Shown piece after piece: positions 1 to 64,000 of a DNA stretch of 64,000 nucleotides. Every line of letters starts with the position of its first letter. Position 1 is the first letter of the stretch. This stretch comes from Caldisericia bacterium (GTDB lineage: Bacteria; Caldisericota; Caldisericia; JAAYUI01). The translations under genes were made by a program, and so were the position numbers. The stretch is from positions 1,216,001 through 1,280,000 of the forward strand of contig OY771555.1 of NCBI GenBank assembly GCA_963674785.1, written 5' to 3'. Below the pieces are notes generated by a model that did not search any database, was not told the DNA's origin, and was given only the letters and a program-made list of their open reading frames with translations.

Positions 1-201
1 TGTTCCCACACCAGACCAGATCGCGTATGCCACTGCAATATCTATCTCTTTTAAAGCCATCACAAGAGTGACGATGCTTATCGCATAGAAAACAAAAACA
101 AGAATCGATGGAGTGAGTTTTGTAAAACCCTCTGAAAGCTTCATCATCGTCGTTCCAGTTACTTCAAAAGCAATTGCAAGTGTTAGATATATCCAGTTCA
201 T
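1..201 (-). CDS. SMR (small multidrug resistance/DMT) family efflux transporter, 3' end beyond window
   Basis: Not in the ORF track. Reverse strand from ATG at 201 reads MNWIYLTLAIAFEVTGTTMMKLSEGFTKL...IAVAYAIWSGVGT, with the SMR helix-1 Glu, KxSEGF and AYAxWxGxG motifs. AAGGA SD-like site upstream. Confidence 0.9.
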   Translation of the reverse strand, partial: MNWIYLTLAIAFEVTGTTMMKLSEGFTKLTPSILVFVFYAISIVTLVMALKEIDIAVAYAIWSGVGT

Positions 202-272
202 TATTTGATCCTTTTGTTTCGGAGATTTTGACACTGGAGTTAGATTATTGTTTTATTTATGTTTACACAAAT

Positions 273-302
273 AAAAAGGACTAGCGAAAGTCGCTAGTCC
301 TT
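273..302 (-). terminator. Rho-independent terminator downstream of trxA
   Basis: Stem AAGGACTAGCGA/TCGCTAGTCCTT with a 3-nt loop; A-run at 273-277 gives a U-tract on the minus strand. Confidence 0.8.
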
Positions 303-326
303 CGAAAATCTTGGATTGTTTCAATT

Positions 327-653
327 CTATAGATTGAAGTTTGCTTTGATTTTTGCTTCGAGCATTGGTTTTGGAACAGCACCTATGAGTGTATCGACTC
401 TTTTGCCGTCCTTGTAGAAAAGGATTGTTGGAATTGATGTAACTCCGTTTGCTCCTGCGAGTCTCTGCTGCTCATCCACGTTGATTTTTGCAAATGTGAT
501 TTTGCCATCATATTGACCTGCGAGCTCCTCGATGACTGGACCAATCATTTTGCAAGGGCCACACCATGGTGCCCAAAAGTCAACAACTATTGCTTCTCCA
601 GCTACGATTTTTGCCTCGAGCTGGTCATCTGTCATATTCAATTTTTCACTCAT
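327..653 (-). CDS. trxA: Thioredoxin
   Basis: VDFWAPWCGPCK active site, KINVDE and SIPT motifs. Start placed at MSEKL (653), preceded by GGAGG SD. Confidence 0.96.
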   Translation of the reverse strand: MSEKLNMTDDQLEAKIVAGEAIVVDFWAPWCGPCKMIGPVIEELAGQYDGKITFAKINVDEQQRLAGANGVTSIPTILFYKDGKRVDTLIGAVPKPMLEAKIKANFNL

Positions 654-675
654 TTTTTCCTCCTGTATCTCTTTG

Positions 676-702
676 AGACCTTGACAAAAAATTTTAGTCA
701 AG
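676..702 (-). promoter_or_regulatory. Candidate operator CTTGAC-N11-GTCAAG upstream of trxA
   Basis: Inverted repeat at 680-702; 21/26 nt identical to 48409-48434 upstream of hsp20. Confidence 0.45.
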
Positions 703-754
703 ACCTTTCAGATTTCAATAAATAAATTATTAAGCTTGTCTATATCACCAAAAA

Positions 755-1276
755 TTATGGGTTGTACTCAATCCTGTCCGCTGGAATTTTGTCTTTTATT
801 GCTTCGAAAAAATCTTTGTGGTTTATGATTGAAAAGCCTCCGATCTTGTTTTCCTTCCAATCGATTTCTACAAAATACCCAGTCTTTGCACTATACAGAG
901 TCCTTTTTGAAAAATGAATTTGAAAATGATTTCTTTTTATAAACCGGATTGTCTTTATGTCATCGAAGTCGATAGTTTGAGAAAAAACTCCATCTTTTTG
1001 ATCGAACCCGTAATGCAGGTTTTCATTGATTTTTATAAACAGATTGAAAACTCTTGTTTTATATTTCCATACTTGGTAAAGCATAACCAATAAAACCCAT
1101 AATATGAAGAATAATGTCGCAATCCAGAAATAGCTAAAATTTGATTTATTGTAGGTAAGTGTGATTATTAGAAATATAAACTCAAAAAATAATACAATCT
1201 GCAAGTGTTTTATTAAGCTCAAAAAGAAGACAAACTTATATGAAATTTTCTGCTCCTCGAAAAAACTGTTTTCCAT
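755..1276 (-). CDS. Hypothetical membrane protein (2 TM + bacterial PH-like domain), paralog of 1280-1798
   Basis: Two hydrophobic helices, then IDFDDIKTIRF and VEIDWKENKIGGFSIINH, matching the neighbouring gene. Confidence 0.6.
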   Translation of the reverse strand: MENSFFEEQKISYKFVFFLSLIKHLQIVLFFEFIFLIITLTYNKSNFSYFWIATLFFILWVLLVMLYQVWKYKTRVFNLFIKINENLHYGFDQKDGVFSQTIDFDDIKTIRFIKRNHFQIHFSKRTLYSAKTGYFVEIDWKENKIGGFSIINHKDFFEAIKDKIPADRIEYNP

Positions 1277-1279
1277 TTT

Positions 1280-1798
1280 TTACTTAACCTCCTTCTGAAT
1301 GAATTCTGGTGCAATTGTGAATTTGTCGCCTACGTAATCTCTAAAAACACGAGAAAGTTCCTCATGATTTCTAATCGAAAAACCATGTTTTTTGTTGTCC
1401 CCCCAGTCCACTTCGACCATGCGACCAATCTTTGCAATATAGTTCCACCTGCCGCCTCGCCCTAGCCTGATGCCGAGTCCTCCAGCCCTCCAAAGACCGT
1501 ACTCTACGAGACGAGCTGATTTGATTTGGTCAAATGGGATCGATACGATGAATGGTCTGAAGCCGAATTCAAGTTTTTCCTCGTCAGCTCTGACATAGAG
1601 AAATCTGAAAAAATAGGTCAAAACAAAAATTATCACAATATCTATTGTGAGAACAAATGGGATTACTACCTTTAGTTCTGAAATATCCTCTGGTACAAAA
1701 ATAAAAGGGATGACTACAGCAGCAATTGTAATTGCAAGAATAAGGATAATAACCCACACAAACCCAGCCATCTGTTGTTTTTCTTCAAATAACCACAT
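1280..1798 (-). CDS. Membrane protein (2 TM + bacterial PH-like domain)
   Basis: Two TM helices, IPFDQIKSARLVEY and GGLGIRLG motif typical of small bPH-domain membrane proteins; promoter abuts the start codon. Confidence 0.7.
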   Translation of the reverse strand: MWLFEEKQQMAGFVWVIILILAITIAAVVIPFIFVPEDISELKVVIPFVLTIDIVIIFVLTYFFRFLYVRADEEKLEFGFRPFIVSIPFDQIKSARLVEYGLWRAGGLGIRLGRGGRWNYIAKIGRMVEVDWGDNKKHGFSIRNHEELSRVFRDYVGDKFTIAPEFIQKEVK

Positions 1799-1804
1799 GT
1801 TTGT

Positions 1805-1833
1805 ATTTTATATGGTTTTTTGATTTTTGACAA
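1805..1833 (-). promoter_or_regulatory. sigma70-type promoter, leaderless arrangement
   Basis: TTGTCA-17-TAAAAT-6 nt-ATG(1798); no SD. Confidence 0.6.
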
Positions 1834-1837
1834 GCAT

Positions 1838-1870
1838 AAAAAAAGACCATCCTTGCTAGGATGGTCTTTT
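1838..1870. terminator. Rho-independent terminator after NYN gene
   Basis: AAAAGACCATCCT/AGGATGGTCTTTT stem flanked by A and T runs. Confidence 0.8.
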
Positions 1871-1895
1871 GAATATATATCTAGTTTGATATGCT

Positions 1896-2705
1896 TTACT
1901 CTTCGTCTGAATCTTTGTTTGATGTGATCTCAGATACTATCTCGTGTTCACGATTGAGCTTGATTGCAACAACAGAACCAGCAGGAAGTGATGGTGCTTC
2001 AACCTCATATTTTTCAAGGACATTGTGCTCAATAAGACCATTTAAGAAGTCAAATTTTGCCGCGAGTTCATGACCTACGAGTGAATCTGGGAGCATTGTT
2101 TTTGCTACTTTTGAAAGCCCAATGTAGCTCATTGAACTCTTTTCCCATCTGTTCATGAGTTTTACAAAGGTTTTGACTGCAATTTCTGGGTCAGCAGTTT
2201 CTGTTGGTACAAAACCAAGAACCTGTTCGATATCAATGAAGCTTGTTGCAGCTGTAATTATTTCAGAACCTGTTGATGATTCTATGCCCATCAAATGAAC
2301 TTCTTTTCCCATCCTGGTTAGTTTATAAACAAGATCGGTGAAATTATTATTCCCGGTAAGGAGGTAGAAATGTTCGACATCTGGGTGGTTGAGAGCAAAC
2401 TCAATGCCGTCCATACTCATGATAAGGTCGGTGGTTGATTCTTTATTGTCTCCACCATAACGTCTTCTTTTATGAGCGAATCTTATTTCGAGACCAAGAT
2501 TGTGGATTTTTGCCATCAGATCAACAAATTCAACCCAGTCCGCATATGATGTAGCCATGTATATCCTGTGTTTTGCTCTGATGTGATCAAAAAGATTTGG
2601 TAAAAATAATTTTAGATCAAGATCCTGATGATAGGCGTTTTTGAAACTATACCAGATATTTTCAAAATCCATCATTATTGCGCAGCCACTCTTAGATTCA
2701 AACAT
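1896..2705 (-). CDS. NYN (LabA/DUF88, PIN-like) domain protein with degenerate active site
   Basis: IMMDFENI, YADW, DLIMSMD, and LLTGNNNF in place of the usual SGDxDF; GKEVHLMG follows. Confidence 0.85.
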   Translation of the reverse strand: MFESKSGCAIMMDFENIWYSFKNAYHQDLDLKLFLPNLFDHIRAKHRIYMATSYADWVEFVDLMAKIHNLGLEIRFAHKRRRYGGDNKESTTDLIMSMDGIEFALNHPDVEHFYLLTGNNNFTDLVYKLTRMGKEVHLMGIESSTGSEIITAATSFIDIEQVLGFVPTETADPEIAVKTFVKLMNRWEKSSMSYIGLSKVAKTMLPDSLVGHELAAKFDFLNGLIEHNVLEKYEVEAPSLPAGSVVAIKLNREHEIVSEITSNKDSDEE

Positions 2706-2766
2706 TAGTTTGGTCTCCTTAATTAATTTTAAGTTTATTACATCAATCTGGGGATAACATTCCAGC

Positions 2767-3501
2767 TCAATCTCTCATTCTAGCATAAATCTCAGGCAAT
2801 GCAATACCTGATTTCAAGGGAATTACATAGTCAGCAAAATCATCAAGCTCGGATTCTTCAGGGTTTATGAGTATCACAGTTGCCCCACTTTGTTTTGCGA
2901 TGACGGCAAGGTCAGCAGCAGGTCTTACCATTCCGCTTGTTCCAATTACCATGTACACTTCACAATTGATCGCGGCGTGAACCGATTCATTCCATTCCTT
3001 TTGTGGTAAGGGTTCACCAAACCAGACAACATCTGGTCTAATCATTCCGCCACAATATGGACATACTGGTGGTTTTGGGGTTTCCTCTTCCAAAACAAAT
3101 CCGATTCCGCAGTCAAGACATTTGTTTCTGAAGATATTTCCGTGGAGCTCAAGAACCTTTTTAGAGCCGGCCTTGATGTGTAGATCGTCGATGTTCTGGG
3201 TTGAGATTATTATTGACTCAAGGTGTCTTTCCAATTTTGAAAGTGTAAGATGTGATGGGTTAGGTTTGACCCCTCTAATTCGTTTTCTCCGTGACTCATA
3301 CCACTTCCAGACCTTTTCAGGCTGTGATTTAAATCCGTTTACGGTTGCCCATTCCATTGGGTTTAAGTTTGCCCACACCCCATCATTTTCTCTGAAAGTT
3401 GGAATACCAGATTCCGCAGAGATCCCAGCTCCTGTTAGACAGGCAACCCTTCTTACCGTGGATAAGCACTCAGCAACCTCATAGAACAATTCATTGTACA
3501 T
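2767..3501 (-). CDS. cobB: NAD-dependent protein deacylase (sirtuin, class III/CobB)
   Basis: GAGISAESGIPTFR, TQNIDDLH, ELHGNI, two CxxC, RPDVVWFGE, GTSG; WYxxR desuccinylase-type motif. Confidence 0.95.
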   Translation of the reverse strand: MYNELFYEVAECLSTVRRVACLTGAGISAESGIPTFRENDGVWANLNPMEWATVNGFKSQPEKVWKWYESRRKRIRGVKPNPSHLTLSKLERHLESIIISTQNIDDLHIKAGSKKVLELHGNIFRNKCLDCGIGFVLEEETPKPPVCPYCGGMIRPDVVWFGEPLPQKEWNESVHAAINCEVYMVIGTSGMVRPAADLAVIAKQSGATVILINPEESELDDFADYVIPLKSGIALPEIYARMRD

Positions 3502-3585
3502 ATTTGTAGGTTATTCTATATGTTAACTTAATATTTTGCAAGTTGATGTTTTGTAGATGAGTTATTTTTTATACTTTTGAATCAC

Positions 3586-3614
3586 TTGAAAAACTTTCTC
3601 TGCGTCAGTAAATT
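3586..3614 (+). promoter_or_regulatory. sigma70-type promoter, leaderless arrangement
   Basis: TTGAAA-17-TAAATT-6 nt-ATG(3621). Confidence 0.55.
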
Positions 3615-3620
3615 TTAGAT

Positions 3621-4427
3621 ATGACAATCAATTCATCGGAAGAAATCTATGGAGATTTAGGCAAAAAACTCATCCTTGAAAATCTCTTGGAGTTTTATCG
3701 TCTAACATATTCGGATTTCCCGGGTGTCAGGCTTGTTGATATTCCTGATTATTTCTATTACGAAAGCATTTCTCCAGAGCTTGAAAACTATTCTTTTAAC
3801 AGGGTCGTTTTCTGTAACACAATCGAAGAAAAAATTCGAACTTTGTTGGATAGGTTTAGTAATGTTCCGTCTGCATTTTGGACACCTCCAGAGAGTAAAC
3901 CAAAAGATATAAGAAGTATTCTTGTCGAGTATGGGTATGAGCTATTGCAAGATTGTCCGGGTATGATTATGGATTTGAGTGATGATAGAGATAAGTTTTT
4001 TATTGAATCAGATTTGGTTATCAAAAAGGTTGTTGATTTAAAAACGTCAGGTGACTTTATCAAAGTCGACAAGGTGAAATACAACAGAAAACCAATAACA
4101 GGTGAATCCATAGGCAGAAGGTTTGAGGTTCTTATGTCTGTAGCATCACCTTGGGAAAGATGGGTAGGATATTTTGATGATGTTCCGGTTGCAACTGCTG
4201 CATCCTTTACATTCAATGGAATTACCGGTCTTTATTCAGTCTCAACTCTTGAAGAGTTTAGAGGGCATGGTTTTGGAACAGCAATAACTGTGCAACCGAT
4301 TCTAAATGCTATTAAAAAAGGAATCAATCGATTTGTTCTTCAGGCTACTGATAAATCTGTCAGAATCTACAGAAAGCTAGGATTTATTGAAATTTGCAAA
4401 TATGGATTTTGGAGTAGCAAAAAATAA
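3621..4427 (+). CDS. GNAT family N-acetyltransferase
   Basis: C-terminal VSTLEEFRGHGFG acetyl-CoA motif, LQAT and IYRKLGF. Confidence 0.9.
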   Translation: MTINSSEEIYGDLGKKLILENLLEFYRLTYSDFPGVRLVDIPDYFYYESISPELENYSFNRVVFCNTIEEKIRTLLDRFSNVPSAFWTPPESKPKDIRSILVEYGYELLQDCPGMIMDLSDDRDKFFIESDLVIKKVVDLKTSGDFIKVDKVKYNRKPITGESIGRRFEVLMSVASPWERWVGYFDDVPVATAASFTFNGITGLYSVSTLEEFRGHGFGTAITVQPILNAIKKGINRFVLQATDKSVRIYRKLGFIEICKYGFWSSKK

Positions 4428-4535
4428 ATTTACAATACTACATGACTATTCCTTATTTGATGGGGAATAACTCATACAAGACTTAAAAACGCTTTTTGGT
4501 TTTAATGAAATGTAAATGAATTGATATATTGACAA

Positions 4536-6137
4536 GTGTCTGTACCTCCGAATAATGGGAGTGTGAGGAAGGGTACTGCTATTTCATTTTTCTTGGTACT
4601 GATGTTTTTGATTAGCATCACTAGCAGTGGTATGATCTTTGGAATACAAAGTATTTATGATTATCGTTGGTTGACTAGTCGTGGTGGATATGAGAGGAAA
4701 ACTTATTGTAAAAAAACTATCCATTTCCCGTATAGTGCTTTATGGAATGCTGTTATACCACAAACACACTCAATCCTTGCCTATAAAGATTATTTGATCG
4801 TCATAAGACCAACAGAGGCAATTGTTTTTCAGCATGAGACGAAATCAGAATTACACACTGTAGAGTTCGATGGTAAGTGCCTTCCTGTTGTCTACAACGG
4901 ATTTTTGATGACAGTTAACAATAATGTTCTTGAGGGACATAATCTTTCCGATGGACTGTTAGAATTTGAATACAATATTGATCAAGGAGACCCTCTTTTT
5001 TTACTTCCCTACGATGACTTTATTATTATTGTTACAGATTCGAATTATCTTATAAAGGTTTCTGATAGTAATGTAGTTAGTAAACTTCTTCCAAATGAAA
5101 TATCTACTTCGCCTGTTATTTCAGGTGATAAAGTTGTTGTCGCATGCAATGATTATAATATCTATTTCTATGATTTTGATTTGAATCAAGTTGCTGTCAG
5201 CTCTCCAATTGGTGAGGTGACAGATTTGGTGGGTTTTGACGGCAAAAGTGTTGTTGCAGTAAGAAAGGGTGGTGGTTCTGTAGCTCTTGCCTTAGAAGAT
5301 GGGAAAAGAATATGGAGTAATCTTTATCCAAAGGGGAGAAATCTACACGCAGTTTCAGATGGCTCGAAAATGTACCTTTTGGGAAGCGATAGTGGAATCG
5401 TTGCAATAAGACCAGATGGAAGGACAATTTGGACTAATCGTAAGATATCTCCATCATATAGCGGAATATCTGGAAGATTGATATTGGTTTGCACCCGCGA
5501 TGGATTACTTCATCCTATTCAAACATCAACTGGACAATCCCACATGTTGTACGCTACACCTGGTAATGTTACATCAACTCCAACTATCTTAGACGATAAA
5601 GCCTTTTTGATATGCGGACCAAATATTGTAGAGCTCTCAACATCTCCATATAATAAGTACCTTGGTTTTGAGTGCAACTTGGATTTTGATTTGCTTTGTC
5701 CAGAGAAGGTCTACAAAAGAGATATTTTTGTAAAAAATATTTCAGATAACATCGTAAATGCTAGAATCTACTGTATGGTCAAAAATGCTTCTGTTTCAGA
5801 AGAATCATTGAAGTTGGTTCCTGGTCAAACCGCCAACATTGAGCTTACAGTAAAAACATTTGGAGAGATAAAGCTTCAAGAATGGGGAGAGCTGATTATC
5901 GATACTTCATCTTACAGATATAGACTGGGTGTGAGATACGTTGTTGAGCAAATCCCTGGCGATTGTAACCTAGATTGCAAGGTTGACGCAACAGATTTGA
6001 TAATAATTGCAACATGCATGGGAAAAAGGTCATACCATCAAGGGTACAAAAAAGCATATGATTTCGATGAGAATGGTATAATTGATAATCTTGATGTAGA
6101 GATTTTGATTCAAAATTTTGGCGTTGACAGAAACTAA
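4536..6137 (+). CDS. Secreted PQQ-type beta-propeller protein with Ig-like domain and C-terminal dockerin-like EF-hand pair
   Basis: N-terminal hydrophobic segment; SPVI/DGKRIW/DGRTIW blades; GDCNLDCKVDATDL and DFDENGIIDNLDV duplicated Ca-binding loops. Start may be 4563. Confidence 0.75.
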   Translation: MSVPPNNGSVRKGTAISFFLVLMFLISITSSGMIFGIQSIYDYRWLTSRGGYERKTYCKKTIHFPYSALWNAVIPQTHSILAYKDYLIVIRPTEAIVFQHETKSELHTVEFDGKCLPVVYNGFLMTVNNNVLEGHNLSDGLLEFEYNIDQGDPLFLLPYDDFIIIVTDSNYLIKVSDSNVVSKLLPNEISTSPVISGDKVVVACNDYNIYFYDFDLNQVAVSSPIGEVTDLVGFDGKSVVAVRKGGGSVALALEDGKRIWSNLYPKGRNLHAVSDGSKMYLLGSDSGIVAIRPDGRTIWTNRKISPSYSGISGRLILVCTRDGLLHPIQTSTGQSHMLYATPGNVTSTPTILDDKAFLICGPNIVELSTSPYNKYLGFECNLDFDLLCPEKVYKRDIFVKNISDNIVNARIYCMVKNASVSEESLKLVPGQTANIELTVKTFGEIKLQEWGELIIDTSSYRYRLGVRYVVEQIPGDCNLDCKVDATDLIIIATCMGKRSYHQGYKKAYDFDENGIIDNLDVEILIQNFGVDRN

Positions 6138-6169
6138 AAAAGAGGCTCAAAATTTTTGAGCCTCTTTTT
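6136..6169. terminator. Bidirectional Rho-independent terminator
   Basis: AAAAAGAGGCTCAAAA/TTTTGAGCCTCTTTTT between convergent genes. Confidence 0.85.
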
Positions 6170-6194
6170 GTTTTAGGTTTTAGATTAAAAGATG

Positions 6195-7172
6195 TTAGGG
6201 GTATTGCTCGCCAGTATCTGTCTTGATCATCAATCTGTGAATATTCATTTTCCCACCGATGATGAAGAAATCTAGATGATCTGGATTCTTGTCATCTGTC
6301 CATGATACGTTTATAATTTTTTTCTCCTCAGGATCAAGCTTGAAGATATCCTCATCAATTTCAACGTCTCCACCTTTTGGTGTTTCAATGAAGACGGGTC
6401 GATCTAGTTTATTTGTTATCGCAATTGGTCCTGGTCCTGTGAGTTCCTTTGGGTTGAAATCAACTCCAGATGAAATGTTTACGGTTACTGGAACGATTGC
6501 GCTTGCTTGTGCGCCAGAAGATTCCTCAAGTGAATTGATAAATATTCTGCTATTCCATACCCCGCCTGTAGTTGCAACAGAGCTTGTCCTAACATAAAAA
6601 ATTCCAACTCCACCTGGAGCTATTATTTGGGATTCAGGACTGATATATAACCACGGCTCAATTGAGAAAGCTGCTACATTAATTGACTGTGACATTGGGT
6701 TGATAACAAAAACTTGCTGCAACTGTCCTTGCTGCATCTCAAGTGATCTTGGGATTGTTATCAGTTCAGGTGTTTCGTTAGAGACGTTTACGATAACCTC
6801 GACCTGCGATAAAACCTGTGATTTTTCACCAGATAAAACTTCAACCACGTCGACCTTTGCTCTGTATTTTCCAACTTCAAGATTGCTTCCATCAATCGTT
6901 ATTTCAATTTCATCATTCAAGTCCGGACCAACGATGCCTTTTGAAGGGTTTACTTCGAGCCAATCGGAGTCTTCCTCAACCAAGAACCTCTGATAGTACT
7001 CAGTTGCCCCCAAGACCTCAATTTTTTTTGTGTGAGTTTCCCCGGGTGGAATCGTTATTTCGAAAGAACTTGGATTCAATACGAAACCCGCTCCCGCAAA
7101 AAGAGGTGCGCCTAATCCTATCATAAGGATAGTAACTAACGTAACAATTGAGATAACCTTAATAACTTTCAT
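6195..7172 (-). CDS. Secreted protein with tandem BACON/Ig-like domains
   Basis: Signal peptide from MKVIKV (7172, with TATAAT 6 nt upstream); DWLEVNPSKG and PWLYISPES BACON-like motifs. Confidence 0.7.
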   Translation of the reverse strand: MKVIKVISIVTLVTILMIGLGAPLFAGAGFVLNPSSFEITIPPGETHTKKIEVLGATEYYQRFLVEEDSDWLEVNPSKGIVGPDLNDEIEITIDGSNLEVGKYRAKVDVVEVLSGEKSQVLSQVEVIVNVSNETPELITIPRSLEMQQGQLQQVFVINPMSQSINVAAFSIEPWLYISPESQIIAPGGVGIFYVRTSSVATTGGVWNSRIFINSLEESSGAQASAIVPVTVNISSGVDFNPKELTGPGPIAITNKLDRPVFIETPKGGDVEIDEDIFKLDPEEKKIINVSWTDDKNPDHLDFFIIGGKMNIHRLMIKTDTGEQYP

Positions 7173-7348
7173 GTTTATATTATATATCAACATGCAGAAA
7201 GGTTCACAAGTCTCATGATGTAAACTCTTAACTGCTTTTATCAAAAGTAAATATATTAACAAATTGTCAACTCCTTTGAAAAATATATGGTTTTATATTG
7301 ATAATTATTTGCTACAATCATAAGCTGTATGTGTTATTGGAGGTAAAT

Positions 7349-10198
7349 GTGTACAAAAAAGTCGTATCAGTCTTGGTTTCTTTGATCATTGTTTTTTCTA
7401 TTGTTGCAATTGGTGATGTAAATTCTGAAGAAAAACCGCTACAAAAGTTTCTTTTGTCCTCAATTGGCTTGTGTAGATCCGCATTCCTCTCGTGGGAGAA
7501 GGTGCCAGATTCTCTAACATATATCGTTAAAAGGGACAATATTGAAGTAGCAAAGTTGTCATCAGAGGTTAACTATTATGTCGATTATGATGAAACCTTA
7601 AAAGAAGGCACTACACATGTTTATAAGGTGATTTCGGTTGATGCCAACGAAGAGCCAATTGCAGAATCTTTAAGCTCTAAAACTGAAAACATGTGCTTTA
7701 GTGAAGATGATTGTTACAAGAAACTTGAATATACGATTGATTCCTATATGTACAAAGTTGATGGGGAAATGTTTGGTCCTATGGATGCTCCACCACAGAT
7801 AATTGGTGGCAGAACTTTTTTGGTTATCAGATATGTTACTGAATCCATAGGCGCAGAAATTGCGTGGGATGGTGCTGAAAGAAAGGTAACAATAACCACA
7901 AAGGCAGGAAAGGTAATTGACTTGTGGCTTGGTAAGTCAACTGCAGAAATATATGGCGAAAAAGTAGAAATTGATCCAAATAATTCTGATGTTGTGCCTG
8001 TTATCGTAAATGGTCGAACACTTCTCCCGCTTAGGTTTGTTGGGGAGCAACTTGGTGCAGATGGAGAAAATGGAATAATCTGGCATCCGGAAGAAAAAAG
8101 AGTTGAGATGAATGTTTTTGATGAAACTTGCATACCGCCTTTTGAATGGAGACTGACGGTTGTTGGTGTTGATTCTGTTATGGGTACATTGGTTTGTGAG
8201 AACAGTTTTGGGATTGAATTTGATCTTGTTATGGATACATCATTTCCCATTGGTGTTGCTGAAGGTTCAAGAGTAGTTGTAAACGGTAGTGTTAGCCAAA
8301 CTAGACTTGGGGAGAGACCTGAGATTACTTGTAGCAAGATAGTTATAATAGATAAACCCGATCAGACTGATTCTTATAAGTGTAAGATTGTGTCGATTGA
8401 ATGTGGTGACAGAGATTCAACTATTGTTATAAAGAGGGATGATGGAGGAGAAGAGACCTTAAAGGTTGATGGAAAATCCATGTGTGGTTTGCAAACAGAT
8501 ACATGGGTTACGATTGATATTGGTGAAGACGGAGTTGTTTTTGATTGGGACTTCATAATTGATGAAATTGTTGAGGAAGAGAGCGAAGAGTTTGGTCCGG
8601 AAATGGTGAAAATTCTTTCGGTTGACTTTGACCAGAAAATAATCAGATGCAACAAGCCTGATGATTTTTATAAGGATTGGAGACGAGCGGAAGAGATTCA
8701 GTATCGATTCAGAGATGAGTTGTTGGTTTCAGAGGTTGAAGACCATAGGTGTTACAATATCTGGTACACAAGAAACCAGCTCAACAAAGAATTTCTCACA
8801 AAAATTGAACGAATTCCATGTCCACCACAATTTATAATCGACTATGTGAATGTTCCTGAAGCTGCAACAAGTGGAATGGGGAATAAGATAAAAATAAAAA
8901 TCACAAATCATAATGAATTCCCCAGGATATATGAGCCAATATTTAGATCAGACGAATTTAATGGGTATTTTCAACCAGATAATGAGGAGATTGAAGTATA
9001 CCCTGGTGAGTCGGGTTACTTCTCGATGAATTTTGTTTCTAGTTTCGACTTTGAAGGTGTAATGATATTTGAGGTTGGAGCGGTTTGTGATGGTGTAGAA
9101 CAGATTGAAGAGTTTGAGATTCTATTTGAAAAACCACAAATTGAAATTGAAAAAATACCATATGTTGTGAAAATAAGAAAAGGAAAATCTGACTATTTTG
9201 AGTTCAAAATCTTCAACAATGGAACTGAGAAGATAAAAGTTGAGACTTATGTTGAAGGGTATGATTTTCCTGGAAGAGTTTATATCAGTTCTGATACTTG
9301 TTGGGTGAAACCGGGTATTCCAAAAGAATGTAAAGTTAGGGTAGAATGGGACATGGATACTCCTATTGGAACCCAATATCCGATCGAATACGGAGCATCG
9401 ATCGGTGATTATACAGAGAAAACAAATGTGATGGTACAGTGTATTAGTGATTTGGCTCCTGAGATTGAAGGAAAGTTTTATTATTTGGGCTCAAATGAGG
9501 TGAGATTTGAAGGTGAAATCGATTGGAAAGGTTTAGAACCTTTGAGTCTTGCTTTCGAATGGGATGATTATGTTGACTGGGATGAGGACAGATTAATAGT
9601 ATGGGATGACTCATATGATGATTTCCCTGTAACTCATAAATTCAACTTGGTTGGCCATCACATTGTTTTAGCAAAAGCTGAGGCTAAAACCGGCGAAGTG
9701 GGTTTTGCTTGGGCATGGGTTGAGTTAGATGGTAAATACCCAGTGTCCTATATCACTGATGTAATATGGAGAGAGAGTGAACCGAGGAAATTCTGGCTCG
9801 ATGGGTTTATAAACTGGAATAAGCTTGAAAAGGGCAATATGGCAATCTATTGGGATGATGACGTCGTAACGTATGGATTACCATGTGAATATATATCAAA
9901 GATGATTTCGTTTATTCATATCGGTTCCTCAATAACAAAAGCGACATCTGGCGAACAATCATACAAGAATTTTGGATTAATAGGTTTTACTCCCTCAGTT
10001 AAATCCAATCCTCGCTTTGCTATCAATAACGATTTAAATAAAAACCAATCGATGCAAATTTTGAAAAATGTTGCATATGGAAGGATTATGAAACGTGAAA
10101 AAGTCTGTTATCCTGGTATTAGTTTTTTGTCTTGTGTTGATGACATTTCAAGCTCAATTCCTATCGGCAGGAGAACTGGGGGTTACCACACCGAGTGA
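7349..10198 (+). CDS. Secreted surface protein: FN3-like + stalk (copper amine oxidase N-terminal-like) domain + Cys-bracketed modules + Ig/PKD-like domains
   Basis: GTG at 7349 with GGAGG SD; signal peptide; GRTFLVIRYVTESIGAEIAWDG and GRTLLPLRFVGEQLG stalk motifs. Confidence 0.8.
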   Translation: MYKKVVSVLVSLIIVFSIVAIGDVNSEEKPLQKFLLSSIGLCRSAFLSWEKVPDSLTYIVKRDNIEVAKLSSEVNYYVDYDETLKEGTTHVYKVISVDANEEPIAESLSSKTENMCFSEDDCYKKLEYTIDSYMYKVDGEMFGPMDAPPQIIGGRTFLVIRYVTESIGAEIAWDGAERKVTITTKAGKVIDLWLGKSTAEIYGEKVEIDPNNSDVVPVIVNGRTLLPLRFVGEQLGADGENGIIWHPEEKRVEMNVFDETCIPPFEWRLTVVGVDSVMGTLVCENSFGIEFDLVMDTSFPIGVAEGSRVVVNGSVSQTRLGERPEITCSKIVIIDKPDQTDSYKCKIVSIECGDRDSTIVIKRDDGGEETLKVDGKSMCGLQTDTWVTIDIGEDGVVFDWDFIIDEIVEEESEEFGPEMVKILSVDFDQKIIRCNKPDDFYKDWRRAEEIQYRFRDELLVSEVEDHRCYNIWYTRNQLNKEFLTKIERIPCPPQFIIDYVNVPEAATSGMGNKIKIKITNHNEFPRIYEPIFRSDEFNGYFQPDNEEIEVYPGESGYFSMNFVSSFDFEGVMIFEVGAVCDGVEQIEEFEILFEKPQIEIEKIPYVVKIRKGKSDYFEFKIFNNGTEKIKVETYVEGYDFPGRVYISSDTCWVKPGIPKECKVRVEWDMDTPIGTQYPIEYGASIGDYTEKTNVMVQCISDLAPEIEGKFYYLGSNEVRFEGEIDWKGLEPLSLAFEWDDYVDWDEDRLIVWDDSYDDFPVTHKFNLVGHHIVLAKAEAKTGEVGFAWAWVELDGKYPVSYITDVIWRESEPRKFWLDGFINWNKLEKGNMAIYWDDDVVTYGLPCEYISKMISFIHIGSSITKATSGEQSYKNFGLIGFTPSVKSNPRFAINNDLNKNQSMQILKNVAYGRIMKREKVCYPGISFLSCVDDISSSIPIGRRTGGYHTE

Positions 10199-12791
10199 TC
10201 AAAGTGAAGTAAGAAGCTTTGCTCTTTCAGTGCTTCCGGGCTGTGGGGATATCGTCCTCTCCTGGCAGGATGTTTATGGTGTTTCAACATTCAAAGTTAT
10301 GAGAGATGGCAAACAGGTTGCCATGCTCTATAATAATGAGACTGTTTGGGTTGACTTAGTACCTGAGGATGGAATAAATGAGTATCAGATTATAGGGCTC
10401 GACGATGAAAGAAATACAATATGTGAGTCATGGAAGATCGAAGCCAAAACGAGTTGTTTTGATACAGAGCTTTGCAAGACTGTCCTCAAATACAAACTTG
10501 ACTCAACAGATTATTGGGTGGATGGCACAAAAAAAGGACCAATGGATACCCCACCAGAGATAAACCTCGGTAGAATGTTTTTAGTTATCAGGTATGTAAC
10601 TCAAGAATTGGGAGCAGAACTCTCTTGGGAAGGCACAGAAAAAAAGATAACAATCACAACAAAAACCGGAAAGATTATTGATCTGTGGGTTGGGAGACCT
10701 CTTGCGATGGTTGATGGGGCATCTGTTATGATTGATTCAGATAATATGGCTGTTGTTCCCTATATAAAAGAAGGAAGAACACTTTTACCGATGAGGTTTG
10801 TAGCTGAACAGCTTGGCGCAACGGGTGATGAAGATGTTATTTGGGATGGTGCTACAAAAACTGTTACTCTTAAGGTTAGAGACGAGGATTGCCCTGAACC
10901 AGATATAATGTACTTTACTGTTTCAGAGATTGATTCTGCTAAGTGGTTAGTTAAATGCAGAGATTCAATGAGGAATGATGTTTATGTAAATCTGAATCAG
11001 GAGTATGCAATATTTAGCGCAACTTTAGAACCAGGACAAAAAATAAGAACTGCTGGAAAAGTTAGTATTGAGGACAGAAAACGGATTTCGATTGAAGCAA
11101 GATGGATAAAACTTGTTGATGAATCAAGTGTCGATGAGGTGATCTGTAAGCCTGTTAGTTGTGATGAAAAGAAATTGATCTACATGGGAAAAGTTGCGTC
11201 TGATGAAGAAGATGGCGTGACCAAAGAAGAGATTGAGTTAAATTATACCAGATCATTTGAAGAGCTTGAAAGCTCTGAGAATCGTTATTGTGTCAGACTT
11301 CTTGTGGATGAAAAAAAGAATATTATCTGGTGGGAGCCAGCAGTATTTATTTCAAGCAATGAACAAATAATAACGCACTCAATTGATTTGTTGGATGTTG
11401 ATAAAGAACAGAAACGTATCAAAGTAGAATATGATGATGGTGAACTTGAATACACCGATTGGATTTATTTCCCAATTGATTTTGAGTTTGACAAGTATGA
11501 TGATGGCGGATGTTATAAGGTTGATTATCAGATAAACGATGCTGGCAATAGAATATCAAAATCAAATCTTGAAGAGTATGACTGCACAGCTGCCTTTACA
11601 ATCACAAGTCAATCAGATGGAATTGAAGTTTATCCTGGGGCTGAATTTGTTGGCAAGTTTGTTCTCAGAAATATTGACACTGAAGATTCAACATTCAAAA
11701 CGGTTGCAGTTATTTCAATTGATGGGGAGGAAACTCAACTTGGTAGAGACACTCACGATATAAAATCCAGGTATAACAAAAAAATATCAGAAAGATTTAC
11801 TGCTCCAAATGCTGAAGGAAGTTTCAAGTTCGGTATAAGGGTTATTTCTGGTTCAACAAGTCGAACGTGCTGGGCAGAGGGCATATGTGTTCCGTTGGAG
11901 TTTGAGTTAAGCATTCCAAAAAAGGAGTATGAATTCCATCTCAATGAACCGGTCTATATTTCGGCATCTGTTTCTCATGAACATGATTCTCCGCTTCATA
12001 TAGTACCTTTTGTTGAAATTCCATCAGAAGCTCTTCAGAGAGCAGAAAATAGTGTTCTTGGAGGATTAGACGTCAGATCGGGAGTGGAAAAACCAGTAAA
12101 TCTTGTGCTTGACTGGATTTATACGAATGCTGTGGCTGGAGAATCTTACGAGGTTACAATTGGTGTAAGGTGCAAAGGTGTTTCTAAAACAGAGACTGTC
12201 GTTATAAAGGCTCTTGACTATATTCCACCAGAGGTTTTTGTTTCGAGTATTGAAAATGATGACTATAAAAAAACAACTATTTATGGAAGTATAAACTGGA
12301 ATAATCTTACACCTGATAGGATTGAGGTTGATTGGGGTGATGGAATAATCACTGATGGTGATATTTCCTTCCCATTATCACACGTGTATGAGGATTGGGG
12401 AGTGTACAAAATAAAAGTGAAAGTCATTTCTGTTGAGGGTGCATTTGCAGAAACTTCTGAAGAATATGTTTGTGAGGATCCTCCTCCACCTCCTCCTTTA
12501 ATTTCAAGTGTTGATTTTGGAGATAAGTTGCTAGACGATTACACGATTGGTTTGGATATTGAAGTTAATTGGCGTGATTATGTAAAAGGAAAGATTCATA
12601 TTGATTGGGGGGATGGTGAGAAAAGTGAATCATCAAGGACAGTTTATAAGCACAAATATCCAGAAGAGGACTTTTCTTCGTATATCTTAACAATTAAAGC
12701 GGTTTCAAGAGAAGGATATGAATCACCAACAAGAAAATTTGAGATATACGTCCTTTTCGGATGGTATATGCTTATAGGTGAAATTAGATAA
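10095..12791 (+). CDS. Secreted surface protein, paralog of 7349-10198 (FN3 + stalk + modules + two PKD-like domains)
   Basis: Signal peptide MKKSVIL; GRMFLVIRYV and GRTLLPMRFVAEQLG; VDWGDG and IDWGDG PKD motifs; PPPPPP linker. Confidence 0.82.
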   Translation: MKKSVILVLVFCLVLMTFQAQFLSAGELGVTTPSDQSEVRSFALSVLPGCGDIVLSWQDVYGVSTFKVMRDGKQVAMLYNNETVWVDLVPEDGINEYQIIGLDDERNTICESWKIEAKTSCFDTELCKTVLKYKLDSTDYWVDGTKKGPMDTPPEINLGRMFLVIRYVTQELGAELSWEGTEKKITITTKTGKIIDLWVGRPLAMVDGASVMIDSDNMAVVPYIKEGRTLLPMRFVAEQLGATGDEDVIWDGATKTVTLKVRDEDCPEPDIMYFTVSEIDSAKWLVKCRDSMRNDVYVNLNQEYAIFSATLEPGQKIRTAGKVSIEDRKRISIEARWIKLVDESSVDEVICKPVSCDEKKLIYMGKVASDEEDGVTKEEIELNYTRSFEELESSENRYCVRLLVDEKKNIIWWEPAVFISSNEQIITHSIDLLDVDKEQKRIKVEYDDGELEYTDWIYFPIDFEFDKYDDGGCYKVDYQINDAGNRISKSNLEEYDCTAAFTITSQSDGIEVYPGAEFVGKFVLRNIDTEDSTFKTVAVISIDGEETQLGRDTHDIKSRYNKKISERFTAPNAEGSFKFGIRVISGSTSRTCWAEGICVPLEFELSIPKKEYEFHLNEPVYISASVSHEHDSPLHIVPFVEIPSEALQRAENSVLGGLDVRSGVEKPVNLVLDWIYTNAVAGESYEVTIGVRCKGVSKTETVVIKALDYIPPEVFVSSIENDDYKKTTIYGSINWNNLTPDRIEVDWGDGIITDGDISFPLSHVYEDWGVYKIKVKVISVEGAFAETSEEYVCEDPPPPPPLISSVDFGDKLLDDYTIGLDIEVNWRDYVKGKIHIDWGDGEKSESSRTVYKHKYPEEDFSSYILTIKAVSREGYESPTRKFEIYVLFGWYMLIGEIR

Positions 12792-12805
12792 TTATTCAGA
12801 AAATG

Positions 12806-12837
12806 GTGGTGCAGGGATTTTTGAATTCCTGCACCAC
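12806..12837. terminator. Stem-loop between convergent genes, probable terminator
   Basis: GTGGTGCAGGGATT/AATTCCTGCACCAC stem; weak U-tracts. Confidence 0.55.
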
Positions 12838-12844
12838 TTCGATT

Positions 12845-13276
12845 CTATATTTTGCCGCTTTTCCTTTTTGAGTAGTATGAGATTTCGGTGTGTTTCTTGT
12901 ATCCAAGATTTTCAAATAGACTCATTGATTTTGTGTTATATCCTTCAATTAATGAAGCAACAATATAGATGTCCATTTCACCCAGTCTTATTTCAATCTC
13001 GGAGATAAGTTGTTTTGCAATACCTTTGCCTCTGTGCTCAGGGTGAACTGCTAGTCTGTTTATCCATCCTTTTCTTCCATCATGTGTTCCGAGAGCAACA
13101 CCTATCATTTTGCCCTCGTCATCAGTGGCTTTTAAAAAGATTGATTGTTCACCATTTAACTCTTTATAGAGATGTGCTATCGAATCTCTTCCATCTGGTT
13201 TTATAGGTAAACCAGAGTCTTTCCAAAGCTTATGAAGATTCTCTATGTCTTTCTTCGTCAGGGGTTTTATTTTCAC
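12845..13276 (-). CDS. GNAT family acetyltransferase (YpeA-like)
   Basis: HDGRKGWINRLAVHPEHRGKGIA motif; start overlaps the end of the Na/Pi gene. Confidence 0.9.
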   Translation of the reverse strand: MKIKPLTKKDIENLHKLWKDSGLPIKPDGRDSIAHLYKELNGEQSIFLKATDDEGKMIGVALGTHDGRKGWINRLAVHPEHRGKGIAKQLISEIEIRLGEMDIYIVASLIEGYNTKSMSLFENLGYKKHTEISYYSKRKSGKI

Positions 13277-14897
13277 TCTTTTTTATTCCCAATAATGAAT
13301 AAGTGATATTTGTACAGTGGTCACCAACTCGCTCAAGATTAGAAGCAATATCAAGATAATAAACTCCGGATTCGGGTTTGCATTGTTCAAGTTTTATTCG
13401 CTCAAAATGTTTTTCTCGTATCTCTTCTGTTCTGTCGTCAATTTCTTGTTCAAGTTTATTCATGCCCGATATCAAGCTGGTATCATAGTTTTCAAGAGCA
13501 TCATTTGCAATTTTGCAGGCTTTATCAGTAAGAGCGAAAAGCTCCATGAGTTCAGCCTCGCCATCTTTTGTAAACTCTACTCTGTGGTCTATGTATCCTT
13601 CAGCAAGTTCAGCAATATTTGTTGCGTGGTCTCCAATTCTTTCGATGTCGTGAACGACATGCAGGAGTGAAATCGACCTTTCTGCCTGATCTAACGAGAG
13701 TGATTTTTGAGTTAGTTTTGCGAGGAAAACAGTGATTTTGTTTTGCAACGTATTAACTGTTCTTTCGGATTGCATGACATCATGCATAATTTTGGCTTTT
13801 TTTGATGAGATCATCATCCTGGTTGTATCAACCATATTTCTTGCTATGTCAAGCATCCTTGTTAATTCTTGGGTAACTTGGGCAAGTGCAAATGATGGTG
13901 TTGCAAGAAGGTTATCGGTAATAAACCTGATTCCGTCCTCATGATCTTTTTCGCTTTCCGGCATTATCTTGTTTATCAATTTAATGAAAAGACCGGTGAA
14001 CGGAAGAATCAATACCGTCATCGAGATGTTAAAGAATGTGTGGTAGTTTGCTACCTGTCGCTTGAGTTCGGTGGATGTCATTGCGATAAGGTTTGATGTT
14101 GGGGTAAGTAGCAGAAGGAAGATAACTGCTCCCAAAACATTGAACAGTACATGAGCTAGTGCAACTTTTTTAGCTCCTCGATTAGATGTGTTTAGGGATG
14201 CGATGTAGGCCGTAACGCAGGTACCAATATTTGCACCAATAATCAATGCGATTGCACCGGTGAAGTTGAATCCTGGTACACCCATTGCTGAAAGTGCTAT
14301 TACGACACCTGTTGTTGCAGAAGATGATTGTATGATGGCGGTAAATACGGCACCAGCAAGCACACCAAGAATTGGAACCGCTGAAAGGTCTGCAAGGAAC
14401 ATCTGAATTCCTACATCTTTTTTTATAAAAATAAATGCGTCTTTCATGATGTCCATTCCGAGGAAAAGGATACCAAAACCTAGAAGAACCTCTCCGATAA
14501 AACGAATCTGCTTCCTGGAGCCAAACATCCTGAGTGCGACACCGATGGCGATTGATAACCAAATAGCCCAATCCATGAAATCAAGTGTGACAAGTTGAGC
14601 TGTTATTGTTGTACCAATATTTGCACCAAAAATGACTCCTACTGCATGTGAGAAAGTCATTATTCCAGCATTCACAAAACCAACGACCATAACAGTGGTG
14701 GCGGATGAGGATTGGATTATTGCCGTAATGAATGCTCCGACACCAACTCCGTATATCGGTTTACTAGTCAGTCTTCTGAGAATGTCTCTGAGTTTTTCAC
14801 CAGCGACCTTTTGAAGACCGTCACCCATTATCTGCATTCCAAGGACGAACAGAGCAAGACCTGCGAGAGCTTTTACAATATCAAACAAATAATCCAT
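13230..14897 (-). CDS. Na+/Pi cotransporter family protein with C-terminal PhoU domains
   Basis: Two QSSSATT and two GANIGT motifs; DIERIGDHATNIAE and NLERVGDHCTNI PhoU repeats. Confidence 0.95.
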   Translation of the reverse strand: MDYLFDIVKALAGLALFVLGMQIMGDGLQKVAGEKLRDILRRLTSKPIYGVGVGAFITAIIQSSSATTVMVVGFVNAGIMTFSHAVGVIFGANIGTTITAQLVTLDFMDWAIWLSIAIGVALRMFGSRKQIRFIGEVLLGFGILFLGMDIMKDAFIFIKKDVGIQMFLADLSAVPILGVLAGAVFTAIIQSSSATTGVVIALSAMGVPGFNFTGAIALIIGANIGTCVTAYIASLNTSNRGAKKVALAHVLFNVLGAVIFLLLLTPTSNLIAMTSTELKRQVANYHTFFNISMTVLILPFTGLFIKLINKIMPESEKDHEDGIRFITDNLLATPSFALAQVTQELTRMLDIARNMVDTTRMMISSKKAKIMHDVMQSERTVNTLQNKITVFLAKLTQKSLSLDQAERSISLLHVVHDIERIGDHATNIAELAEGYIDHRVEFTKDGEAELMELFALTDKACKIANDALENYDTSLISGMNKLEQEIDDRTEEIREKHFERIKLEQCKPESGVYYLDIASNLERVGDHCTNITYSLLGIKKSENKTPDEERHRESS

Positions 14898-14998
14898 AGA
14901 TGTTTATCTCCGATAACGTAGTCAACCTGATTCTAATAATTTCCGAATCCATAGCAAGTAGAATTAGAAGGTACATATGGATAAAAAAATATCCCTGC

Positions 14999-17836
14999 CT
15001 AAGGGCTATATTTTAGAATGATCTTTCTCTCTTCACCAATCCATTCGATTTCAGCCGAAACCACCTCAGAAAAAAACCTTATTGGAACCATTGTCCTTCC
15101 ATCAATTATTGTCGGTGGAGGGTCAGTTGTATAAGTTTTAACCTCACCACCATCTTTTACTTTGACGGATTTTTCTCCAGTTTTAAGAGTTATCTCGAGA
15201 GTATCTTTTTTGAGAGTGATTTCTTTTGTGTCACCATTCCAGATCACTTCAAAACCAAATGTTTCAGTGATAAACCTTAGCGGGACCACAGTTCTTCCAT
15301 TTATGATTGTGGGAGCTTTTTCTAATTCTACATGGTTTTCGTCAACAAGTGCAGCATCAGAATCGATTACAAGTTCGATTCTCATCTGATTTGAATCATA
15401 AACTGTTGCTCCATCAATTTTGACAATTACACGTGCATCTGCAAGTATATGAAGGAAATCCAGGGGCGCATATATTTTATCATCAATTCCTCTAGTAATA
15501 GAGTTTGATAAAGCTTTTGGGTGTCCATCGCAATTTATTATTCTTGAGCCAACCGTCATTGTATAGCTAAATTGAGTTGATTGAATCGAATAAACACTAC
15601 CTGTTTGTTCGAGTTCTACATCATCGTAAAATAGTTTACACGCAGTAGGTACTTCAATAAATGGAGTTCCTACAACAAAGAGCTTGATACTTTCATCGAT
15701 AAATAGTGTCCCCCCATTTATTTTGGTTTCCTTCGAATCAGATCTAAACTCAATCGTATATTCTCCGGGTTTTGGTTTGATGCTTGAATCACCAGAGATT
15801 TTAATGTCAATATTCATATTATACATTCGATATACGAATTCAAAAGGTAGGTAGATATCTCCACGTATGATCTCTACCGGGTGAGGCATTATCTGAGGGC
15901 TTTCTAGTCCAGTTTTATACTTGATAAGTGCAACCTGATTTCCTATCCTAAAAACCGATTCCATTTCCAAATTTTTGTTGTAGAGTGTAATTTCTTTATC
16001 TTCTATTTTGATCTCAACTACAAGACCAAGAATCTTAGGAATTGAATTTATTTCAATCATTAAGGTTCCCAAATTGGTTGTCCACGGAATCTCATTCATC
16101 TCAACAATCTCTCCGCCTACAACCGCAAGTTTTGAACCATACATCAATTCAACGTTGATTGTTTTTTTTGGGATAGTTACTGTCACTTCAACAGTTTTTT
16201 CTCCACCATTGGATTCAAAGATTATTTGCCCAACGTTTTCGCCGACATCAAGATCATCTGCTTGAATACCCACAGAGATTTCAGAGTTTCCATCAAACTC
16301 ATCTTTATCAATCTTAATCCAATCCTTTGTTGTCTTGATTGTGCCAAAAAGCTCGGCTTGTCCATCGTTTTCAAGTATTATAGTCTGTTTTTCATCCAGG
16401 TTTTCTTCTGAAAAAACAAGAGCTTCTGGTGTAACTTTTAAAACCGCTGCAATCATCGGAATAGACAGTTTGAGTCCGATTTTTGCATCACCACCGTCGC
16501 TATTGATGATTATTGTGCAAGTATGTTCTGTCCCGGCATCAAGTCTCGAAAGATCAACAAATCCATGAGCAACAAATTCATTATCTGTAACTTCTGAAAA
16601 TGTTGACGCATCAAAGCTGATCCAGTCGCAATCGGTGTTGATGTTACCTGAAAGAGGTTCACCTCCTTTATTTGTTATTATGAACTCAAACTCTGGATAT
16701 GAGTTTTTGCTAACCTCTCCAAGGTCAATTCCGAGAGTTGAAACAGAGAGTTCGGCTGGAGTCGTTGGTGGAGGTTCAGGTGTAGGGTCTTTTCCGATTT
16801 GAAAATACATGAATGCAGGTGATTGGAGGAATGTAGAGGATGTGCCAAGGCTTTCGGTGCCAGAATGAATATAAACGCAGTATTTACTTCCATAAGGAAG
16901 AGGGGATGCTGGTTTAATGGTAAGAGTCTGGTCAACCATTTTCCCGGTTGTTGGATAAACAAGTCCATTTTGATCAATCAAATCCCATTTTGGAATGTTT
17001 GTGTATTTGTAATCAGAAAACGTGATTTTAAGTTCTTCTGGGGATTCTTCAAAAAAACTGCCAAGTGGGGTATCAAAATTTTCAACCTGGAACTGGTTTC
17101 TTCGCCAAATACCAGCCTGGTATATCTCATAGTTGTCAAAGGATTCAATTAGGAATATCCCGTAAACTTTTTTGTAGTCAACATTTGATGGGATATTCCA
17201 GTTCAATTCAAACTTCATCGCAGAGTGCTCATCAATTTGAAATGATTGTCCCGTTGGTTCTGGTTTTACATCTCTGCAAACCCAACTGTATCTTCTGCCT
17301 GAGGCTTTAGCGTCATCCTCGCAGATTATGAATGTGAAATTTGTTTCAGCAGGAATTGCATTCCAACCCAAAACATACGAAGTAAGTTTTAAATGGTCTT
17401 CTTGAATATCTCCTGTCAAATGTACCAGGAATGGACTTTTTTTGTTGATGTGGTAATCAATCATCTGGTCGTATTTTTCCTGAGTTTGTGTATCTCCACC
17501 TTGTACGAATGTGTTCCCGTTAAAAATTGATGTTGGTGTTGCGACAACTCCGTAAGCTTTGATTCTTGCCGTGCTATTTACTTGTGACAATGAATCGTTG
17601 TAATGATGAGAGATTATCCCCAACCTGTCTTCTGGATACTCATAAGAAAGGTTTGAAAGTGCCTTTTCGGCAATTGGGCAGTAACCGCACCACGATGCTG
17701 TCTCGAGTTCTACAATGCATGTTCGCGGAAATCCATGTACAGTTTTACTAATTGCCCCAAATGTGGCAATATCTGGGAGAATCCCAAAAACAAGTGCAAA
17801 AACCAAAAGAAAAACAAAATAATTCCTAGCTTTCAT
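14999..17836 (-). CDS. Secreted surface protein: thioredoxin-fold (WCGYC, Omp28-like) domain, Ig/BACON domains, C-terminal stalk domains
   Basis: Signal peptide from MKARNY (17836); VELETASWCGYCP and YGVVATP; DWISFD/DWIKID BACON motifs; GRTVVPLRFITE and GRTMVPIRFFSE. Confidence 0.8.
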   Translation of the reverse strand: MKARNYFVFLLVFALVFGILPDIATFGAISKTVHGFPRTCIVELETASWCGYCPIAEKALSNLSYEYPEDRLGIISHHYNDSLSQVNSTARIKAYGVVATPTSIFNGNTFVQGGDTQTQEKYDQMIDYHINKKSPFLVHLTGDIQEDHLKLTSYVLGWNAIPAETNFTFIICEDDAKASGRRYSWVCRDVKPEPTGQSFQIDEHSAMKFELNWNIPSNVDYKKVYGIFLIESFDNYEIYQAGIWRRNQFQVENFDTPLGSFFEESPEELKITFSDYKYTNIPKWDLIDQNGLVYPTTGKMVDQTLTIKPASPLPYGSKYCVYIHSGTESLGTSSTFLQSPAFMYFQIGKDPTPEPPPTTPAELSVSTLGIDLGEVSKNSYPEFEFIITNKGGEPLSGNINTDCDWISFDASTFSEVTDNEFVAHGFVDLSRLDAGTEHTCTIIINSDGGDAKIGLKLSIPMIAAVLKVTPEALVFSEENLDEKQTIILENDGQAELFGTIKTTKDWIKIDKDEFDGNSEISVGIQADDLDVGENVGQIIFESNGGEKTVEVTVTIPKKTINVELMYGSKLAVVGGEIVEMNEIPWTTNLGTLMIEINSIPKILGLVVEIKIEDKEITLYNKNLEMESVFRIGNQVALIKYKTGLESPQIMPHPVEIIRGDIYLPFEFVYRMYNMNIDIKISGDSSIKPKPGEYTIEFRSDSKETKINGGTLFIDESIKLFVVGTPFIEVPTACKLFYDDVELEQTGSVYSIQSTQFSYTMTVGSRIINCDGHPKALSNSITRGIDDKIYAPLDFLHILADARVIVKIDGATVYDSNQMRIELVIDSDAALVDENHVELEKAPTIINGRTVVPLRFITETFGFEVIWNGDTKEITLKKDTLEITLKTGEKSVKVKDGGEVKTYTTDPPPTIIDGRTMVPIRFFSEVVSAEIEWIGEERKIILKYSP

Positions 17837-17962
17837 GCACTCAATATACAATAAATTCTCAATTTGTTCAATCGATAACAGAACAATTGCATGAAGAGGT
17901 TGTATGAAAGCTGTTGACCCAAAATTCTTGAAGGGATTGAAAACTCTTATAAAATGCGAGAT

Positions 17963-20593
17963 ATGAAGAAATTTGTAATTGCTTTTGTTTCACTGTTGCT
18001 TGTTGTTTCGATGGTTGTTTCGTGCGGGGAGGAGAAAACTCCTGAAGAAATGGTCGAATATCTTGAGCAATGGCAGGTGGGAGGGATAGTAATCCCAACG
18101 GACGATTACCAGCTTTTTACAAAACTATCCATTTTGTCACAGAAGACTGAGGAAGTTTTTAAAGCTGAAATCACAAAAAAGCCTGATGGAATAGAAGTTG
18201 CCAAAAAGGAAAACATCACTTTTAACAAACACTACTACGATTTCTATGTTAAAGCAAAAGAGGATCAGGTGGGTATCTATCCATTTGAAATTACTCTTTC
18301 GTCCGATAATAATACTCATGTGATAAAAGGAGAGATCGAGATTCTTGCCCAAACCGAGAAGTTAGATAATCTATTTGGTGGGGCAAACAGGTCAAACGTG
18401 CTAACTGGGTTTGATTTTGACGGCAAGGATGTTGTGAAAAACCACTCAATTACTGATGATCTTATAACCGGACCAGTATCAGATGGAAATAGTATTTTTA
18501 TAGGAACAAAAGATGGAGATTTGATAAAACTTGACTCTGATTTAAATGAGTTTTCTAATATAAATATAATCGATGCTTCAATCGATAAAATTCAAATCTG
18601 TGGTGATTATATTTTTATTGCTGATGTTAATGGTGTTGCTTATATTTTTGAGAAATCTGATACCGATAATTCATCAATGAAACCTATCTCAAAGCTTGAT
18701 CTGGGAAGTAGACTATCTGTCACTCCTTCTGTCGTTTCTGAAAAAAATCTTATTGTTGGGACAAAGGGCGGAGCAATAATTTCATTGGCATATCCAAAGC
18801 TTAAAAAGAATTGGGACTATAAGACTGGTGGAGAAGTGATTTCGCTTGCGGCATCATCAGGAGTTTCAAAAAAAGGTGACCGAAAAGGGACAATTGTTGC
18901 TGCATGTGATGATAGGAATGTATATTTTGTTGGTCTTGATGGAAAACTTGTAACTATGGAGTCAAATGTAAATGATTTTGTGAAACATGTTTCAATAAAA
19001 GACGGAAAGGTCGTTTTAATTTCCGAGACCAATAAAATCTTTTTGAGAAATCTCAGTGACCTATTAATCTACGACATGTTTACTGAAAAAAACATAGATA
19101 GTGGGGCAGCTTTTAATGGTGATTATGTAGTGACTGTCAGTAGAAATAACTTGAATGTTCATGGTATCGATGATGGTTACTTACAGTTGGAGATGCAACT
19201 TGATGCAGAGGTGGTTTACGATCCAATTATTTTGGATGATAAAGTTCTCTTGTTTTTAGAAGATGGTACTTTTAGAGTGATGGATTTCATGGATGGCACT
19301 GAACACTGTAGACACAATTTCTCAGGAAAACCTTTAGGATGGCCAATAATAATCGACGAAAAACTCGTTTTAATGAATGAAGATGGTTACATTTCAACAT
19401 GGGGAGAAAGAGAAAGGGTTGAATTGAGCGGAGCCGTTGATATTTCAAGTGTGAAGTATTTTGGTGGAAGAGGAGACCTCAGGCATTCGGGGTCTTTTGA
19501 TTTTTCTGTTCCAGAGAATCCTTCTGTCATTCTTGAAATTCCGGGTAATTTTGCTCCACCGATTATTTCTAATAAATACATTTTTTTGTATGATATGGAT
19601 CGTGAAGAGTTCAGTTTGAGGTCACAAGAAGATGGTGGAATAGTTTGGTATATCCCTGAAAAAGCAGCACACGGGTTGTTCACTGGTGCGGGACTAAATG
19701 CTGGTCCTCACGAATCTCCGATGTTTATTACGCAAGATGGATTATTTATTGCAACCGAATCAGGTCTTTGGCTTGTAGATGAGAATACTGGAGAAATAAT
19801 ACAAAAAACTAACTACATCGGTATCCCTCAGATTGATGAGCAGGTGATTGTTTTGACATCTGAAGCTGGTGTTGTGTGCCTTGACAGGAATATGAATCAT
19901 TTATGGACAAAGAGTTTAATTGGAGTCACATCTGGTCAACTGTGTATTGATGACGACGAGATATATGTTTTTGATAGGAACGGTGATGATTCAAAAATAT
20001 ACGTTTTTGAAAAGTTGAGTGGAAATACCCTTTTTGAAGAAACCGATTCGATATTACAATATGGGACAAAATTAGTTCTCTCAAGCAAGATGGCCGCAAC
20101 AGGAACAATAGCAGGGATGTGGCTTATGGGTAGAGAACCATATATGGTTTTTGGAGCGGTAAATGGTACAAATAGGGCTTTGAACCCATTTGTTATTGAT
20201 GGTGTTATTGGCTCAATGCAAGAGGGAATCGGATTGATAAAAAAGATTGATTCTGTAAGAGATTTTGCGGAGATAAATTACTTTGATATTAGAGGGATTA
20301 AAGATGAAGATTCAGTCTTCTACAACTTTTTTACAGGCAACGATTTTTTGACGTTTGATAGATTGGTATCACTTACTGCAAAAGAGGAGCTAAAGGCAAA
20401 TACTGATGAATCTATAAAACCTCCACCTGAGGTGTATGTAACAATTAGAAAAAAAATAAACGGAGAGATTCTTTCAGAAATTTTTGTTAATAGCACAGGA
20501 GTTGCGGATTATGCGATGACAGCAACTGATAATTTAATTGCTGTCTGTCAGCAGGGACCATCACCAAAACTCCTTCTGATTGGCGAGAAGTAG
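17963..20593 (+). CDS. Lipoprotein with two PQQ-type beta-propeller regions
   Basis: MKKFVIAF...VVSC lipobox; Trp-docking blades; GGANRSNV and GRGDLRHSG propeller lead-ins. Confidence 0.75.
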   Translation: MKKFVIAFVSLLLVVSMVVSCGEEKTPEEMVEYLEQWQVGGIVIPTDDYQLFTKLSILSQKTEEVFKAEITKKPDGIEVAKKENITFNKHYYDFYVKAKEDQVGIYPFEITLSSDNNTHVIKGEIEILAQTEKLDNLFGGANRSNVLTGFDFDGKDVVKNHSITDDLITGPVSDGNSIFIGTKDGDLIKLDSDLNEFSNINIIDASIDKIQICGDYIFIADVNGVAYIFEKSDTDNSSMKPISKLDLGSRLSVTPSVVSEKNLIVGTKGGAIISLAYPKLKKNWDYKTGGEVISLAASSGVSKKGDRKGTIVAACDDRNVYFVGLDGKLVTMESNVNDFVKHVSIKDGKVVLISETNKIFLRNLSDLLIYDMFTEKNIDSGAAFNGDYVVTVSRNNLNVHGIDDGYLQLEMQLDAEVVYDPIILDDKVLLFLEDGTFRVMDFMDGTEHCRHNFSGKPLGWPIIIDEKLVLMNEDGYISTWGERERVELSGAVDISSVKYFGGRGDLRHSGSFDFSVPENPSVILEIPGNFAPPIISNKYIFLYDMDREEFSLRSQEDGGIVWYIPEKAAHGLFTGAGLNAGPHESPMFITQDGLFIATESGLWLVDENTGEIIQKTNYIGIPQIDEQVIVLTSEAGVVCLDRNMNHLWTKSLIGVTSGQLCIDDDEIYVFDRNGDDSKIYVFEKLSGNTLFEETDSILQYGTKLVLSSKMAATGTIAGMWLMGREPYMVFGAVNGTNRALNPFVIDGVIGSMQEGIGLIKKIDSVRDFAEINYFDIRGIKDEDSVFYNFFTGNDFLTFDRLVSLTAKEELKANTDESIKPPPEVYVTIRKKINGEILSEIFVNSTGVADYAMTATDNLIAVCQQGPSPKLLLIGEK

Positions 20594-20615
20594 AAATCTT
20601 ATTTAGTACCCACGG

Positions 20616-20647
20616 AAAAAAGGCAGGCTTGAAAGCCTGCCTTTTTT
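20616..20647. terminator. Bidirectional Rho-independent terminator
   Basis: AAAAAAGGCAGGCTT/AAGCCTGCCTTTTTT between convergent genes. Confidence 0.88.
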
Positions 20648-20662
20648 ATTTGTAACTGGTTG

Positions 20663-23600
20663 TTATGGGCAACAGTCTCCCCAACCCTTATAAACCCAGC
20701 TGATGATGTATATCCCTGATGATTCTTTTGTGTATGTCACCTGGATACAGCTTCCAGGAGGAAGTGTTTTGAATGAGTACAATCCAGATTCATCGCGAAG
20801 TCCTGGTTGTACCATAAGGCTCATACCCTTCATCTCATATTCATCACATGCTCTGTAATCAAGTGTCAGAATTGCGCCTTCACCGTCAATATTTGCATCA
20901 TTTGTAAACCCATTAAATTCAATATTTGCCCAGTCATAATTATCAACACAACACTCGGTATATTTCATTGATTGCCACGCAACAACTCGATTTCTGTTTG
21001 TGAAGAATCTTACGCAATGCTTGTATTTTGCAGTGTATTCTTCAAATGTGAACTGCCCATGAATATCTTTCATTTTGGGGTCAATAAAGAATTGAGTATT
21101 ATAATCATCGCATAGCTTGATTGTTACAAAAACATCTCCGTTTTTGTCTTTTTCGCTAACATTTTCTATCAGTCCGTCATATATTACTGAGCAACAGTCT
21201 TTGTCCTGGTCAAGTGCTGTCCATGAGATAATTTCTGTTCCTTTAACTTTCAGAATGACACATTTTCCTTCCCCATACTTTTGGAAGGTGTATTTTCTTG
21301 TTGTGTCCATAAGTGTTTTTTTTGCATTGTAACCAAGTCTTACATTTTCGTTAAGGTCCGGGCACTCACTAACCCAAACTGTTAGACTATCTCCATCATC
21401 ATCAATTCCTCCAATTTTTCCAACAACGATTTTAGGTGGAGTGATTTTTGTGCAACAATCACCATCTGTAGAAACAAGTGTCCATGAGTCAACACTCAAT
21501 ACATTGCTTCCACCGCTAATACTAACACAGAAGGTTCCGCATACACCTTTTTTTATATCCTTGATGTGCATCTTTCCAGTTGTATCCATTAAGTCTGGAT
21601 CAGCGGCCAACATTACACCCATCCCAGATGCTGGATTCAAACATTCTTTTATAAAAATCATATCTGAGTAACCTTCGCCACCAGGATTTCTGTTTGTTAC
21701 TGTCCCAAAAATCTTTTTGCCTTCACAGACCTTGCTTTCTGGTGTTGGGTCAGGCTGCTCTTGGTTACCGCAGCAATCTTTTACAAGAGGAAGTGCAATC
21801 CATGAAACAATCCTTTTGTTTACAACACAAATCTTCGCACACCCTTTATAGTCAAAGATTTTGTAATTTCCAGATTTATCAATTCTGATATCATCTGATC
21901 CCGTATACTCATCAAAAACTGAAAACTCTCCACCACAAATCTTGATTGAAACCTTCCAAGGAAGGTCGCTTGTTCCTGTACGTTCTGCAGAGAATATTTC
22001 AACTGGATACCAAGTGCAATCTTCTGGTGGTGGCTGGTCGCCTTTGCAACAATTTCCGCCATTTCTGATCATGGTTGGATAGATTTCCTTGTAGGGAAGT
22101 GCATCTTCATAGATGGGGTTTTCTTTCGCTTCACCGCAGACGATCCAGCATTGCCCCTCTCTTATCTCAGCACACTGATCAGCTGAAAGGTAAACCCTCC
22201 ATGCAGTATTATTCTTGTCGTACCCGTCAAAATTAGGTTCATCATCGTCACAATTTACGACTTCAACTGAAACGCAGAAACAATTCGAATCATTACCACA
22301 GCAGTCTTCCAAAAATGCCTCTGTCACTCTCATTGATTTTCCAACAGGTGTTCCAGTTGTTTCGTCTTGAACAACAACAATCCCACAAACCTTCCAGCAT
22401 TCGCCAATCTGCATGTCAGATGCTAGATTTCTGTCAACTACAAGACCCCAAGTTGTATCAGCTGTATCACCGGTCATTATGAATAGGTTATCATTGAGTG
22501 TAACTTTTGTTTTTATGGTCACACAAACACATTCTGCTTCTGGTTCTCCGCAGCAGTCTTCTTTTGTAGCCTCTTCGACCTTCATGCCAAAATTTATACC
22601 AGGGGTTGGTGTTCCGATTTCTCCAGTGTCTTCCTGCTCAACGATTTCACCGCAGACTTTCCAACACTCTCCATCATTCATTGAGTATGCAATGTCTCTT
22701 GGGATAAGCAGACCCAAAACTGTGCCATCTTCCTTTGTTCCGGTTGCGACAAAGAAGTCGTCATTAATTCTGGTTTTTCCATCGATGATTACACAAACAC
22801 ACTCAACCACAGGTGGGTTATTATCGCAGCAGGTTCCTTCGCTAATCTGTGTGACTTCAAATCCTGGGAATCCGTGTTTTCCTTCAACGAGGTTTCCCTC
22901 AACATTGATGCAACTTCCTTCCATAAACTCAGCTTGAAGTGTTGGTGCTTTGAATAGAACCCATTTGACTCCCCATTCATCAGTTACGTATGCTTCACCT
23001 CTTCCAACCTCTTCAACATGAACACAAAGTCCGCACGAACCACCACCATCATTATTGTCGTCTGGTTCACATGGGCATTCTACGCCTCGAATGCTTGTAA
23101 CCCTGAAAACACTTACAGTTTGTACATTTGTGCCTGGGAGTGGGGTTGTGATTGGGTCTTCTGTTTCTGAGCTTTGTGGATATCCGCAGATTTCATAACA
23201 TTTGTTCACTTCAAGTTTGTAAGCAAGTGATGTCGAATTCCCCTCAAACATCAGATTCCAAGTTTTTCCATTTCCATCAACAGCTGTTGCTGTTGGGATT
23301 TCAGAAGTTGTGTTCAGAGATGCAATTGTCATGCATGTGCATTCGCGGCATTCTGGGTCATCAAAATAAAGAACAACGGTGCTTGTGTCTGAAAACCACT
23401 TGATGTCGTTTGGACCAGTAGCACCAAGATTTTCTGCAACAAATCTCATTGGAAGAAGCGTTCTTCCGTTTACAACATACCCAACAACAGATGGGTTATT
23501 GGGGTCAATCTGAACAGGCTGACCGTTTACAGCAGCAGTTGGTTTTCCAATCCAGATTTCAATGACATTGTGGTCGGTTGTTGTGATGATGATTTTTTTC

Positions 23601-24148
23601 TCGGCTGCGACATAATCAACAGTTGCACCCATTTCCTCAGCAACATATCTGATGAGAAGGAACATTCTTGACTGATTGATTACTGGTGCTGCCTCCATTG
23701 GCCCCTTTTCGCCATCGTCAACCCAATACATGGTGTTTCCAACCTGATACTTGAGGATTCTTACACAATCATCTTCTTCCTCGTCTGGTGGGCAGGTTGG
23801 GGTCGCACAGTCCTCAATCGACTGAGCAAACTCATTTGCACCACTATCAACAGCGCGAACATAGTAGCAATAGAGCTGATCGTTCTGGATGTTGATTGTG
23901 TCTCTGAAATATGTTTCCTCAATTGGGAAATCAGTAAGAGGAGTTGCATACTCCATGCCAACTCCTGGTCCCCTGTAAATCCAGTAGTGGGCAGCATTTG
24001 GGACAGCATCCCAAACCAAGTCGTTATAACCACAACCAGGTGTGACTGTCAGATTAAATCCATCCTGAGCAACAGCTGGTGTGTTGGGTGGAATAATGCT
24101 CAAAATCATGAGCACAGCAATAGCAAACGTTATAAGTCTAGCCTTCAT
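20663..24148 (-). CDS. Secreted Cys-rich surface protein: FN3 + stalk domain + ten tandem Cys-bracketed modules
   Basis: AGGAGG SD; signal peptide; SRMFLLIRYVAEEMG and GRTLLPMRFVAENLG; ten modules ending in CC (first one CPC). Confidence 0.85.
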   Translation of the reverse strand: MKARLITFAIAVLMILSIIPPNTPAVAQDGFNLTVTPGCGYNDLVWDAVPNAAHYWIYRGPGVGMEYATPLTDFPIEETYFRDTINIQNDQLYCYYVRAVDSGANEFAQSIEDCATPTCPPDEEEDDCVRILKYQVGNTMYWVDDGEKGPMEAAPVINQSRMFLLIRYVAEEMGATVDYVAAEKKIIITTTDHNVIEIWIGKPTAAVNGQPVQIDPNNPSVVGYVVNGRTLLPMRFVAENLGATGPNDIKWFSDTSTVVLYFDDPECRECTCMTIASLNTTSEIPTATAVDGNGKTWNLMFEGNSTSLAYKLEVNKCYEICGYPQSSETEDPITTPLPGTNVQTVSVFRVTSIRGVECPCEPDDNNDGGGSCGLCVHVEEVGRGEAYVTDEWGVKWVLFKAPTLQAEFMEGSCINVEGNLVEGKHGFPGFEVTQISEGTCCDNNPPVVECVCVIIDGKTRINDDFFVATGTKEDGTVLGLLIPRDIAYSMNDGECWKVCGEIVEQEDTGEIGTPTPGINFGMKVEEATKEDCCGEPEAECVCVTIKTKVTLNDNLFIMTGDTADTTWGLVVDRNLASDMQIGECWKVCGIVVVQDETTGTPVGKSMRVTEAFLEDCCGNDSNCFCVSVEVVNCDDDEPNFDGYDKNNTAWRVYLSADQCAEIREGQCWIVCGEAKENPIYEDALPYKEIYPTMIRNGGNCCKGDQPPPEDCTWYPVEIFSAERTGTSDLPWKVSIKICGGEFSVFDEYTGSDDIRIDKSGNYKIFDYKGCAKICVVNKRIVSWIALPLVKDCCGNQEQPDPTPESKVCEGKKIFGTVTNRNPGGEGYSDMIFIKECLNPASGMGVMLAADPDLMDTTGKMHIKDIKKGVCGTFCVSISGGSNVLSVDSWTLVSTDGDCCTKITPPKIVVGKIGGIDDDGDSLTVWVSECPDLNENVRLGYNAKKTLMDTTRKYTFQKYGEGKCVILKVKGTEIISWTALDQDKDCCSVIYDGLIENVSEKDKNGDVFVTIKLCDDYNTQFFIDPKMKDIHGQFTFEEYTAKYKHCVRFFTNRNRVVAWQSMKYTECCVDNYDWANIEFNGFTNDANIDGEGAILTLDYRACDEYEMKGMSLMVQPGLRDESGLYSFKTLPPGSCIQVTYTKESSGIYIISWVYKGWGDCCP

Positions 24149-24317
24149 TTTCTAGACCTCCTTATAGAATCTTTGACTCCAATTGTAGCAGAAAAAAGTC
24201 GTTTTTTTGCTGTAGTTCGTACACAATTTAGCAATATTTATTAAACTGGTTGTTATTGTTTGTAATCCAGAGTACTAGCGTTGCAATTGCTGTTGACACA
24301 ATATATCATCTTAACAA

Positions 24318-24809
24318 ATGGAAGAGATAATTTTCAAACCTGTTGGATATGCAGAAACCCCTTGGAAGACTCGTGAAGGAACTCCAATCAGTCCACGTGC
24401 AGCAAAGGGAACTCGCGGAATCATCAAGCTAAAACCTGAATTTGAAGAGTGCCTTCATGATGTTGATGGATTCTCACACGTGCGTGTGATTTTCAACTTT
24501 CATCTTTCAGATAGCTACAAATGCAAGGTTGTGCCTTTCATGGACACAGTTGAACGTGGTGTTTTTGCAACCCACGCACCAAGACGTCCAAATCAGATTG
24601 GTGCATCTGTTTTGAAGGTGGTATCTGTCGAGGGTTGCAATCTCACAGTTGAGGATGTCGACCTGCTAGATGGAACCCCTATTCTGGACATCAAACCCTA
24701 CTTTGCCTCATTTGAACAAGGCGAGGAAAAGGTGGAGTTTCGATATGGTTGGCTTGAGAGGTTGGAGAAAAAGTCAGAGAGTAAGAAAGCGGATGAGAGG
24801 TTTAGTTAG
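24318..24809 (+). CDS. tsaA: tRNA (N6-threonylcarbamoyladenosine37-N6)-methyltransferase TrmO/TsaA
   Basis: RGVFATHAPRRPNQIG and VDLLDGTPILDIKPY motifs. Confidence 0.92.
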   Translation: MEEIIFKPVGYAETPWKTREGTPISPRAAKGTRGIIKLKPEFEECLHDVDGFSHVRVIFNFHLSDSYKCKVVPFMDTVERGVFATHAPRRPNQIGASVLKVVSVEGCNLTVEDVDLLDGTPILDIKPYFASFEQGEEKVEFRYGWLERLEKKSESKKADERFS

Positions 24810-24814
24810 TCAGA

Positions 24815-25924
24815 TTACTCATATTCAATAGTTTCCGCTATTTCATCAATGAACTCAGGTTTTATATATTTCATTATGTCTTTGATTTTCTCGATACCAT
24901 TGAGTAATGATTCATATGATATATAACTGCATATATCTGGTAGTGGTGGATCAAGATGGGAAAAGGTAGGTCTAATAATCTGATTAAAAACCTTTTCTCT
25001 TTTTTCAATTGGGGCAACAATGTAAAGATTTATGTTGATATTTGGTTGAAGACTTATTAGGTCAGACATTCTTAGTAAGCCAGAATATATAGATGTTGTG
25101 TGTTCGATTTCAAATGCAGAAATAATCGATTTTCCCTTTAGCCACAATACATCTATTAGCTCAATAGTTTTTTTCGTACTTTCGTGAAAGTTTATCGGTA
25201 ATTCGTCAAGAAGTCCTGGAAGATTTGAAATAATACCATTTTTACTTTCCCTATTTCTATCGTTTTTGGGTACCCAAGTTTTTAATCCCAGATCATATCC
25301 TAATTTAGATAAAGCAAATTGAATATCAGTATGTGATAACAAGTCGTTAGTGAGTTTAATGTCATTGATGTCTTCATCAACTGGAATTGAAATTATCTTA
25401 CCACTTGCAGTCTCATCAAGTTTTGGTGTATTCTTATTCGTGAGCCACTTTTTATCGATTTCCTTTTTTATTGGATTTTCCTTGGCATTTTTAATAGCTG
25501 ATAGCACTAATTCCCCATCTGCTGTTTTCCACTTCATTGGAGATGATCTAACAAAAGATGTCCAGTAATGTTTTGGTTTATCTTCTTTGTTGAAAAATGA
25601 TAGCTCCTTAATTTCTTTGATAGGGACTCCATATTCAAAATCAATTTCGTCGATTATCTTTACCTTCATTCTTGATGGGAAAGGATCTGCAGAAAAAATC
25701 TTTTGCTTGTCATCTTCGAATGGTTCTGAGACAACCTCCAGAACTCCAACAAATCTAGATATCCCGATTATATAACAGAGCAAATAATCTCCTGGTTTGA
25801 TTTTTTGAACAATATTCCACCTAGATTTTCTGAATCCGGATACTTCTCCCCCAGCTTCTTTAAACTCAGTCCAACTTTTGATCGAGAAAAGGTCTAACCA
25901 GTATGTTCTTTTTTTGTTTCCCAT
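24815..25924 (-). CDS. EVE domain + PD-(D/E)XK endonuclease fusion, putative modification-dependent restriction enzyme
   Basis: N-terminal YWLDLF...KIKPGDYLLCY...FVGVLEVVSEPF...FPSR (EVE/PUA-like); C-terminal IDVLW...AFEIEHTTSIYSGLLRMSDL. Confidence 0.8.
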   Translation of the reverse strand: MGNKKRTYWLDLFSIKSWTEFKEAGGEVSGFRKSRWNIVQKIKPGDYLLCYIIGISRFVGVLEVVSEPFEDDKQKIFSADPFPSRMKVKIIDEIDFEYGVPIKEIKELSFFNKEDKPKHYWTSFVRSSPMKWKTADGELVLSAIKNAKENPIKKEIDKKWLTNKNTPKLDETASGKIISIPVDEDINDIKLTNDLLSHTDIQFALSKLGYDLGLKTWVPKNDRNRESKNGIISNLPGLLDELPINFHESTKKTIELIDVLWLKGKSIISAFEIEHTTSIYSGLLRMSDLISLQPNININLYIVAPIEKREKVFNQIIRPTFSHLDPPLPDICSYISYESLLNGIEKIKDIMKYIKPEFIDEIAETIEYE

Positions 25925-25960
25925 ATTACAAATGGTATTTTCAATATATGTAATGTCAAA

Positions 25961-27628
25961 TTATTCATTTTGAGTATCTGAAACTTCTTTTCTCATCACC
26001 TCAACCACCCAATATGTTGCCTTACCCATCTGGTCTCTTGCGCCAATCTGGATGATTGTTTTGTATTCATCAGCAAACTTGACCTCAACGCTTCCAGTTG
26101 GGTGAACTGAACTTGCGGGGTTATATTTCCAGGAGCATGTCTCAATTCCAGTTTTGATGTCATAAACATGAATCTCTTCACCACCTGCGACCATGACGGC
26201 GTTTACACCCACTCGCTCCATGTACATTCCGCCAGGTCTTGACCATGCCATCTCGCCATCTGCCCCAAAAGCCAAAACTCCTTCGTTGATACCCTCTCTA
26301 CCTGGGAAGTTTAGGTCGTGGTTATCAATCATCTCAAGTGGGTTATCAAGCACAAACTCATCAAGAACCATGGATGATAATCCCTGCCTTATATCAACAT
26401 ACATTGTGCAAGCCTTGCCGTCTGTGAAGAAAACTATGTCATCTTTGACATGAATCATCTCGGTTGCTGGTCTGTCGACCTGCAGCGCCCACATGAAATC
26501 CTCACTGTTTACTGATAATTCATATCCGGTGAGGAACTCACCATCATACATCAGACCGATTCCGTCATGAAAGAAATCGTATTTGTTTCTAATAATCCCT
26601 GAGTCCTGGGTTCTGAAATTGAAAATATTACCGCTATCAGAGATCAGTAAATCTCCAGTGATTATTGTGAAATCTATTCCCTCTGTTGTGTTCAAAACTT
26701 CAACCTTACCTTCGGCTGTGATGAAGACATATTTTCCACTCTCGGTTTTGTATATGATTTCTCCAAGCTCTGTCACGTGGTTGAACCCGAGTCTGTCCGG
26801 TGTCAGGTTTTCATCAAGAGCTATGACATGAGAATTTACTCCGTTGAATGTTGTGAATTGCTTGGTTTTTTCATTGTATGTCACCAACGAATTATTGGTT
26901 TTTCCGAAAAACATTCCTTCAAATTTTTGGATGTCAATGCCCGTGAATCTGCCACTTGGAGCGATTGAGTTTGTTCCTGGTCTGACATCTTGAGCTCCCC
27001 AGTATCCTTGAATCAAACCCTTCCCGCTTAAAACCCTTGTCTGGATGTCTTCAATGACAAGTGTTGCTTGCTCTTCAAGATTGATTGCAAGTGGGATTCT
27101 TCCCTCAGAAAGTTCCTTTTCGCCGTCAAAAACCCTGACCCTTATACCATCGGTTCCTCTGATGAGGGTGTTTGAATCAAAGCTGACGAGATTTACAGAT
27201 CCTGCTTTTACGTATATTGGTTTTTTGCTTTGCCCAACTCCACCAACCCTGTACGTTCTGCTGCTGTTTACTGGGGCGATGAAAACAACCGGAACCCTAC
27301 CGATAACAGAATTGTTTGATGAAAGCTCAAGCCCTGACTCATCTGCAACCACCACTGTAAACAATTCATCACTTAAAGGCAGAATCCATTTTCTATCCTT
27401 GGAAAGTGCAAGATGGAGATTGCAATCATAATCCATTCCAAGGTGTTTGATTTTGACAAGTAAATCAGCCCCTCGGTTGTCGGTAGAGATTACCTCGACT
27501 GATTGTTTACCAGGGATATTAAGATTTGGGATTGAAGGCATTTTGTCAGATGATATATACCAGATCACCCCAATAATCAGTATCACACAAATTGCACTAA
27601 CTGTAACAAGAACCGTGTTTTTTCGCAT
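25961..27628 (-). CDS. Membrane-anchored hypothetical protein, probable beta-propeller C-terminal half
   Basis: Single N-terminal TM; DGEMAWS and KTGIETCSW blade-like motifs; extended -10 TGTTATAAT 7 nt before ATG. Confidence 0.6.
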   Translation of the reverse strand: MRKNTVLVTVSAICVILIIGVIWYISSDKMPSIPNLNIPGKQSVEVISTDNRGADLLVKIKHLGMDYDCNLHLALSKDRKWILPLSDELFTVVVADESGLELSSNNSVIGRVPVVFIAPVNSSRTYRVGGVGQSKKPIYVKAGSVNLVSFDSNTLIRGTDGIRVRVFDGEKELSEGRIPLAINLEEQATLVIEDIQTRVLSGKGLIQGYWGAQDVRPGTNSIAPSGRFTGIDIQKFEGMFFGKTNNSLVTYNEKTKQFTTFNGVNSHVIALDENLTPDRLGFNHVTELGEIIYKTESGKYVFITAEGKVEVLNTTEGIDFTIITGDLLISDSGNIFNFRTQDSGIIRNKYDFFHDGIGLMYDGEFLTGYELSVNSEDFMWALQVDRPATEMIHVKDDIVFFTDGKACTMYVDIRQGLSSMVLDEFVLDNPLEMIDNHDLNFPGREGINEGVLAFGADGEMAWSRPGGMYMERVGVNAVMVAGGEEIHVYDIKTGIETCSWKYNPASSVHPTGSVEVKFADEYKTIIQIGARDQMGKATYWVVEVMRKEVSDTQNE

Positions 27629-27669
27629 GACATAGATTATAACAAAAAAGCTTTAAATGGAAATTACGA

Positions 27670-28986
27670 TTATTTATTACAGTTGTTCCAGTTGAATCTT
27701 CCAAGGGCTGTTCGAAGCTCTGCAACAAGATAAAGCGAACCACAAACAAGAACACAACCATCTTCTGGTGTTTTTTCGATTGCTCTTACGAGTGCAAGTG
27801 CTGGGTCAGGTTGCACCTCTGTTTCGAAAAATCTTCTCTCAAATTTCTTTGCGAGTTTTGACGGGTCAAATGCTCTCTGGTTATCGACTTTTGTTGTTAC
27901 AACAGAGCTGCTGATTGTTGATAATGCCCTGATGAATCTTCTGGTGTCTTTGTCTTTCATCATTCCAACAACAAGAGTTACTTTCTTGCCGTTAAAATGC
28001 CGTTTGATTGTTCTTGAAAGTGCGTCAGCTGATCTTCCGTTATGAGCGCCATCGAGAATGATGAGTCTTCCATCTTTTATCTTTTCTGCTCTTCCTGGCC
28101 AGCAAACCTTCGAGAGTCCATTTTTTATTGTGTCTGGTGTGATTTTTTTGAACCCAGAATCATTTAGAATTAATGATGCTTTTATTGCAAGAGAGGCGTT
28201 CTGGAATTGATGGAGTCCGAGTAGAGGAGTAAAAATATCCTCTATTTTATGGTCTTTATCAAAAAAATCCATGACCTGTCCCCCATCAACGATACCTTTA
28301 TCTTGGTAATCAAAATCGAATGATTGTCGGTGGATTTTTACATCGAGCTTATTTGCAACTTCTTCGATTGAGACAAATGCATTGTGTCTCTGTTTTGATG
28401 TAACAAGGGGTACTCCATGCTTTAAAATCCCGGCTTTTTCCCTGGCAATTTTTCCGAGAGTATTTCCAAGAATTTTTATGTGGTCATGCGAAATTGAAGT
28501 GATAACTGTGCAAGCAGGTTTTTCAATGACATTAGTTGCATCGAGTCTTCCACCAAGTCCAACCTCAAAAACTGCAACATCAACATTTTGTTCCATGAAA
28601 TGGAGGAATGAAATGATAGCAATAACTTCAAAAAAGGTTGCCTTGCCAAATTCATGTTCGTGTTTTTTGTTAACTTCTGAAACTCTTTTGATGAGGTCAG
28701 CGAATTCACCGGTTGATACGATTTGTCCATTAACCTGAATCCGTTCACGGATTCCCTGCAGATGTGGGCTTGTAAATAAACCAACTTTGTAGCCACTTGC
28801 CTGAAGAATCTCAGCTGTCATTCGAGATGTTGAACCTTTACCCTTGGTGCCGGCGATGTGGACAATTGGGTAGGCAGTATGAGGTGAACCCAAATCTTTA
28901 AGGATTGGGTAGAGTCTATCAAGACCTAGTTTTGAGCCTAAGTAGCGGATGCTTCCGAGGTAGTCGAGTGCTTCACAGTAGTTCAT
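27670..28986 (-). CDS. folC: Bifunctional folylpolyglutamate synthase/dihydrofolate synthase
   Basis: HIAGTKGKGST, FTSPHL, EVGLGGRLDATN, WPGR, LDGAHN and GSLYLV motifs. Confidence 0.96.
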   Translation of the reverse strand: MNYCEALDYLGSIRYLGSKLGLDRLYPILKDLGSPHTAYPIVHIAGTKGKGSTSRMTAEILQASGYKVGLFTSPHLQGIRERIQVNGQIVSTGEFADLIKRVSEVNKKHEHEFGKATFFEVIAIISFLHFMEQNVDVAVFEVGLGGRLDATNVIEKPACTVITSISHDHIKILGNTLGKIAREKAGILKHGVPLVTSKQRHNAFVSIEEVANKLDVKIHRQSFDFDYQDKGIVDGGQVMDFFDKDHKIEDIFTPLLGLHQFQNASLAIKASLILNDSGFKKITPDTIKNGLSKVCWPGRAEKIKDGRLIILDGAHNGRSADALSRTIKRHFNGKKVTLVVGMMKDKDTRRFIRALSTISSSVVTTKVDNQRAFDPSKLAKKFERRFFETEVQPDPALALVRAIEKTPEDGCVLVCGSLYLVAELRTALGRFNWNNCNK

Positions 28987-29037
28987 TTTGAATTCATGTT
29001 ATCCATTTAAACTGTTTTGTTAATCAAATGTATATAG

Positions 29038-29067
29038 AAAAAAGGCAGGAGTTTTTCCTGCCTTTTT
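29038..29067 (-). terminator. Rho-independent terminator after pckA
   Basis: AAAAAGGCAGGA/TCCTGCCTTTTT stem. Confidence 0.85.
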
Positions 29068-29089
29068 AACGTTTCGGTTCGATGTGAAT

Positions 29090-30574
29090 TTAGATTGCGT
29101 CCCGGATTTCTTTGTCGAGCATTGGGAACTGTGCAATCCAGGCTTTTCGTTCTTCTCTGAGTTTTTCGTTTTTCTCGAGCCATTCTTGCTCTGTGAAGTA
29201 TTTTCTTGGGTCGAGTTTTTCTGCATCAATTTCATCACATTTGTCAATTATGTCGTAACCCCAGAAATCATCCTTTTTCCAACTGATTTTTCCAGCAGCA
29301 ATTGCTTTTAATATGCCTACTGAATGTCTGATGGAGATTTTTTCAGAGTTTCCAATTTTTCCCGTATTTAAAAGGATACATTCCATGTGTGGATTCTTCT
29401 TAAGAAGATCCATGATGTAGTTTCCTTCATCATCTTTTGGGCCAACAATAAATGGGTTCGTTCCAACGCATCGTTTTGCCTGACCAGCTTTTGTTGGGTC
29501 TCCAGCTGATGTCTCAATCGATTCACCAAGCATGAAAAATGCTGCTGCCTGTGCTGGAGAAAGCTTGGCAACTGGTGGGATAATGTCATCACGTCTTGTG
29601 ATGAGAACCATTATATCAGTGTGTGGAAGATCAACTGTGTTATCGGTGTATTTGACATCTTTTCTCTGCACGATACATCTTCCGTTGGTTGTATATCGGT
29701 AATTGAGGAAATCAACTTTTCCAGAACCAGTTACGTAAACATTTTCAAAAATCGCTGATTCGCTTGTTGCTGCTTTGTAAAGAACTGGCTGATGAACCCC
29801 TTCTAGCCCCTCGGTTTTGATGAAATATCCATGTTCGGTTCCAATACACCTTGTGTCAGGTGTGATGACCAACATATCATCCTGTCTAATTGCGACTCCC
29901 TCTTCACCCTCGAGGAAGTGATGATGACATGTGAGAGTTGTTTTGCCAGTTCCAGAAAGACCAAAAAGAATGATTCCTTTTTCAACGAGTTTGCCATCTT
30001 TATTCTTGACTCTGATGAGTTTTGAACCTGCATGGAGACCAAGGTTACCCTCAGTTTTTGCTCTGTAGATTGCCATCCTGAGGAAGGATTTTTTGACTTC
30101 ACCAAAGTAATCTGTTCCAAGCGTAACCGTTACACCATCAACTGCATCAACCAGAACTTTTCTTTCTGGCCATTCAGGGATTGCTATCGTTTTGATCGGC
30201 GTTTTTTTATTCTCCGGATTTTTTGGGAAGAAAAGGTTTGACCACATGAATGCGAGTCTTGCAAATGGTTTGGTTGTGTAAAATTCACATGGAATCTGGA
30301 ACTCTGGATTTTCCATGACGGACATTTCAGTTTTGATGACTTCTTTGTCTTTGAGATATTCTCTGACTTTTAAAAGAAGTTCTGTCTGTTCTTTGGTTGG
30401 TTCTATACCCACAACCTCCGTGAAAGCAGCTGATCTGTTTCTGATCCTTGAAACATATGACGGTGAGTTGAATTCGCTGGTAATTTCATCGTTCTCAGCC
30501 ATCTTTCGAAGTTCATCGGGTGACGAACACTCGATAAGTTTTCCAACTTCAAGTGGTTTGGTGAAAATGTCCAT
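29090..30574 (-). CDS. pckA: Phosphoenolpyruvate carboxykinase (ATP)
   Basis: YFGEVKKS, LHAG, GLSGTGKTTL, QDD, FENV, NGRC and LLNTG motifs. Confidence 0.9.
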   Translation of the reverse strand: MDIFTKPLEVGKLIECSSPDELRKMAENDEITSEFNSPSYVSRIRNRSAAFTEVVGIEPTKEQTELLLKVREYLKDKEVIKTEMSVMENPEFQIPCEFYTTKPFARLAFMWSNLFFPKNPENKKTPIKTIAIPEWPERKVLVDAVDGVTVTLGTDYFGEVKKSFLRMAIYRAKTEGNLGLHAGSKLIRVKNKDGKLVEKGIILFGLSGTGKTTLTCHHHFLEGEEGVAIRQDDMLVITPDTRCIGTEHGYFIKTEGLEGVHQPVLYKAATSESAIFENVYVTGSGKVDFLNYRYTTNGRCIVQRKDVKYTDNTVDLPHTDIMVLITRRDDIIPPVAKLSPAQAAAFFMLGESIETSAGDPTKAGQAKRCVGTNPFIVGPKDDEGNYIMDLLKKNPHMECILLNTGKIGNSEKISIRHSVGILKAIAAGKISWKKDDFWGYDIIDKCDEIDAEKLDPRKYFTEQEWLEKNEKLREERKAWIAQFPMLDKEIRDAI

Positions 30575-30585
30575 TTTGCACTCTC

Positions 30586-30984
30586 CTATGAATTGATATC
30601 AACTTTTACGTTATCTTTGATGAATTCAATTATTTCTTTGGTTGGTGTCCCTGGTCCAAAAACAGCTTTTGCGCCGATTTGTTTCAGTTTTTCTGCATCA
30701 GCAGGTGGTATGATTCCACCAACGAAAACCGCTCTTTCTGAAAGTCCAGCTTCCTTCAGCTTGCTGATAATCTTTGGAACGAGTGTCAGGTGGGCTCCAC
30801 TGAGAATTGAAAGACCTATTACGTCGACATCTTCTTGTAGTGCTGCGTTTACAATCATGTCTGCTGTTTGATGTAATCCTGTGTATATAACTTCCATTCC
30901 TGCATCGCGCAGCGCCTGTGAAACCACCTTTGCGCCTCTATCATGTCCGTCAAGTCCTGGTTTTGCCATGAGAACTTTAATCAT
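30586..30984 (-). CDS. Methylmalonyl-CoA (acyl-CoA) mutase small subunit, cobalamin-binding domain
   Basis: KPGLDGHDRGAK (DxHxxG), GLSILSGAH, GGIIP and FGPGT; start MIKVL (30984) with GGAGG SD. Confidence 0.93.
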   Translation of the reverse strand: MIKVLMAKPGLDGHDRGAKVVSQALRDAGMEVIYTGLHQTADMIVNAALQEDVDVIGLSILSGAHLTLVPKIISKLKEAGLSERAVFVGGIIPPADAEKLKQIGAKAVFGPGTPTKEIIEFIKDNVKVDINS

Positions 30985-31922
30985 TTTTCCTCCAATTTGG
31001 TTTGCCATATTTCCTCGGCAAGTTGCCATGGGGCGATCCCCTCAATAATGGCTCTATTAATTCTGCTTTCTTTAAGTGTCTTATAATCACCGTTAAACAG
31101 TTTTGTCTGAAGCCAGTAGCTGACCTCAGAATCAAATCTCTCAAACTTTTTCTTGTCGCCGTAACCGTTTGATCTGACATACTCTCTGTGTCTTAATACT
31201 TCATCAAACAATTCCGAGATTCCATTGTTCCTAATTGCTGTTGTTGGAAGTATCGGAGGTTTCCATTCAAACTCTGAAAGTGAAAGCCCAAATTCAAGAT
31301 CAGCGATTAGATTGTCTCCACCAGGTCTATCATATTTGTTCACACAGAAAATGTTTGCTCCCTCAAGAAGCCCAGCCTTCATCATTTGAATTGAGTCCCC
31401 TGATTCGGGAGTTAAAACAACAACAACAGTATCTGCTTTCAGTGCCACATCTACCTCGGTTTGTCCAACCCCAACGGTTTCGATCAATATGAATGGGTAT
31501 GAGCAAAGGTCAAGGAAATCTGCAACGATGGATGTTGTAGGTGCGAGTCCTCCAAGGTGTCCCCTTGATGCCATTGATCTGATGAATACTCCTGGATCAG
31601 TGAAATGATCAGTCATTCTTGTTCTGTCGCCAAGCAATGCCCCTTGAGTGTAGGGGGAACTTGGATCGCATGCCACAACAGCACACTGATGACCCTCCTG
31701 TCTTATTTTACCAATGAGCTTTGAGACTAGAGTGCTTTTGCCTGCACCAGGAGGACCAGTGATTCCTATTCTCCACGAAGAGCCAATTTTTGGATATTTG
31801 TCCCCGAAAATTACACTGGGATTGTTACCTTTTTCAAGATATGAGATAATTTTTGCTTGAGCCTGCTGACTTCCCTTATAGGCTTTTTGTACTGTTTCAG
31901 TGTTCAATGCCTTTTCTTGCAT
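30981..31922 (-). CDS. meaB: MeaB/ArgK GTPase, chaperone of B12-dependent mutase
   Basis: GITGPPGAGKST, DPSSP, GALLGDRTRM, ETVGVGQ, QMMKAGLLE and VNKYD motifs. Confidence 0.95.
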   Translation of the reverse strand: MQEKALNTETVQKAYKGSQQAQAKIISYLEKGNNPSVIFGDKYPKIGSSWRIGITGPPGAGKSTLVSKLIGKIRQEGHQCAVVACDPSSPYTQGALLGDRTRMTDHFTDPGVFIRSMASRGHLGGLAPTTSIVADFLDLCSYPFILIETVGVGQTEVDVALKADTVVVVLTPESGDSIQMMKAGLLEGANIFCVNKYDRPGGDNLIADLEFGLSLSEFEWKPPILPTTAIRNNGISELFDEVLRHREYVRSNGYGDKKKFERFDSEVSYWLQTKLFNGDYKTLKESRINRAIIEGIAPWQLAEEIWQTKLEEK

Positions 31923-32418
31923 TCAGCCCTTCACTTTTATAGTAGTGTTTTACTTCTCTCATCTCAGTAACAAGGTCTGCACATTCGAGGATGTCTTCCT
32001 TAGCCATTCTTCCTGTAAGCACAAGCTCTGTTTCTGGATGCTTCGAGTGAATCATATTTAATACTTTTTCTAATTCTATTAAACCAAAACCAAGTGCAAC
32101 ATTGATTTCATCGGCGATAATGATATCCCATTTTCCAGATGATGCTGAATTAGAAACATCTTCTAGGGCTTTTTCTGCCTCTTCTATATCGATCCTGAGT
32201 GGATTTTTTATATCAACAAAGTCGGGTCTACCATATTGGGTGACATGCACGCCAAGTTTTTTTAGAGACTTGAGTTCACCGTAGGAAACAGAACCTTTCA
32301 TGAACTGAATTATCTTGACCTTCATGTTATGCCCGGCTGCCCTTAAAGCCAGACCCAACGAAGCGGTTGTTTTACCTTTGCCGTTTCCTGTGTAAACCTG
32401 AACTTTTCCTAAATTCAT
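31897..32418 (-). CDS. cobO: Cob(I)alamin adenosyltransferase (CobA/CobO/BtuR)
   Basis: YTGNGKGKTTASLG, QFMKG, DEINVA, LTGR and ARKGIE motifs. Confidence 0.93.
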   Translation of the reverse strand: MNLGKVQVYTGNGKGKTTASLGLALRAAGHNMKVKIIQFMKGSVSYGELKSLKKLGVHVTQYGRPDFVDIKNPLRIDIEEAEKALEDVSNSASSGKWDIIIADEINVALGFGLIELEKVLNMIHSKHPETELVLTGRMAKEDILECADLVTEMREVKHYYKSEGLNARKGIEH

Positions 32419-32485
32419 TGCGGATTATATTAGGTGATGTAGTACGTATGTCAACTGACTTGATTAACATTTATAATTTATTACA

Positions 32486-32911
32486 TTGAATTTCGTGGAG
32501 AAACGCAAAAGAAAAAACAGAAAGCGATTAGTCGCTCGTGTGTTGCTCTTTCTTTTGTTTATGGTCATTTTTTATTTTTTAGTTAGACCATTTGCAAAGA
32601 TCGATTTTCAGCTTGCCAATTTGAAACTTGAATCGGTACAACTTGACAATCAGATCGCAAAACTCCAAGAAGATTTGAGTTATGAAAAATCAAAGCTCTC
32701 TGAGTTTTACTCGGGACATGGGATTTCAAGTATTGCGAGGGAAAGATTCAGAATGGTTTATCCTGGGGAAACTCTGTATATGTGTGTTAATACTGAAGGT
32801 AGAGGGACATACCAAATACACGAACCCGAATACAGGAAGCTTTCAAAAGATTTTAAGAAGAAAAGTCCTATTGCTACCGCGTGGGATATGTTCCTGTCTC
32901 TTTTCAGATAA
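32486..32911 (+). CDS. FtsB/DivIC septum formation initiator family protein
   Basis: Basic N-terminus, one TM, coiled coil, IARERFRMVYPGE motif. Confidence 0.8.
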   Translation: MNFVEKRKRKNRKRLVARVLLFLLFMVIFYFLVRPFAKIDFQLANLKLESVQLDNQIAKLQEDLSYEKSKLSEFYSGHGISSIARERFRMVYPGETLYMCVNTEGRGTYQIHEPEYRKLSKDFKKKSPIATAWDMFLSLFR

Positions 32912-32960
32912 TATCCCTTGACCATCGTTATTTTTTTATGTAGAGTCATAGTTCTTTCAT

Positions 32961-33036
32961 GGCGGGGTAGCTCAGTGGTTAGAGCACACGGCTCATACCC
33001 GTGGCGTCGTGGGTTCGAATCCCACCCCCGCCACCA
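32961..33036 (+). tRNA. tRNA-Met(CAT), elongator type (Ile2 not fully excluded)
   Basis: 76-nt cloverleaf GGCGGGG...CCCCGCC-ACCA; anticodon arm CACGG-CTCATAC-CCGTG; T-loop TTCGAAT; G1-C72 paired, so not an initiator. Confidence 0.95.
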
Positions 33037-33192
33037 ATTATTTCCCATAGGTTAAATGAAAATTTTTTCTGTAGGTTTTTTCGGTATCTTTAGCGTTTTT
33101 TATTTGTAAAAATTGTTACCAGATGGTGGGTTGCGTTTCTGGACTTTTTTTATATAATATTACTAAAATTTAGCAAAGGAGATGATGTAAAA

Positions 33193-33570
33193 ATGGGCGA
33201 AACTTTAGGCGAATTTCTCAATTCCAAAAGACTTAGCAAAAAGATCACATTTGCTCAGCTTGCGCAGAAATGTAAGATGGCAACTCCTACGATCTGGAAG
33301 GTGATCAAAGATAAAGCTAGGCCAAAAGATTTGACACTTCAAGCACTATCTGAATCCCTTGATATTCCACTTTCTGAACTATTTTCAAAAAGAGACAACA
33401 CTCACTATCCTTCCAGCAAAAGAAGACCAGGCAGACCAAAAAAGATTAGTGATGAAGTTCCTGAGGTTGAAGAGATTACAAAAGAAAAATTAATCTCTTT
33501 TATTGAAGACACAAAACTATCTGATCAATCAATCGAAGCGTTATATTACATGGCTCAGGTGATCAGATAA
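33193..33570 (+). CDS. XRE-family HTH protein with AT-hook-like motif
   Basis: LGEFLNSKRLSKKITFAQLAQ...TIWKVI...LQALSESLDI HTH followed by KRRPGRPKK; AAGGAG SD. Confidence 0.8.
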   Translation: MGETLGEFLNSKRLSKKITFAQLAQKCKMATPTIWKVIKDKARPKDLTLQALSESLDIPLSELFSKRDNTHYPSSKRRPGRPKKISDEVPEVEEITKEKLISFIEDTKLSDQSIEALYYMAQVIR

Positions 33571-33671
33571 TTCTAGACTAGTACTACCTTGATTATTTGA
33601 ATATTGTATAATCCGACCTTGGAAAAAGAGCGTGGTTTGAATTCCTCTGAAAACTGAGATATGTGGGAAAG

Positions 33672-33747
33672 TGGTGCCAAGAGACGGACTTGAACCGCCG
33701 ACACGAGGATTTTCAGTCCACTGCTCTACCAACTGAGCTATCTTGGC
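33672..33747 (-). tRNA. tRNA-Phe(GAA)
   Basis: Reverse complement GCCAAGATAGCTCAGTTGGTAGAGCAGTGGACTGAAAATCCTCGTGTCGGCGGTTCAAGTCCGTCTCTTGGCACCA. Confidence 0.95.
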
Positions 33748-33834
33748 ACGTAAGGGATAGGTTATCTAATCGTATGTTATCTGTCAAGTAAAGAAAACTT
33801 CCCATGCTTTTTTTGTAAAAAGTTAACAGATTAC

Positions 33835-35739
33835 CTATTCTCCTATCCATCCTTCGGGTCGATATAGATTGGGATAAAATATATCGATGCTTCTTTTTTC
33901 TCCGTTCCATTTAACTTCTGAATCGAAGGCTTCAGATACAAATCTCAAAGGAACAAGAGTCCTTCCGTCTTTTATTGTTGCAGGTGGTTCGATTTCAACT
34001 TCGTTATCATCTATGGACGCAGTACTTTTTCCTATTGGTATTCTGATTGTCTTCCTACCTTTTTTAAAAATAGCTGTTTTTGTCTCGGCTTCATAGCTTA
34101 CATCAGCATTAAGTGCCTCCCCTAAAAATCTAAACGGCACAACAGTTCTTCCGGATATTATAGTCGGTTCGACATCCAGACTCGTTGATTCACCGTTTAC
34201 GGTGGCTGACTTTGAACCAATTGTCATGGAAATCCAGATCGGTGATGGAAGTGGATTTATACTGACTTTTCTAGGAACACCTTCTCCAGATTTGTATATT
34301 GGAACGACTGAATAGCTGAATTCTGATTCAGAAAAAATACCCTCATCTTTAAAGTCTGTTTCAGTTGATGATAACTCAATATATTCAAAATCATCGTAAA
34401 TTTTGCCACCGTATTGCTCAGTTTTCCTGATAACGTATTTCAACAGTTTCTCATGGTTATATGTTGGGGGATTCCATTTGAGATAGATTCCATTGATTTC
34501 AGGTGTAGCGATAAGGCTTCTAACGAATTTCGTCTGGGTGCTTGATTTAGGAACAATAACATTTACTGGGACTTTGCCGATAAAGATTCCACCAATGTCT
34601 GTCAGCATAACGTTTGTTTGATAGGTTCCTGCAATTAGGTTGTCAGCAATTTTAACCTCAATTTCGATCAACCCACCTACTCCAATTGAGATATCATTTT
34701 CAGACAAGTCGATCCAATCAGCATCACAACTTAACAATCCTTCAAAAACGATGTTTCCGTCATTTTTTATCTTCAGTTTTTTTGTCTCACCAAATGGGTA
34801 TAGTCTTGAACCAAAGTCTAAGGTCTTGGGGTCAAAGTGAATAATTGCCTTATCTAGTTTTTCTTTTGGTTTTCCGGTAACGATATTTGAAATTTCACCT
34901 TCAGAACCATTTTCGCAGATAACTGTTATATAATATTTGTAGGTATTATTATTCATCGCATCAGGGTCAATGAATTCTACTTCAGTTGGAATCAAAGGTT
35001 CAGGATTTATCTTTATAAATTCTTCATCATTTTCTGTTCTATAAACGTTTATCCCCAGTATCTTCTCTTCAATTGGTTTCCAGGAAAGCTTTACCATGTT
35101 GTCCAAGTCGTATGACACCAGGTGAGGTGGAGCGATATTGCATCTTTCAAGGATTTCTTCCCCCGTCAATGAATACACAAGACCAAACTCTGTTCTGTCT
35201 TCGGTTTCTGGAACCTCGGGGCACATTGTGTGTACAAAAAATCTTATTCCCTCAGGGTTGTTTAAGTCTTCGAGTTTCACAGAAAGCTCTAGAATGTCAC
35301 CATCAGAAAAAAGCTCAATATCTGCAATTTTTTCATCTTCTTCGTCTTCTTTTAATTCAATCAGCTCTCCGAATGATTCTGCCTTGGAAGTAAGAATACT
35401 TATAAGATGATCTTCTCCACCGTAGTTGTCTGCAGTTTTTTTTATCCCGGTTTTTGCATCAAGATCCGAATCAATTACAATGTGTATCAGTCCGAAATCT
35501 TCTGGGTTTAGTAAATTGTGAATAACAAGGGTTTTAAAATAGAGTTTTTCATCATCGTGAGCACAAAAAACCTTTATGATGTCTAGACAAGCTTCGTCCA
35601 TTCCATCATCCACAATCTCTACGTATTCTATGTTTTCTTTCGCTTGAGCAATGTTATTTGCAGAGATTCTGCTGCCAACTGATGCAAGAAGAATCATACC
35701 TGCCAAAAAAATCGAAAGTATTTTGTTTAGTCTGTTCAT
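33835..35739 (-). CDS. Secreted surface protein: beta-sandwich + FN3 + BACON + FN3 + C-terminal stalk domain
   Basis: Signal peptide from MNRLNK with GGAGG SD; LSWKP and LKWNPP FN3 motifs; DWIDLS; GRTVVPFRFLGE and GRTLVPLRFVSE. Confidence 0.8.
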   Translation of the reverse strand: MNRLNKILSIFLAGMILLASVGSRISANNIAQAKENIEYVEIVDDGMDEACLDIIKVFCAHDDEKLYFKTLVIHNLLNPEDFGLIHIVIDSDLDAKTGIKKTADNYGGEDHLISILTSKAESFGELIELKEDEEDEKIADIELFSDGDILELSVKLEDLNNPEGIRFFVHTMCPEVPETEDRTEFGLVYSLTGEEILERCNIAPPHLVSYDLDNMVKLSWKPIEEKILGINVYRTENDEEFIKINPEPLIPTEVEFIDPDAMNNNTYKYYITVICENGSEGEISNIVTGKPKEKLDKAIIHFDPKTLDFGSRLYPFGETKKLKIKNDGNIVFEGLLSCDADWIDLSENDISIGVGGLIEIEVKIADNLIAGTYQTNVMLTDIGGIFIGKVPVNVIVPKSSTQTKFVRSLIATPEINGIYLKWNPPTYNHEKLLKYVIRKTEQYGGKIYDDFEYIELSSTETDFKDEGIFSESEFSYSVVPIYKSGEGVPRKVSINPLPSPIWISMTIGSKSATVNGESTSLDVEPTIISGRTVVPFRFLGEALNADVSYEAETKTAIFKKGRKTIRIPIGKSTASIDDNEVEIEPPATIKDGRTLVPLRFVSEAFDSEVKWNGEKRSIDIFYPNLYRPEGWIGE

Positions 35740-35869
35740 TTTTTCCTCCAGAACTAAGTATATTACAGACACAGTTTGTCAATCGTTCACAGGCTTATTT
35801 TTGAAACAAACCGCTGACTTTTTTTGATTTCTCATCGTAGTATTATCAAAAGAAAGGTTGGCAGATACA

Positions 35870-38567
35870 ATGAAAAAGATGGTTGCTTTGATAATAGTGG
35901 TGTGTCTTATGTTTCCGATTACTCAAATCTCAGCAGAGGTAAAAGCAGAGATTAAAAATCCAAGTTTTGAAAATGGGAAGAATTACTGGGATATTTTTGC
36001 CATCGGAAGAGAACCTTCAGAATTGGAAGTGAGTGAAATAGAATCTGTTGAGGGTGATAAATCAGCAAAGATCAACCCAGGAGAAAAGGGAGTAACTGGT
36101 ATCTCTCAAACACTGTCTGTTTCTGAAATGGGTAATGTCAATATCTCTGTGTGGACAAAAACATTGGGTGAGTCTTGGCTTGAGGTTGTTCAGTTAAAAA
36201 ACGACAAACCGGTTGGTGAGTATTTGTTTTTGCAATCACCACACGCGAGAAAAAATGGTGACTGGGAAAAAAATTAGTCTTGCTCTTGATGTTTTAGAGG
36301 TGACTGAGGAATTAGAAATTCATCTACTTTGCAAACAAGGTGTAACATATTTTGATAATGTAAGGTTATCACCTAATCTTGAAGAAAGCTCATCAATTTT
36401 TTCTGAAGTGATTGATCCCATCTCTTGCAAACTCGGGTACAAAACTTCATCTCTCGTTCGTGTGTCATGTTGAACCAAATAGGCAGTATAATCATGAGAA
36501 TTACACAAATGACAGACTCAAAGGGCTTGATGATTTTATATCGATGCTAGAGTCTTTTGGAGCGAAACTAACTCTTCAGGTTCAGCAACCATTTACAACA
36601 ACACTCAAGAAAATGGATCTGAATCCATTTACTGACCTTGAGTTTTCAGGTCATGAGGTTTGCACACATTACCATGAAGATACATATGCTCCGAATAACG
36701 CCCCGTATGATGTAAGAAAAAAAGCTCTGCAGGAATTGAAGGATGATGTCGATAGTTTTGGTATATCAAATCTTACTCTCTGCGGTGGATGGCAGCAGGC
36801 GGATATTGTCAAGATTGCTGGTGAAGTTGGATATAAGTATTTGGATAATTATAAATATGCTCCAACTCAGCAGGGTTCTGAGGCTGGATTATCAGTAAAT
36901 CCATATCGACCGGCAGAGAACAATATTGAAGAAGTTGATGAAAAATGGTAAATGCCTTTATCTGCCTGAAGGACCATGGGATATGGTCACAAAACCTGCC
37001 TCAATTAAGCATAACGCAACACCTGAAATGTTTGATGCTTTGACTGAGATGATAAATTCAGCACTACCAATGCTTGAGCTTGGAAGGGTCAACTGTGCAA
37101 ATGTCGTGATGCATTTGAATGATTTTGGACCGGGTAATGAAAAAAACCCTTGAGCTTTACAGAAAATATTTTGAAGAGATTTTATCTCCCTCTGCTGAAA
37201 CTGGGTTGATTGAGTTTGCAACAATTTCTGAGGTTGGCAGACTTTATGAAGAAACTGAAGAAAAGGGAATCTCGATGCTTCCTCAAATAATCACAGTTGT
37301 GAATGGGAATTATTTTGATGATGATACTGAGGCTGAGAAGGCTGTTTCAAATCTCAGGAAACAGATAGAAATTTGCGAAAAATGTTCAGTTGATACTGAA
37401 CATTATTTCACACCCTTTTCCTGGACTCAGACAAATGAGTTGGACGGAGGATACTATAGTTGGGTTTCATCGAAGGATGGAGTTGATATCCACTGTCATG
37501 GTGAGAACAGAAATCCCCCCGATCCTTCTCTAATTGGCAGAATGAACAATAATGATTGGGAACGAGACTATAACCTTGCTTTTGACTTTCAAACACATGT
37601 TGTTGAGATTGAAACAGGCAAAATAACTGATGACGAAGGTGGAGCAAAAACTGTTTTGGAAAGTTCGGGTATCGATGTAGTTTCATGTGGTAGAGCTGTA
37701 AAAGGTGCTATTTTGAAAGCAAACAAAGATATTGGTTTTAATGTCGGTGTTGGTTTTGGTGATAGCATGGGAGTACCTTCAAATAGATGTTTTATGATGG
37801 ATGTTCTTGGGAGACCTGATGATATTTTCATTCATCCTAATGATGAATTTCTGCCTTGGGTAAAGGGAAGATATGATCTGAAAAGTGAGGTTTTGGAAGA
37901 AATCAGAAAGCTTGATTATTTTGAGCCCAGGTATCTGATGTTCGTGATTCATGATTGGGACATGTTCAGATATGTTGATGAAACCAAAGCTTGGGAGCAT
38001 TACGAAGAGGTTCTCAGGTGGTTAACAGAAGATATTGGTTGTGAGGGTTCATCGATTGAAGAGATGTATGAACACGCCAATCATAGAGGAGTAGTCGAAC
38101 AAGAGTGGATTGATTACGCTGCAAATGAATTGATTGAAGACATAAAAAATGATGGAGAATTGAATAACTATTATGGCTCAGATGGTAAGGAAGTTACACT
38201 TTCTGAACTTTTTCAGGGATGTTTGCTGGATAGAGAATTTAAACCAAAAGATATTATTGGACCTACAGAGATTTTTGGTGATGAAAAAGAAATGGTTCTA
38301 TCAAAAAAGGAATTTGAGTCCTTGATTGAGAAGATGCAATCTGAAATAACTGACTGGCAGTCTATTCCCGAGTCATTTGCCATCAATAATAAAACAATTT
38401 CAGCAGGACAGATGCTTTATGTTTTATGCCAAAAAAAGACAGATGACGTTGATGGCATAATTGAGATTCCGCCAATATCCAATAATCCTGAGCAGGCATA
38501 TTCACTGAGATTTGATTTTGACAAACTCCAGCTTTGGACGCATAGACCTGCATATTATAGTTATTGA
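35870..38567 (+). pseudogene. Secreted CBM-like + two polysaccharide-deacetylase-like domain protein, split by four +1 frameshifts (pseudogene or assembly error)
   Basis: ORFs 35858, 36213, 36412, 36926 and 37119 join into one 897-aa frame on deleting one base from each of A7 (~36267), C3 (~36417), A5 (~36941) and A7 (~37140). Motifs NPSFE, CHVEP, HEVCTHYHED, DIHCHGE and FVIHDWD. Confidence 0.75.
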
Positions 38568-38613
38568 AAAATGAGTTATTCTTTGTAGACTCTCATTTGT
38601 TAGGGGGTAAGAC

Positions 38614-38871
38614 ATGGCAAAAATTAATCTATCAAGATTCATAAAAGGAGAAAAAGGTTTTTGGTTTGATCCAGATAAAGCATTTGCAGTTCGAACTATG
38701 AAGGGTTATAGAGCGATGTTTCTATATTCGACGATGTACATAAGCATAAATTTTAAAAAAAGTGATTTAAGAGTAGATGAATTTGTTGAGTATGTAACAT
38801 CTGGAAACGTAGATATTAGTAGTTTTGAGGATTCTATCCAGAGTGTGAAAGCTGGGCATACAATTTATTAG
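38614..38871 (+). CDS. Hypothetical protein (85 aa)
   Basis: GGGGG SD-like site; fills the gap; no recognised motif. Confidence 0.55.
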   Translation: MAKINLSRFIKGEKGFWFDPDKAFAVRTMKGYRAMFLYSTMYISINFKKSDLRVDEFVEYVTSGNVDISSFEDSIQSVKAGHTIY

Positions 38872-38892
38872 GTGAGAAATCTCTCATCCAGA

Positions 38893-39735
38893 TTATGATT
38901 TGGATTTAGGCATCCTGTTTTCATTTCTTCCTGAATACCTCTCAAATTTGTTTTTCTCGATTGCTCCCAGTTTTATCCGCTTGAAAGCTGAGAGTGTGAT
39001 TAGAACAAATGAGAATATAAGAATGTAGCTCCCAAGGCTCTCAGCAAAAATGTTCATTCCCGATTTTCTGATAATTGCTGGTTTTATAAATATAAAACAA
39101 ACTTGGATTAGCACAATGTATGTTGCAGATGTTGCCATCCATAGTTCGATTCTTGATTTGAGATAGGATTTTATGAATTTGATGTGTAGCATGACTGTGT
39201 TTGTTAGAGGGAATAACAGGAATATCCCAAGGAAAACAAGTGCAAATATGGCGACTATAAAGTTATAGACCGGATTTGATGTAGTTTGATTTAAAGGTGG
39301 AGAGAATTTGAGGAAGTAAACCAGATACGCAATCGCAAAACTGATTACTGATAAAGCAATTATTGATCGAGTTTTTTTAGGAATTGATGTCTCGATATGA
39401 CTCTGAAAAAACAAAGCACAAAACCCTATTCCAACTGCGTAGATTATCATTGAGTAATCGTTGATATTGGGAGTTTTTGTGAGAATCATAATCATTGTGT
39501 TGATGAAAGAGAGAACGAAAATTGTCAGCAATGTGATCCAAAGACTCAGCCAGAAAATCTTGTCTTCATCAGAGCTTCCGCATCTCTTCCAAGCTACAAA
39601 AGTCATGATAATAGTCAAGAATAAAAGGCTCTCTCGAAGAATTAGTTTGGCATTGATGTTGCCTACAAAATGGAACAAAACCACAACAAACACAGATGCG
39701 ATAATTGAAACAAGTAGATATGTTGTTTTTGACAT
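38893..39735 (-). CDS. Multi-pass (about 7-8 TM) hypothetical membrane protein
   Basis: Alternating hydrophobic helices; start MSKTTY after GGGGG. Confidence 0.65.
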   Translation of the reverse strand: MSKTTYLLVSIIASVFVVVLFHFVGNINAKLILRESLLFLTIIMTFVAWKRCGSSDEDKIFWLSLWITLLTIFVLSFINTMIMILTKTPNINDYSMIIYAVGIGFCALFFQSHIETSIPKKTRSIIALSVISFAIAYLVYFLKFSPPLNQTTSNPVYNFIVAIFALVFLGIFLLFPLTNTVMLHIKFIKSYLKSRIELWMATSATYIVLIQVCFIFIKPAIIRKSGMNIFAESLGSYILIFSFVLITLSAFKRIKLGAIEKNKFERYSGRNENRMPKSKS

Positions 39736-39752
39736 ATTCCCCCCAATAAAAG

Positions 39753-39784
39753 AAAAAAGGGGTAGATTCAATATCTACCCCTTT
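39753..39784 (-). terminator. Rho-independent terminator after flotillin gene
   Basis: AAAGGGGTAGAT/ATCTACCCCTTT stem with A-run giving a minus-strand U-tract. Confidence 0.8.
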
Positions 39785-39795
39785 AGAGACCAGGC

Positions 39796-41226
39796 TTACT
39801 TGGTTTCAGCCTTCTTTTCGTCAATCGTTTTTGGTTCTTCAAGATTCTTTTTTGCAACATAACCTTTCAAGAACTCTTCAAGGTCGATTCCTGTTGCTGC
39901 TTTCATCTGTTCCATAAACTTTACAAGTGCACCGGGTGCTGCATTCATGAGCCTGCTTACAGAACCACCATCTTTTCCACCTGCTCCATCGATTGCAACG
40001 ACCTTATCAAATTTGATCTGACCAAGAGCATCTGCTCCACGTGCTGCAACGTTTTTGTATGTATCAAGAATAAGGTTGAGTTTTGCAGCCTCACCATATT
40101 CGTTCCAAGCCTTGGCTTTAGCTTCAAGTCCAGCAGCCTCAGCAAGGGCAATCTTTTTGATACCTTCAGCCTCAGCTTCTTTAACACGGAGAATTCTTGC
40201 TGCTTCACCCTCAGCTCTCAAGATATGAGACTGTTTCTCAGCGTCTGCCGGGATGATGACTTCGGCTCTATATCTCTGTTCCTCAGCTTTTGCTTTTGCA
40301 GTTTCAACTGCTTCCCTTGCCTTTTGTTCTTGGGCAAGCACGTCCTGCTCAGCAACAACAACTTCTTTTCTTGCATTTGCCTCAGCAAGCGGACCTCTCT
40401 GGTCTGCAAATTTTTCGGCCGCAAGTGTTTCACCACGGAAGTTCTGTTTTGCAACATCACGCTCTTTCTGAGCTTCAGCAATGAGTTTCTCCTGATTCGC
40501 TTTGACAGATTCACCTTCCTGTCTCGCCGTTTCGGATTCGATCATCGCATCTCTTTGTGCGTGAGCCGTACCAATTGCTGCGTCTCTTTTTACCTGTGCA
40601 GTTCTTTTTTCACCAAGTGCTTCAAGATAACCCTTTTCATCACGAATGTCCTGAATGTTGATGATATCTATTATGACACCGATCTTTGAAAGCTCTTCAC
40701 CTGTTTGGTCAAGTGTTTTTTGGACAAACATATCACGTTCCTGGTAGAGCTGCTCAACTGTAAGAACACCAATGATATCTCTGAGCTGTCCTTCAAGGGT
40801 CTCCTTGATAACCTGCTTTATATGGTTTTTGTTCGACCCAAGGAATCTCTCAACCGCACGTGCAAGCATGTTTTCTTCAGAACTGATTTTTACATTTGCA
40901 ACTGCATCAATCGTGATTGGGACACCTTCTTTTGAGTAAGCATTAACAACTCTGACATCAGAGAGGTTCATAAGCTCAAGTGTAATTCTATCAATCTTTT
41001 CGATAATCGGAATCTTAAGGGTAGCTCCGCCAACTACAGCTCTCCATCCTCTCCTCACAACTCTTTGACCATGCTCATCCTTAACAATGGATTTATGTCT
41101 TCTACCGGTTAAAATAACCGCTTCGTTAGGTCCTGCTTTTATGTAGTTTGCTACAAACAGTGCGATTATTATGATAAACCCAATAATTGATGAGACTACA
41201 ACTATTCCAATCGTCATTCCTTCCAT
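39796..41226 (-). CDS. Flotillin (SPFH domain) family protein
   Basis: N-terminal TM, AGPNEAVILTG, LEGQLRDIIG, GYLEALG and AE-rich coiled coil. Confidence 0.93.
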   Translation of the reverse strand: MEGMTIGIVVVSSIIGFIIIIALFVANYIKAGPNEAVILTGRRHKSIVKDEHGQRVVRRGWRAVVGGATLKIPIIEKIDRITLELMNLSDVRVVNAYSKEGVPITIDAVANVKISSEENMLARAVERFLGSNKNHIKQVIKETLEGQLRDIIGVLTVEQLYQERDMFVQKTLDQTGEELSKIGVIIDIINIQDIRDEKGYLEALGEKRTAQVKRDAAIGTAHAQRDAMIESETARQEGESVKANQEKLIAEAQKERDVAKQNFRGETLAAEKFADQRGPLAEANARKEVVVAEQDVLAQEQKAREAVETAKAKAEEQRYRAEVIIPADAEKQSHILRAEGEAARILRVKEAEAEGIKKIALAEAAGLEAKAKAWNEYGEAAKLNLILDTYKNVAARGADALGQIKFDKVVAIDGAGGKDGGSVSRLMNAAPGALVKFMEQMKAATGIDLEEFLKGYVAKKNLEEPKTIDEKKAETK

Positions 41227-41241
41227 CTTCTTTCCCCTTTC

Positions 41242-41826
41242 TTAATGCAAATCAATTTCTGCAGAAATTACCCTGGCAATATCTCCTGTAATTGATTTGA
41301 CAATAACCACTTCGTTCTTTTCGAACTCCTCACCTTCAAGGTATGATCTTGCGATCATATATGAGGTGAGTCCTGTTCCAATATCTGTTACCTTTATTTC
41401 TCCAACTTTTCCTGATTTAATGGCAATTGATACAGATGCTTTTCTGCCCTCAAGGGAGAGGTGATTGATCTGTGTGGATGCTTGCTGTTTGTATAGCAGT
41501 CTGAGAAGTAGATAGACAAGATAGTAAATTGCAAGACCACCGATGATTCCACAAATCCAGTGTGGGATAATCCAACCGTATGCGAGGGATAGAAATCCAC
41601 CAAGCCCAAAGCCGATGATAAATGCCATTATCAATCTCAGGCTTATTATTCCTGGGCCATCAGCGAAGTCGCCTATTTCCAAACCACCGTCAATATCGAC
41701 ATCGAAGTCCGCACCAATATCTGCATCAATGTCTGCCCCTGAATCAAGTCCGAGAAACAACATGAAAGCAAGCAAGACTGTTGGAACAACAACCATCAGC
41801 AAGTAAATAATCTGTAATGTTTCCAT
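41242..41826 (-). CDS. NfeD-like (YqiJ/YuaF-type) membrane partner of flotillin
   Basis: Three TM segments with acidic DADID loop and C-terminal OB-like LEGRKASV...GEIKV; directly upstream of flotillin. Confidence 0.85.
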   Translation of the reverse strand: METLQIIYLLMVVVPTVLLAFMLFLGLDSGADIDADIGADFDVDIDGGLEIGDFADGPGIISLRLIMAFIIGFGLGGFLSLAYGWIIPHWICGIIGGLAIYYLVYLLLRLLYKQQASTQINHLSLEGRKASVSIAIKSGKVGEIKVTDIGTGLTSYMIARSYLEGEEFEKNEVVIVKSITGDIARVISAEIDLH

Positions 41827-41887
41827 CTTCCTCTCTCCTTTCTGGGGTAATTATAGTGTGCTGTGTGCTCTAGAGATACACATTAAC

Positions 41888-42745
41888 TTAGACACGTTTT
41901 GTTTGTTTTTGTTTCTTTTGTTTGCAGCCTAAAGAAAACTTTTGTGTAGTTATGTAAAAACCTCTTTTCTTTTTCTTAATTCGATCAGTAACCTCATTAT
42001 ATCCCGAGACAAGCATTGCAGCTGGCAAAGCTATTATACCGATTGATAGGATGGAAATCAAAGCGGTCAGAATTCTACCGAGAGTTGTTATTGGAACCAA
42101 ATCACCATAACCAATAGTTGTTAGAGTACATACTGCCCACCACATGGTCTCTGGAATGCTTTTGAAGACCTCAGGCTGAGCTGTATGTTCAACATAAAAG
42201 AGCATTGATGCAGAAAGGATTATCAACACGACAACAATTGAAATAGCAATTGCTAGATCCGATAGTTTCTCCTTGAAGACCATCCCAAGTACCTTAAGTG
42301 AACTGGAATACCTGCCAAGTTTGAGTATTCTTACCAGTCTGAATAATCTGAAAATCCGTATGAACCTGAGGTCAAGGAAACCGCCTACCACAATCTCGAT
42401 ATAAAATGGAGCAATTGCTAAAAGATCAACTAGTGCTCCAACTGTTCCTGCGTATCTGAAAACACCAAAGGAGAAATTTCTGTACTTTGGGTTACATGTT
42501 GCTGTCCATAGTCTCAAGATGTATTCTGTCGAGAAAACAACAATTGAGAATATCTCAAATATCTGAAAAACCATTTGAATCTGGGGATGGATGTTTTGCA
42601 TCGTTTCGACTATGACAGTTACAATGCTTAATGTGATAAGGATTATTATGAACCAATCAAAGGCGATACTTACTCTGTCGCCGGGTTTCCCCTGTTCAAT
42701 GATTTCAAAAACACGGTATCTGATTTTTTGGATCTTTGAATCCAT
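41888..42745 (-). CDS. Voltage-gated potassium channel (6TM)
   Basis: S4 RFIRIFRLFRLVRILKLGR; pore WWAVCTLTTIGYGD. Confidence 0.93.
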   Translation of the reverse strand: MDSKIQKIRYRVFEIIEQGKPGDRVSIAFDWFIIILITLSIVTVIVETMQNIHPQIQMVFQIFEIFSIVVFSTEYILRLWTATCNPKYRNFSFGVFRYAGTVGALVDLLAIAPFYIEIVVGGFLDLRFIRIFRLFRLVRILKLGRYSSSLKVLGMVFKEKLSDLAIAISIVVVLIILSASMLFYVEHTAQPEVFKSIPETMWWAVCTLTTIGYGDLVPITTLGRILTALISILSIGIIALPAAMLVSGYNEVTDRIKKKKRGFYITTQKFSLGCKQKKQKQTKRV

Positions 42746-42897
42746 GATAAAAATCCTACAAGAAAAGTAATTTTTTTCAACCGATTCATACTTATTTTGT
42801 TTTTGAAAGTTAACATAAAATAATTAACTTTTTAATAACACAGCTTGAATATCTTTAGATGGTGTGTGATAATCTTATCAGGGATGGAGGATGGATT

Positions 42898-45696
42898 ATG
42901 CAAAACAAGAGAATGATTCAGAAGTTCAGCTTTTTTGTTGTTATTGCCATGGTTTTTGTTATTGCCAGCACAGGTATAACTGCGACAAACCAAGATAGCC
43001 CGGTGTTTGTCGGGTGGGAGAGCATCTCGGGAGAACCCTATCCTAAAAATGAAAATGATAACATAAGCAGGACAAATGAAGAATCCATCTCCCCTGACTT
43101 TGTGGTTGATTCAAAGGGTAATATTCATGTCGTTTGGTCAGAAGAGATTGATGGTGAGAATTATGATATTTTCTATGTTTGGAATGATGGGGAAAACTGG
43201 TTAACTGTTGATGGAGCACCATATGATTCAAAGAATGGAAATATCACAAATAATCCTGGATTATCAATAAATCCTCAAATCTTGCTGGATTCTAAAGATA
43301 TACCACACATTGCTTGGATGGATGATTCTTACTCTTACTATGGGGATATCTTTTGCGTGAAAGCTTCAGAAAAAAGGCTTTTGAATGTTGAGGATGTTGT
43401 TTGGGATGCAGAAAAAGGTAACGCAAAAATTGCTAGGATTAAAAATGATTTGAATTACTACAGGTTTTCGATTGATTTAACTGATAATCTTCACTTTTTT
43501 TGGACTGAAGTGGTTGATCAAGTTCGATCAGAGATATTTTATTCAAAATGGGATGGATTGAGTTGGAAAAGTATAGATGGACAAGAACTAGATAGATACA
43601 ACAAAAACAAAGCAATCTTTGGGGTAGACTTCCGTAACTTGTTTTTTGACTTTGACATGTTTGAAGGGAATCCTTATCTTGTTTGGCTTGGAACTGGAAA
43701 GGATGATGCAAGTATAATCTGTTTGATCAGATGGACTGGATTATTTTGGGGAAACATTGAAAGAGAAAAATCTGATTCAGATTTCAGTAATTGTGTTCTA
43801 ATCAAATTAAACTATTTTCCAGAGTGGATTCCTCAAATCAGGATTGATAGTTCAGGTTGTGCCCATATTGTATGGCATCAATTCGAATGGGGTAGCGTTA
43901 ATCCACCTATTGTTAGCTACATAAAATGGGATGGAGATGGGTGGATAACAGCAGATGGATCAAGATTTAATCCAGATGAGGCAAATTCTTGGATCGATAT
44001 CGATGGAATTAAGGGAAAGGTTTTGTATCAATTTTTGCTTCAAGATGATGAACCTGTTTTGATTTGGAGTAATGCTCTAAGGGAGCCCTTCGATTTATTT
44101 TTCACAAAGCTTGAAGAAGGTGATTGGGTCAATATGTTTGGTTCTGAATTTGACCCATTCGATAGTAGGATTCATTTTGGTGCAAGTGGTTCTCAAACCA
44201 CTTATCCGGAAGTAAAGATTTTTGAAAATGGCGAAATCTTCTTTATTAGATCAGATTACAGTTATGAGAACCCAGAGGTTATTCTTACAAAAGTTAGTGA
44301 TGGGCAAGAATACTTGTTGAGCGGTGAGGTTTATGATTCTGAGGCAGGGAACATAAATATTACTCGGTGTGATGATTTTTTTTATGAAGATTTTTCTTTT
44401 GAAATGTGTGCTGAAGCCGCTTATTTAGTTTGGAATGATTTTAATTGTCCAAATTTTGTTAAATGGGATGGTTTTAATTGGGTCAACTCGGATGGAGAAA
44501 AATGGGATAACAGAGCTTGGAATGCAAATCTTACCAGTTATGATGAAAGTTATTCTTGGAATCCTACAGTTGCTACTGGCAATGATGGTAACCCTCATAT
44601 CATGTGGTTTGAGAAAAGTATCGGTGATGATTACAGTGAAACATTTTTGCTTCACTATATCCGGTGGCATGATGATTTCTGGGTGAATGTTTATGGAGAA
44701 AAGTGGGGAAATAGGAATTCGGCACTCCCTGATTTTTGGGAGTATTCTTGGAATTTCAGTTTCGATATAGACGCGAATAATCTTCCACATATTTTGTGGC
44801 TTGATGATGGTTTCATTAATTATATTAGGTTTGATGGTGATAAATGGCTGATAACAAATGGAGATGAATATGGATTGAAGTATGGTGATGAAGCTATAAT
44901 GGATGATGTATCATCAAGAGCAAACAATCTAGATTTAACTATTGATAAAAATAATTGTATCCATGCTTCTTGGGACGATTTAAACAATAATACTCGGTCG
45001 AAAAAATATTATCTTCAAAGAAAAGCTGATGATCATTTTTGGAATACACTTACTGGAGAAGTATTTGATATTGATGCGGATAATTCATGTGTAATTGAAG
45101 GAATAAAGTCTGATCTATCAATAGAAGTGGATTATGATAATTTTGGAAACCCACACTTTTGTTGGACAGATTTCGATGAAGGTGTTGTTTATTTGAAGTA
45201 TTGTTATTGGGATGGAGAGGTATTTAAGGATGTATCAGGAGAAAAGGTTGATTTGAAGTCAAATGATTATGTTTTTATTTCTTCTCTGATTATCGAGGAT
45301 GAATATGATGAGTGGTACATCTCTCCATCACTCGTGCTTGATTCAAATGGAATCCCACATGTTGCTTGGAAACAGACAGTAGATGTAAAGAATTGGAGAG
45401 GAGTCAACACTTTTATTAATACCGACACATTTTATTCCAGATGGGATGGTACGGCTTGGGTAAATCTGTTTGGGGAACAACTAGAATATGAAGCAAAAAA
45501 TGCAAAGATAACAAATAGCCCAACTGGGGCTGACATAAAAAAATGGGAAATTGGGCTTTCTGGGTGGGATGATCAAGTCCAAATTGGTTTATCAAGCGAG
45601 GATATCCCTTATATTTTGTGGTCAGATTCTTGTTATTCTTTTGGAAGTTCAGATATTCTAGGTCTAAAAGGTGTATTGAAAAAAATAGACAAATAG
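42898..45696 (+). CDS. Secreted acidic Trp/Asp-rich repeat protein, 14 blades (probable double beta-propeller)
   Basis: Signal peptide; 14 repeats of P-x-h-x-h-D-xx-G-x-P-H-h-h-W ... Y-x-x-W-D-G-x-x-W. Confidence 0.75.
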   Translation: MQNKRMIQKFSFFVVIAMVFVIASTGITATNQDSPVFVGWESISGEPYPKNENDNISRTNEESISPDFVVDSKGNIHVVWSEEIDGENYDIFYVWNDGENWLTVDGAPYDSKNGNITNNPGLSINPQILLDSKDIPHIAWMDDSYSYYGDIFCVKASEKRLLNVEDVVWDAEKGNAKIARIKNDLNYYRFSIDLTDNLHFFWTEVVDQVRSEIFYSKWDGLSWKSIDGQELDRYNKNKAIFGVDFRNLFFDFDMFEGNPYLVWLGTGKDDASIICLIRWTGLFWGNIEREKSDSDFSNCVLIKLNYFPEWIPQIRIDSSGCAHIVWHQFEWGSVNPPIVSYIKWDGDGWITADGSRFNPDEANSWIDIDGIKGKVLYQFLLQDDEPVLIWSNALREPFDLFFTKLEEGDWVNMFGSEFDPFDSRIHFGASGSQTTYPEVKIFENGEIFFIRSDYSYENPEVILTKVSDGQEYLLSGEVYDSEAGNINITRCDDFFYEDFSFEMCAEAAYLVWNDFNCPNFVKWDGFNWVNSDGEKWDNRAWNANLTSYDESYSWNPTVATGNDGNPHIMWFEKSIGDDYSETFLLHYIRWHDDFWVNVYGEKWGNRNSALPDFWEYSWNFSFDIDANNLPHILWLDDGFINYIRFDGDKWLITNGDEYGLKYGDEAIMDDVSSRANNLDLTIDKNNCIHASWDDLNNNTRSKKYYLQRKADDHFWNTLTGEVFDIDADNSCVIEGIKSDLSIEVDYDNFGNPHFCWTDFDEGVVYLKYCYWDGEVFKDVSGEKVDLKSNDYVFISSLIIEDEYDEWYISPSLVLDSNGIPHVAWKQTVDVKNWRGVNTFINTDTFYSRWDGTAWVNLFGEQLEYEAKNAKITNSPTGADIKKWEIGLSGWDDQVQIGLSSEDIPYILWSDSCYSFGSSDILGLKGVLKKIDK

Positions 45697-45756
45697 ACAA
45701 AATCAAATCATTTCTCGTAGTAGATATTAAAGAAATATCGAAGGAGAAAATGTTTG

Positions 45757-47079
45757 ATGAAATTGGTTCTGTCAATTCTTATATCTGTTGCTTTGCTTTC
45801 CTCTCCAGCTTCCGGAGCTTCTAGTAATACTGAATTCTATGAAGGATACACATTGTTTTCTCCAAATTCTTCAAGAATAACGTATTTAATCGATATGGAT
45901 GGGGATGTGGTTCACACATGGGAGAGCGAATCAACACCTGGGAACAGTGTTTATCTTCTGGAAGATGGAAATCTGCTTCGAACCGAAAGCTTTCAAACAA
46001 AGGAAAGCAGAGATTTTCCAAAAGGCGGTGCAGGTGGTAGGGTCAAGATTATAGATTGGGATAGCAACACCCTTTGGCAATATGAGCTTTCCGACAAAAA
46101 TGAGAGGCTTCATCATGATGTTGAGTACATGCCAAATGGAAATGTTTTGATGATTGTCTGGGAAAGATTTTCTGGTGATGATGTTGTTAAAATGGGAAGA
46201 GATCCGAAAAAAGCTCCTGAAAATATGTTTATCGATAAAATAATTGAAGTAAAACCAGACTTTGAAACCGGAGGAGCAGAGATTGTTTGGCAGTGGAGGT
46301 TTGCCGATCATCTTATTCAGGATTTTGATAAATCAAAAGATAACTTCGGCACTGTTTCCGAAAACCCGGGAAGAATTGATATCAACCTTATGAATAATAA
46401 TCCAAAAACTAATTCTCTCGATTGGACACACATAAACGCCGTTGATTACAATGAAAAACTTGACCAGATTATAATCAGTTCCCCGACAATGAGTGAAATC
46501 TATATCATAAACCACAATATAACAACAGAAGAAGCAGTAGGGGAAAAGGGTGATTTTATGTTTCGGTGGGGTAACCCTGTCAATTACGATAAGGGCACAA
46601 TAAAGGACAGAAAGCTATTTTTTCAACATGATGCACAGTGGATTACAGATGACTGCCCTGGAACTGGAAACATATTGGTGTTTAATAATGGAATCAGGAA
46701 CATCCGTGAGTATTCAACAGTTGACGAAATAAAATTAGAGATAACCGATGATGGTTCATATGAAACAACAAACGGTAGATTTCTTCCTGAGAATTCCGTT
46801 TGGTCATATTCTGCTGATGATAAATCTGAGTTTTATTCTGACCATATTTCTGGTGCTCAGAGGTTGCCAAATGGAAATACCCTTATTTGTTCAGGTGCTC
46901 AAGGGTGGTTTTTTGAGGTAACAGAAGAAGGAAAGATTGTTTGGGAGTATGTTAACACCTTTGGAAAATCCCCGCCATCTCAAAAACCTCGACCAAATGA
47001 TATTGATTTAAACGCCATCGATTCACCAAAGGAAGTATTTAGATGCACAAGGTATCCGGTCGACTATCCAGGATTATGA
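45757..47079 (+). CDS. Arylsulfate sulfotransferase (ASST-like) secreted protein
   Basis: YLIDMDGDVVHTW, LHHDV, DWTHINAVDY, QHDA, FNNG and ISGAQRLPNGNTLIC motifs. Confidence 0.85.
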   Translation: MKLVLSILISVALLSSPASGASSNTEFYEGYTLFSPNSSRITYLIDMDGDVVHTWESESTPGNSVYLLEDGNLLRTESFQTKESRDFPKGGAGGRVKIIDWDSNTLWQYELSDKNERLHHDVEYMPNGNVLMIVWERFSGDDVVKMGRDPKKAPENMFIDKIIEVKPDFETGGAEIVWQWRFADHLIQDFDKSKDNFGTVSENPGRIDINLMNNNPKTNSLDWTHINAVDYNEKLDQIIISSPTMSEIYIINHNITTEEAVGEKGDFMFRWGNPVNYDKGTIKDRKLFFQHDAQWITDDCPGTGNILVFNNGIRNIREYSTVDEIKLEITDDGSYETTNGRFLPENSVWSYSADDKSEFYSDHISGAQRLPNGNTLICSGAQGWFFEVTEEGKIVWEYVNTFGKSPPSQKPRPNDIDLNAIDSPKEVFRCTRYPVDYPGL

Positions 47080-47080
47080 C

Positions 47081-48229
47081 TTAACTAGCTCTTTTCGAAA
47101 TTTCTGAAATCGCTTCAATGATTTTCTCGATCTCTTCAATCTTTGTGTGATTTCCTGGAGACAATCTCACAGTTCCTTCTGGATATGTTCCAAATGTTTT
47201 ATGTGCAAGTTGCGCTTGATGTAGTCCTGCACGGCAGCAGATTCCGTAATCTTTATCAAGTATTTCAGCAACTTTTATTGGGTTCATTCCCTCAATTGTA
47301 AATGATACAATTGCTGTTGATTTTTCAGGCTCTGAGTGACCATAAACCTTTACTTTATCAATTGTTGATAATCCGACTCTGAGCCTTGACTTTAGTTTGT
47401 TTTGGTGGTTTTGGATTGAAGATAATCCTTGCTCTTTGATTTCGTCTATCGCGGTACTAAGCCCGATAATCCCTGGTGAATTAAATGTTCCTGCGTGAAA
47501 TTTTTTTATATCATCTTCGACATCCATATCTTCGCCAATCGCACCAAGGATCAGAGGTTGAAGTCTTCTGATATCAAAACTCTCATTAACTATTAACCCT
47601 CCTATTCCAGGTGGTCCGTGAAGACTTTTGTGACCGGTGAACGCTAAAAGGTCGATACCCATTTTGAAGGCATCAATCTCGATTTGCCCTGCAGTTTGGG
47701 CTGCATCAATAAGTATATGAGATCCTGCATCATGGACAATTTTTGAAATCTCTTCTATGTTTTGAATTGTTCCATTCACATTGTTTGCATGGGTTACAAT
47801 AACAAGTTTTGTCTTCTTCTGAAGTTTTCTCACCAAATCATCAATATCCAGAATACCGTTTCCACCACATTTAGCATATTCAATTTGTATTGAATCCCCA
47901 ATTGATAAAACAGGTCTTAACACGGAATTGTGTTCAACCCCGCTTATGATGACCCTGTCTCCCTTGTTCAGGAAACCTCTGATAACTGTGTTTAAGGCTG
48001 TTGTTGCGTTTTGCATGAAGATCAACTGCTTTGGAGCCGAGAGACCAAAAAATGAGGCGATGTTTTCTCTTGCAGAAATTACTTTTTGGTAAGCCTGAAC
48101 AGATAACCTGTGTCCAATTTTTGAAGGATTTCCCCCATCGTACTTCAGAAAATCTGTCATTGCCTGAAGCACTTTTTCTGATTTTGGCCATGAGGTGGCA
48201 CCGTAATCAAGATATATCATCTGTTTCAC
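47081..48229 (-). CDS. Class-V PLP-dependent enzyme, cysteine desulfurase family, catalytic Cys replaced by Gln
   Basis: IYLDYGATSWPK, EHNSV, DAAQTAG, FTGHK (PLP Lys) and GTVRLS; RAGLHQA in place of RxGLHCA. Confidence 0.88.
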   Translation of the reverse strand: MKQMIYLDYGATSWPKSEKVLQAMTDFLKYDGGNPSKIGHRLSVQAYQKVISARENIASFFGLSAPKQLIFMQNATTALNTVIRGFLNKGDRVIISGVEHNSVLRPVLSIGDSIQIEYAKCGGNGILDIDDLVRKLQKKTKLVIVTHANNVNGTIQNIEEISKIVHDAGSHILIDAAQTAGQIEIDAFKMGIDLLAFTGHKSLHGPPGIGGLIVNESFDIRRLQPLILGAIGEDMDVEDDIKKFHAGTFNSPGIIGLSTAIDEIKEQGLSSIQNHQNKLKSRLRVGLSTIDKVKVYGHSEPEKSTAIVSFTIEGMNPIKVAEILDKDYGICCRAGLHQAQLAHKTFGTYPEGTVRLSPGNHTKIEEIEKIIEAISEISKRAS

Positions 48230-48408
48230 AAACCTCTTTCTTTGATACACGTGATTATACGTCGTATTTCCATTTTCTCAATCACATCAAGAAAAATATG
48301 AAATAGGTTAAAATAGTATATCTTATTGGGAACAGTTCTTGATAATGTTCGGTCATTTTTTTGTTCAATTATCCAAAAAAAGTGTTATTTTAAAGCAATA
48401 ATTCTGAA

Positions 48409-48477
48409 TTGACAAATCATTTATGTCAAGGTCTTGACAAAAAAGATTTTTGTTCTATTATGGTATTGACAAAAAAG
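48409..48477 (+). promoter_or_regulatory. hsp20 promoter with clustered TTGACA elements
   Basis: TTGACA at 48409, 48434 and 48466, TGTCAA at 48424; TTGACA(48434)-16-TATTAT(48456); AGGAGG SD at 48482. Confidence 0.6.
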
Positions 48478-48492
48478 TAATAGGAGGTGTCT

Positions 48493-48918
48493 ATGGCAAT
48501 AGAAAGATATGATAGATTTGCGGATCCAAGAGAGTTTGCATCTGAAATTAGAAAAAGTATTTTCAATGGTTTATTCCACTCGGGAGACGATTACTGGAGA
48601 CCATTTTTTGATGTTACAGAAACTGAAGATGAATACCGAATGAAGATTTCAATTCCAGGTGTAAACAAGGACGATGTTGAGATTGAGATCAGAGATGATG
48701 TTGTTACGATCTCTGGGGAAAGAAAAGAGACAAAAAAGGAAGATAAAGAAGAGTATCACATCAGGGAGATTGTCTCAGGAAGATTCTCAAGGTCTTTGAA
48801 GCTTCCAGCACCAATCGATCCAGATGGTGTAGTTGCAAAATTCAAAGATGGTTTGCTCTGCGTAACTCTTCCAAAGAGTGAAAGAACAAAACCGAGAAAA
48901 ATTGAGATTGAGGAATAA
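48493..48918 (+). CDS. Hsp20/alpha-crystallin small heat shock protein
   Basis: DVTETEDEY, IPGV, ISGER, GRFSRSLKLP and AKFKDGLLCVTLPK motifs; C-terminal IEI. Confidence 0.95.
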   Translation: MAIERYDRFADPREFASEIRKSIFNGLFHSGDDYWRPFFDVTETEDEYRMKISIPGVNKDDVEIEIRDDVVTISGERKETKKEDKEEYHIREIVSGRFSRSLKLPAPIDPDGVVAKFKDGLLCVTLPKSERTKPRKIEIEE

Positions 48919-48928
48919 TCTGTTGTTT

Positions 48929-48958
48929 GAACTGACCCCATAATTATGGGGTCAGTTC
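48929..48958. repeat. Perfect 30-bp palindrome between hsp20 and the alpha-CTD/sigma4 gene
   Basis: GAACTGACCCCATAA-TTATGGGGTCAGTTC; no U-tract on either strand. Confidence 0.85.
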
Positions 48959-48974
48959 TAGAAAAGAGGATATT

Positions 48975-49742
48975 TTGGCCAAATTTATAATTCTTAAACC
49001 ATTACATCTCTATCCGATTGAGATTCTTGACCTCTCACATCGAGTGAATACCAGACTTAAAGAAAAAGGTGTAGCGACACTTTCCGATCTTGCGAAGTAC
49101 GATGATGATGAACTTCTTGGTATTTATCATTTTGGTCAAAAATCACTTGCTCAAATAAAAAAACGTTTGCAGATGTTGAATGAATGTGCATCAGCTCATG
49201 GAAAACCATCCCAAGAAATAATTGAATGTATGAGGCTCAGGCTTGATAAAGATGACAAACTAATTGAGGAGATCGTTAATTCTGTTATTGGTTCAGCACG
49301 TGAGCAAACGATAAGCTACTATATTTCTCAGATTCCGCTTAGACCCGCTTATGTCTTGATTGAAAGATTTGGAATGAAGCATGAGAAAAGAAGGACTCTT
49401 CAAGAGATTGCAAACATCATGGATTTGACTCGAGAGAGAGTAAGACAGCTTCAAGTCAGAGGAATTAAGTGGATGTTGAAATATACTGACTCTGATAACA
49501 CTCTTGAAAACTGGGAGGAAACTCTTACAGCATGTGCAAATGAGCCACCTATCAATGAGGCGTTATTTTTACAGCGTGTCGAAGACTCAGGTATAAGCGG
49601 TGAATCGAGTCCTGTTGGATTTGTTATTCTTGCAACAAATATGATTTTGAGAACTCCAATTCCCACGTTGCTTAAAGCATCAAGAATGCTAAAATTACAT
49701 AGGTTTTGGAAAAAAAATAAAGTAAAAAAGCAGATTGCATAA
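48975..49742 (+). CDS. RNA polymerase alpha-CTD-like domain fused to sigma70 region-4 HTH
   Basis: PIEILDLSHRVNTRLK...ELLGIYHFGQKSLAQIK (alpha-CTD HhH) and VLIERFGM...RTLQEIANIMDLTRERVRQLQ (sigma4.2); TTG start with GAGGA SD. Confidence 0.85.
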   Translation: MAKFIILKPLHLYPIEILDLSHRVNTRLKEKGVATLSDLAKYDDDELLGIYHFGQKSLAQIKKRLQMLNECASAHGKPSQEIIECMRLRLDKDDKLIEEIVNSVIGSAREQTISYYISQIPLRPAYVLIERFGMKHEKRRTLQEIANIMDLTRERVRQLQVRGIKWMLKYTDSDNTLENWEETLTACANEPPINEALFLQRVEDSGISGESSPVGFVILATNMILRTPIPTLLKASRMLKLHRFWKKNKVKKQIA

Positions 49743-49763
49743 AATCAAAATAGGAGATGCCAT

Positions 49764-50249
49764 ATGTCAAAAGACAACAAAGAGAACGTCGAAAAGTGTA
49801 ATAAGTATTTTGGTCCAAACCTTTTTAATGCAACATGGGATTTGATTGATAAAGGTGATAAGAGAACCGAAGAAGATGAGTTAATGATGATTCATACTGC
49901 CCATGCCTCAGCTTATCACTGGAGACAGGTTGGAAAACCCATCAATTTCGCAAGGAGTGAATGGCAGCTTTCAAGAGTATACTCTATTCTAAAAAGAGCC
50001 CAGCAAGCAATGTATCATGCCCAAAACTGTCTCAATATCTGTAAAGAGTGCAAGAAAAATAACGATGAGATTGCTGATTGGGATATTCCATTTGCATTTG
50101 AAGCCTTGGCAAGGGCAAGCCTTGTATCCGGAGCAAATGAAACTGCTGAAAAATTCCTCAAACTAGCAAAAACAGAGGGCGAAAAAATCTCTGGAGATGG
50201 CGATAAGAAATACTTTTTTTCAGAGATTGAGACAATAAAAATAGATTAG
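49764..50249 (+). CDS. Conserved hypothetical alpha-helical protein
   Basis: AGGAG SD; FNATWDLI, AHASAYHW, EWQLSRVY and FAFEALARA patterns of a TPR-like uncharacterised family. Confidence 0.75.
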   Translation: MSKDNKENVEKCNKYFGPNLFNATWDLIDKGDKRTEEDELMMIHTAHASAYHWRQVGKPINFARSEWQLSRVYSILKRAQQAMYHAQNCLNICKECKKNNDEIADWDIPFAFEALARASLVSGANETAEKFLKLAKTEGEKISGDGDKKYFFSEIETIKID

Positions 50250-50833
50250 TTAATCACATAATCTTTCGCGATTTTGTAAGAGTCATCGAACACGTCTGAC
50301 ACATGCGGCTTGAGTTCGATGACTTTATTTTTTAGTTTTTCAAATTCGATTGAATTGGTTTCGGAAGTGTATTTAAAACCATCTATTTCATTTGCCAAAT
50401 AAACTATAGTTGAAATACATTCTAGTTCTTTTCCGGATGCTCTTGCTAATTCATTTGCATTTTTATCAAGTACAGTGTTTTCAAGACCAAAAAGTTCTTC
50501 TGAGCTAGGAAAATCCCTTTCAGTCTCTAAATCTATATTCACAGTGTATTTCCAAGGAGAGTATTCTCCTATTGGTTCCTCTTCAGATAAGTAGGAGGTC
50601 TCATCAGACAAATAGGTAACATTTTTTGCAAGGGTTTTTGAAAAAACCCCATAGTTATAAAAATCAAAATCAAAATTGAATCCAGGTTTTGATTCTGGAT
50701 TGTGTTTAATAGATAGTTGTTTTATTAAGTATACCATTTTTTGAAGGTGGATTCTTCCATATATTGTACCACTGTTTATTGTGTGAAGCATTTTAAGAAT
50801 CCTTACCAGATCATTTATTGGCATTATCGCCAT
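50246..50833 (-). CDS. YwgA/Panacea (DUF4065/SocA)-like winged-helix protein
   Basis: GRIHLQKMVYL, FDFYNYGVFSKTL and LECISTIVYL motifs; start overlaps the stop of the HD gene. Confidence 0.7.
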   Translation of the reverse strand: MAIMPINDLVRILKMLHTINSGTIYGRIHLQKMVYLIKQLSIKHNPESKPGFNFDFDFYNYGVFSKTLAKNVTYLSDETSYLSEEEPIGEYSPWKYTVNIDLETERDFPSSEELFGLENTVLDKNANELARASGKELECISTIVYLANEIDGFKYTSETNSIEFEKLKNKVIELKPHVSDVFDDSYKIAKDYVIN

Positions 50834-52295
50834 TACTGTCCTCCGTTGAAGTCATTTCTTCTATTTTATCTCTATCTTCTTTTGAGACATAGTACTTTGT
50901 CTCAGGTTTTACTCCAGTAAGTTTTCTTGCTATCTCCGAAAACTCTGAAATATCTTGAATTTCATCTGATTTATCAAAATTGGGGTCAAACACCAAGATC
51001 AGCTCTTTTACTTTTTTCATCAATTCAAATTTTTTTTCGTCTTCTTTTAGAGCGCACCCGTACTTAATCAATGTCTTTACTTCATTGTATGATTCCTTAT
51101 TGAATTTATAAAGATCTTTCTCTTCGGGGGTGTCTGTAAGAGGTTTGAAACGCGAGAATACTTTTTTAATTTGATTCTCATTGAGATTTTCAAAGGATAT
51201 CTGTTTTAGTAGATCTCGGCTCAAGAATTGATCTGCTTCATCAATCAAGTCTGCAGAACCTTCAATTTTAGAAATAACACTCGAATCGCTTTGATTTAGA
51301 AACCAATTTAGGTCAAAATCCTCATCCTCTTTTTTGATTAACTCAGAATATTTATTCGAATTGTTAGTAGGTTTAAATTCAGGAATTTTCTTTATTATTG
51401 ATTCATAAAGAACTTCTACGCTCCTTGTTGTTTTGTGGTATGCTATGTTTTTGTAGTGAAAAACTCTTGATAAAAGGAACTGTTCAATTGTCGGTATGCA
51501 CTTCTTTTCATATACTATTCTAAGCCGTTCTTCTGGTTTGAGCCCGAATATGCTTAACATAGGTACTGATTTAACCAGCATAGACCTAAACATAAAGTCA
51601 ATATCCACATATACAGGTGTTCCACAAAAGTATGTATCTCTGAGGAGATAATCTAGTCTATCGCAATCTAGTTGAGATTTTATTAATGATGATATTATGT
51701 ATAATTTTGATACTTTGCCATTTTTCTTTGGTTCCTTTGATAGAATCTTGCTATCAAATGGAGTTACTCCTGTGATTAACTCGGAAATGTCATCTTTGAT
51801 TGTGATGGGGTATTCTTTGGATTTAACTCCATCGTCTAAGATTTTTGAAATAGCAGTTTTTTCATTGATCACCTTTGTGGAAGTGTCTTCATGATCAAAT
51901 CCAGGGCAGATTTTGCTAAATGTATGGGAAAAGGGTCCATGACCAATATCATGAAGAAGGCCTGCACATGACATGATATCAATGATTTGTTCCTCATCTT
52001 TGTACTGTTTGTTTTTATCTTGCTCTTTGCTAATAAAGTCGCTTAATTTAATTTGACCTTTCTCGAACAGCTTTCTGACAGCTTTTGAGACTAACCATGC
52101 TACCCCTATGCTGTGAGAAAATCTAGTATGTGTTGCCCCTGGATATGTAAAATCCGAAAATCCTAATTGTTTAATTCTTCTTAATCTCTGGAATTCCTTT
52201 GTATCAATTAGCTTCTTTACAAGACTATCTTTGGGGAAAGTGATCATTCCATGAATTGGGTCTCTAATAGTTAAATCTGAATTATTCTTGCTCAC
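50811..52295 (-). CDS. HD-domain dNTP triphosphohydrolase (SAMHD1/YwfO/EF1143-like)
   Basis: IRDPIHG, FQRLRRIKQLG, HTRFSHSIGV, LLHDIGHGPFSH, DCDRLDYLLRD and YHKTTR motifs. Confidence 0.92.
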   Translation of the reverse strand: MSKNNSDLTIRDPIHGMITFPKDSLVKKLIDTKEFQRLRRIKQLGFSDFTYPGATHTRFSHSIGVAWLVSKAVRKLFEKGQIKLSDFISKEQDKNKQYKDEEQIIDIMSCAGLLHDIGHGPFSHTFSKICPGFDHEDTSTKVINEKTAISKILDDGVKSKEYPITIKDDISELITGVTPFDSKILSKEPKKNGKVSKLYIISSLIKSQLDCDRLDYLLRDTYFCGTPVYVDIDFMFRSMLVKSVPMLSIFGLKPEERLRIVYEKKCIPTIEQFLLSRVFHYKNIAYHKTTRSVEVLYESIIKKIPEFKPTNNSNKYSELIKKEDEDFDLNWFLNQSDSSVISKIEGSADLIDEADQFLSRDLLKQISFENLNENQIKKVFSRFKPLTDTPEEKDLYKFNKESYNEVKTLIKYGCALKEDEKKFELMKKVKELILVFDPNFDKSDEIQDISEFSEIARKLTGVKPETKYYVSKEDRDKIEEMTSTEDSNGDNANK

Positions 52296-52377
52296 GATAT
52301 TATTATAAATTCTACAAAAAATTAGTCAATCATTAGAAACTTGAAATCCTACACCAAGTGTAGTAGTCTCTTTTTCT

Positions 52378-54039
52378 GTGAAGACCGGAATTAATTTAAA
52401 AAAAGACGAAGTTTCGTATTTAGTAGACATCGTCCTCGCTATAATCTTTGGTCTTGCAGCAGCTATCGCTGTCCGTATATTTGATTGGGTTGTTGATTTT
52501 TCAGAACTATTTAACCCCGAAAAGTTGAACTGGTTTTTTGTGATACTGATTCCAACCGCTGGTGGATTTGTTGTTGGACTTGTTGCTTTTATTTCAAAAA
52601 TGAGGGCAAGCGGGGGAGTTGTCGATGTTATTGCTCATATATTCACAAGAAAACATATCATTTCAAAACCAAAAGCATTACTTAAACCTGTTTTGTCTGC
52701 AGTCTCAATAATATCTGGAAATCCTGTTGGCTCTGAGGCTCCGGTTGTTATGTTGGGTGCTCAGATAGCATCTTTTTCAAGTAACGTCTTTAAGCTTCCA
52801 AGAGCGAGGAAACGAATGCTTATCGCCTGTGGATCAGCAGCAGGTATCGCATCAGCATTCCTCTCCCCTCTTGCGGCAATTGCTTTTGCTCTTGAGATAA
52901 TCCTTATGGAATTTACGATGTATGAGTTTGGAATGTTGGCATTGTCAACTGGCTCTGCATACATCGGTGCAAACTTACTCAAATCTCACCCGATAATAGA
53001 TGTTCCACCTATGGAAGTTTTGCAGTGGACAAACCTGTGGCTCTTTATTCTTCTTGGAATAATATGCGCCATTGTTGCCGTTTTCTGGACAAAAATCCTT
53101 CACTTTTTAGAACATTTCGCAGACAAATATCCAAAGTCAATTTTCTGGGGACCAATAATTGCTGGTTTTTCAGCAGGATTGATCGCGATATTCGTTCCAC
53201 AAATCTGGGGACCTGGTTATCACCAGATGTCTGCTATGTTTGTAACAAAAATGCCATTTTATGCTGCTCTTGGAATTGTATTTGCAAAACTCATTGGAAC
53301 GTCGATGGTTCTTGGTCTTGGTGGTGCCGGAGGTGACCTTGCACCCGGAATGTTTATTGGTGCTGGTATCGGAGTTGCAGTTGGTGCTCTTTACCCACCA
53401 GCTTTACCGATGCTTGTGCTTGCTGGAATATGTGCTCAGCTTGCATCAACAATGCATGCACCACTTTCTGGAATTCTTTTATCCATCGAGTTATCAAGGC
53501 AGGTAACCGAGGTTCTACCAGTGATGGTTGCAGTATCTATTGCATCTCTTCTTGCGCTTCGAATAATGCCTAGGTCAATCTATGCACAGAAGGCTCACAA
53601 GAGCGGAATTATTCAGGATAAAACTCAGTTCCAGGATCCGATGAACACATCTGTTGGTGAGATTATGACGACACACTTGATCACAATTCCATCTATGGAG
53701 CGTGTTGCAAAAGCGATTAAAACCATGCACAAGCACAATCTTTCCGCTTTACCTGTTATGGAGGGAAATCTTCTTCGTGGAATCCTTACACTTCAAGACC
53801 TAAGAAGAAGGGTCGCCCCGGGAGAGCTTGATAAACGTGTTGACCTTGTAACAACTAAGAATCCTATTGTCTGCACCCCAGATATAACAATTAAGGCCGC
53901 GTGGTGTCTTCTTAAAGAAAACCAGATTGGAAGATTGCTTGTTGTCTCCCAAAACGACTCAAAAAAACTTCTTGGTATTGTCACAAAAAAAGACCTTCTT
54001 GAGGCTGCGACAAGAAGGTACTCAAAGCTGAATATTTGA
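52378..54039 (+). CDS. CLC-family chloride channel/antiporter with tandem CBS domains
   Basis: VGSEAP (gating Glu), AAGIASAFLSPL, GGAGGDLAP and HAPLSGILLSIEL; two CBS repeats. Confidence 0.92.
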   Translation: MKTGINLKKDEVSYLVDIVLAIIFGLAAAIAVRIFDWVVDFSELFNPEKLNWFFVILIPTAGGFVVGLVAFISKMRASGGVVDVIAHIFTRKHIISKPKALLKPVLSAVSIISGNPVGSEAPVVMLGAQIASFSSNVFKLPRARKRMLIACGSAAGIASAFLSPLAAIAFALEIILMEFTMYEFGMLALSTGSAYIGANLLKSHPIIDVPPMEVLQWTNLWLFILLGIICAIVAVFWTKILHFLEHFADKYPKSIFWGPIIAGFSAGLIAIFVPQIWGPGYHQMSAMFVTKMPFYAALGIVFAKLIGTSMVLGLGGAGGDLAPGMFIGAGIGVAVGALYPPALPMLVLAGICAQLASTMHAPLSGILLSIELSRQVTEVLPVMVAVSIASLLALRIMPRSIYAQKAHKSGIIQDKTQFQDPMNTSVGEIMTTHLITIPSMERVAKAIKTMHKHNLSALPVMEGNLLRGILTLQDLRRRVAPGELDKRVDLVTTKNPIVCTPDITIKAAWCLLKENQIGRLLVVSQNDSKKLLGIVTKKDLLEAATRRYSKLNI

Positions 54040-54042
54040 TCG

Positions 54043-54639
54043 CTATTCTTTCAAGTAGTTGGAAAGATCAAAAGACTCAAAAACCTCAATTGCTTCATTG
54101 TATCTCTCTGCATACCTATCAGGATCAATCATATATATGTCTGTGAAAACAGATGTAATATACTCAAAGAAGTTTGGTATTGGTCTTATAGTTTCATCGG
54201 AGAACATTCTTTTGATAATTTCTCCGGGAGGTGTTTCCATGGCTTTGACAATATCTTTATATAAAAATGTTATTAGTAAATATTCATTTTCATCAGAATT
54301 TGGAGAAATTCGTTTGGCATTTTCTTGTTTAATGGCAAGATTTTCTTCAATATCCATCAAATGTTCATAGATAATGTTAAAGAGAATGTCTCTTTGTCCC
54401 ACAGAAATAGATTCGATAGTGCTTTCAGCGATTCTACACTCCTTTTCATTCAAGTCGTAGAATTTCTTATAGCTATCAAAATAATCAGTTCTGAATTCTT
54501 TTTTCGATGAGGAAGAATGATTATATCTGATGCCAACATGATAATTGTGGATATTTACAATTCCATTACCAATAAAACTCAAAGCAACAAAAACAATCAC
54601 AAGAGTTATTAGTCCATTGAAGTTTTTATTCCACTTCAT
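54043..54639 (-). CDS. Membrane-anchored hypothetical protein, paralog of 54626-55240
   Basis: Start MKWNK overlaps the upstream stop; single TM; motifs shared with the neighbour. Confidence 0.6.
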   Translation of the reverse strand: MKWNKNFNGLITLVIVFVALSFIGNGIVNIHNYHVGIRYNHSSSSKKEFRTDYFDSYKKFYDLNEKECRIAESTIESISVGQRDILFNIIYEHLMDIEENLAIKQENAKRISPNSDENEYLLITFLYKDIVKAMETPPGEIIKRMFSDETIRPIPNFFEYITSVFTDIYMIDPDRYAERYNEAIEVFESFDLSNYLKE

Positions 54640-55240
54640 CAGAAATCCTCCACTGTTCTTCCATAAACTCATCACCAAAGAAGATTTCTGGTTTTTGGAG
54701 TCTTTCAAGAGTGTTTCTTGACATGTTGACTAATTCATCATCGAGTGTGGATTGTTCAATCTGTTCCCGGATAAGCTCTGATACAAGATCAAACCCTTGA
54801 AATATATCCTTTGTTTTTGAGTAATCTTCCATGAACTTATGATATTCAGCTGGAATTACTGGGAAGGGATATTTGACAATATTCCATATGAATCTTTGGT
54901 AATATAAGTAGCTTCTAGTCTTTGAATTGTAACTGATTTCACTATTAAGCAATGCTTCAATTGCAACAAGATTATTAGTTATTATCCTTTTCTTTTCGCT
55001 ATTGGTGAATTTCACAAATGGTTTTGATGGTTGTTCTTGAAGGTAAACCATTATTGAATCTGCACATTCTCTTTGTGATGCTTTAAAATCAATTTTTTTC
55101 AGGGTATTTGAGTATGATTCCACACTTGATTGATGAATGGATACGTATGCAAACGATAACCCATAAAAAACGATTGAAACCAGTAGTACTATGCTACTGG
55201 TTTTTATAAAATTGTTTTTGAAAAATTCTCGAAGTTTCAT
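54626..55240 (-). CDS. Membrane-anchored hypothetical protein
   Basis: Single N-terminal TM; promoter TTGCAA-16-TACTAT-6-ATG. Confidence 0.65.
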   Translation of the reverse strand: MKLREFFKNNFIKTSSIVLLVSIVFYGLSFAYVSIHQSSVESYSNTLKKIDFKASQRECADSIMVYLQEQPSKPFVKFTNSEKKRIITNNLVAIEALLNSEISYNSKTRSYLYYQRFIWNIVKYPFPVIPAEYHKFMEDYSKTKDIFQGFDLVSELIREQIEQSTLDDELVNMSRNTLERLQKPEIFFGDEFMEEQWRISDEVE

Positions 55241-55289
55241 ATGGACATAGTATTCATTATATCGAGGTTTGCAATGTTTTGAGTCATAC

Positions 55290-56864
55290 CTATTTTGAAT
55301 ATCTCAATACAATCTCCTTAGTGTCTGGTACCCATTCAACCTCACAACCAAGACTTTCAGCTAGAAATCTCATTGGAACCATTGTTCTACCGTCGATTAT
55401 GGTTGGAATAACTTCTGGATTGTCAGGGTCAATTTGAGTTTCAACCCCATCAATTCTAGCAGTTGGTTTTCCAATCCAAAGCTCAATGGTTTTATCACCA
55501 AGCGTGCAGATAACCTTTCTTTCCGTTCCATCCCAGGAAACGCTTCCGCCTAGTGGCTCTGTTACATATCTTGCAGACAAAAGGGTGCGGTCGTTTACTA
55601 TTGCGGGGGCAATATCTGAGTCATGTTCGATATTATCAACAGAGTAGCTTTTTTTATCAATCTTGTACTTGACCACTATTGTCCCAGCTTTTCCAAAACA
55701 AGTCAGTATTCCATTAGCATTATCGTAATGAAAAAGTTTCCTGTTCGCTATTTCAATATCAATAAAAAAGGAGTATGGTTTTTTCTCATCGAAGGAATTC
55801 AAAACTGAACCTGTATTGGCATCAAGAATATAAAAAACCTTTCCATTCGAAAAAAAGAGGTTTTCATTATCTGATACAACGCCATTTAAGAAACCATCAT
55901 TTTTATGTTTCCATTTAAGTTTTCCGTTTTTTGGATTATAACAATATAGGGTTTGTGAGGCAGTGATATAAAGATTATTTTCGTCAACTGTTATTTCTGG
56001 ATAACCCAAACTATCATACCAAATTGAATCTTCCCAGACGACTTTCCCATCATTTATTGAGATACACACTAATTTTGCATCACCAGATGCAGGATGTTTG
56101 TAGTACGCTCCAAAACAAAATTGCTCATTTGAAGACAAGACACTATAGCCCCTGTCTTCAAAATCTATTTCCCACTGTTTGGAGAATTTGGTGATATCAG
56201 AGCAGACAAGTTTAGTGTTGAGCTGAAAAATCAATTTATTATTTGATATAATTGGAAAACCGACAAATTCTCCCTCTATATAAGTCGTTTTATCATCTGA
56301 TTTCAAATCTACTTTTTCCATCTTTTTCCAATCAATTGATTGATAAAAACTATTGTTTTTAAATGTACACAAAGAAATTCCATCTTTTGTTCGAGGATCT
56401 TTTCTTGACCATATCTTTTCTAGAGAATTAACATCAAAACTAGAAGTGATTCTGTAGTTTTCTGAAAGACCGTACACGATTAACTGATCGTTATGGATGC
56501 CATATAAACAGGTATTTTTGAGTTTTTTTCCTTCTTCAAAAACTTCAAAATCCATCAATATTTCACCATTATTAGAATCAATTAACAAAATTGAATCATT
56601 TGAGTTAGCTACATAAACTATATCGTCATGACAAAAAAAGGCTAAACCTTCATCTCCTTCACTCAGGTGACTCCCTGGAGCTTCCGTTTCCCAAATCCTT
56701 TTAAGATATCTTCCCGGAGAACATTCTCGAGGTACCGAATTAGAAAATGTTGAATCATAATCTTCATGGCACCAGTTGCAATTATTATTTTCGGCAATGA
56801 TGTTATGCGGAACAATGCAGAGTATTACAAGCGATACTGAAAGTATAAGTGATATATATTTCAT
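55290..56864 (-). CDS. Secreted PQQ-type beta-propeller protein with C-terminal stalk domain
   Basis: Signal peptide; DGKVVWE and NGKLKWK blades; RTLLSARYVTEPLGG and GRTMVPMRFLAESLG. Confidence 0.82.
   Translation of the reverse strand: MKYISLILSVSLVILCIVPHNIIAENNNCNWCHEDYDSTFSNSVPRECSPGRYLKRIWETEAPGSHLSEGDEGLAFFCHDDIVYVANSNDSILLIDSNNGEILMDFEVFEEGKKLKNTCLYGIHNDQLIVYGLSENYRITSSFDVNSLEKIWSRKDPRTKDGISLCTFKNNSFYQSIDWKKMEKVDLKSDDKTTYIEGEFVGFPIISNNKLIFQLNTKLVCSDITKFSKQWEIDFEDRGYSVLSSNEQFCFGAYYKHPASGDAKLVCISINDGKVVWEDSIWYDSLGYPEITVDENNLYITASQTLYCYNPKNGKLKWKHKNDGFLNGVVSDNENLFFSNGKVFYILDANTGSVLNSFDEKKPYSFFIDIEIANRKLFHYDNANGILTCFGKAGTIVVKYKIDKKSYSVDNIEHDSDIAPAIVNDRTLLSARYVTEPLGGSVSWDGTERKVICTLGDKTIELWIGKPTARIDGVETQIDPDNPEVIPTIIDGRTMVPMRFLAESLGCEVEWVPDTKEIVLRYSK
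55342..55576. repeat. 235-bp direct repeat, copy 1 (stalk domain coding)
   Basis: 10 mismatches versus 57361-57595, counted by eye; 75 bp (55425-55499) identical. Confidence 0.9.
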
Positions 56865-56889
56865 AATCTATTTCCTTTGGGTTCCATGA

Positions 56890-57189
56890 TTATGGCGTCC
56901 CTCCATAATAAATGCACTCCCATCTCCAATAATTAGGCGAATCTTTTGGGTTGTCTGGATCTCCATAATAAAACCATATTTTATAACCATCCGTTCCTAG
57001 ACCTATAGCTTCCAAACAGTTATAAGATCCCTGATTTGCTCTCTCAAAAACTGTAACTGCGTAACCCGGTTTATAGTTTCCATCCATCTTCCAGGAGAAT
57101 GTGGTATCATCTGCGCCCAAGAATATCTTAGTAACTGGGGTTACTGAGCCGTTTGTTACCTTAATGACGTTACGAGTAGTAGGTACCAT
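56890..57189 (-). pseudogene. Orphan 99-aa ORF, probably the 3' remnant of a longer gene
   Basis: Protein-like C-terminus without SD or signal peptide; upstream 57190-57300 has short broken frames. Confidence 0.4.
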
Positions 57190-57308
57190 CTAATGTTTCT
57201 TCTTCATCATAGTTCATACCTTACCCTTACCCATTCAAAGGGTAATTGTCCAGGAATGAGGGATAAAACAATGCCCTCCTTGAATACTTCTTTCACAAGT
57301 ATTTTATA

Positions 57309-60300
57309 TTATGGTGAATGTGTAAGAATGATCTCTTTCGTCTCCGCAATCCACTCAACTTCACAACCAAGACTTTCAGCTAGAAATCTCATTGGTACCA
57401 TTGTTCGACCGTCGATTATGGTTGGAACAACTTCTGGATTGTTAGGGTCAATTTGAGTTTCAACCCCATCAATTCTAGCAGTTGGTTTTCCAATCCAAAG
57501 CTCAATGGTTTTATCACCTAGTGTACAGATAACCTTTCTTTCTGTTCCATCCCAGGAAACGTTTCCGCCTAGTGGCTCCGTTACATATCTTGCAGGAAGC
57601 AGAGTTCTTCCACCAATTACCTGCGGGACAACGTCCATTTTTTGTGCACTTTCATCAATATAGTATGTATCTGATCCAAGCTGATATTTGACGCTTATTG
57701 TGGTTGGTTCTTCCGTTATAATATCATCTTCGTTCTTGCCACCATTTGAAGGTGGTGGGGCTGGTTTGTCTCTGTAGGTTTTGTAACAGAAAAGATCTTT
57801 TCCAACTGTTGTGTATATTGCTCCATCTGCAATGGCAATTTTATTTGCAGCGAGATTTGTTTCGATTATCTCTGGTTTTTCTCCGTGTATATCAATTATC
57901 TGAAGCATGCTTCCTTTGGAGAGGAATACATAACCTCCATGAACTGCAAACCCATTTCCGAGGTCGTATTCATCTCTGACTCTCCATTTCAGTTCACTAG
58001 TGTTTGCATCTACTGCAAATATCTGATTGCTTGAAAGGATTATGAGGTCACCTTTATAATAGTGCAGGAAATCGTCTGGGACAGTTGTGTTTTTTTCCAT
58101 CCTGTAGTGCCATTTGAGTTCACCGGAAACAGCTTTATAGCAGTACATCCTTCGCCCCTTGGCTCTTGCAAAAACCTTTTCATCATAAACTATGGGTTGG
58201 CCGAACGAGATATTCTCCGGAGTGATCCACATTAACTCTCCAGTATAGAGCGACAAGCAAAGTATTCTGTTGTCTTTATCAAGTGTGTAAATCATTCCAT
58301 TTTGAGAAACCGGTTGGATTTCGGGATTAACATCATCTCTTCTCCAAAGTACGTCACCAGTAATTGGGTCTATGCAATGGAGTCTGTTGATTGCAAGCAT
58401 TGTAGATACATATTTTGAAACAAATAGAACCCTATTTTTTGCAACAAATGGTGATGTTATGAATTTTGGATGATAGTGGTAACCAAATTTCCAGGTTTCT
58501 GAGCCGTCTTTTCTTGAAATTGAGTGGAACATCCCGTCATTGCCGCCTGTATAGACAGCATTATTTGAAAGAGCAAGTTCGCTCAGTTCTGTACCTTCTA
58601 TTTCGCTGCTATATTTGACTTCTCCATTTTCACTGTCGATTGCAAGCAACATACTTTTGTCTAATCGTGTTATTTTTGATGTGATATATGCAGTGCCATT
58701 TGCAACAACTGGTTGGGTGGGGACAAATGAGTTTTCAAGTTTCCAGTAGAGTTCTAGATTTGAAATATCAATTTCGCAATCTGATTCCTCTCGAAGATAA
58801 TCTTCTTTTATGAATCCCCTGGCCATATACCAACCACAAGGATCATTGTCCTCAAATATCTCTTCCTCCGGTAGTTCTGATGGCGGGTTTGGATCGGTTG
58901 GTGGAAGTGGCTCTGGGTCAGGGTCAGGAACAGGATCAAATATCCAATCATCTTCTGATCTTGGTGAAAGAGCATAGCAGTAAAGACAGTTTTCTCCCTG
59001 GATATAAAAAACCTTACCGTCAATTACACTGTAATACTTGTCGTCATCAATTAACATCCTCGTTGCTGGTTCATGAACAAGGAACATCCAAAGCGTTTTT
59101 CCAGTTTCCGGTTCAACTGCGATGACATAACTTTTCTCACCTTTTGTGCCTGTAAAATAGTAAGTGTCACCAGATAGTTGTTTGAATCTATAACCTTTAC
59201 GGATGTTAAATTTACCCTTCTCGATCCTCCATCTTTCTTCCTTTGTTTCCAAATCAATCCCAACAATATCAACAAATTCTGAGTTCTCTTGAAACTCCTC
59301 AAAGATAAGTGTGTTGTTGTATCTTGCCAGAGAATCCACGTACCCCTTTGAATCAAAACTCCATAATAGATCTCCAGTGTATCTATTTACACAATTGATA
59401 ATATCAATTTTATGTCCCTTGGATGCTACAAGAAGTTTGTTGTCCCAAATTGTTGGATTTCCTGAAACATTATGTGAAAGAGAATCAAATCTCCATATTG
59501 GTTTTCCGGTAAGCTTATCAGTGCAATTGAGCTCAGTACTTACCCAGTACAGGTAGTCTCCTCCATATGCTCCTAGAAAGTTGGGGTAATCAAATGGATA
59601 ATCAAGTTTTGTACTCCATCTGACGTTGCCATCAGTCGAGTTTAGGCAAAAAAGTTCACCATTACAGTTACCGAGGTAGACTCCACCATCATATTCTTGA
59701 ATGTGAACAGGACAGTTGGGTGTTCTGTATCCATGGACCTGGTCTTTGCTCATCCAATCTCTTGTTTGAGTTCTTACATCATACTTCCAAATTGTTTGAT
59801 AGGAATTGTGATCACCAAGAGCAGCACAGTAAAGCTTTCCTCTATTTGAATAGTATTGATATCCATATGTGTCTTCAAGATCAAGCCCTATGTAGACTAC
59901 TTTTTCCCAGAGTTCTTTCCCAGTTTTTTTATCTAAGTAGTTAAGAAAAACGTTTGCATGCCTATTCTGTGGGTCTGGAACTTGTTTATATTCAACAAAG
60001 ACATTGCCGTAATATGTTGCTACTGCCTTATAGTTGCATCTCCTCCAGACAAGGTTGATATTGCTTCCGTGCATTGTTATTTCATCACCCTCCATTGGGG
60101 GATCAGGTTCTGGCACAGGCTCTTTCCCTGGTTTTGCCTTGGCTGAAAGACAATAAATTTCTCCATCGAAACTATTAACAAAGATTTTTCCGTATCCGAT
60201 AGATGGTGTGGATCGGAATGTTTTCTCGAGATTCTTCTCGAGCAAAATATTTCCTTTGTTTGCTAGATCTAGTACGAATAGCTTGCCCTTATCATTAATA

Positions 60301-61286
60301 ACTATTATTTTTGTTCCGACTATCACAGGAGAATTGCTTACTCCATCTACTTCCAGATTTTTCTCCCAAATCCTTATGCCATCTTTTTTTCTTATGCAAT
60401 GGATACTCCCGTCAGTTGCTGCTGCGATAACAAGAGCATCTGTAACTGCAGCTGAGGTATCAAAGCTGTCATCAAATCGTTTAAACCAGTTGACATATTC
60501 CCCATTGCTGCTACTGATGCAGGCTATAGACCCATCATCAAAAGTGAAATATAGATATTTATCTGAATAGCTTGGTGCTGTTGCAATCTGGTTGCTGAAA
60601 CGCCTGCTCCAAATAACAGTACCATTGTCCTTATCAAGACAGTATACTTGTTTATTGCTATCAGAAAAAACTATCCCTGTATCTGTTTCACAAGGAGATG
60701 TAACAATCATTTCTTCAGCAACTCTTGACCATATCATGGAACCATCAGAAAGATCAAGACAAGCAATGACAGCCAACTCAGTGGCTATATAGATTTTCTC
60801 ATCGATTATAATTGGTGAGGAGGAGACTGGTCCTTTCATTTTCTTAGTCCAGATGATTCCTCCAGTTTCGTTATCGAGACAAAAAACTTTTCCATCCTCA
60901 GAATACGTTGGAACAATAATCTTGCTTTCATTTGTGCATGGTGTTGCGACGATTTCTGCTTCAAGATTTTTTCTCCATACCATTGTGCTGGATGAAATAT
61001 CAAATCTGTTGACCATGCCTGAATTACTCGTCGTATAGATTGAGTCAAATGTTACAAGTGGTGAAGTTGAAAAGCCTGACTCAATTTTCCTATTCCAGAA
61101 GATGCCAAAATCTGTGAAATCAATATCACATGAGTCTTTGATAAATTGAGTTCTTGCGTTGTTCCCGCCCCAGCAAAACCAGTTACAATCACTGGATGCA
61201 TCAGCATTTTCAGTGTGTATCCCTGGTAAGATCATTGTAGATATCAATAAGATTGCCAAAAGGATTCTTTTCATTTTTGCCTCCAT
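57309..61286 (-). CDS. Large secreted protein with three PQQ-type beta-propellers and C-terminal stalk domain
   Basis: Signal peptide; three blocks of xGxxxW blades separated by Pro-rich linkers; GRTLLPARYVTEPLGG and GRTMVPMRFLAESLG. Confidence 0.85.
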   Translation of the reverse strand: MEAKMKRILLAILLISTMILPGIHTENADASSDCNWFCWGGNNARTQFIKDSCDIDFTDFGIFWNRKIESGFSTSPLVTFDSIYTTSNSGMVNRFDISSSTMVWRKNLEAEIVATPCTNESKIIVPTYSEDGKVFCLDNETGGIIWTKKMKGPVSSSPIIIDEKIYIATELAVIACLDLSDGSMIWSRVAEEMIVTSPCETDTGIVFSDSNKQVYCLDKDNGTVIWSRRFSNQIATAPSYSDKYLYFTFDDGSIACISSSNGEYVNWFKRFDDSFDTSAAVTDALVIAAATDGSIHCIRKKDGIRIWEKNLEVDGVSNSPVIVGTKIIVINDKGKLFVLDLANKGNILLEKNLEKTFRSTPSIGYGKIFVNSFDGEIYCLSAKAKPGKEPVPEPDPPMEGDEITMHGSNINLVWRRCNYKAVATYYGNVFVEYKQVPDPQNRHANVFLNYLDKKTGKELWEKVVYIGLDLEDTYGYQYYSNRGKLYCAALGDHNSYQTIWKYDVRTQTRDWMSKDQVHGYRTPNCPVHIQEYDGGVYLGNCNGELFCLNSTDGNVRWSTKLDYPFDYPNFLGAYGGDYLYWVSTELNCTDKLTGKPIWRFDSLSHNVSGNPTIWDNKLLVASKGHKIDIINCVNRYTGDLLWSFDSKGYVDSLARYNNTLIFEEFQENSEFVDIVGIDLETKEERWRIEKGKFNIRKGYRFKQLSGDTYYFTGTKGEKSYVIAVEPETGKTLWMFLVHEPATRMLIDDDKYYSVIDGKVFYIQGENCLYCYALSPRSEDDWIFDPVPDPDPEPLPPTDPNPPSELPEEEIFEDNDPCGWYMARGFIKEDYLREESDCEIDISNLELYWKLENSFVPTQPVVANGTAYITSKITRLDKSMLLAIDSENGEVKYSSEIEGTELSELALSNNAVYTGGNDGMFHSISRKDGSETWKFGYHYHPKFITSPFVAKNRVLFVSKYVSTMLAINRLHCIDPITGDVLWRRDDVNPEIQPVSQNGMIYTLDKDNRILCLSLYTGELMWITPENISFGQPIVYDEKVFARAKGRRMYCYKAVSGELKWHYRMEKNTTVPDDFLHYYKGDLIILSSNQIFAVDANTSELKWRVRDEYDLGNGFAVHGGYVFLSKGSMLQIIDIHGEKPEIIETNLAANKIAIADGAIYTTVGKDLFCYKTYRDKPAPPPSNGGKNEDDIITEEPTTISVKYQLGSDTYYIDESAQKMDVVPQVIGGRTLLPARYVTEPLGGNVSWDGTERKVICTLGDKTIELWIGKPTARIDGVETQIDPNNPEVVPTIIDGRTMVPMRFLAESLGCEVEWIAETKEIILTHSP
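57361..57595. repeat. 235-bp direct repeat, copy 2
   Basis: Matches 55342-55576 at an offset of 2019 bp. Confidence 0.9.
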
Positions 61287-61362
61287 AGAGCCATTCTATC
61301 CACAAGAAACCGCTCATTCTACTAACAATCAAGAGAAGAAGAGTTAAAAATCAAGTTTTATT

Positions 61363-63879
61363 CTAATATGACACTGACGGATAAACAATCTCAATTGCCT
61401 GTTCATCAGCAATCCAGTTAACTTCTGCACCAACTGATTCACATGCGAATCTGAGTGGAAGCATTGTTCTTCCCTTAACAATCGTTGGATAGAGAACTGT
61501 AGTACCATCGGCACCAATAATCTTTTTCTCGACACCATTTATTTTTGCAACAGGGTTATCAATCCAAAGCTGAACTTTGATGTCACCAAGTGTTGCATCA
61601 ACTCTTCTTTCGTCTCCATCCCAACCAATTGTTGCCCCAAGTGCTTCATAAACAGCTCTTACTGGCATATAGGTATTGTTATGAAGATCGTGAGGGAGTG
61701 GGGGAGAAGTGTTGACTGGTTTTGGGTCAAGTTCAGGCATCTCTTCACCATTTTTTTTAAATCTTGGGGTATTTACCCAGAGTTTGAGTCTTGTCCGGGT
61801 ATCAGACTCTTGCAACATATATTCTTTTATTTCTGAATTCCCAGCCCTATCAACAACCTTAATATCGATAACCATCTCAATCCCTGTCATCTCAATATCC
61901 CTATAAAACCAAGCTAATTCTGTGGATGTGTCGACAAGCTCATCAGCTTCTTCTCCATTGATAAAAACTCTTGCATCAGGCTCGGTTTCAATTTTCACCC
62001 TAAAAGCTTCAAATTCCCTAATAATAGTGTTTTCATTTGGTTCAAGAACCACAAACTCTGGCGGAGTAATATCATAGGTAATTTTAAATACTGGAGTAAA
62101 ACTTAAGTTACAAGCTTGATCCGTATATTTAAGATCAAAAACACTTGTTCCGTCTATCAATTCAACTTTGTATTCCCATTCTTTTGCCATCTTATCTTCA
62201 TAAAAAGATGTCATTTCTCCCTTTGAAATAACACTTATTCTTGATGAGCCATTCTGAGCGATTGTCACGGAATCAAAGTATTGATTCTTGATTTCTCCGT
62301 TTTCTTCTATGTTTTCTGCAAAGATTTCACCTCTGAATGTAAATACTTTTTTGTTTGTATACACTCGATTCTCTGTTGGATAGGTAATAGATGCTTCGGG
62401 TTTTGAGGTATCAATCATAATTCTTTTATGGTTTGGGCTTTCTTTTGTTCCATCGGTTTCTGAGTAGTAGTAAAAATCAATGATGCTACACTCATCATCA
62501 ATAAAAATTGGTTTTAAATATTCGTGGGGGTCATTTTCACCGCCCTCAAAGTAGTAATAGACTTTCACATCTGGATTATTACAAGCTAGCTCTATCTCTA
62601 TTGGCTCGTTGTACCACCCATCGCAACCAAGTTTTTCTTCTTCATCAATAATTTTGAGAGTTGTTTCAATCTCCCTTTCTTTTACCTCAAGGGCTTCTGA
62701 TTCGATGAATTCTGGTTCAGAAGTTGTTGATACAAAAACAGAAAATGGCTCTTCACACTTGTTTTCAAAAAGCTTCCCATCGATTTCTATCTCTACATGA
62801 CCATTGTTATTGACATCAACGGGGCTAACAAATGAAATGATATTGTTCTTTTTGTCCAATTCAAAGTTCGAATCCTCACGAATCCCCTGGACTCCGTTTA
62901 CTGTGAAGTATTTTGATAACGTATATTTTTTTGCAACCTCAAAACAATTTGGGAAATCGATGATTATTTTTGATGAATCTTTATCAAGAGCACCACCCTC
63001 ACCGACATTGAATTCAACATTATATTTTGTAATCTCGCCTTCATCATTCAAATAATAAAAGAAATTGGGTTTAGATATCTCTGAACATGGGAGCACAAAA
63101 GAATCAGATTCAACTGGAGTTGGTTCGGCTTTTGTTGCAACTCTTAATCTATATCTTCCAGGTGTTGCGGGAGAGATGATTCCTGTTTTAGCGGAAACAC
63201 CTAAGGCAATTGGATTGTATCCTTGCCTCCAAGTTTCAATCCCATAGCTTGTCAAAAATTTTATTGATCTCTCGGTGCAGGTTTGAGTGATTTCTGGATA
63301 ATACCACCACCTGCATGGGTCATATCCAACCATTAATAAATCATCGAATTTTGACAAGAATTGTTCTCTATCTTCATCATCTTCTGGAATAGATGGAAAA
63401 ACTGTTCCGAGAAGATACTCTTTGTCATCAAAATTAATAACACTTTTTAGCTCTCGATTCGAAGAAGTTTCACAATCACCTATGTCAATATACTTTACTT
63501 CCGGTATTTCATCCATACCTGAAGTTTTATAAATCTTATTTTTTGTAATAAGTCTACAATTTTTTGATTCCAGATATGCAAGATTGTATTCCTGGTCAAT
63601 TTCACCACAAATTTCTTTAGGATCTGAATCTGCTTCTGTTACTGGAAACCATATTTTAAACCAGTCATGTGGATCCAAATCGATATTCAACAACACATGT
63701 ATAGTAAAGTTATTCAACGAGTTTGCTCTTGCTCGTCCTGGCTCTTTATCACCCCAACTGGTATTTAACTCCACACGAACTGGCCCTAAAACAGCACCTG
63801 TGGTATCAATCCATAAGAATGAAAAAACTAATAACACTACAACTATTGTTATAAAAAGCTTTTTTGAGTTTCTGTTCAT
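61363..63879 (-). CDS. Secreted multi-Ig-domain surface protein with C-terminal stalk domain
   Basis: Signal peptide from MNRNSK; DGWY, IDTSKP, DITPP and DRAGN Ig-like motifs; TYMPVRAVYEALG and GRTMLPLRFACESVG. Confidence 0.82.
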   Translation of the reverse strand: MNRNSKKLFITIVVVLLVFSFLWIDTTGAVLGPVRVELNTSWGDKEPGRARANSLNNFTIHVLLNIDLDPHDWFKIWFPVTEADSDPKEICGEIDQEYNLAYLESKNCRLITKNKIYKTSGMDEIPEVKYIDIGDCETSSNRELKSVINFDDKEYLLGTVFPSIPEDDEDREQFLSKFDDLLMVGYDPCRWWYYPEITQTCTERSIKFLTSYGIETWRQGYNPIALGVSAKTGIISPATPGRYRLRVATKAEPTPVESDSFVLPCSEISKPNFFYYLNDEGEITKYNVEFNVGEGGALDKDSSKIIIDFPNCFEVAKKYTLSKYFTVNGVQGIREDSNFELDKKNNIISFVSPVDVNNNGHVEIEIDGKLFENKCEEPFSVFVSTTSEPEFIESEALEVKEREIETTLKIIDEEEKLGCDGWYNEPIEIELACNNPDVKVYYYFEGGENDPHEYLKPIFIDDECSIIDFYYYSETDGTKESPNHKRIMIDTSKPEASITYPTENRVYTNKKVFTFRGEIFAENIEENGEIKNQYFDSVTIAQNGSSRISVISKGEMTSFYEDKMAKEWEYKVELIDGTSVFDLKYTDQACNLSFTPVFKITYDITPPEFVVLEPNENTIIREFEAFRVKIETEPDARVFINGEEADELVDTSTELAWFYRDIEMTGIEMVIDIKVVDRAGNSEIKEYMLQESDTRTRLKLWVNTPRFKKNGEEMPELDPKPVNTSPPLPHDLHNNTYMPVRAVYEALGATIGWDGDERRVDATLGDIKVQLWIDNPVAKINGVEKKIIGADGTTVLYPTIVKGRTMLPLRFACESVGAEVNWIADEQAIEIVYPSVSY

Positions 63880-63973
63880 AAAACTACCCCCTCTCACATA
63901 AAACCATTATCTTCAGAACAAGACCCCTAAGCAATAGATAGAAGGGGATATAAAAGTAAAATCACACAAAAAG

Positions 63974-64000
63974 AAAAACCCCCTGGAATTTCCAGGGGGT
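63974..64000 (-). terminator. Rho-independent terminator of a gene beyond the window
   Basis: ACCCCCTGGAA/TTCCAGGGGGT stem preceded by an A-run. Confidence 0.7.

Follow-up and report, generated by a model that had tools for sequence, protein, structure and literature searches.

The window analysed here, a stretch of 64,000 nucleotides from the genome of a Caldisericia bacterium (G000; 2,233,174 bp), holds a small heat-shock gene, hsp20, and directly downstream of it a gene for a 255-aa protein that joins two promoter-recognition modules of RNA polymerase in one chain (Table 1). The hsp20 coding sequence likely begins with the ATG at 48494 behind an AGGAGG rather than with the GTG at 48487. 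The hairpin between the two genes is without a U-tract and was not called as a terminator; similar hairpins, read by eye, occur in all seven loci that have the two genes side by side, and the element is probably an attenuator or stabiliser inside one operon. The fusion-protein gene has hsp20, an aminotransferase gene and a TPR-like ORF as neighbours. Contigs from RNA libraries of two studies cover 48515-48758, inside hsp20. No RNA-library contig lies over the downstream gene; these being contigs only, neither silence nor co-transcription follows from this.

Table 1. Features of the hsp20 locus (positions within the window)
Feature	Position	Strand	Remarks
TTGACA hexamer 1	48409..48414	+	left arm of TTGACA-N9-TGTCAA; same N9 palindrome at the hsp20 promoters of genus g3
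TGTCAA hexamer 2 (TTGACA on the minus strand)	48424..48429	-	TGTCAA-N4-TTGACA with hexamer 3
TTGACA hexamer 3, then AAAAAG	48434..48439	+	predicted hsp20 -35; TTGACA-16-TATTAT, 11/12 matches
-10 hexamer TATTAT of the hsp20 promoter	48456..48461	+	promoter match
TTGACA hexamer 4, then AAAAAG	48466..48471	+	sequence
hsp20, small heat-shock protein	48494..48918	+	Pfam HSP20, E 4.4e-26; sole HSP20 match in G000
13-bp GC-rich hairpin between the two genes	48929..48958	+	dG -29.1 kcal/mol, z -4.7
Gene of the putative regulator, 255 aa, TTG start behind AGAGGA	48975..49742	+	
Alpha-CTD-like helix-hairpin-helix domain, residues 7-69	48993..49181	+	
Helical linker, residues 70-105	49182..49289	+	
Sigma region 4 domain (4.1 and 4.2), residues 106-175	49290..49499	+	
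C-terminal helical domain, residues 176-248, conserved	49500..49718	+	collinear with P0038

The hexamer cluster upstream of hsp20

The preliminary description of this DNA had counted four TTGACA hexamers in 63 bp ahead of hsp20, two of them followed by AAAAAG. Both counts are correct, the AAAAAG-flanked copies being those at 48434 and 48466, with the addition that three hexamers lie on the plus strand and one, a detail left unmentioned, is inverted on the minus strand. The N4 pair made by hexamers 2 and 3 is kept in the genomes G068 and G067. Hexamer 4 is placed directly past the -10 element, at the predicted start site or leader and 22 nt ahead of the start codon; it gave no promoter-like match as a -35, and a -10 partner for hexamers 1 and 4 is not among the promoter matches listed. 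Hexamer 2 could be the -35 of a weak minus-strand promoter (TTGACA-17-CAGAAT, 10/12 matches). In a related strain (run X3), seven differences are listed in 48345-48402 and none in 48403-48509.

The genome contains 955 TTGACA and 925 TGTCAA, so that about 0.05 hexamers are expected per 63 bp, and the hsp20 upstream region is the sole place in its 2.23 Mb with at least four hexamers within 70 bp. Hexamers are enriched in intergenic DNA, which makes up about 7% of G000 and holds 235 of the 1,880; a cluster scan allowing one mismatch was too noisy for use. Inverted intergenic pairs spaced by at most 25 number six, two of which belong to hsp20, the other sites lying at a peroxiredoxin gene, rpmF/rpsT, a dnaX/holB-type locus and GNAT/YgbA. 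The site at the peroxiredoxin promoter, TGTCAAgcacTTGACA, is a second one of hsp20-like design; it was rejected as a member of a wider regulon, being kept in neither of two orthologous promoters (G068, G067). The rpmF/rpsT site was likewise dismissed, as a divergent promoter pair that yields TGTCAA-Nx-TTGACA, and an Rfam search of its spacer returned no match. Elsewhere in the family's genomes inverted pairs are common (1-8 convergent and 7-23 divergent per genome), and the specificity of the design for hsp20 is therefore shown for G000 only.

Elements of known heat-shock circuits had been reported as missing from the locus. In agreement with this, a relaxed consensus scan of 48251-48494, which tolerated as many as 5 mismatches for CIRCE and as many as 4 each for HAIR and the CtsR box, was empty. 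HrcA (at 1.05 Mb) and two CIRCE-like sites are present elsewhere in G000, and hsp20 therefore appears to stand outside that regulon.

A polymerase-derived fusion protein and its wider class

In the 255-aa protein, residues 7-69 form an alpha-CTD and residues 106-175 a complete sigma region 4; a helical domain follows towards the C-terminus. The two polymerase-derived parts, initially recognised by eye, were recovered both by Pfam and in the AF2 model of the protein (pLDDT 84). RNA_pol_A_CTD (PF03118) covers residues 12-66 (E 4.7e-13; 49.1 bits vs a cut-off of 23.8), and residues 7-69 of the model superpose on residues 249-311 of E. coli RpoA (63 aligned residues, Z 8.8, rmsd 1.6), the helix-hairpin-helix fold giving a TMt of 0.88 in a PDB fold match. 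Because both ranges comprise 63 residues the alignment was read as gapless, and on that reading R23, G54, K56 and S57 of the modelled domain correspond to positions 265, 296, 298 and 299, the DNA-binding residues of E. coli alpha-CTD. All four are invariant in an alignment of 13 family members. The domain thus resembles that of RpoA in its fold and in keeping the Arg and G-x-K-S, as does Bacillus subtilis alpha-CTD, and the initial assignment of these residues is borne out. Unlike RpoA, the protein lacks the N-terminal dimerisation and assembly domain of alpha in a Pfam search.

For the second module, Sigma70_r4 (PF04545) matches residues 127-165 (E 3e-9; 36.7 bits vs a cut-off of 24.1). The domain superimposes on 1ku3 (TMt 0.81, rmsd 1.4; structure-alignment Z about 6) and is also supported by PDB sequence matches, regions 4.1 and 4.2 being both present. 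Its recognition helix, TRERVRQLQ (152-160), invariant in family members, is identical in 7 of 9 positions to the TRERIRQIE of the genome's own RpoD, with which the protein shares 27% identity over 83 columns. The region-4.2 helix read from the sequence at the outset is thereby confirmed, and fold and TRER(V/I)RQ helix are those of domain 4 of primary sigma-70 factors. In contrast to such factors, the protein has an alpha-CTD attached and a further domain at its C-terminus; Pfam finds neither Sigma70_r2 nor Sigma70_r3 in it at E<=1, as the preliminary description had stated for region 2. Without sigma regions 1-3, the protein is not a sigma factor. A split sigma factor was rejected because all seven sigma-2 (PF04542) ORFs of G000, each located elsewhere, have a sigma-4 of their own.

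Between the two modules runs the linker, in which C71 and C85 are invariant. The C-terminal part (172-255), folded alone, reached a pLDDT of 88.5; no convincing fold match emerged, the best Z of a VIA search being 4.4 (its weak matches include winged-helix-type domains) and Foldseek giving E >= 2.1 only, with clostridial toxin rows that are due to chance (E > 2). An Atlas lead from this domain to HARE-HTH/sigma-4 clusters was weak (score 0.77). Pfam detected in the 255-aa protein neither a HARE-HTH or winged-helix module nor a match to the HrcA, MerR or CtsR families.

The composition of the protein raises the question of a polymerase accessory subunit, its sigma-4 domain docking on the beta-flap or its alpha-CTD replacing degenerate RpoA CTD repeats, so as to redirect the holoenzyme to promoters with extra hexamers. 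In family f1, to which G000 belongs, the open frame of RpoA spans 528-554 aa (in G000, where it is encoded at 1.41 Mb, apart from the fusion-protein gene, RpoA has 522 aa) and includes two to three weak alpha-CTD-like repeats of 20-34 bits. The alpha-CTD of the fusion protein, at 36-53 bits, is the best in each of these f1 genomes; the normal RpoA of f7, of 315-335 aa, scores 66-82 bits. Region 4.1, which contacts the beta-flap in sigma factors, is present as well. However, RpoA CTDs equally weak or undetectable occur in f2 and f4, where the fusion protein is missing. The protein also lacks sigma-2, the domain chiefly responsible for core binding, G000 encodes no orphan sigma-2 protein that could partner it, and the inverted and leader hexamers would be left unexplained. 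We consider a subunit role improbable.

The 255-aa protein is the short form of a wide class of alpha-CTD(n)-sigma4(-HARE-HTH) proteins. Its 12 closest relatives are all about 250-270 aa long. Both Pfam domains were found at the gathering cut-off in 35 of 40 chosen remote matches; P0038 is collinear with residues 15-251 (28% identity, E 1e-15), and 10 of the 11 class members tested match positions of about 780-990 of the PglW profile. Like the present protein, members of the class place a sigma-4-type HTH behind an alpha-CTD within a single chain, in collinear order, but they extend to 400-2,200 aa and often contain several alpha-CTD copies and HARE-HTH. Two members from Chloroflexota are not beside hsp20, and their loci share nothing with the locus described here; the remaining matches of the related-locus search are mostly true sigma factors. 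PglW of BREX type-2 systems is described (PMC12839542, 2026) as having an alpha-CTD-like domain followed by wHTH modules. The initial remark that alpha-CTD/HTH fusions had been noted and none characterised can thus be sharpened: the fusion class is wide, and a stand-alone alpha-CTD/sigma-4 protein was not the subject of any paper in our literature search, although a 2012 paper on HARE-HTH may mention such architectures. A search on Caldisericota heat shock found nothing relevant.

Distribution of the gene and promoter architecture in the family

Of the phylum's 93 genomes, 10 contain a full-length orthologue, and all 10 belong to family f1; in the eleventh f1 genome (G062, 69% complete) neither the gene nor hsp20 was found. 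Conserved adjacency to hsp20 had been proposed as a check on the regulatory reading, and hsp20 lies directly upstream in 7 of the 10 genomes (genus g1, 4/4; g2, 3/3; g3, 0/3). In g3 the two genes share a contig in G063 and G065, at a distance of 60-67 kb, and lie on separate contigs in G064. Each orthologue-bearing genome has a single hsp20, except G060 with three more on one extra contig. Two genome pairs (G059/G061 and G064/G065) are near-identical, and many of the sites counted below are hence not independent. All orthologues derive from one clade, and the co-occurrence of protein and promoter type therefore represents a single evolutionary event.

The hexamer-rich design of the hsp20 promoter is kept in all three f1 genera, the 200 bp before hsp20 in the ten f1 loci containing 4, 2, 5, 1, 4, 1, 1, 4, 5 and 6 hexamers. 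Among 40 hsp20 loci from families f2-f7, which are without the 255-aa protein, 23 are free of hexamers, 15 contain a single one and 2 contain two; in f4 the hsp20 promoters present a CIRCE-like element instead. Retention of the design together with the protein, and its absence from the 40 promoters without it, fits the prediction for a hexamer-binding regulator of hsp20. The g3 promoters show TTGACA-N9-TGTCAA over -35 and spacer. Their leader contains a further TGTCAA, whose partner is TTGACA in two of three loci and TTGAAT in the third; in the same genus the gene of the 255-aa protein has its own promoter of the form TTGAAC-N3-TGTCAA...-10...TTGACA (3/3). The g2 promoters contain only one exact hexamer, along with a TTGAAA -35.

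From 39 sites the half-site consensus is cTTGACAAAwwTT, with A at +6 in 32/39 and at +7 in 29/39, compared to 39-40% when every intergenic TTGACA of the genome is counted. The A tract that the preliminary description had likened to an UP element, to be read by the alpha-CTD, is therefore present, but it lies 3' of the hexamer and not 5' as in the UP elements read by RpoA. Hexamer spacings vary (convergent N3, N4 and N9; divergent N1, N4 and N12-17), and such variability in spacing and orientation is unusual for a rigid dimeric operator. An inverted hexamer in the spacer between -35 and -10 is conserved in G066, g2 and g3, and leader hexamers are found in G000, G066 and g3. Hexamers in the spacer, or 22-43 nt ahead of the start codon, cannot be -35 elements of hsp20. 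In G000, G066 and g3 the upstream neighbour of hsp20 is divergent, in G067 and g2 it is co-directional, and TGTCAA is kept in the latter two also. Inverted hexamer pairs are the conserved feature of these promoters.

These data bear on whether the arrangement could be coincidental, the hexamers being the plain -35s of overlapping, tandem or divergent promoters and the protein having another role, general DNA-binding or defence-related for example. TTGACA is after all the host's -35 element, at home in intergenic DNA; rpmF/rpsT provides a look-alike divergent promoter pair, and in G000 the minus-strand promoter match of hexamer 2 comes with a divergent gene upstream. Chance of this kind would nevertheless have to produce a cluster unique in the genome, two of whose hexamers are without a listed -10 partner, and a design that is kept in three genera though the flanks diverge, stays beside co-directional genes, recurs at the g3 promoter of the protein's own gene and is missing in 40/40 hsp20 promoters outside the family. 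As to defence, members of the wider class match the profiles of PglW and MzaA, whereas the 255-aa protein itself has no match to PADLOC families (0 at E<=1e-5) and no defence neighbourhood. Coincidence seems to us just as improbable an explanation as the accessory subunit.

A proposed mode of hsp20 regulation

Based on the collective evidence, the 255-aa protein is understood, with somewhat more confidence than doubt, as a free-standing, sequence-specific DNA-binding regulator of hsp20 that controls its own synthesis and acts as a repressor. Since its sigma-4 domain shares the recognition helix of the housekeeping sigma factor, TTGACA is its expected target; the A/T-rich minor groove beside the hexamer would be contacted by the alpha-CTD, and the two domains would jointly define the extended half-site. 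At the hsp20 promoter several half-sites, mostly in inverted pairs, overlap the -35 and the spacer as well as the transcribed leader. Their occupancy would exclude or block RNA polymerase, hence the reading as a repressor. Negative autoregulation in the manner of HspR and HrcA is suggested because the gene is probably read from the hsp20 promoter (g1, g2) or from a like promoter of its own (g3). Stress would release the protein from DNA, and the signal could be sensed through its stability, through the invariant pair Cys71/Cys85 or through the C-terminal domain.

The preliminary description had left the choice between repressor and activator undecided. A role in hsp20 control is supported by gene linkage and hexamer conservation, and the choice now leans to repression, which the spacer and leader sites favour. 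Activation would involve the same hexamers, from which, for instance from the TTGACA-N9-TGTCAA of G000, the protein would recruit or stabilise polymerase at the hsp20 promoter through alpha-CTD or sigma-4 contacts. Both domains are the usual contact surfaces in activation. The PDB titles of the fold matches include alpha-CTD/sigma-4 activation complexes, and in G000, G068 and G067 one or two hexamers occupy the class I/II activator position just upstream of the -35. On the other hand, an hsp20 promoter so near consensus (11/12) should need no activator, runaway positive feedback would be expected if the operon encoded its own activator, and the spacer hexamer in G066, g2 and g3 and the leader hexamers in G000, G066 and g3 would hinder polymerase. 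Activation is accordingly viewed as unlikely.

HspR/HAIR, HrcA/CIRCE, CtsR and RheA are dedicated repressors of the heat-shock response whose genes accompany the operons they control. Judged from sequence, the proposed repressor would be similar to them in the linkage of its gene to a chaperone gene, probably with co-transcription, in inverted-repeat sites over the promoter and in the proposed autoregulation. It differs in having no homology to any of them and in using the promoter's own -35 hexamer as half-site. To our knowledge, none of these four well-studied repressor classes uses polymerase parts. If the proposal is true, a regulator can evolve by detachment of the promoter-recognition modules of RNA polymerase, which then compete for the promoter, and the protein would represent a previously undescribed kind of heat-shock regulator.

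A more far-reaching idea, put forward tentatively and short of being probable, is that of promoter mimicry. The detached sigma-4 and alpha-CTD would compete with the holoenzyme for the -35 and for decoy hexamers, heat or oxidant would bring about release via the Cys pair or the C-terminal domain, and wherever else the module occurs, in PglW and in hundreds of large proteins of uncharacterised function, it would likewise be a reader of a "-35-like hexamer plus A/T tract". Should the proposed regulation of hsp20 hold, the present protein would also offer the first functional handle on the alpha-CTD/sigma-4 module of the large metagenomic proteins and of the BREX kinase PglW. The system is small, with a single protein of 255 aa and some 70 bp of DNA.

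The fusion of two promoter-reading domains

The domain fusion in the 255-residue protein encoded behind hsp20 and the hexamer cluster at the hsp20 promoter, as described here, are both confirmed and lie far beyond chance. The alpha-CTD and the sigma region-4 helix TRERVRQ, which the preliminary description had read from the sequence alone, were recovered by HMM search and by structure prediction alike. Pfam places RNA_pol_A_CTD at residues 12-66 (49.1 bits) and Sigma70_r4 at residues 127-165 (36.7 bits), each exceeding its gathering cut-off, and the NCBIfam alignments of RpoS and RpoD widen the sigma match to ~94-180, so that it takes in both region 4.1 and region 4.2. The reported absence of sigma region 2 holds as well, no Pfam match to regions 2 or 3 being found at E<=1. 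The AlphaFold model, obtained from an alignment of 13 family members (pLDDT 84, pTM 0.69), comprises the alpha-CTD at 7-69 (Z 8.8 and rmsd 1.6 over 63 residues against E. coli RpoA 249-311; TMt 0.88 against alpha-CTDs of activation complexes), a linker of two helices, the sigma-4 domain at 106-175 (TMt 0.81, rmsd 1.4 against Thermus sigma-A region 4) and a well-predicted helical domain at 176-248; the latter reaches pLDDT 88.5 when modelled on its own, with no convincing structural match found (best Z 4.4). Because each aligned range has 63 residues, the alignment with RpoA is taken as gapless, and R23, G54, K56 and S57 (the Arg and G-x-K-S) then fall on E. coli RpoA 265, 296, 298 and 299, positions that we take to be the DNA-binding determinant. 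All four are invariant in the family, as are C71, C85 and the helix TRERVRQLQ (152-160), which aligns with TRERIRQIE in RpoD of the same genome (G000). The two cysteines stand 14 residues apart (N-E-C ... E-C), one on each linker helix, and might act as a redox or metal switch.

Known identities were considered and rejected. The missing sigma-2 rules out a sigma factor, and half of a split sigma is ruled out by the 7/7 sigma-2 ORFs in G000 that have their own sigma-4; RpoA is encoded elsewhere in the genome, and no Pfam match assigns the protein to a known heat-shock repressor family. The G000 RpoA (522 aa) carries three weak alpha-CTD-like repeats with acidic linkers between them; two of the repeats score 24.4 and 20.9 bits with Pfam. 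Among the families of the phylum (f1-f7; G000 belongs to f1), RpoA of f7 has 315-335 aa and a canonical CTD (66-82 bits), the open frames of f1 RpoA measure 528-554 aa and contain 2-3 weak repeats, and in f4 a CTD was detected in only 1/23 genomes at E<=0.001.

The hsp20 promoter and gene order

Features of the hsp20-regulator locus and of sites compared with it (window positions; G000:C1, positions in the whole genome; L-numbers, fetched loci)
Feature	Position	Strand	Remark
Hexamer 1, TTGACA	48409	+	sequence
Hexamer 2, TGTCAA	48424		sequence
Hexamer 3, TTGACA	48434	+	sequence
Hexamer 4, TTGACA	48466	+	sequence
hsp20	48494 (likely ATG)-48918	+	Pfam HSP20, E 4.4e-26
Folded intergenic segment	48905-48985		minimum-energy fold
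Regulator ORF	48975 (TTG)-49742	+	255 aa
C71/C85 codons	49185-49229
161-aa ORF	49764-50249	+
Overlapping gene pair	50246-52295	-	494 aa and 195 aa
1-Cys peroxiredoxin (AhpC/TSA) promoter	G000:C1:1364371-1364386 (L094 ~1339-1354)		TGTCAAgcacTTGACA
RpoA gene	G000:C1:1410912-1412480 (L033 379-1947)		outside the window
rpmF/rpsT intergenic pair	G000:C1:1650240-1650254 (L096 1258-1272)		TGTCAAgccTTGACA
Chloroflexi MAG neighbourhood	L111 2956-6734

G000 is one contig of 2.23 Mb with 39% G+C. Four TTGACA hexamers had been counted near hsp20; three are TTGACA, but hexamer 2 reads TGTCAA, and the cluster itself is unique. With 1,880 hexamers in the genome on both strands, the hsp20 promoter is the sole site with at least four in 70 bp, and at least three occur at only three sites. 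Hexamer 3 serves as the -35 in a promoter close to consensus (TTGACA-16-TATTAT, 11/12 matches); directly upstream of this hexamer, hexamers 1 and 2 form TTGACA-N9-TGTCAA; hexamers 2 and 3 form TGTCAA-N4-TTGACA, and hexamer 4 lies directly past the -10, 22 nt ahead of the hsp20 start codon. In a related strain (DNA run X3), seven differences are listed in 48345-48402 and none in 48403-48509. The earlier statement that CIRCE, HAIR and CtsR boxes are missing at this promoter is borne out; HrcA and two CIRCE-like sites are present at other places in G000.

A GC-rich hairpin separates hsp20 from the regulator gene downstream in 7/7 adjacent loci (judged by eye). Because the G000 hairpin (-29 kcal/mol, z -4.7) is without a U-tract and no promoter-like site was found from it to the regulator start, the arrangement suggests a single operon with attenuated read-through. 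In the predicted fold, the lower stem pairs AGG of the regulator RBS (AGAGGA) with an upstream UCU, which may provide translational damping or a thermometer-like element.

The 161-aa ORF begins 22 nt past the regulator gene and is adjacent to it also in genomes G068 and G067; no significant Pfam family was found for it, and its Atlas features match widespread ~160-aa TPR-like hypothetical proteins (score 0.98). The overlapping pair beyond, possibly a toxin-antitoxin or defence pair, encodes a 494-aa HD-domain protein (Pfam HD, E 1.8e-7; HD_assoc_2 weak) and a protein of 195 aa whose match to SocA/Panacea antitoxin-like sequences is weak (E 0.031).

Linkage, promoter design and a candidate repressor

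Full-length relatives of the regulator number only 12 among 5.8 billion proteins (42-93% identity, all ~250-270 aa), the closest at 93% being a MAG protein of Caldisericota. Within the phylum, full-length matches occur in 10/93 genomes, all in f1, and the remaining matches are sigma-4 parts within long sigma-factor frames; in the last f1 genome (G062, 69% complete), neither the regulator gene nor hsp20 was found. The expected adjacency holds in part: hsp20 is directly upstream in 7/10 genomes (of those with the gene, 4/4 in genus g1 and 3/3 in g2), but in the three g3 genomes purD-purE takes its place and hsp20 lies 60-67 kb away within one contig in G063 and G065, and on a separate contig in G064. 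The f1 genomes having hsp20 carry one copy, except G060 with three extra on one further contig.

The promoter design is shared in f1. The g3 hsp20 promoters retain TTGACA-N9-TGTCAA across -35 and spacer, with a leader TGTCAA ahead of the RBS whose partner is TTGACA in 2/3 loci and TTGAAT in the third; a separate promoter of like design stands before the g3 regulator gene itself in 3/3 loci (TTGAAC-N3-TGTCAA-...-10, then TTGACA). In the other hsp20 promoters, the spacer holds TTGAAA-N3/4-TGTCAA in g2 and TTGACA-N4-TGTCAA in G066, which has TGTCAAgTTGACA in the leader; G068 and G067 show TGTCAA-N4-TTGACA, its TTGACA being the -35. The 200 bp before hsp20 contain 4, 2, 5, 1, 4, 1, 1, 4, 5 and 6 hexamers at the ten f1 loci; at 40 f2-f7 loci (a subset of the non-f1 hsp20 matches, with contig-end matches and a few others omitted), 23 contain none, 15 one and 2 two. 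The f2 and f3 promoters are single and canonical (TTGACA-N17-TATAAT, A/T-palindromic spacer). In f4, where hsp20 appears to be under HrcA control, 7/10 promoters (L074-L080 of L074-L083, by eye) have a CIRCE-like inverted repeat, ttagcactc-N9-gagtgcc, over the TATAAT -10. A motif, TTTGGGAATA/TTTGGGCATA, is common to the f5 and f6 hsp20 upstream regions. The 39 f1 hexamers yield the extended half-site cTTGACAAAwwTT, with A at +6 in 32/39 and at +7 in 29/39, compared with 39-40% when every intergenic TTGACA of G000 is taken, counts that overstate independence in that many sites come from close relatives.

A regulatory role is supported by the conserved linkage, by a conserved cis-architecture that tracks both genes and by the absence of this architecture where the protein is absent. 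We infer the mechanism as a whole, from hexamer reading and specificity to repression, autoregulation and release. Sigma-4 with its housekeeping recognition helix would be expected to read TTGACA, and the alpha-CTD with intact Arg and G-x-K-S to bind the neighbouring A/T-rich minor groove; hexamer and A/T tail of the half-site are exactly the two parts expected of this combination. The tail and the several sites nearby would confer preference over ordinary promoters. Repressor and activator had both been proposed; since sites overlap the -35, occupy the spacer and are also found in the leader, repression is favoured, and activation of hsp20 is unlikely. A polymerase accessory factor appears slightly less probable again. 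With its gene placed after the target or after an operator copy of its own, the regulator would be negatively autoregulated, like the heat-shock regulators HspR and HrcA; thermal unfolding, the linker Cys pair and the C-terminal domain are candidates for its release.

Coincidence has to be weighed as well. TTGACA is the host -35, and back-to-back divergent promoters yield TGTCAA-Nx-TTGACA; in G000, G066 and g3, hsp20 has a divergent gene upstream, and hexamer 2 is a 10/12 match to a minus-strand promoter. However, the inverted hexamer is kept beside a co-directional upstream gene (G067, g2), and spacer and leader hexamers cannot act as hsp20 -35 elements. Coincidence is rated about as improbable as an accessory factor. 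We lean, on balance, towards a hexamer-binding autoregulated repressor of hsp20, which would make the protein a dedicated heat-shock regulator put together from promoter-reading domains of RNA polymerase itself.

Further observations count against this reading. The hexamer spacings vary widely and suit a rigid dimer poorly. Inverted pairs occur elsewhere in every family genome (1-8 convergent, 7-23 divergent per genome). Those in G000 are near the expectation from hexamer frequency (10 vs ~7 and 5 vs ~3, observed vs expected, by our own arithmetic), and outside G000 a larger regulon and chance both fit the counts alone. The peroxiredoxin promoter has TGTCAA-N4-TTGACA as at hsp20; the site is not conserved, and G068 and G067 lack the inverted hexamer at their orthologous promoters. 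Between the divergent rpmF and rpsT genes lie two promoters back to back, each with a -10-like hexamer at 16 nt from its -35 as read from the sequence; pairs almost identical to this one are found again in g2 and g3 genomes.

Relation to a wider protein class

The regulator represents the short form within a broad, functionally uncharacterised alpha-CTD/sigma-4 class. At E<=0.001, an exhaustive search returned 1,118 matches, and of 40 picked from the best 150, mainly those spanning both domains, 35 carry RNA_pol_A_CTD (1-6 copies) and Sigma70_r4 at gathering cut-offs; HARE-HTH reaches its cut-off in 4 of these 35, and several more have weaker matches. P0038, a class member of 448 aa, is collinear with regulator residues 15-251, C-terminal domain included. 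The module of larger members matches profile positions ~780-990 of PglW (BREX type 2) in 10/11 tested, and also the sigma-4 of MzaA; for the 255-aa regulator itself, no PADLOC match was found. According to a 2026 comparative study (PMC12839542), PglW has an alpha-CTD-like domain with winged-helix modules behind it. Our literature search turned up no description of an alpha-CTD/sigma-4 protein that stands alone; a 2012 HARE-HTH paper might mention such fusions. Hsp20 is not adjacent in two Chloroflexota class members. In a Chloroflexi MAG (L111), the gene order is a 632-aa alpha-CTD/sigma-4 protein, a family-less 195-aa ORF and a HATPase_c_3 (MORC/Hsp90-like ATPase) protein, a neighbourhood that may place the larger class in a conflict-system setting.
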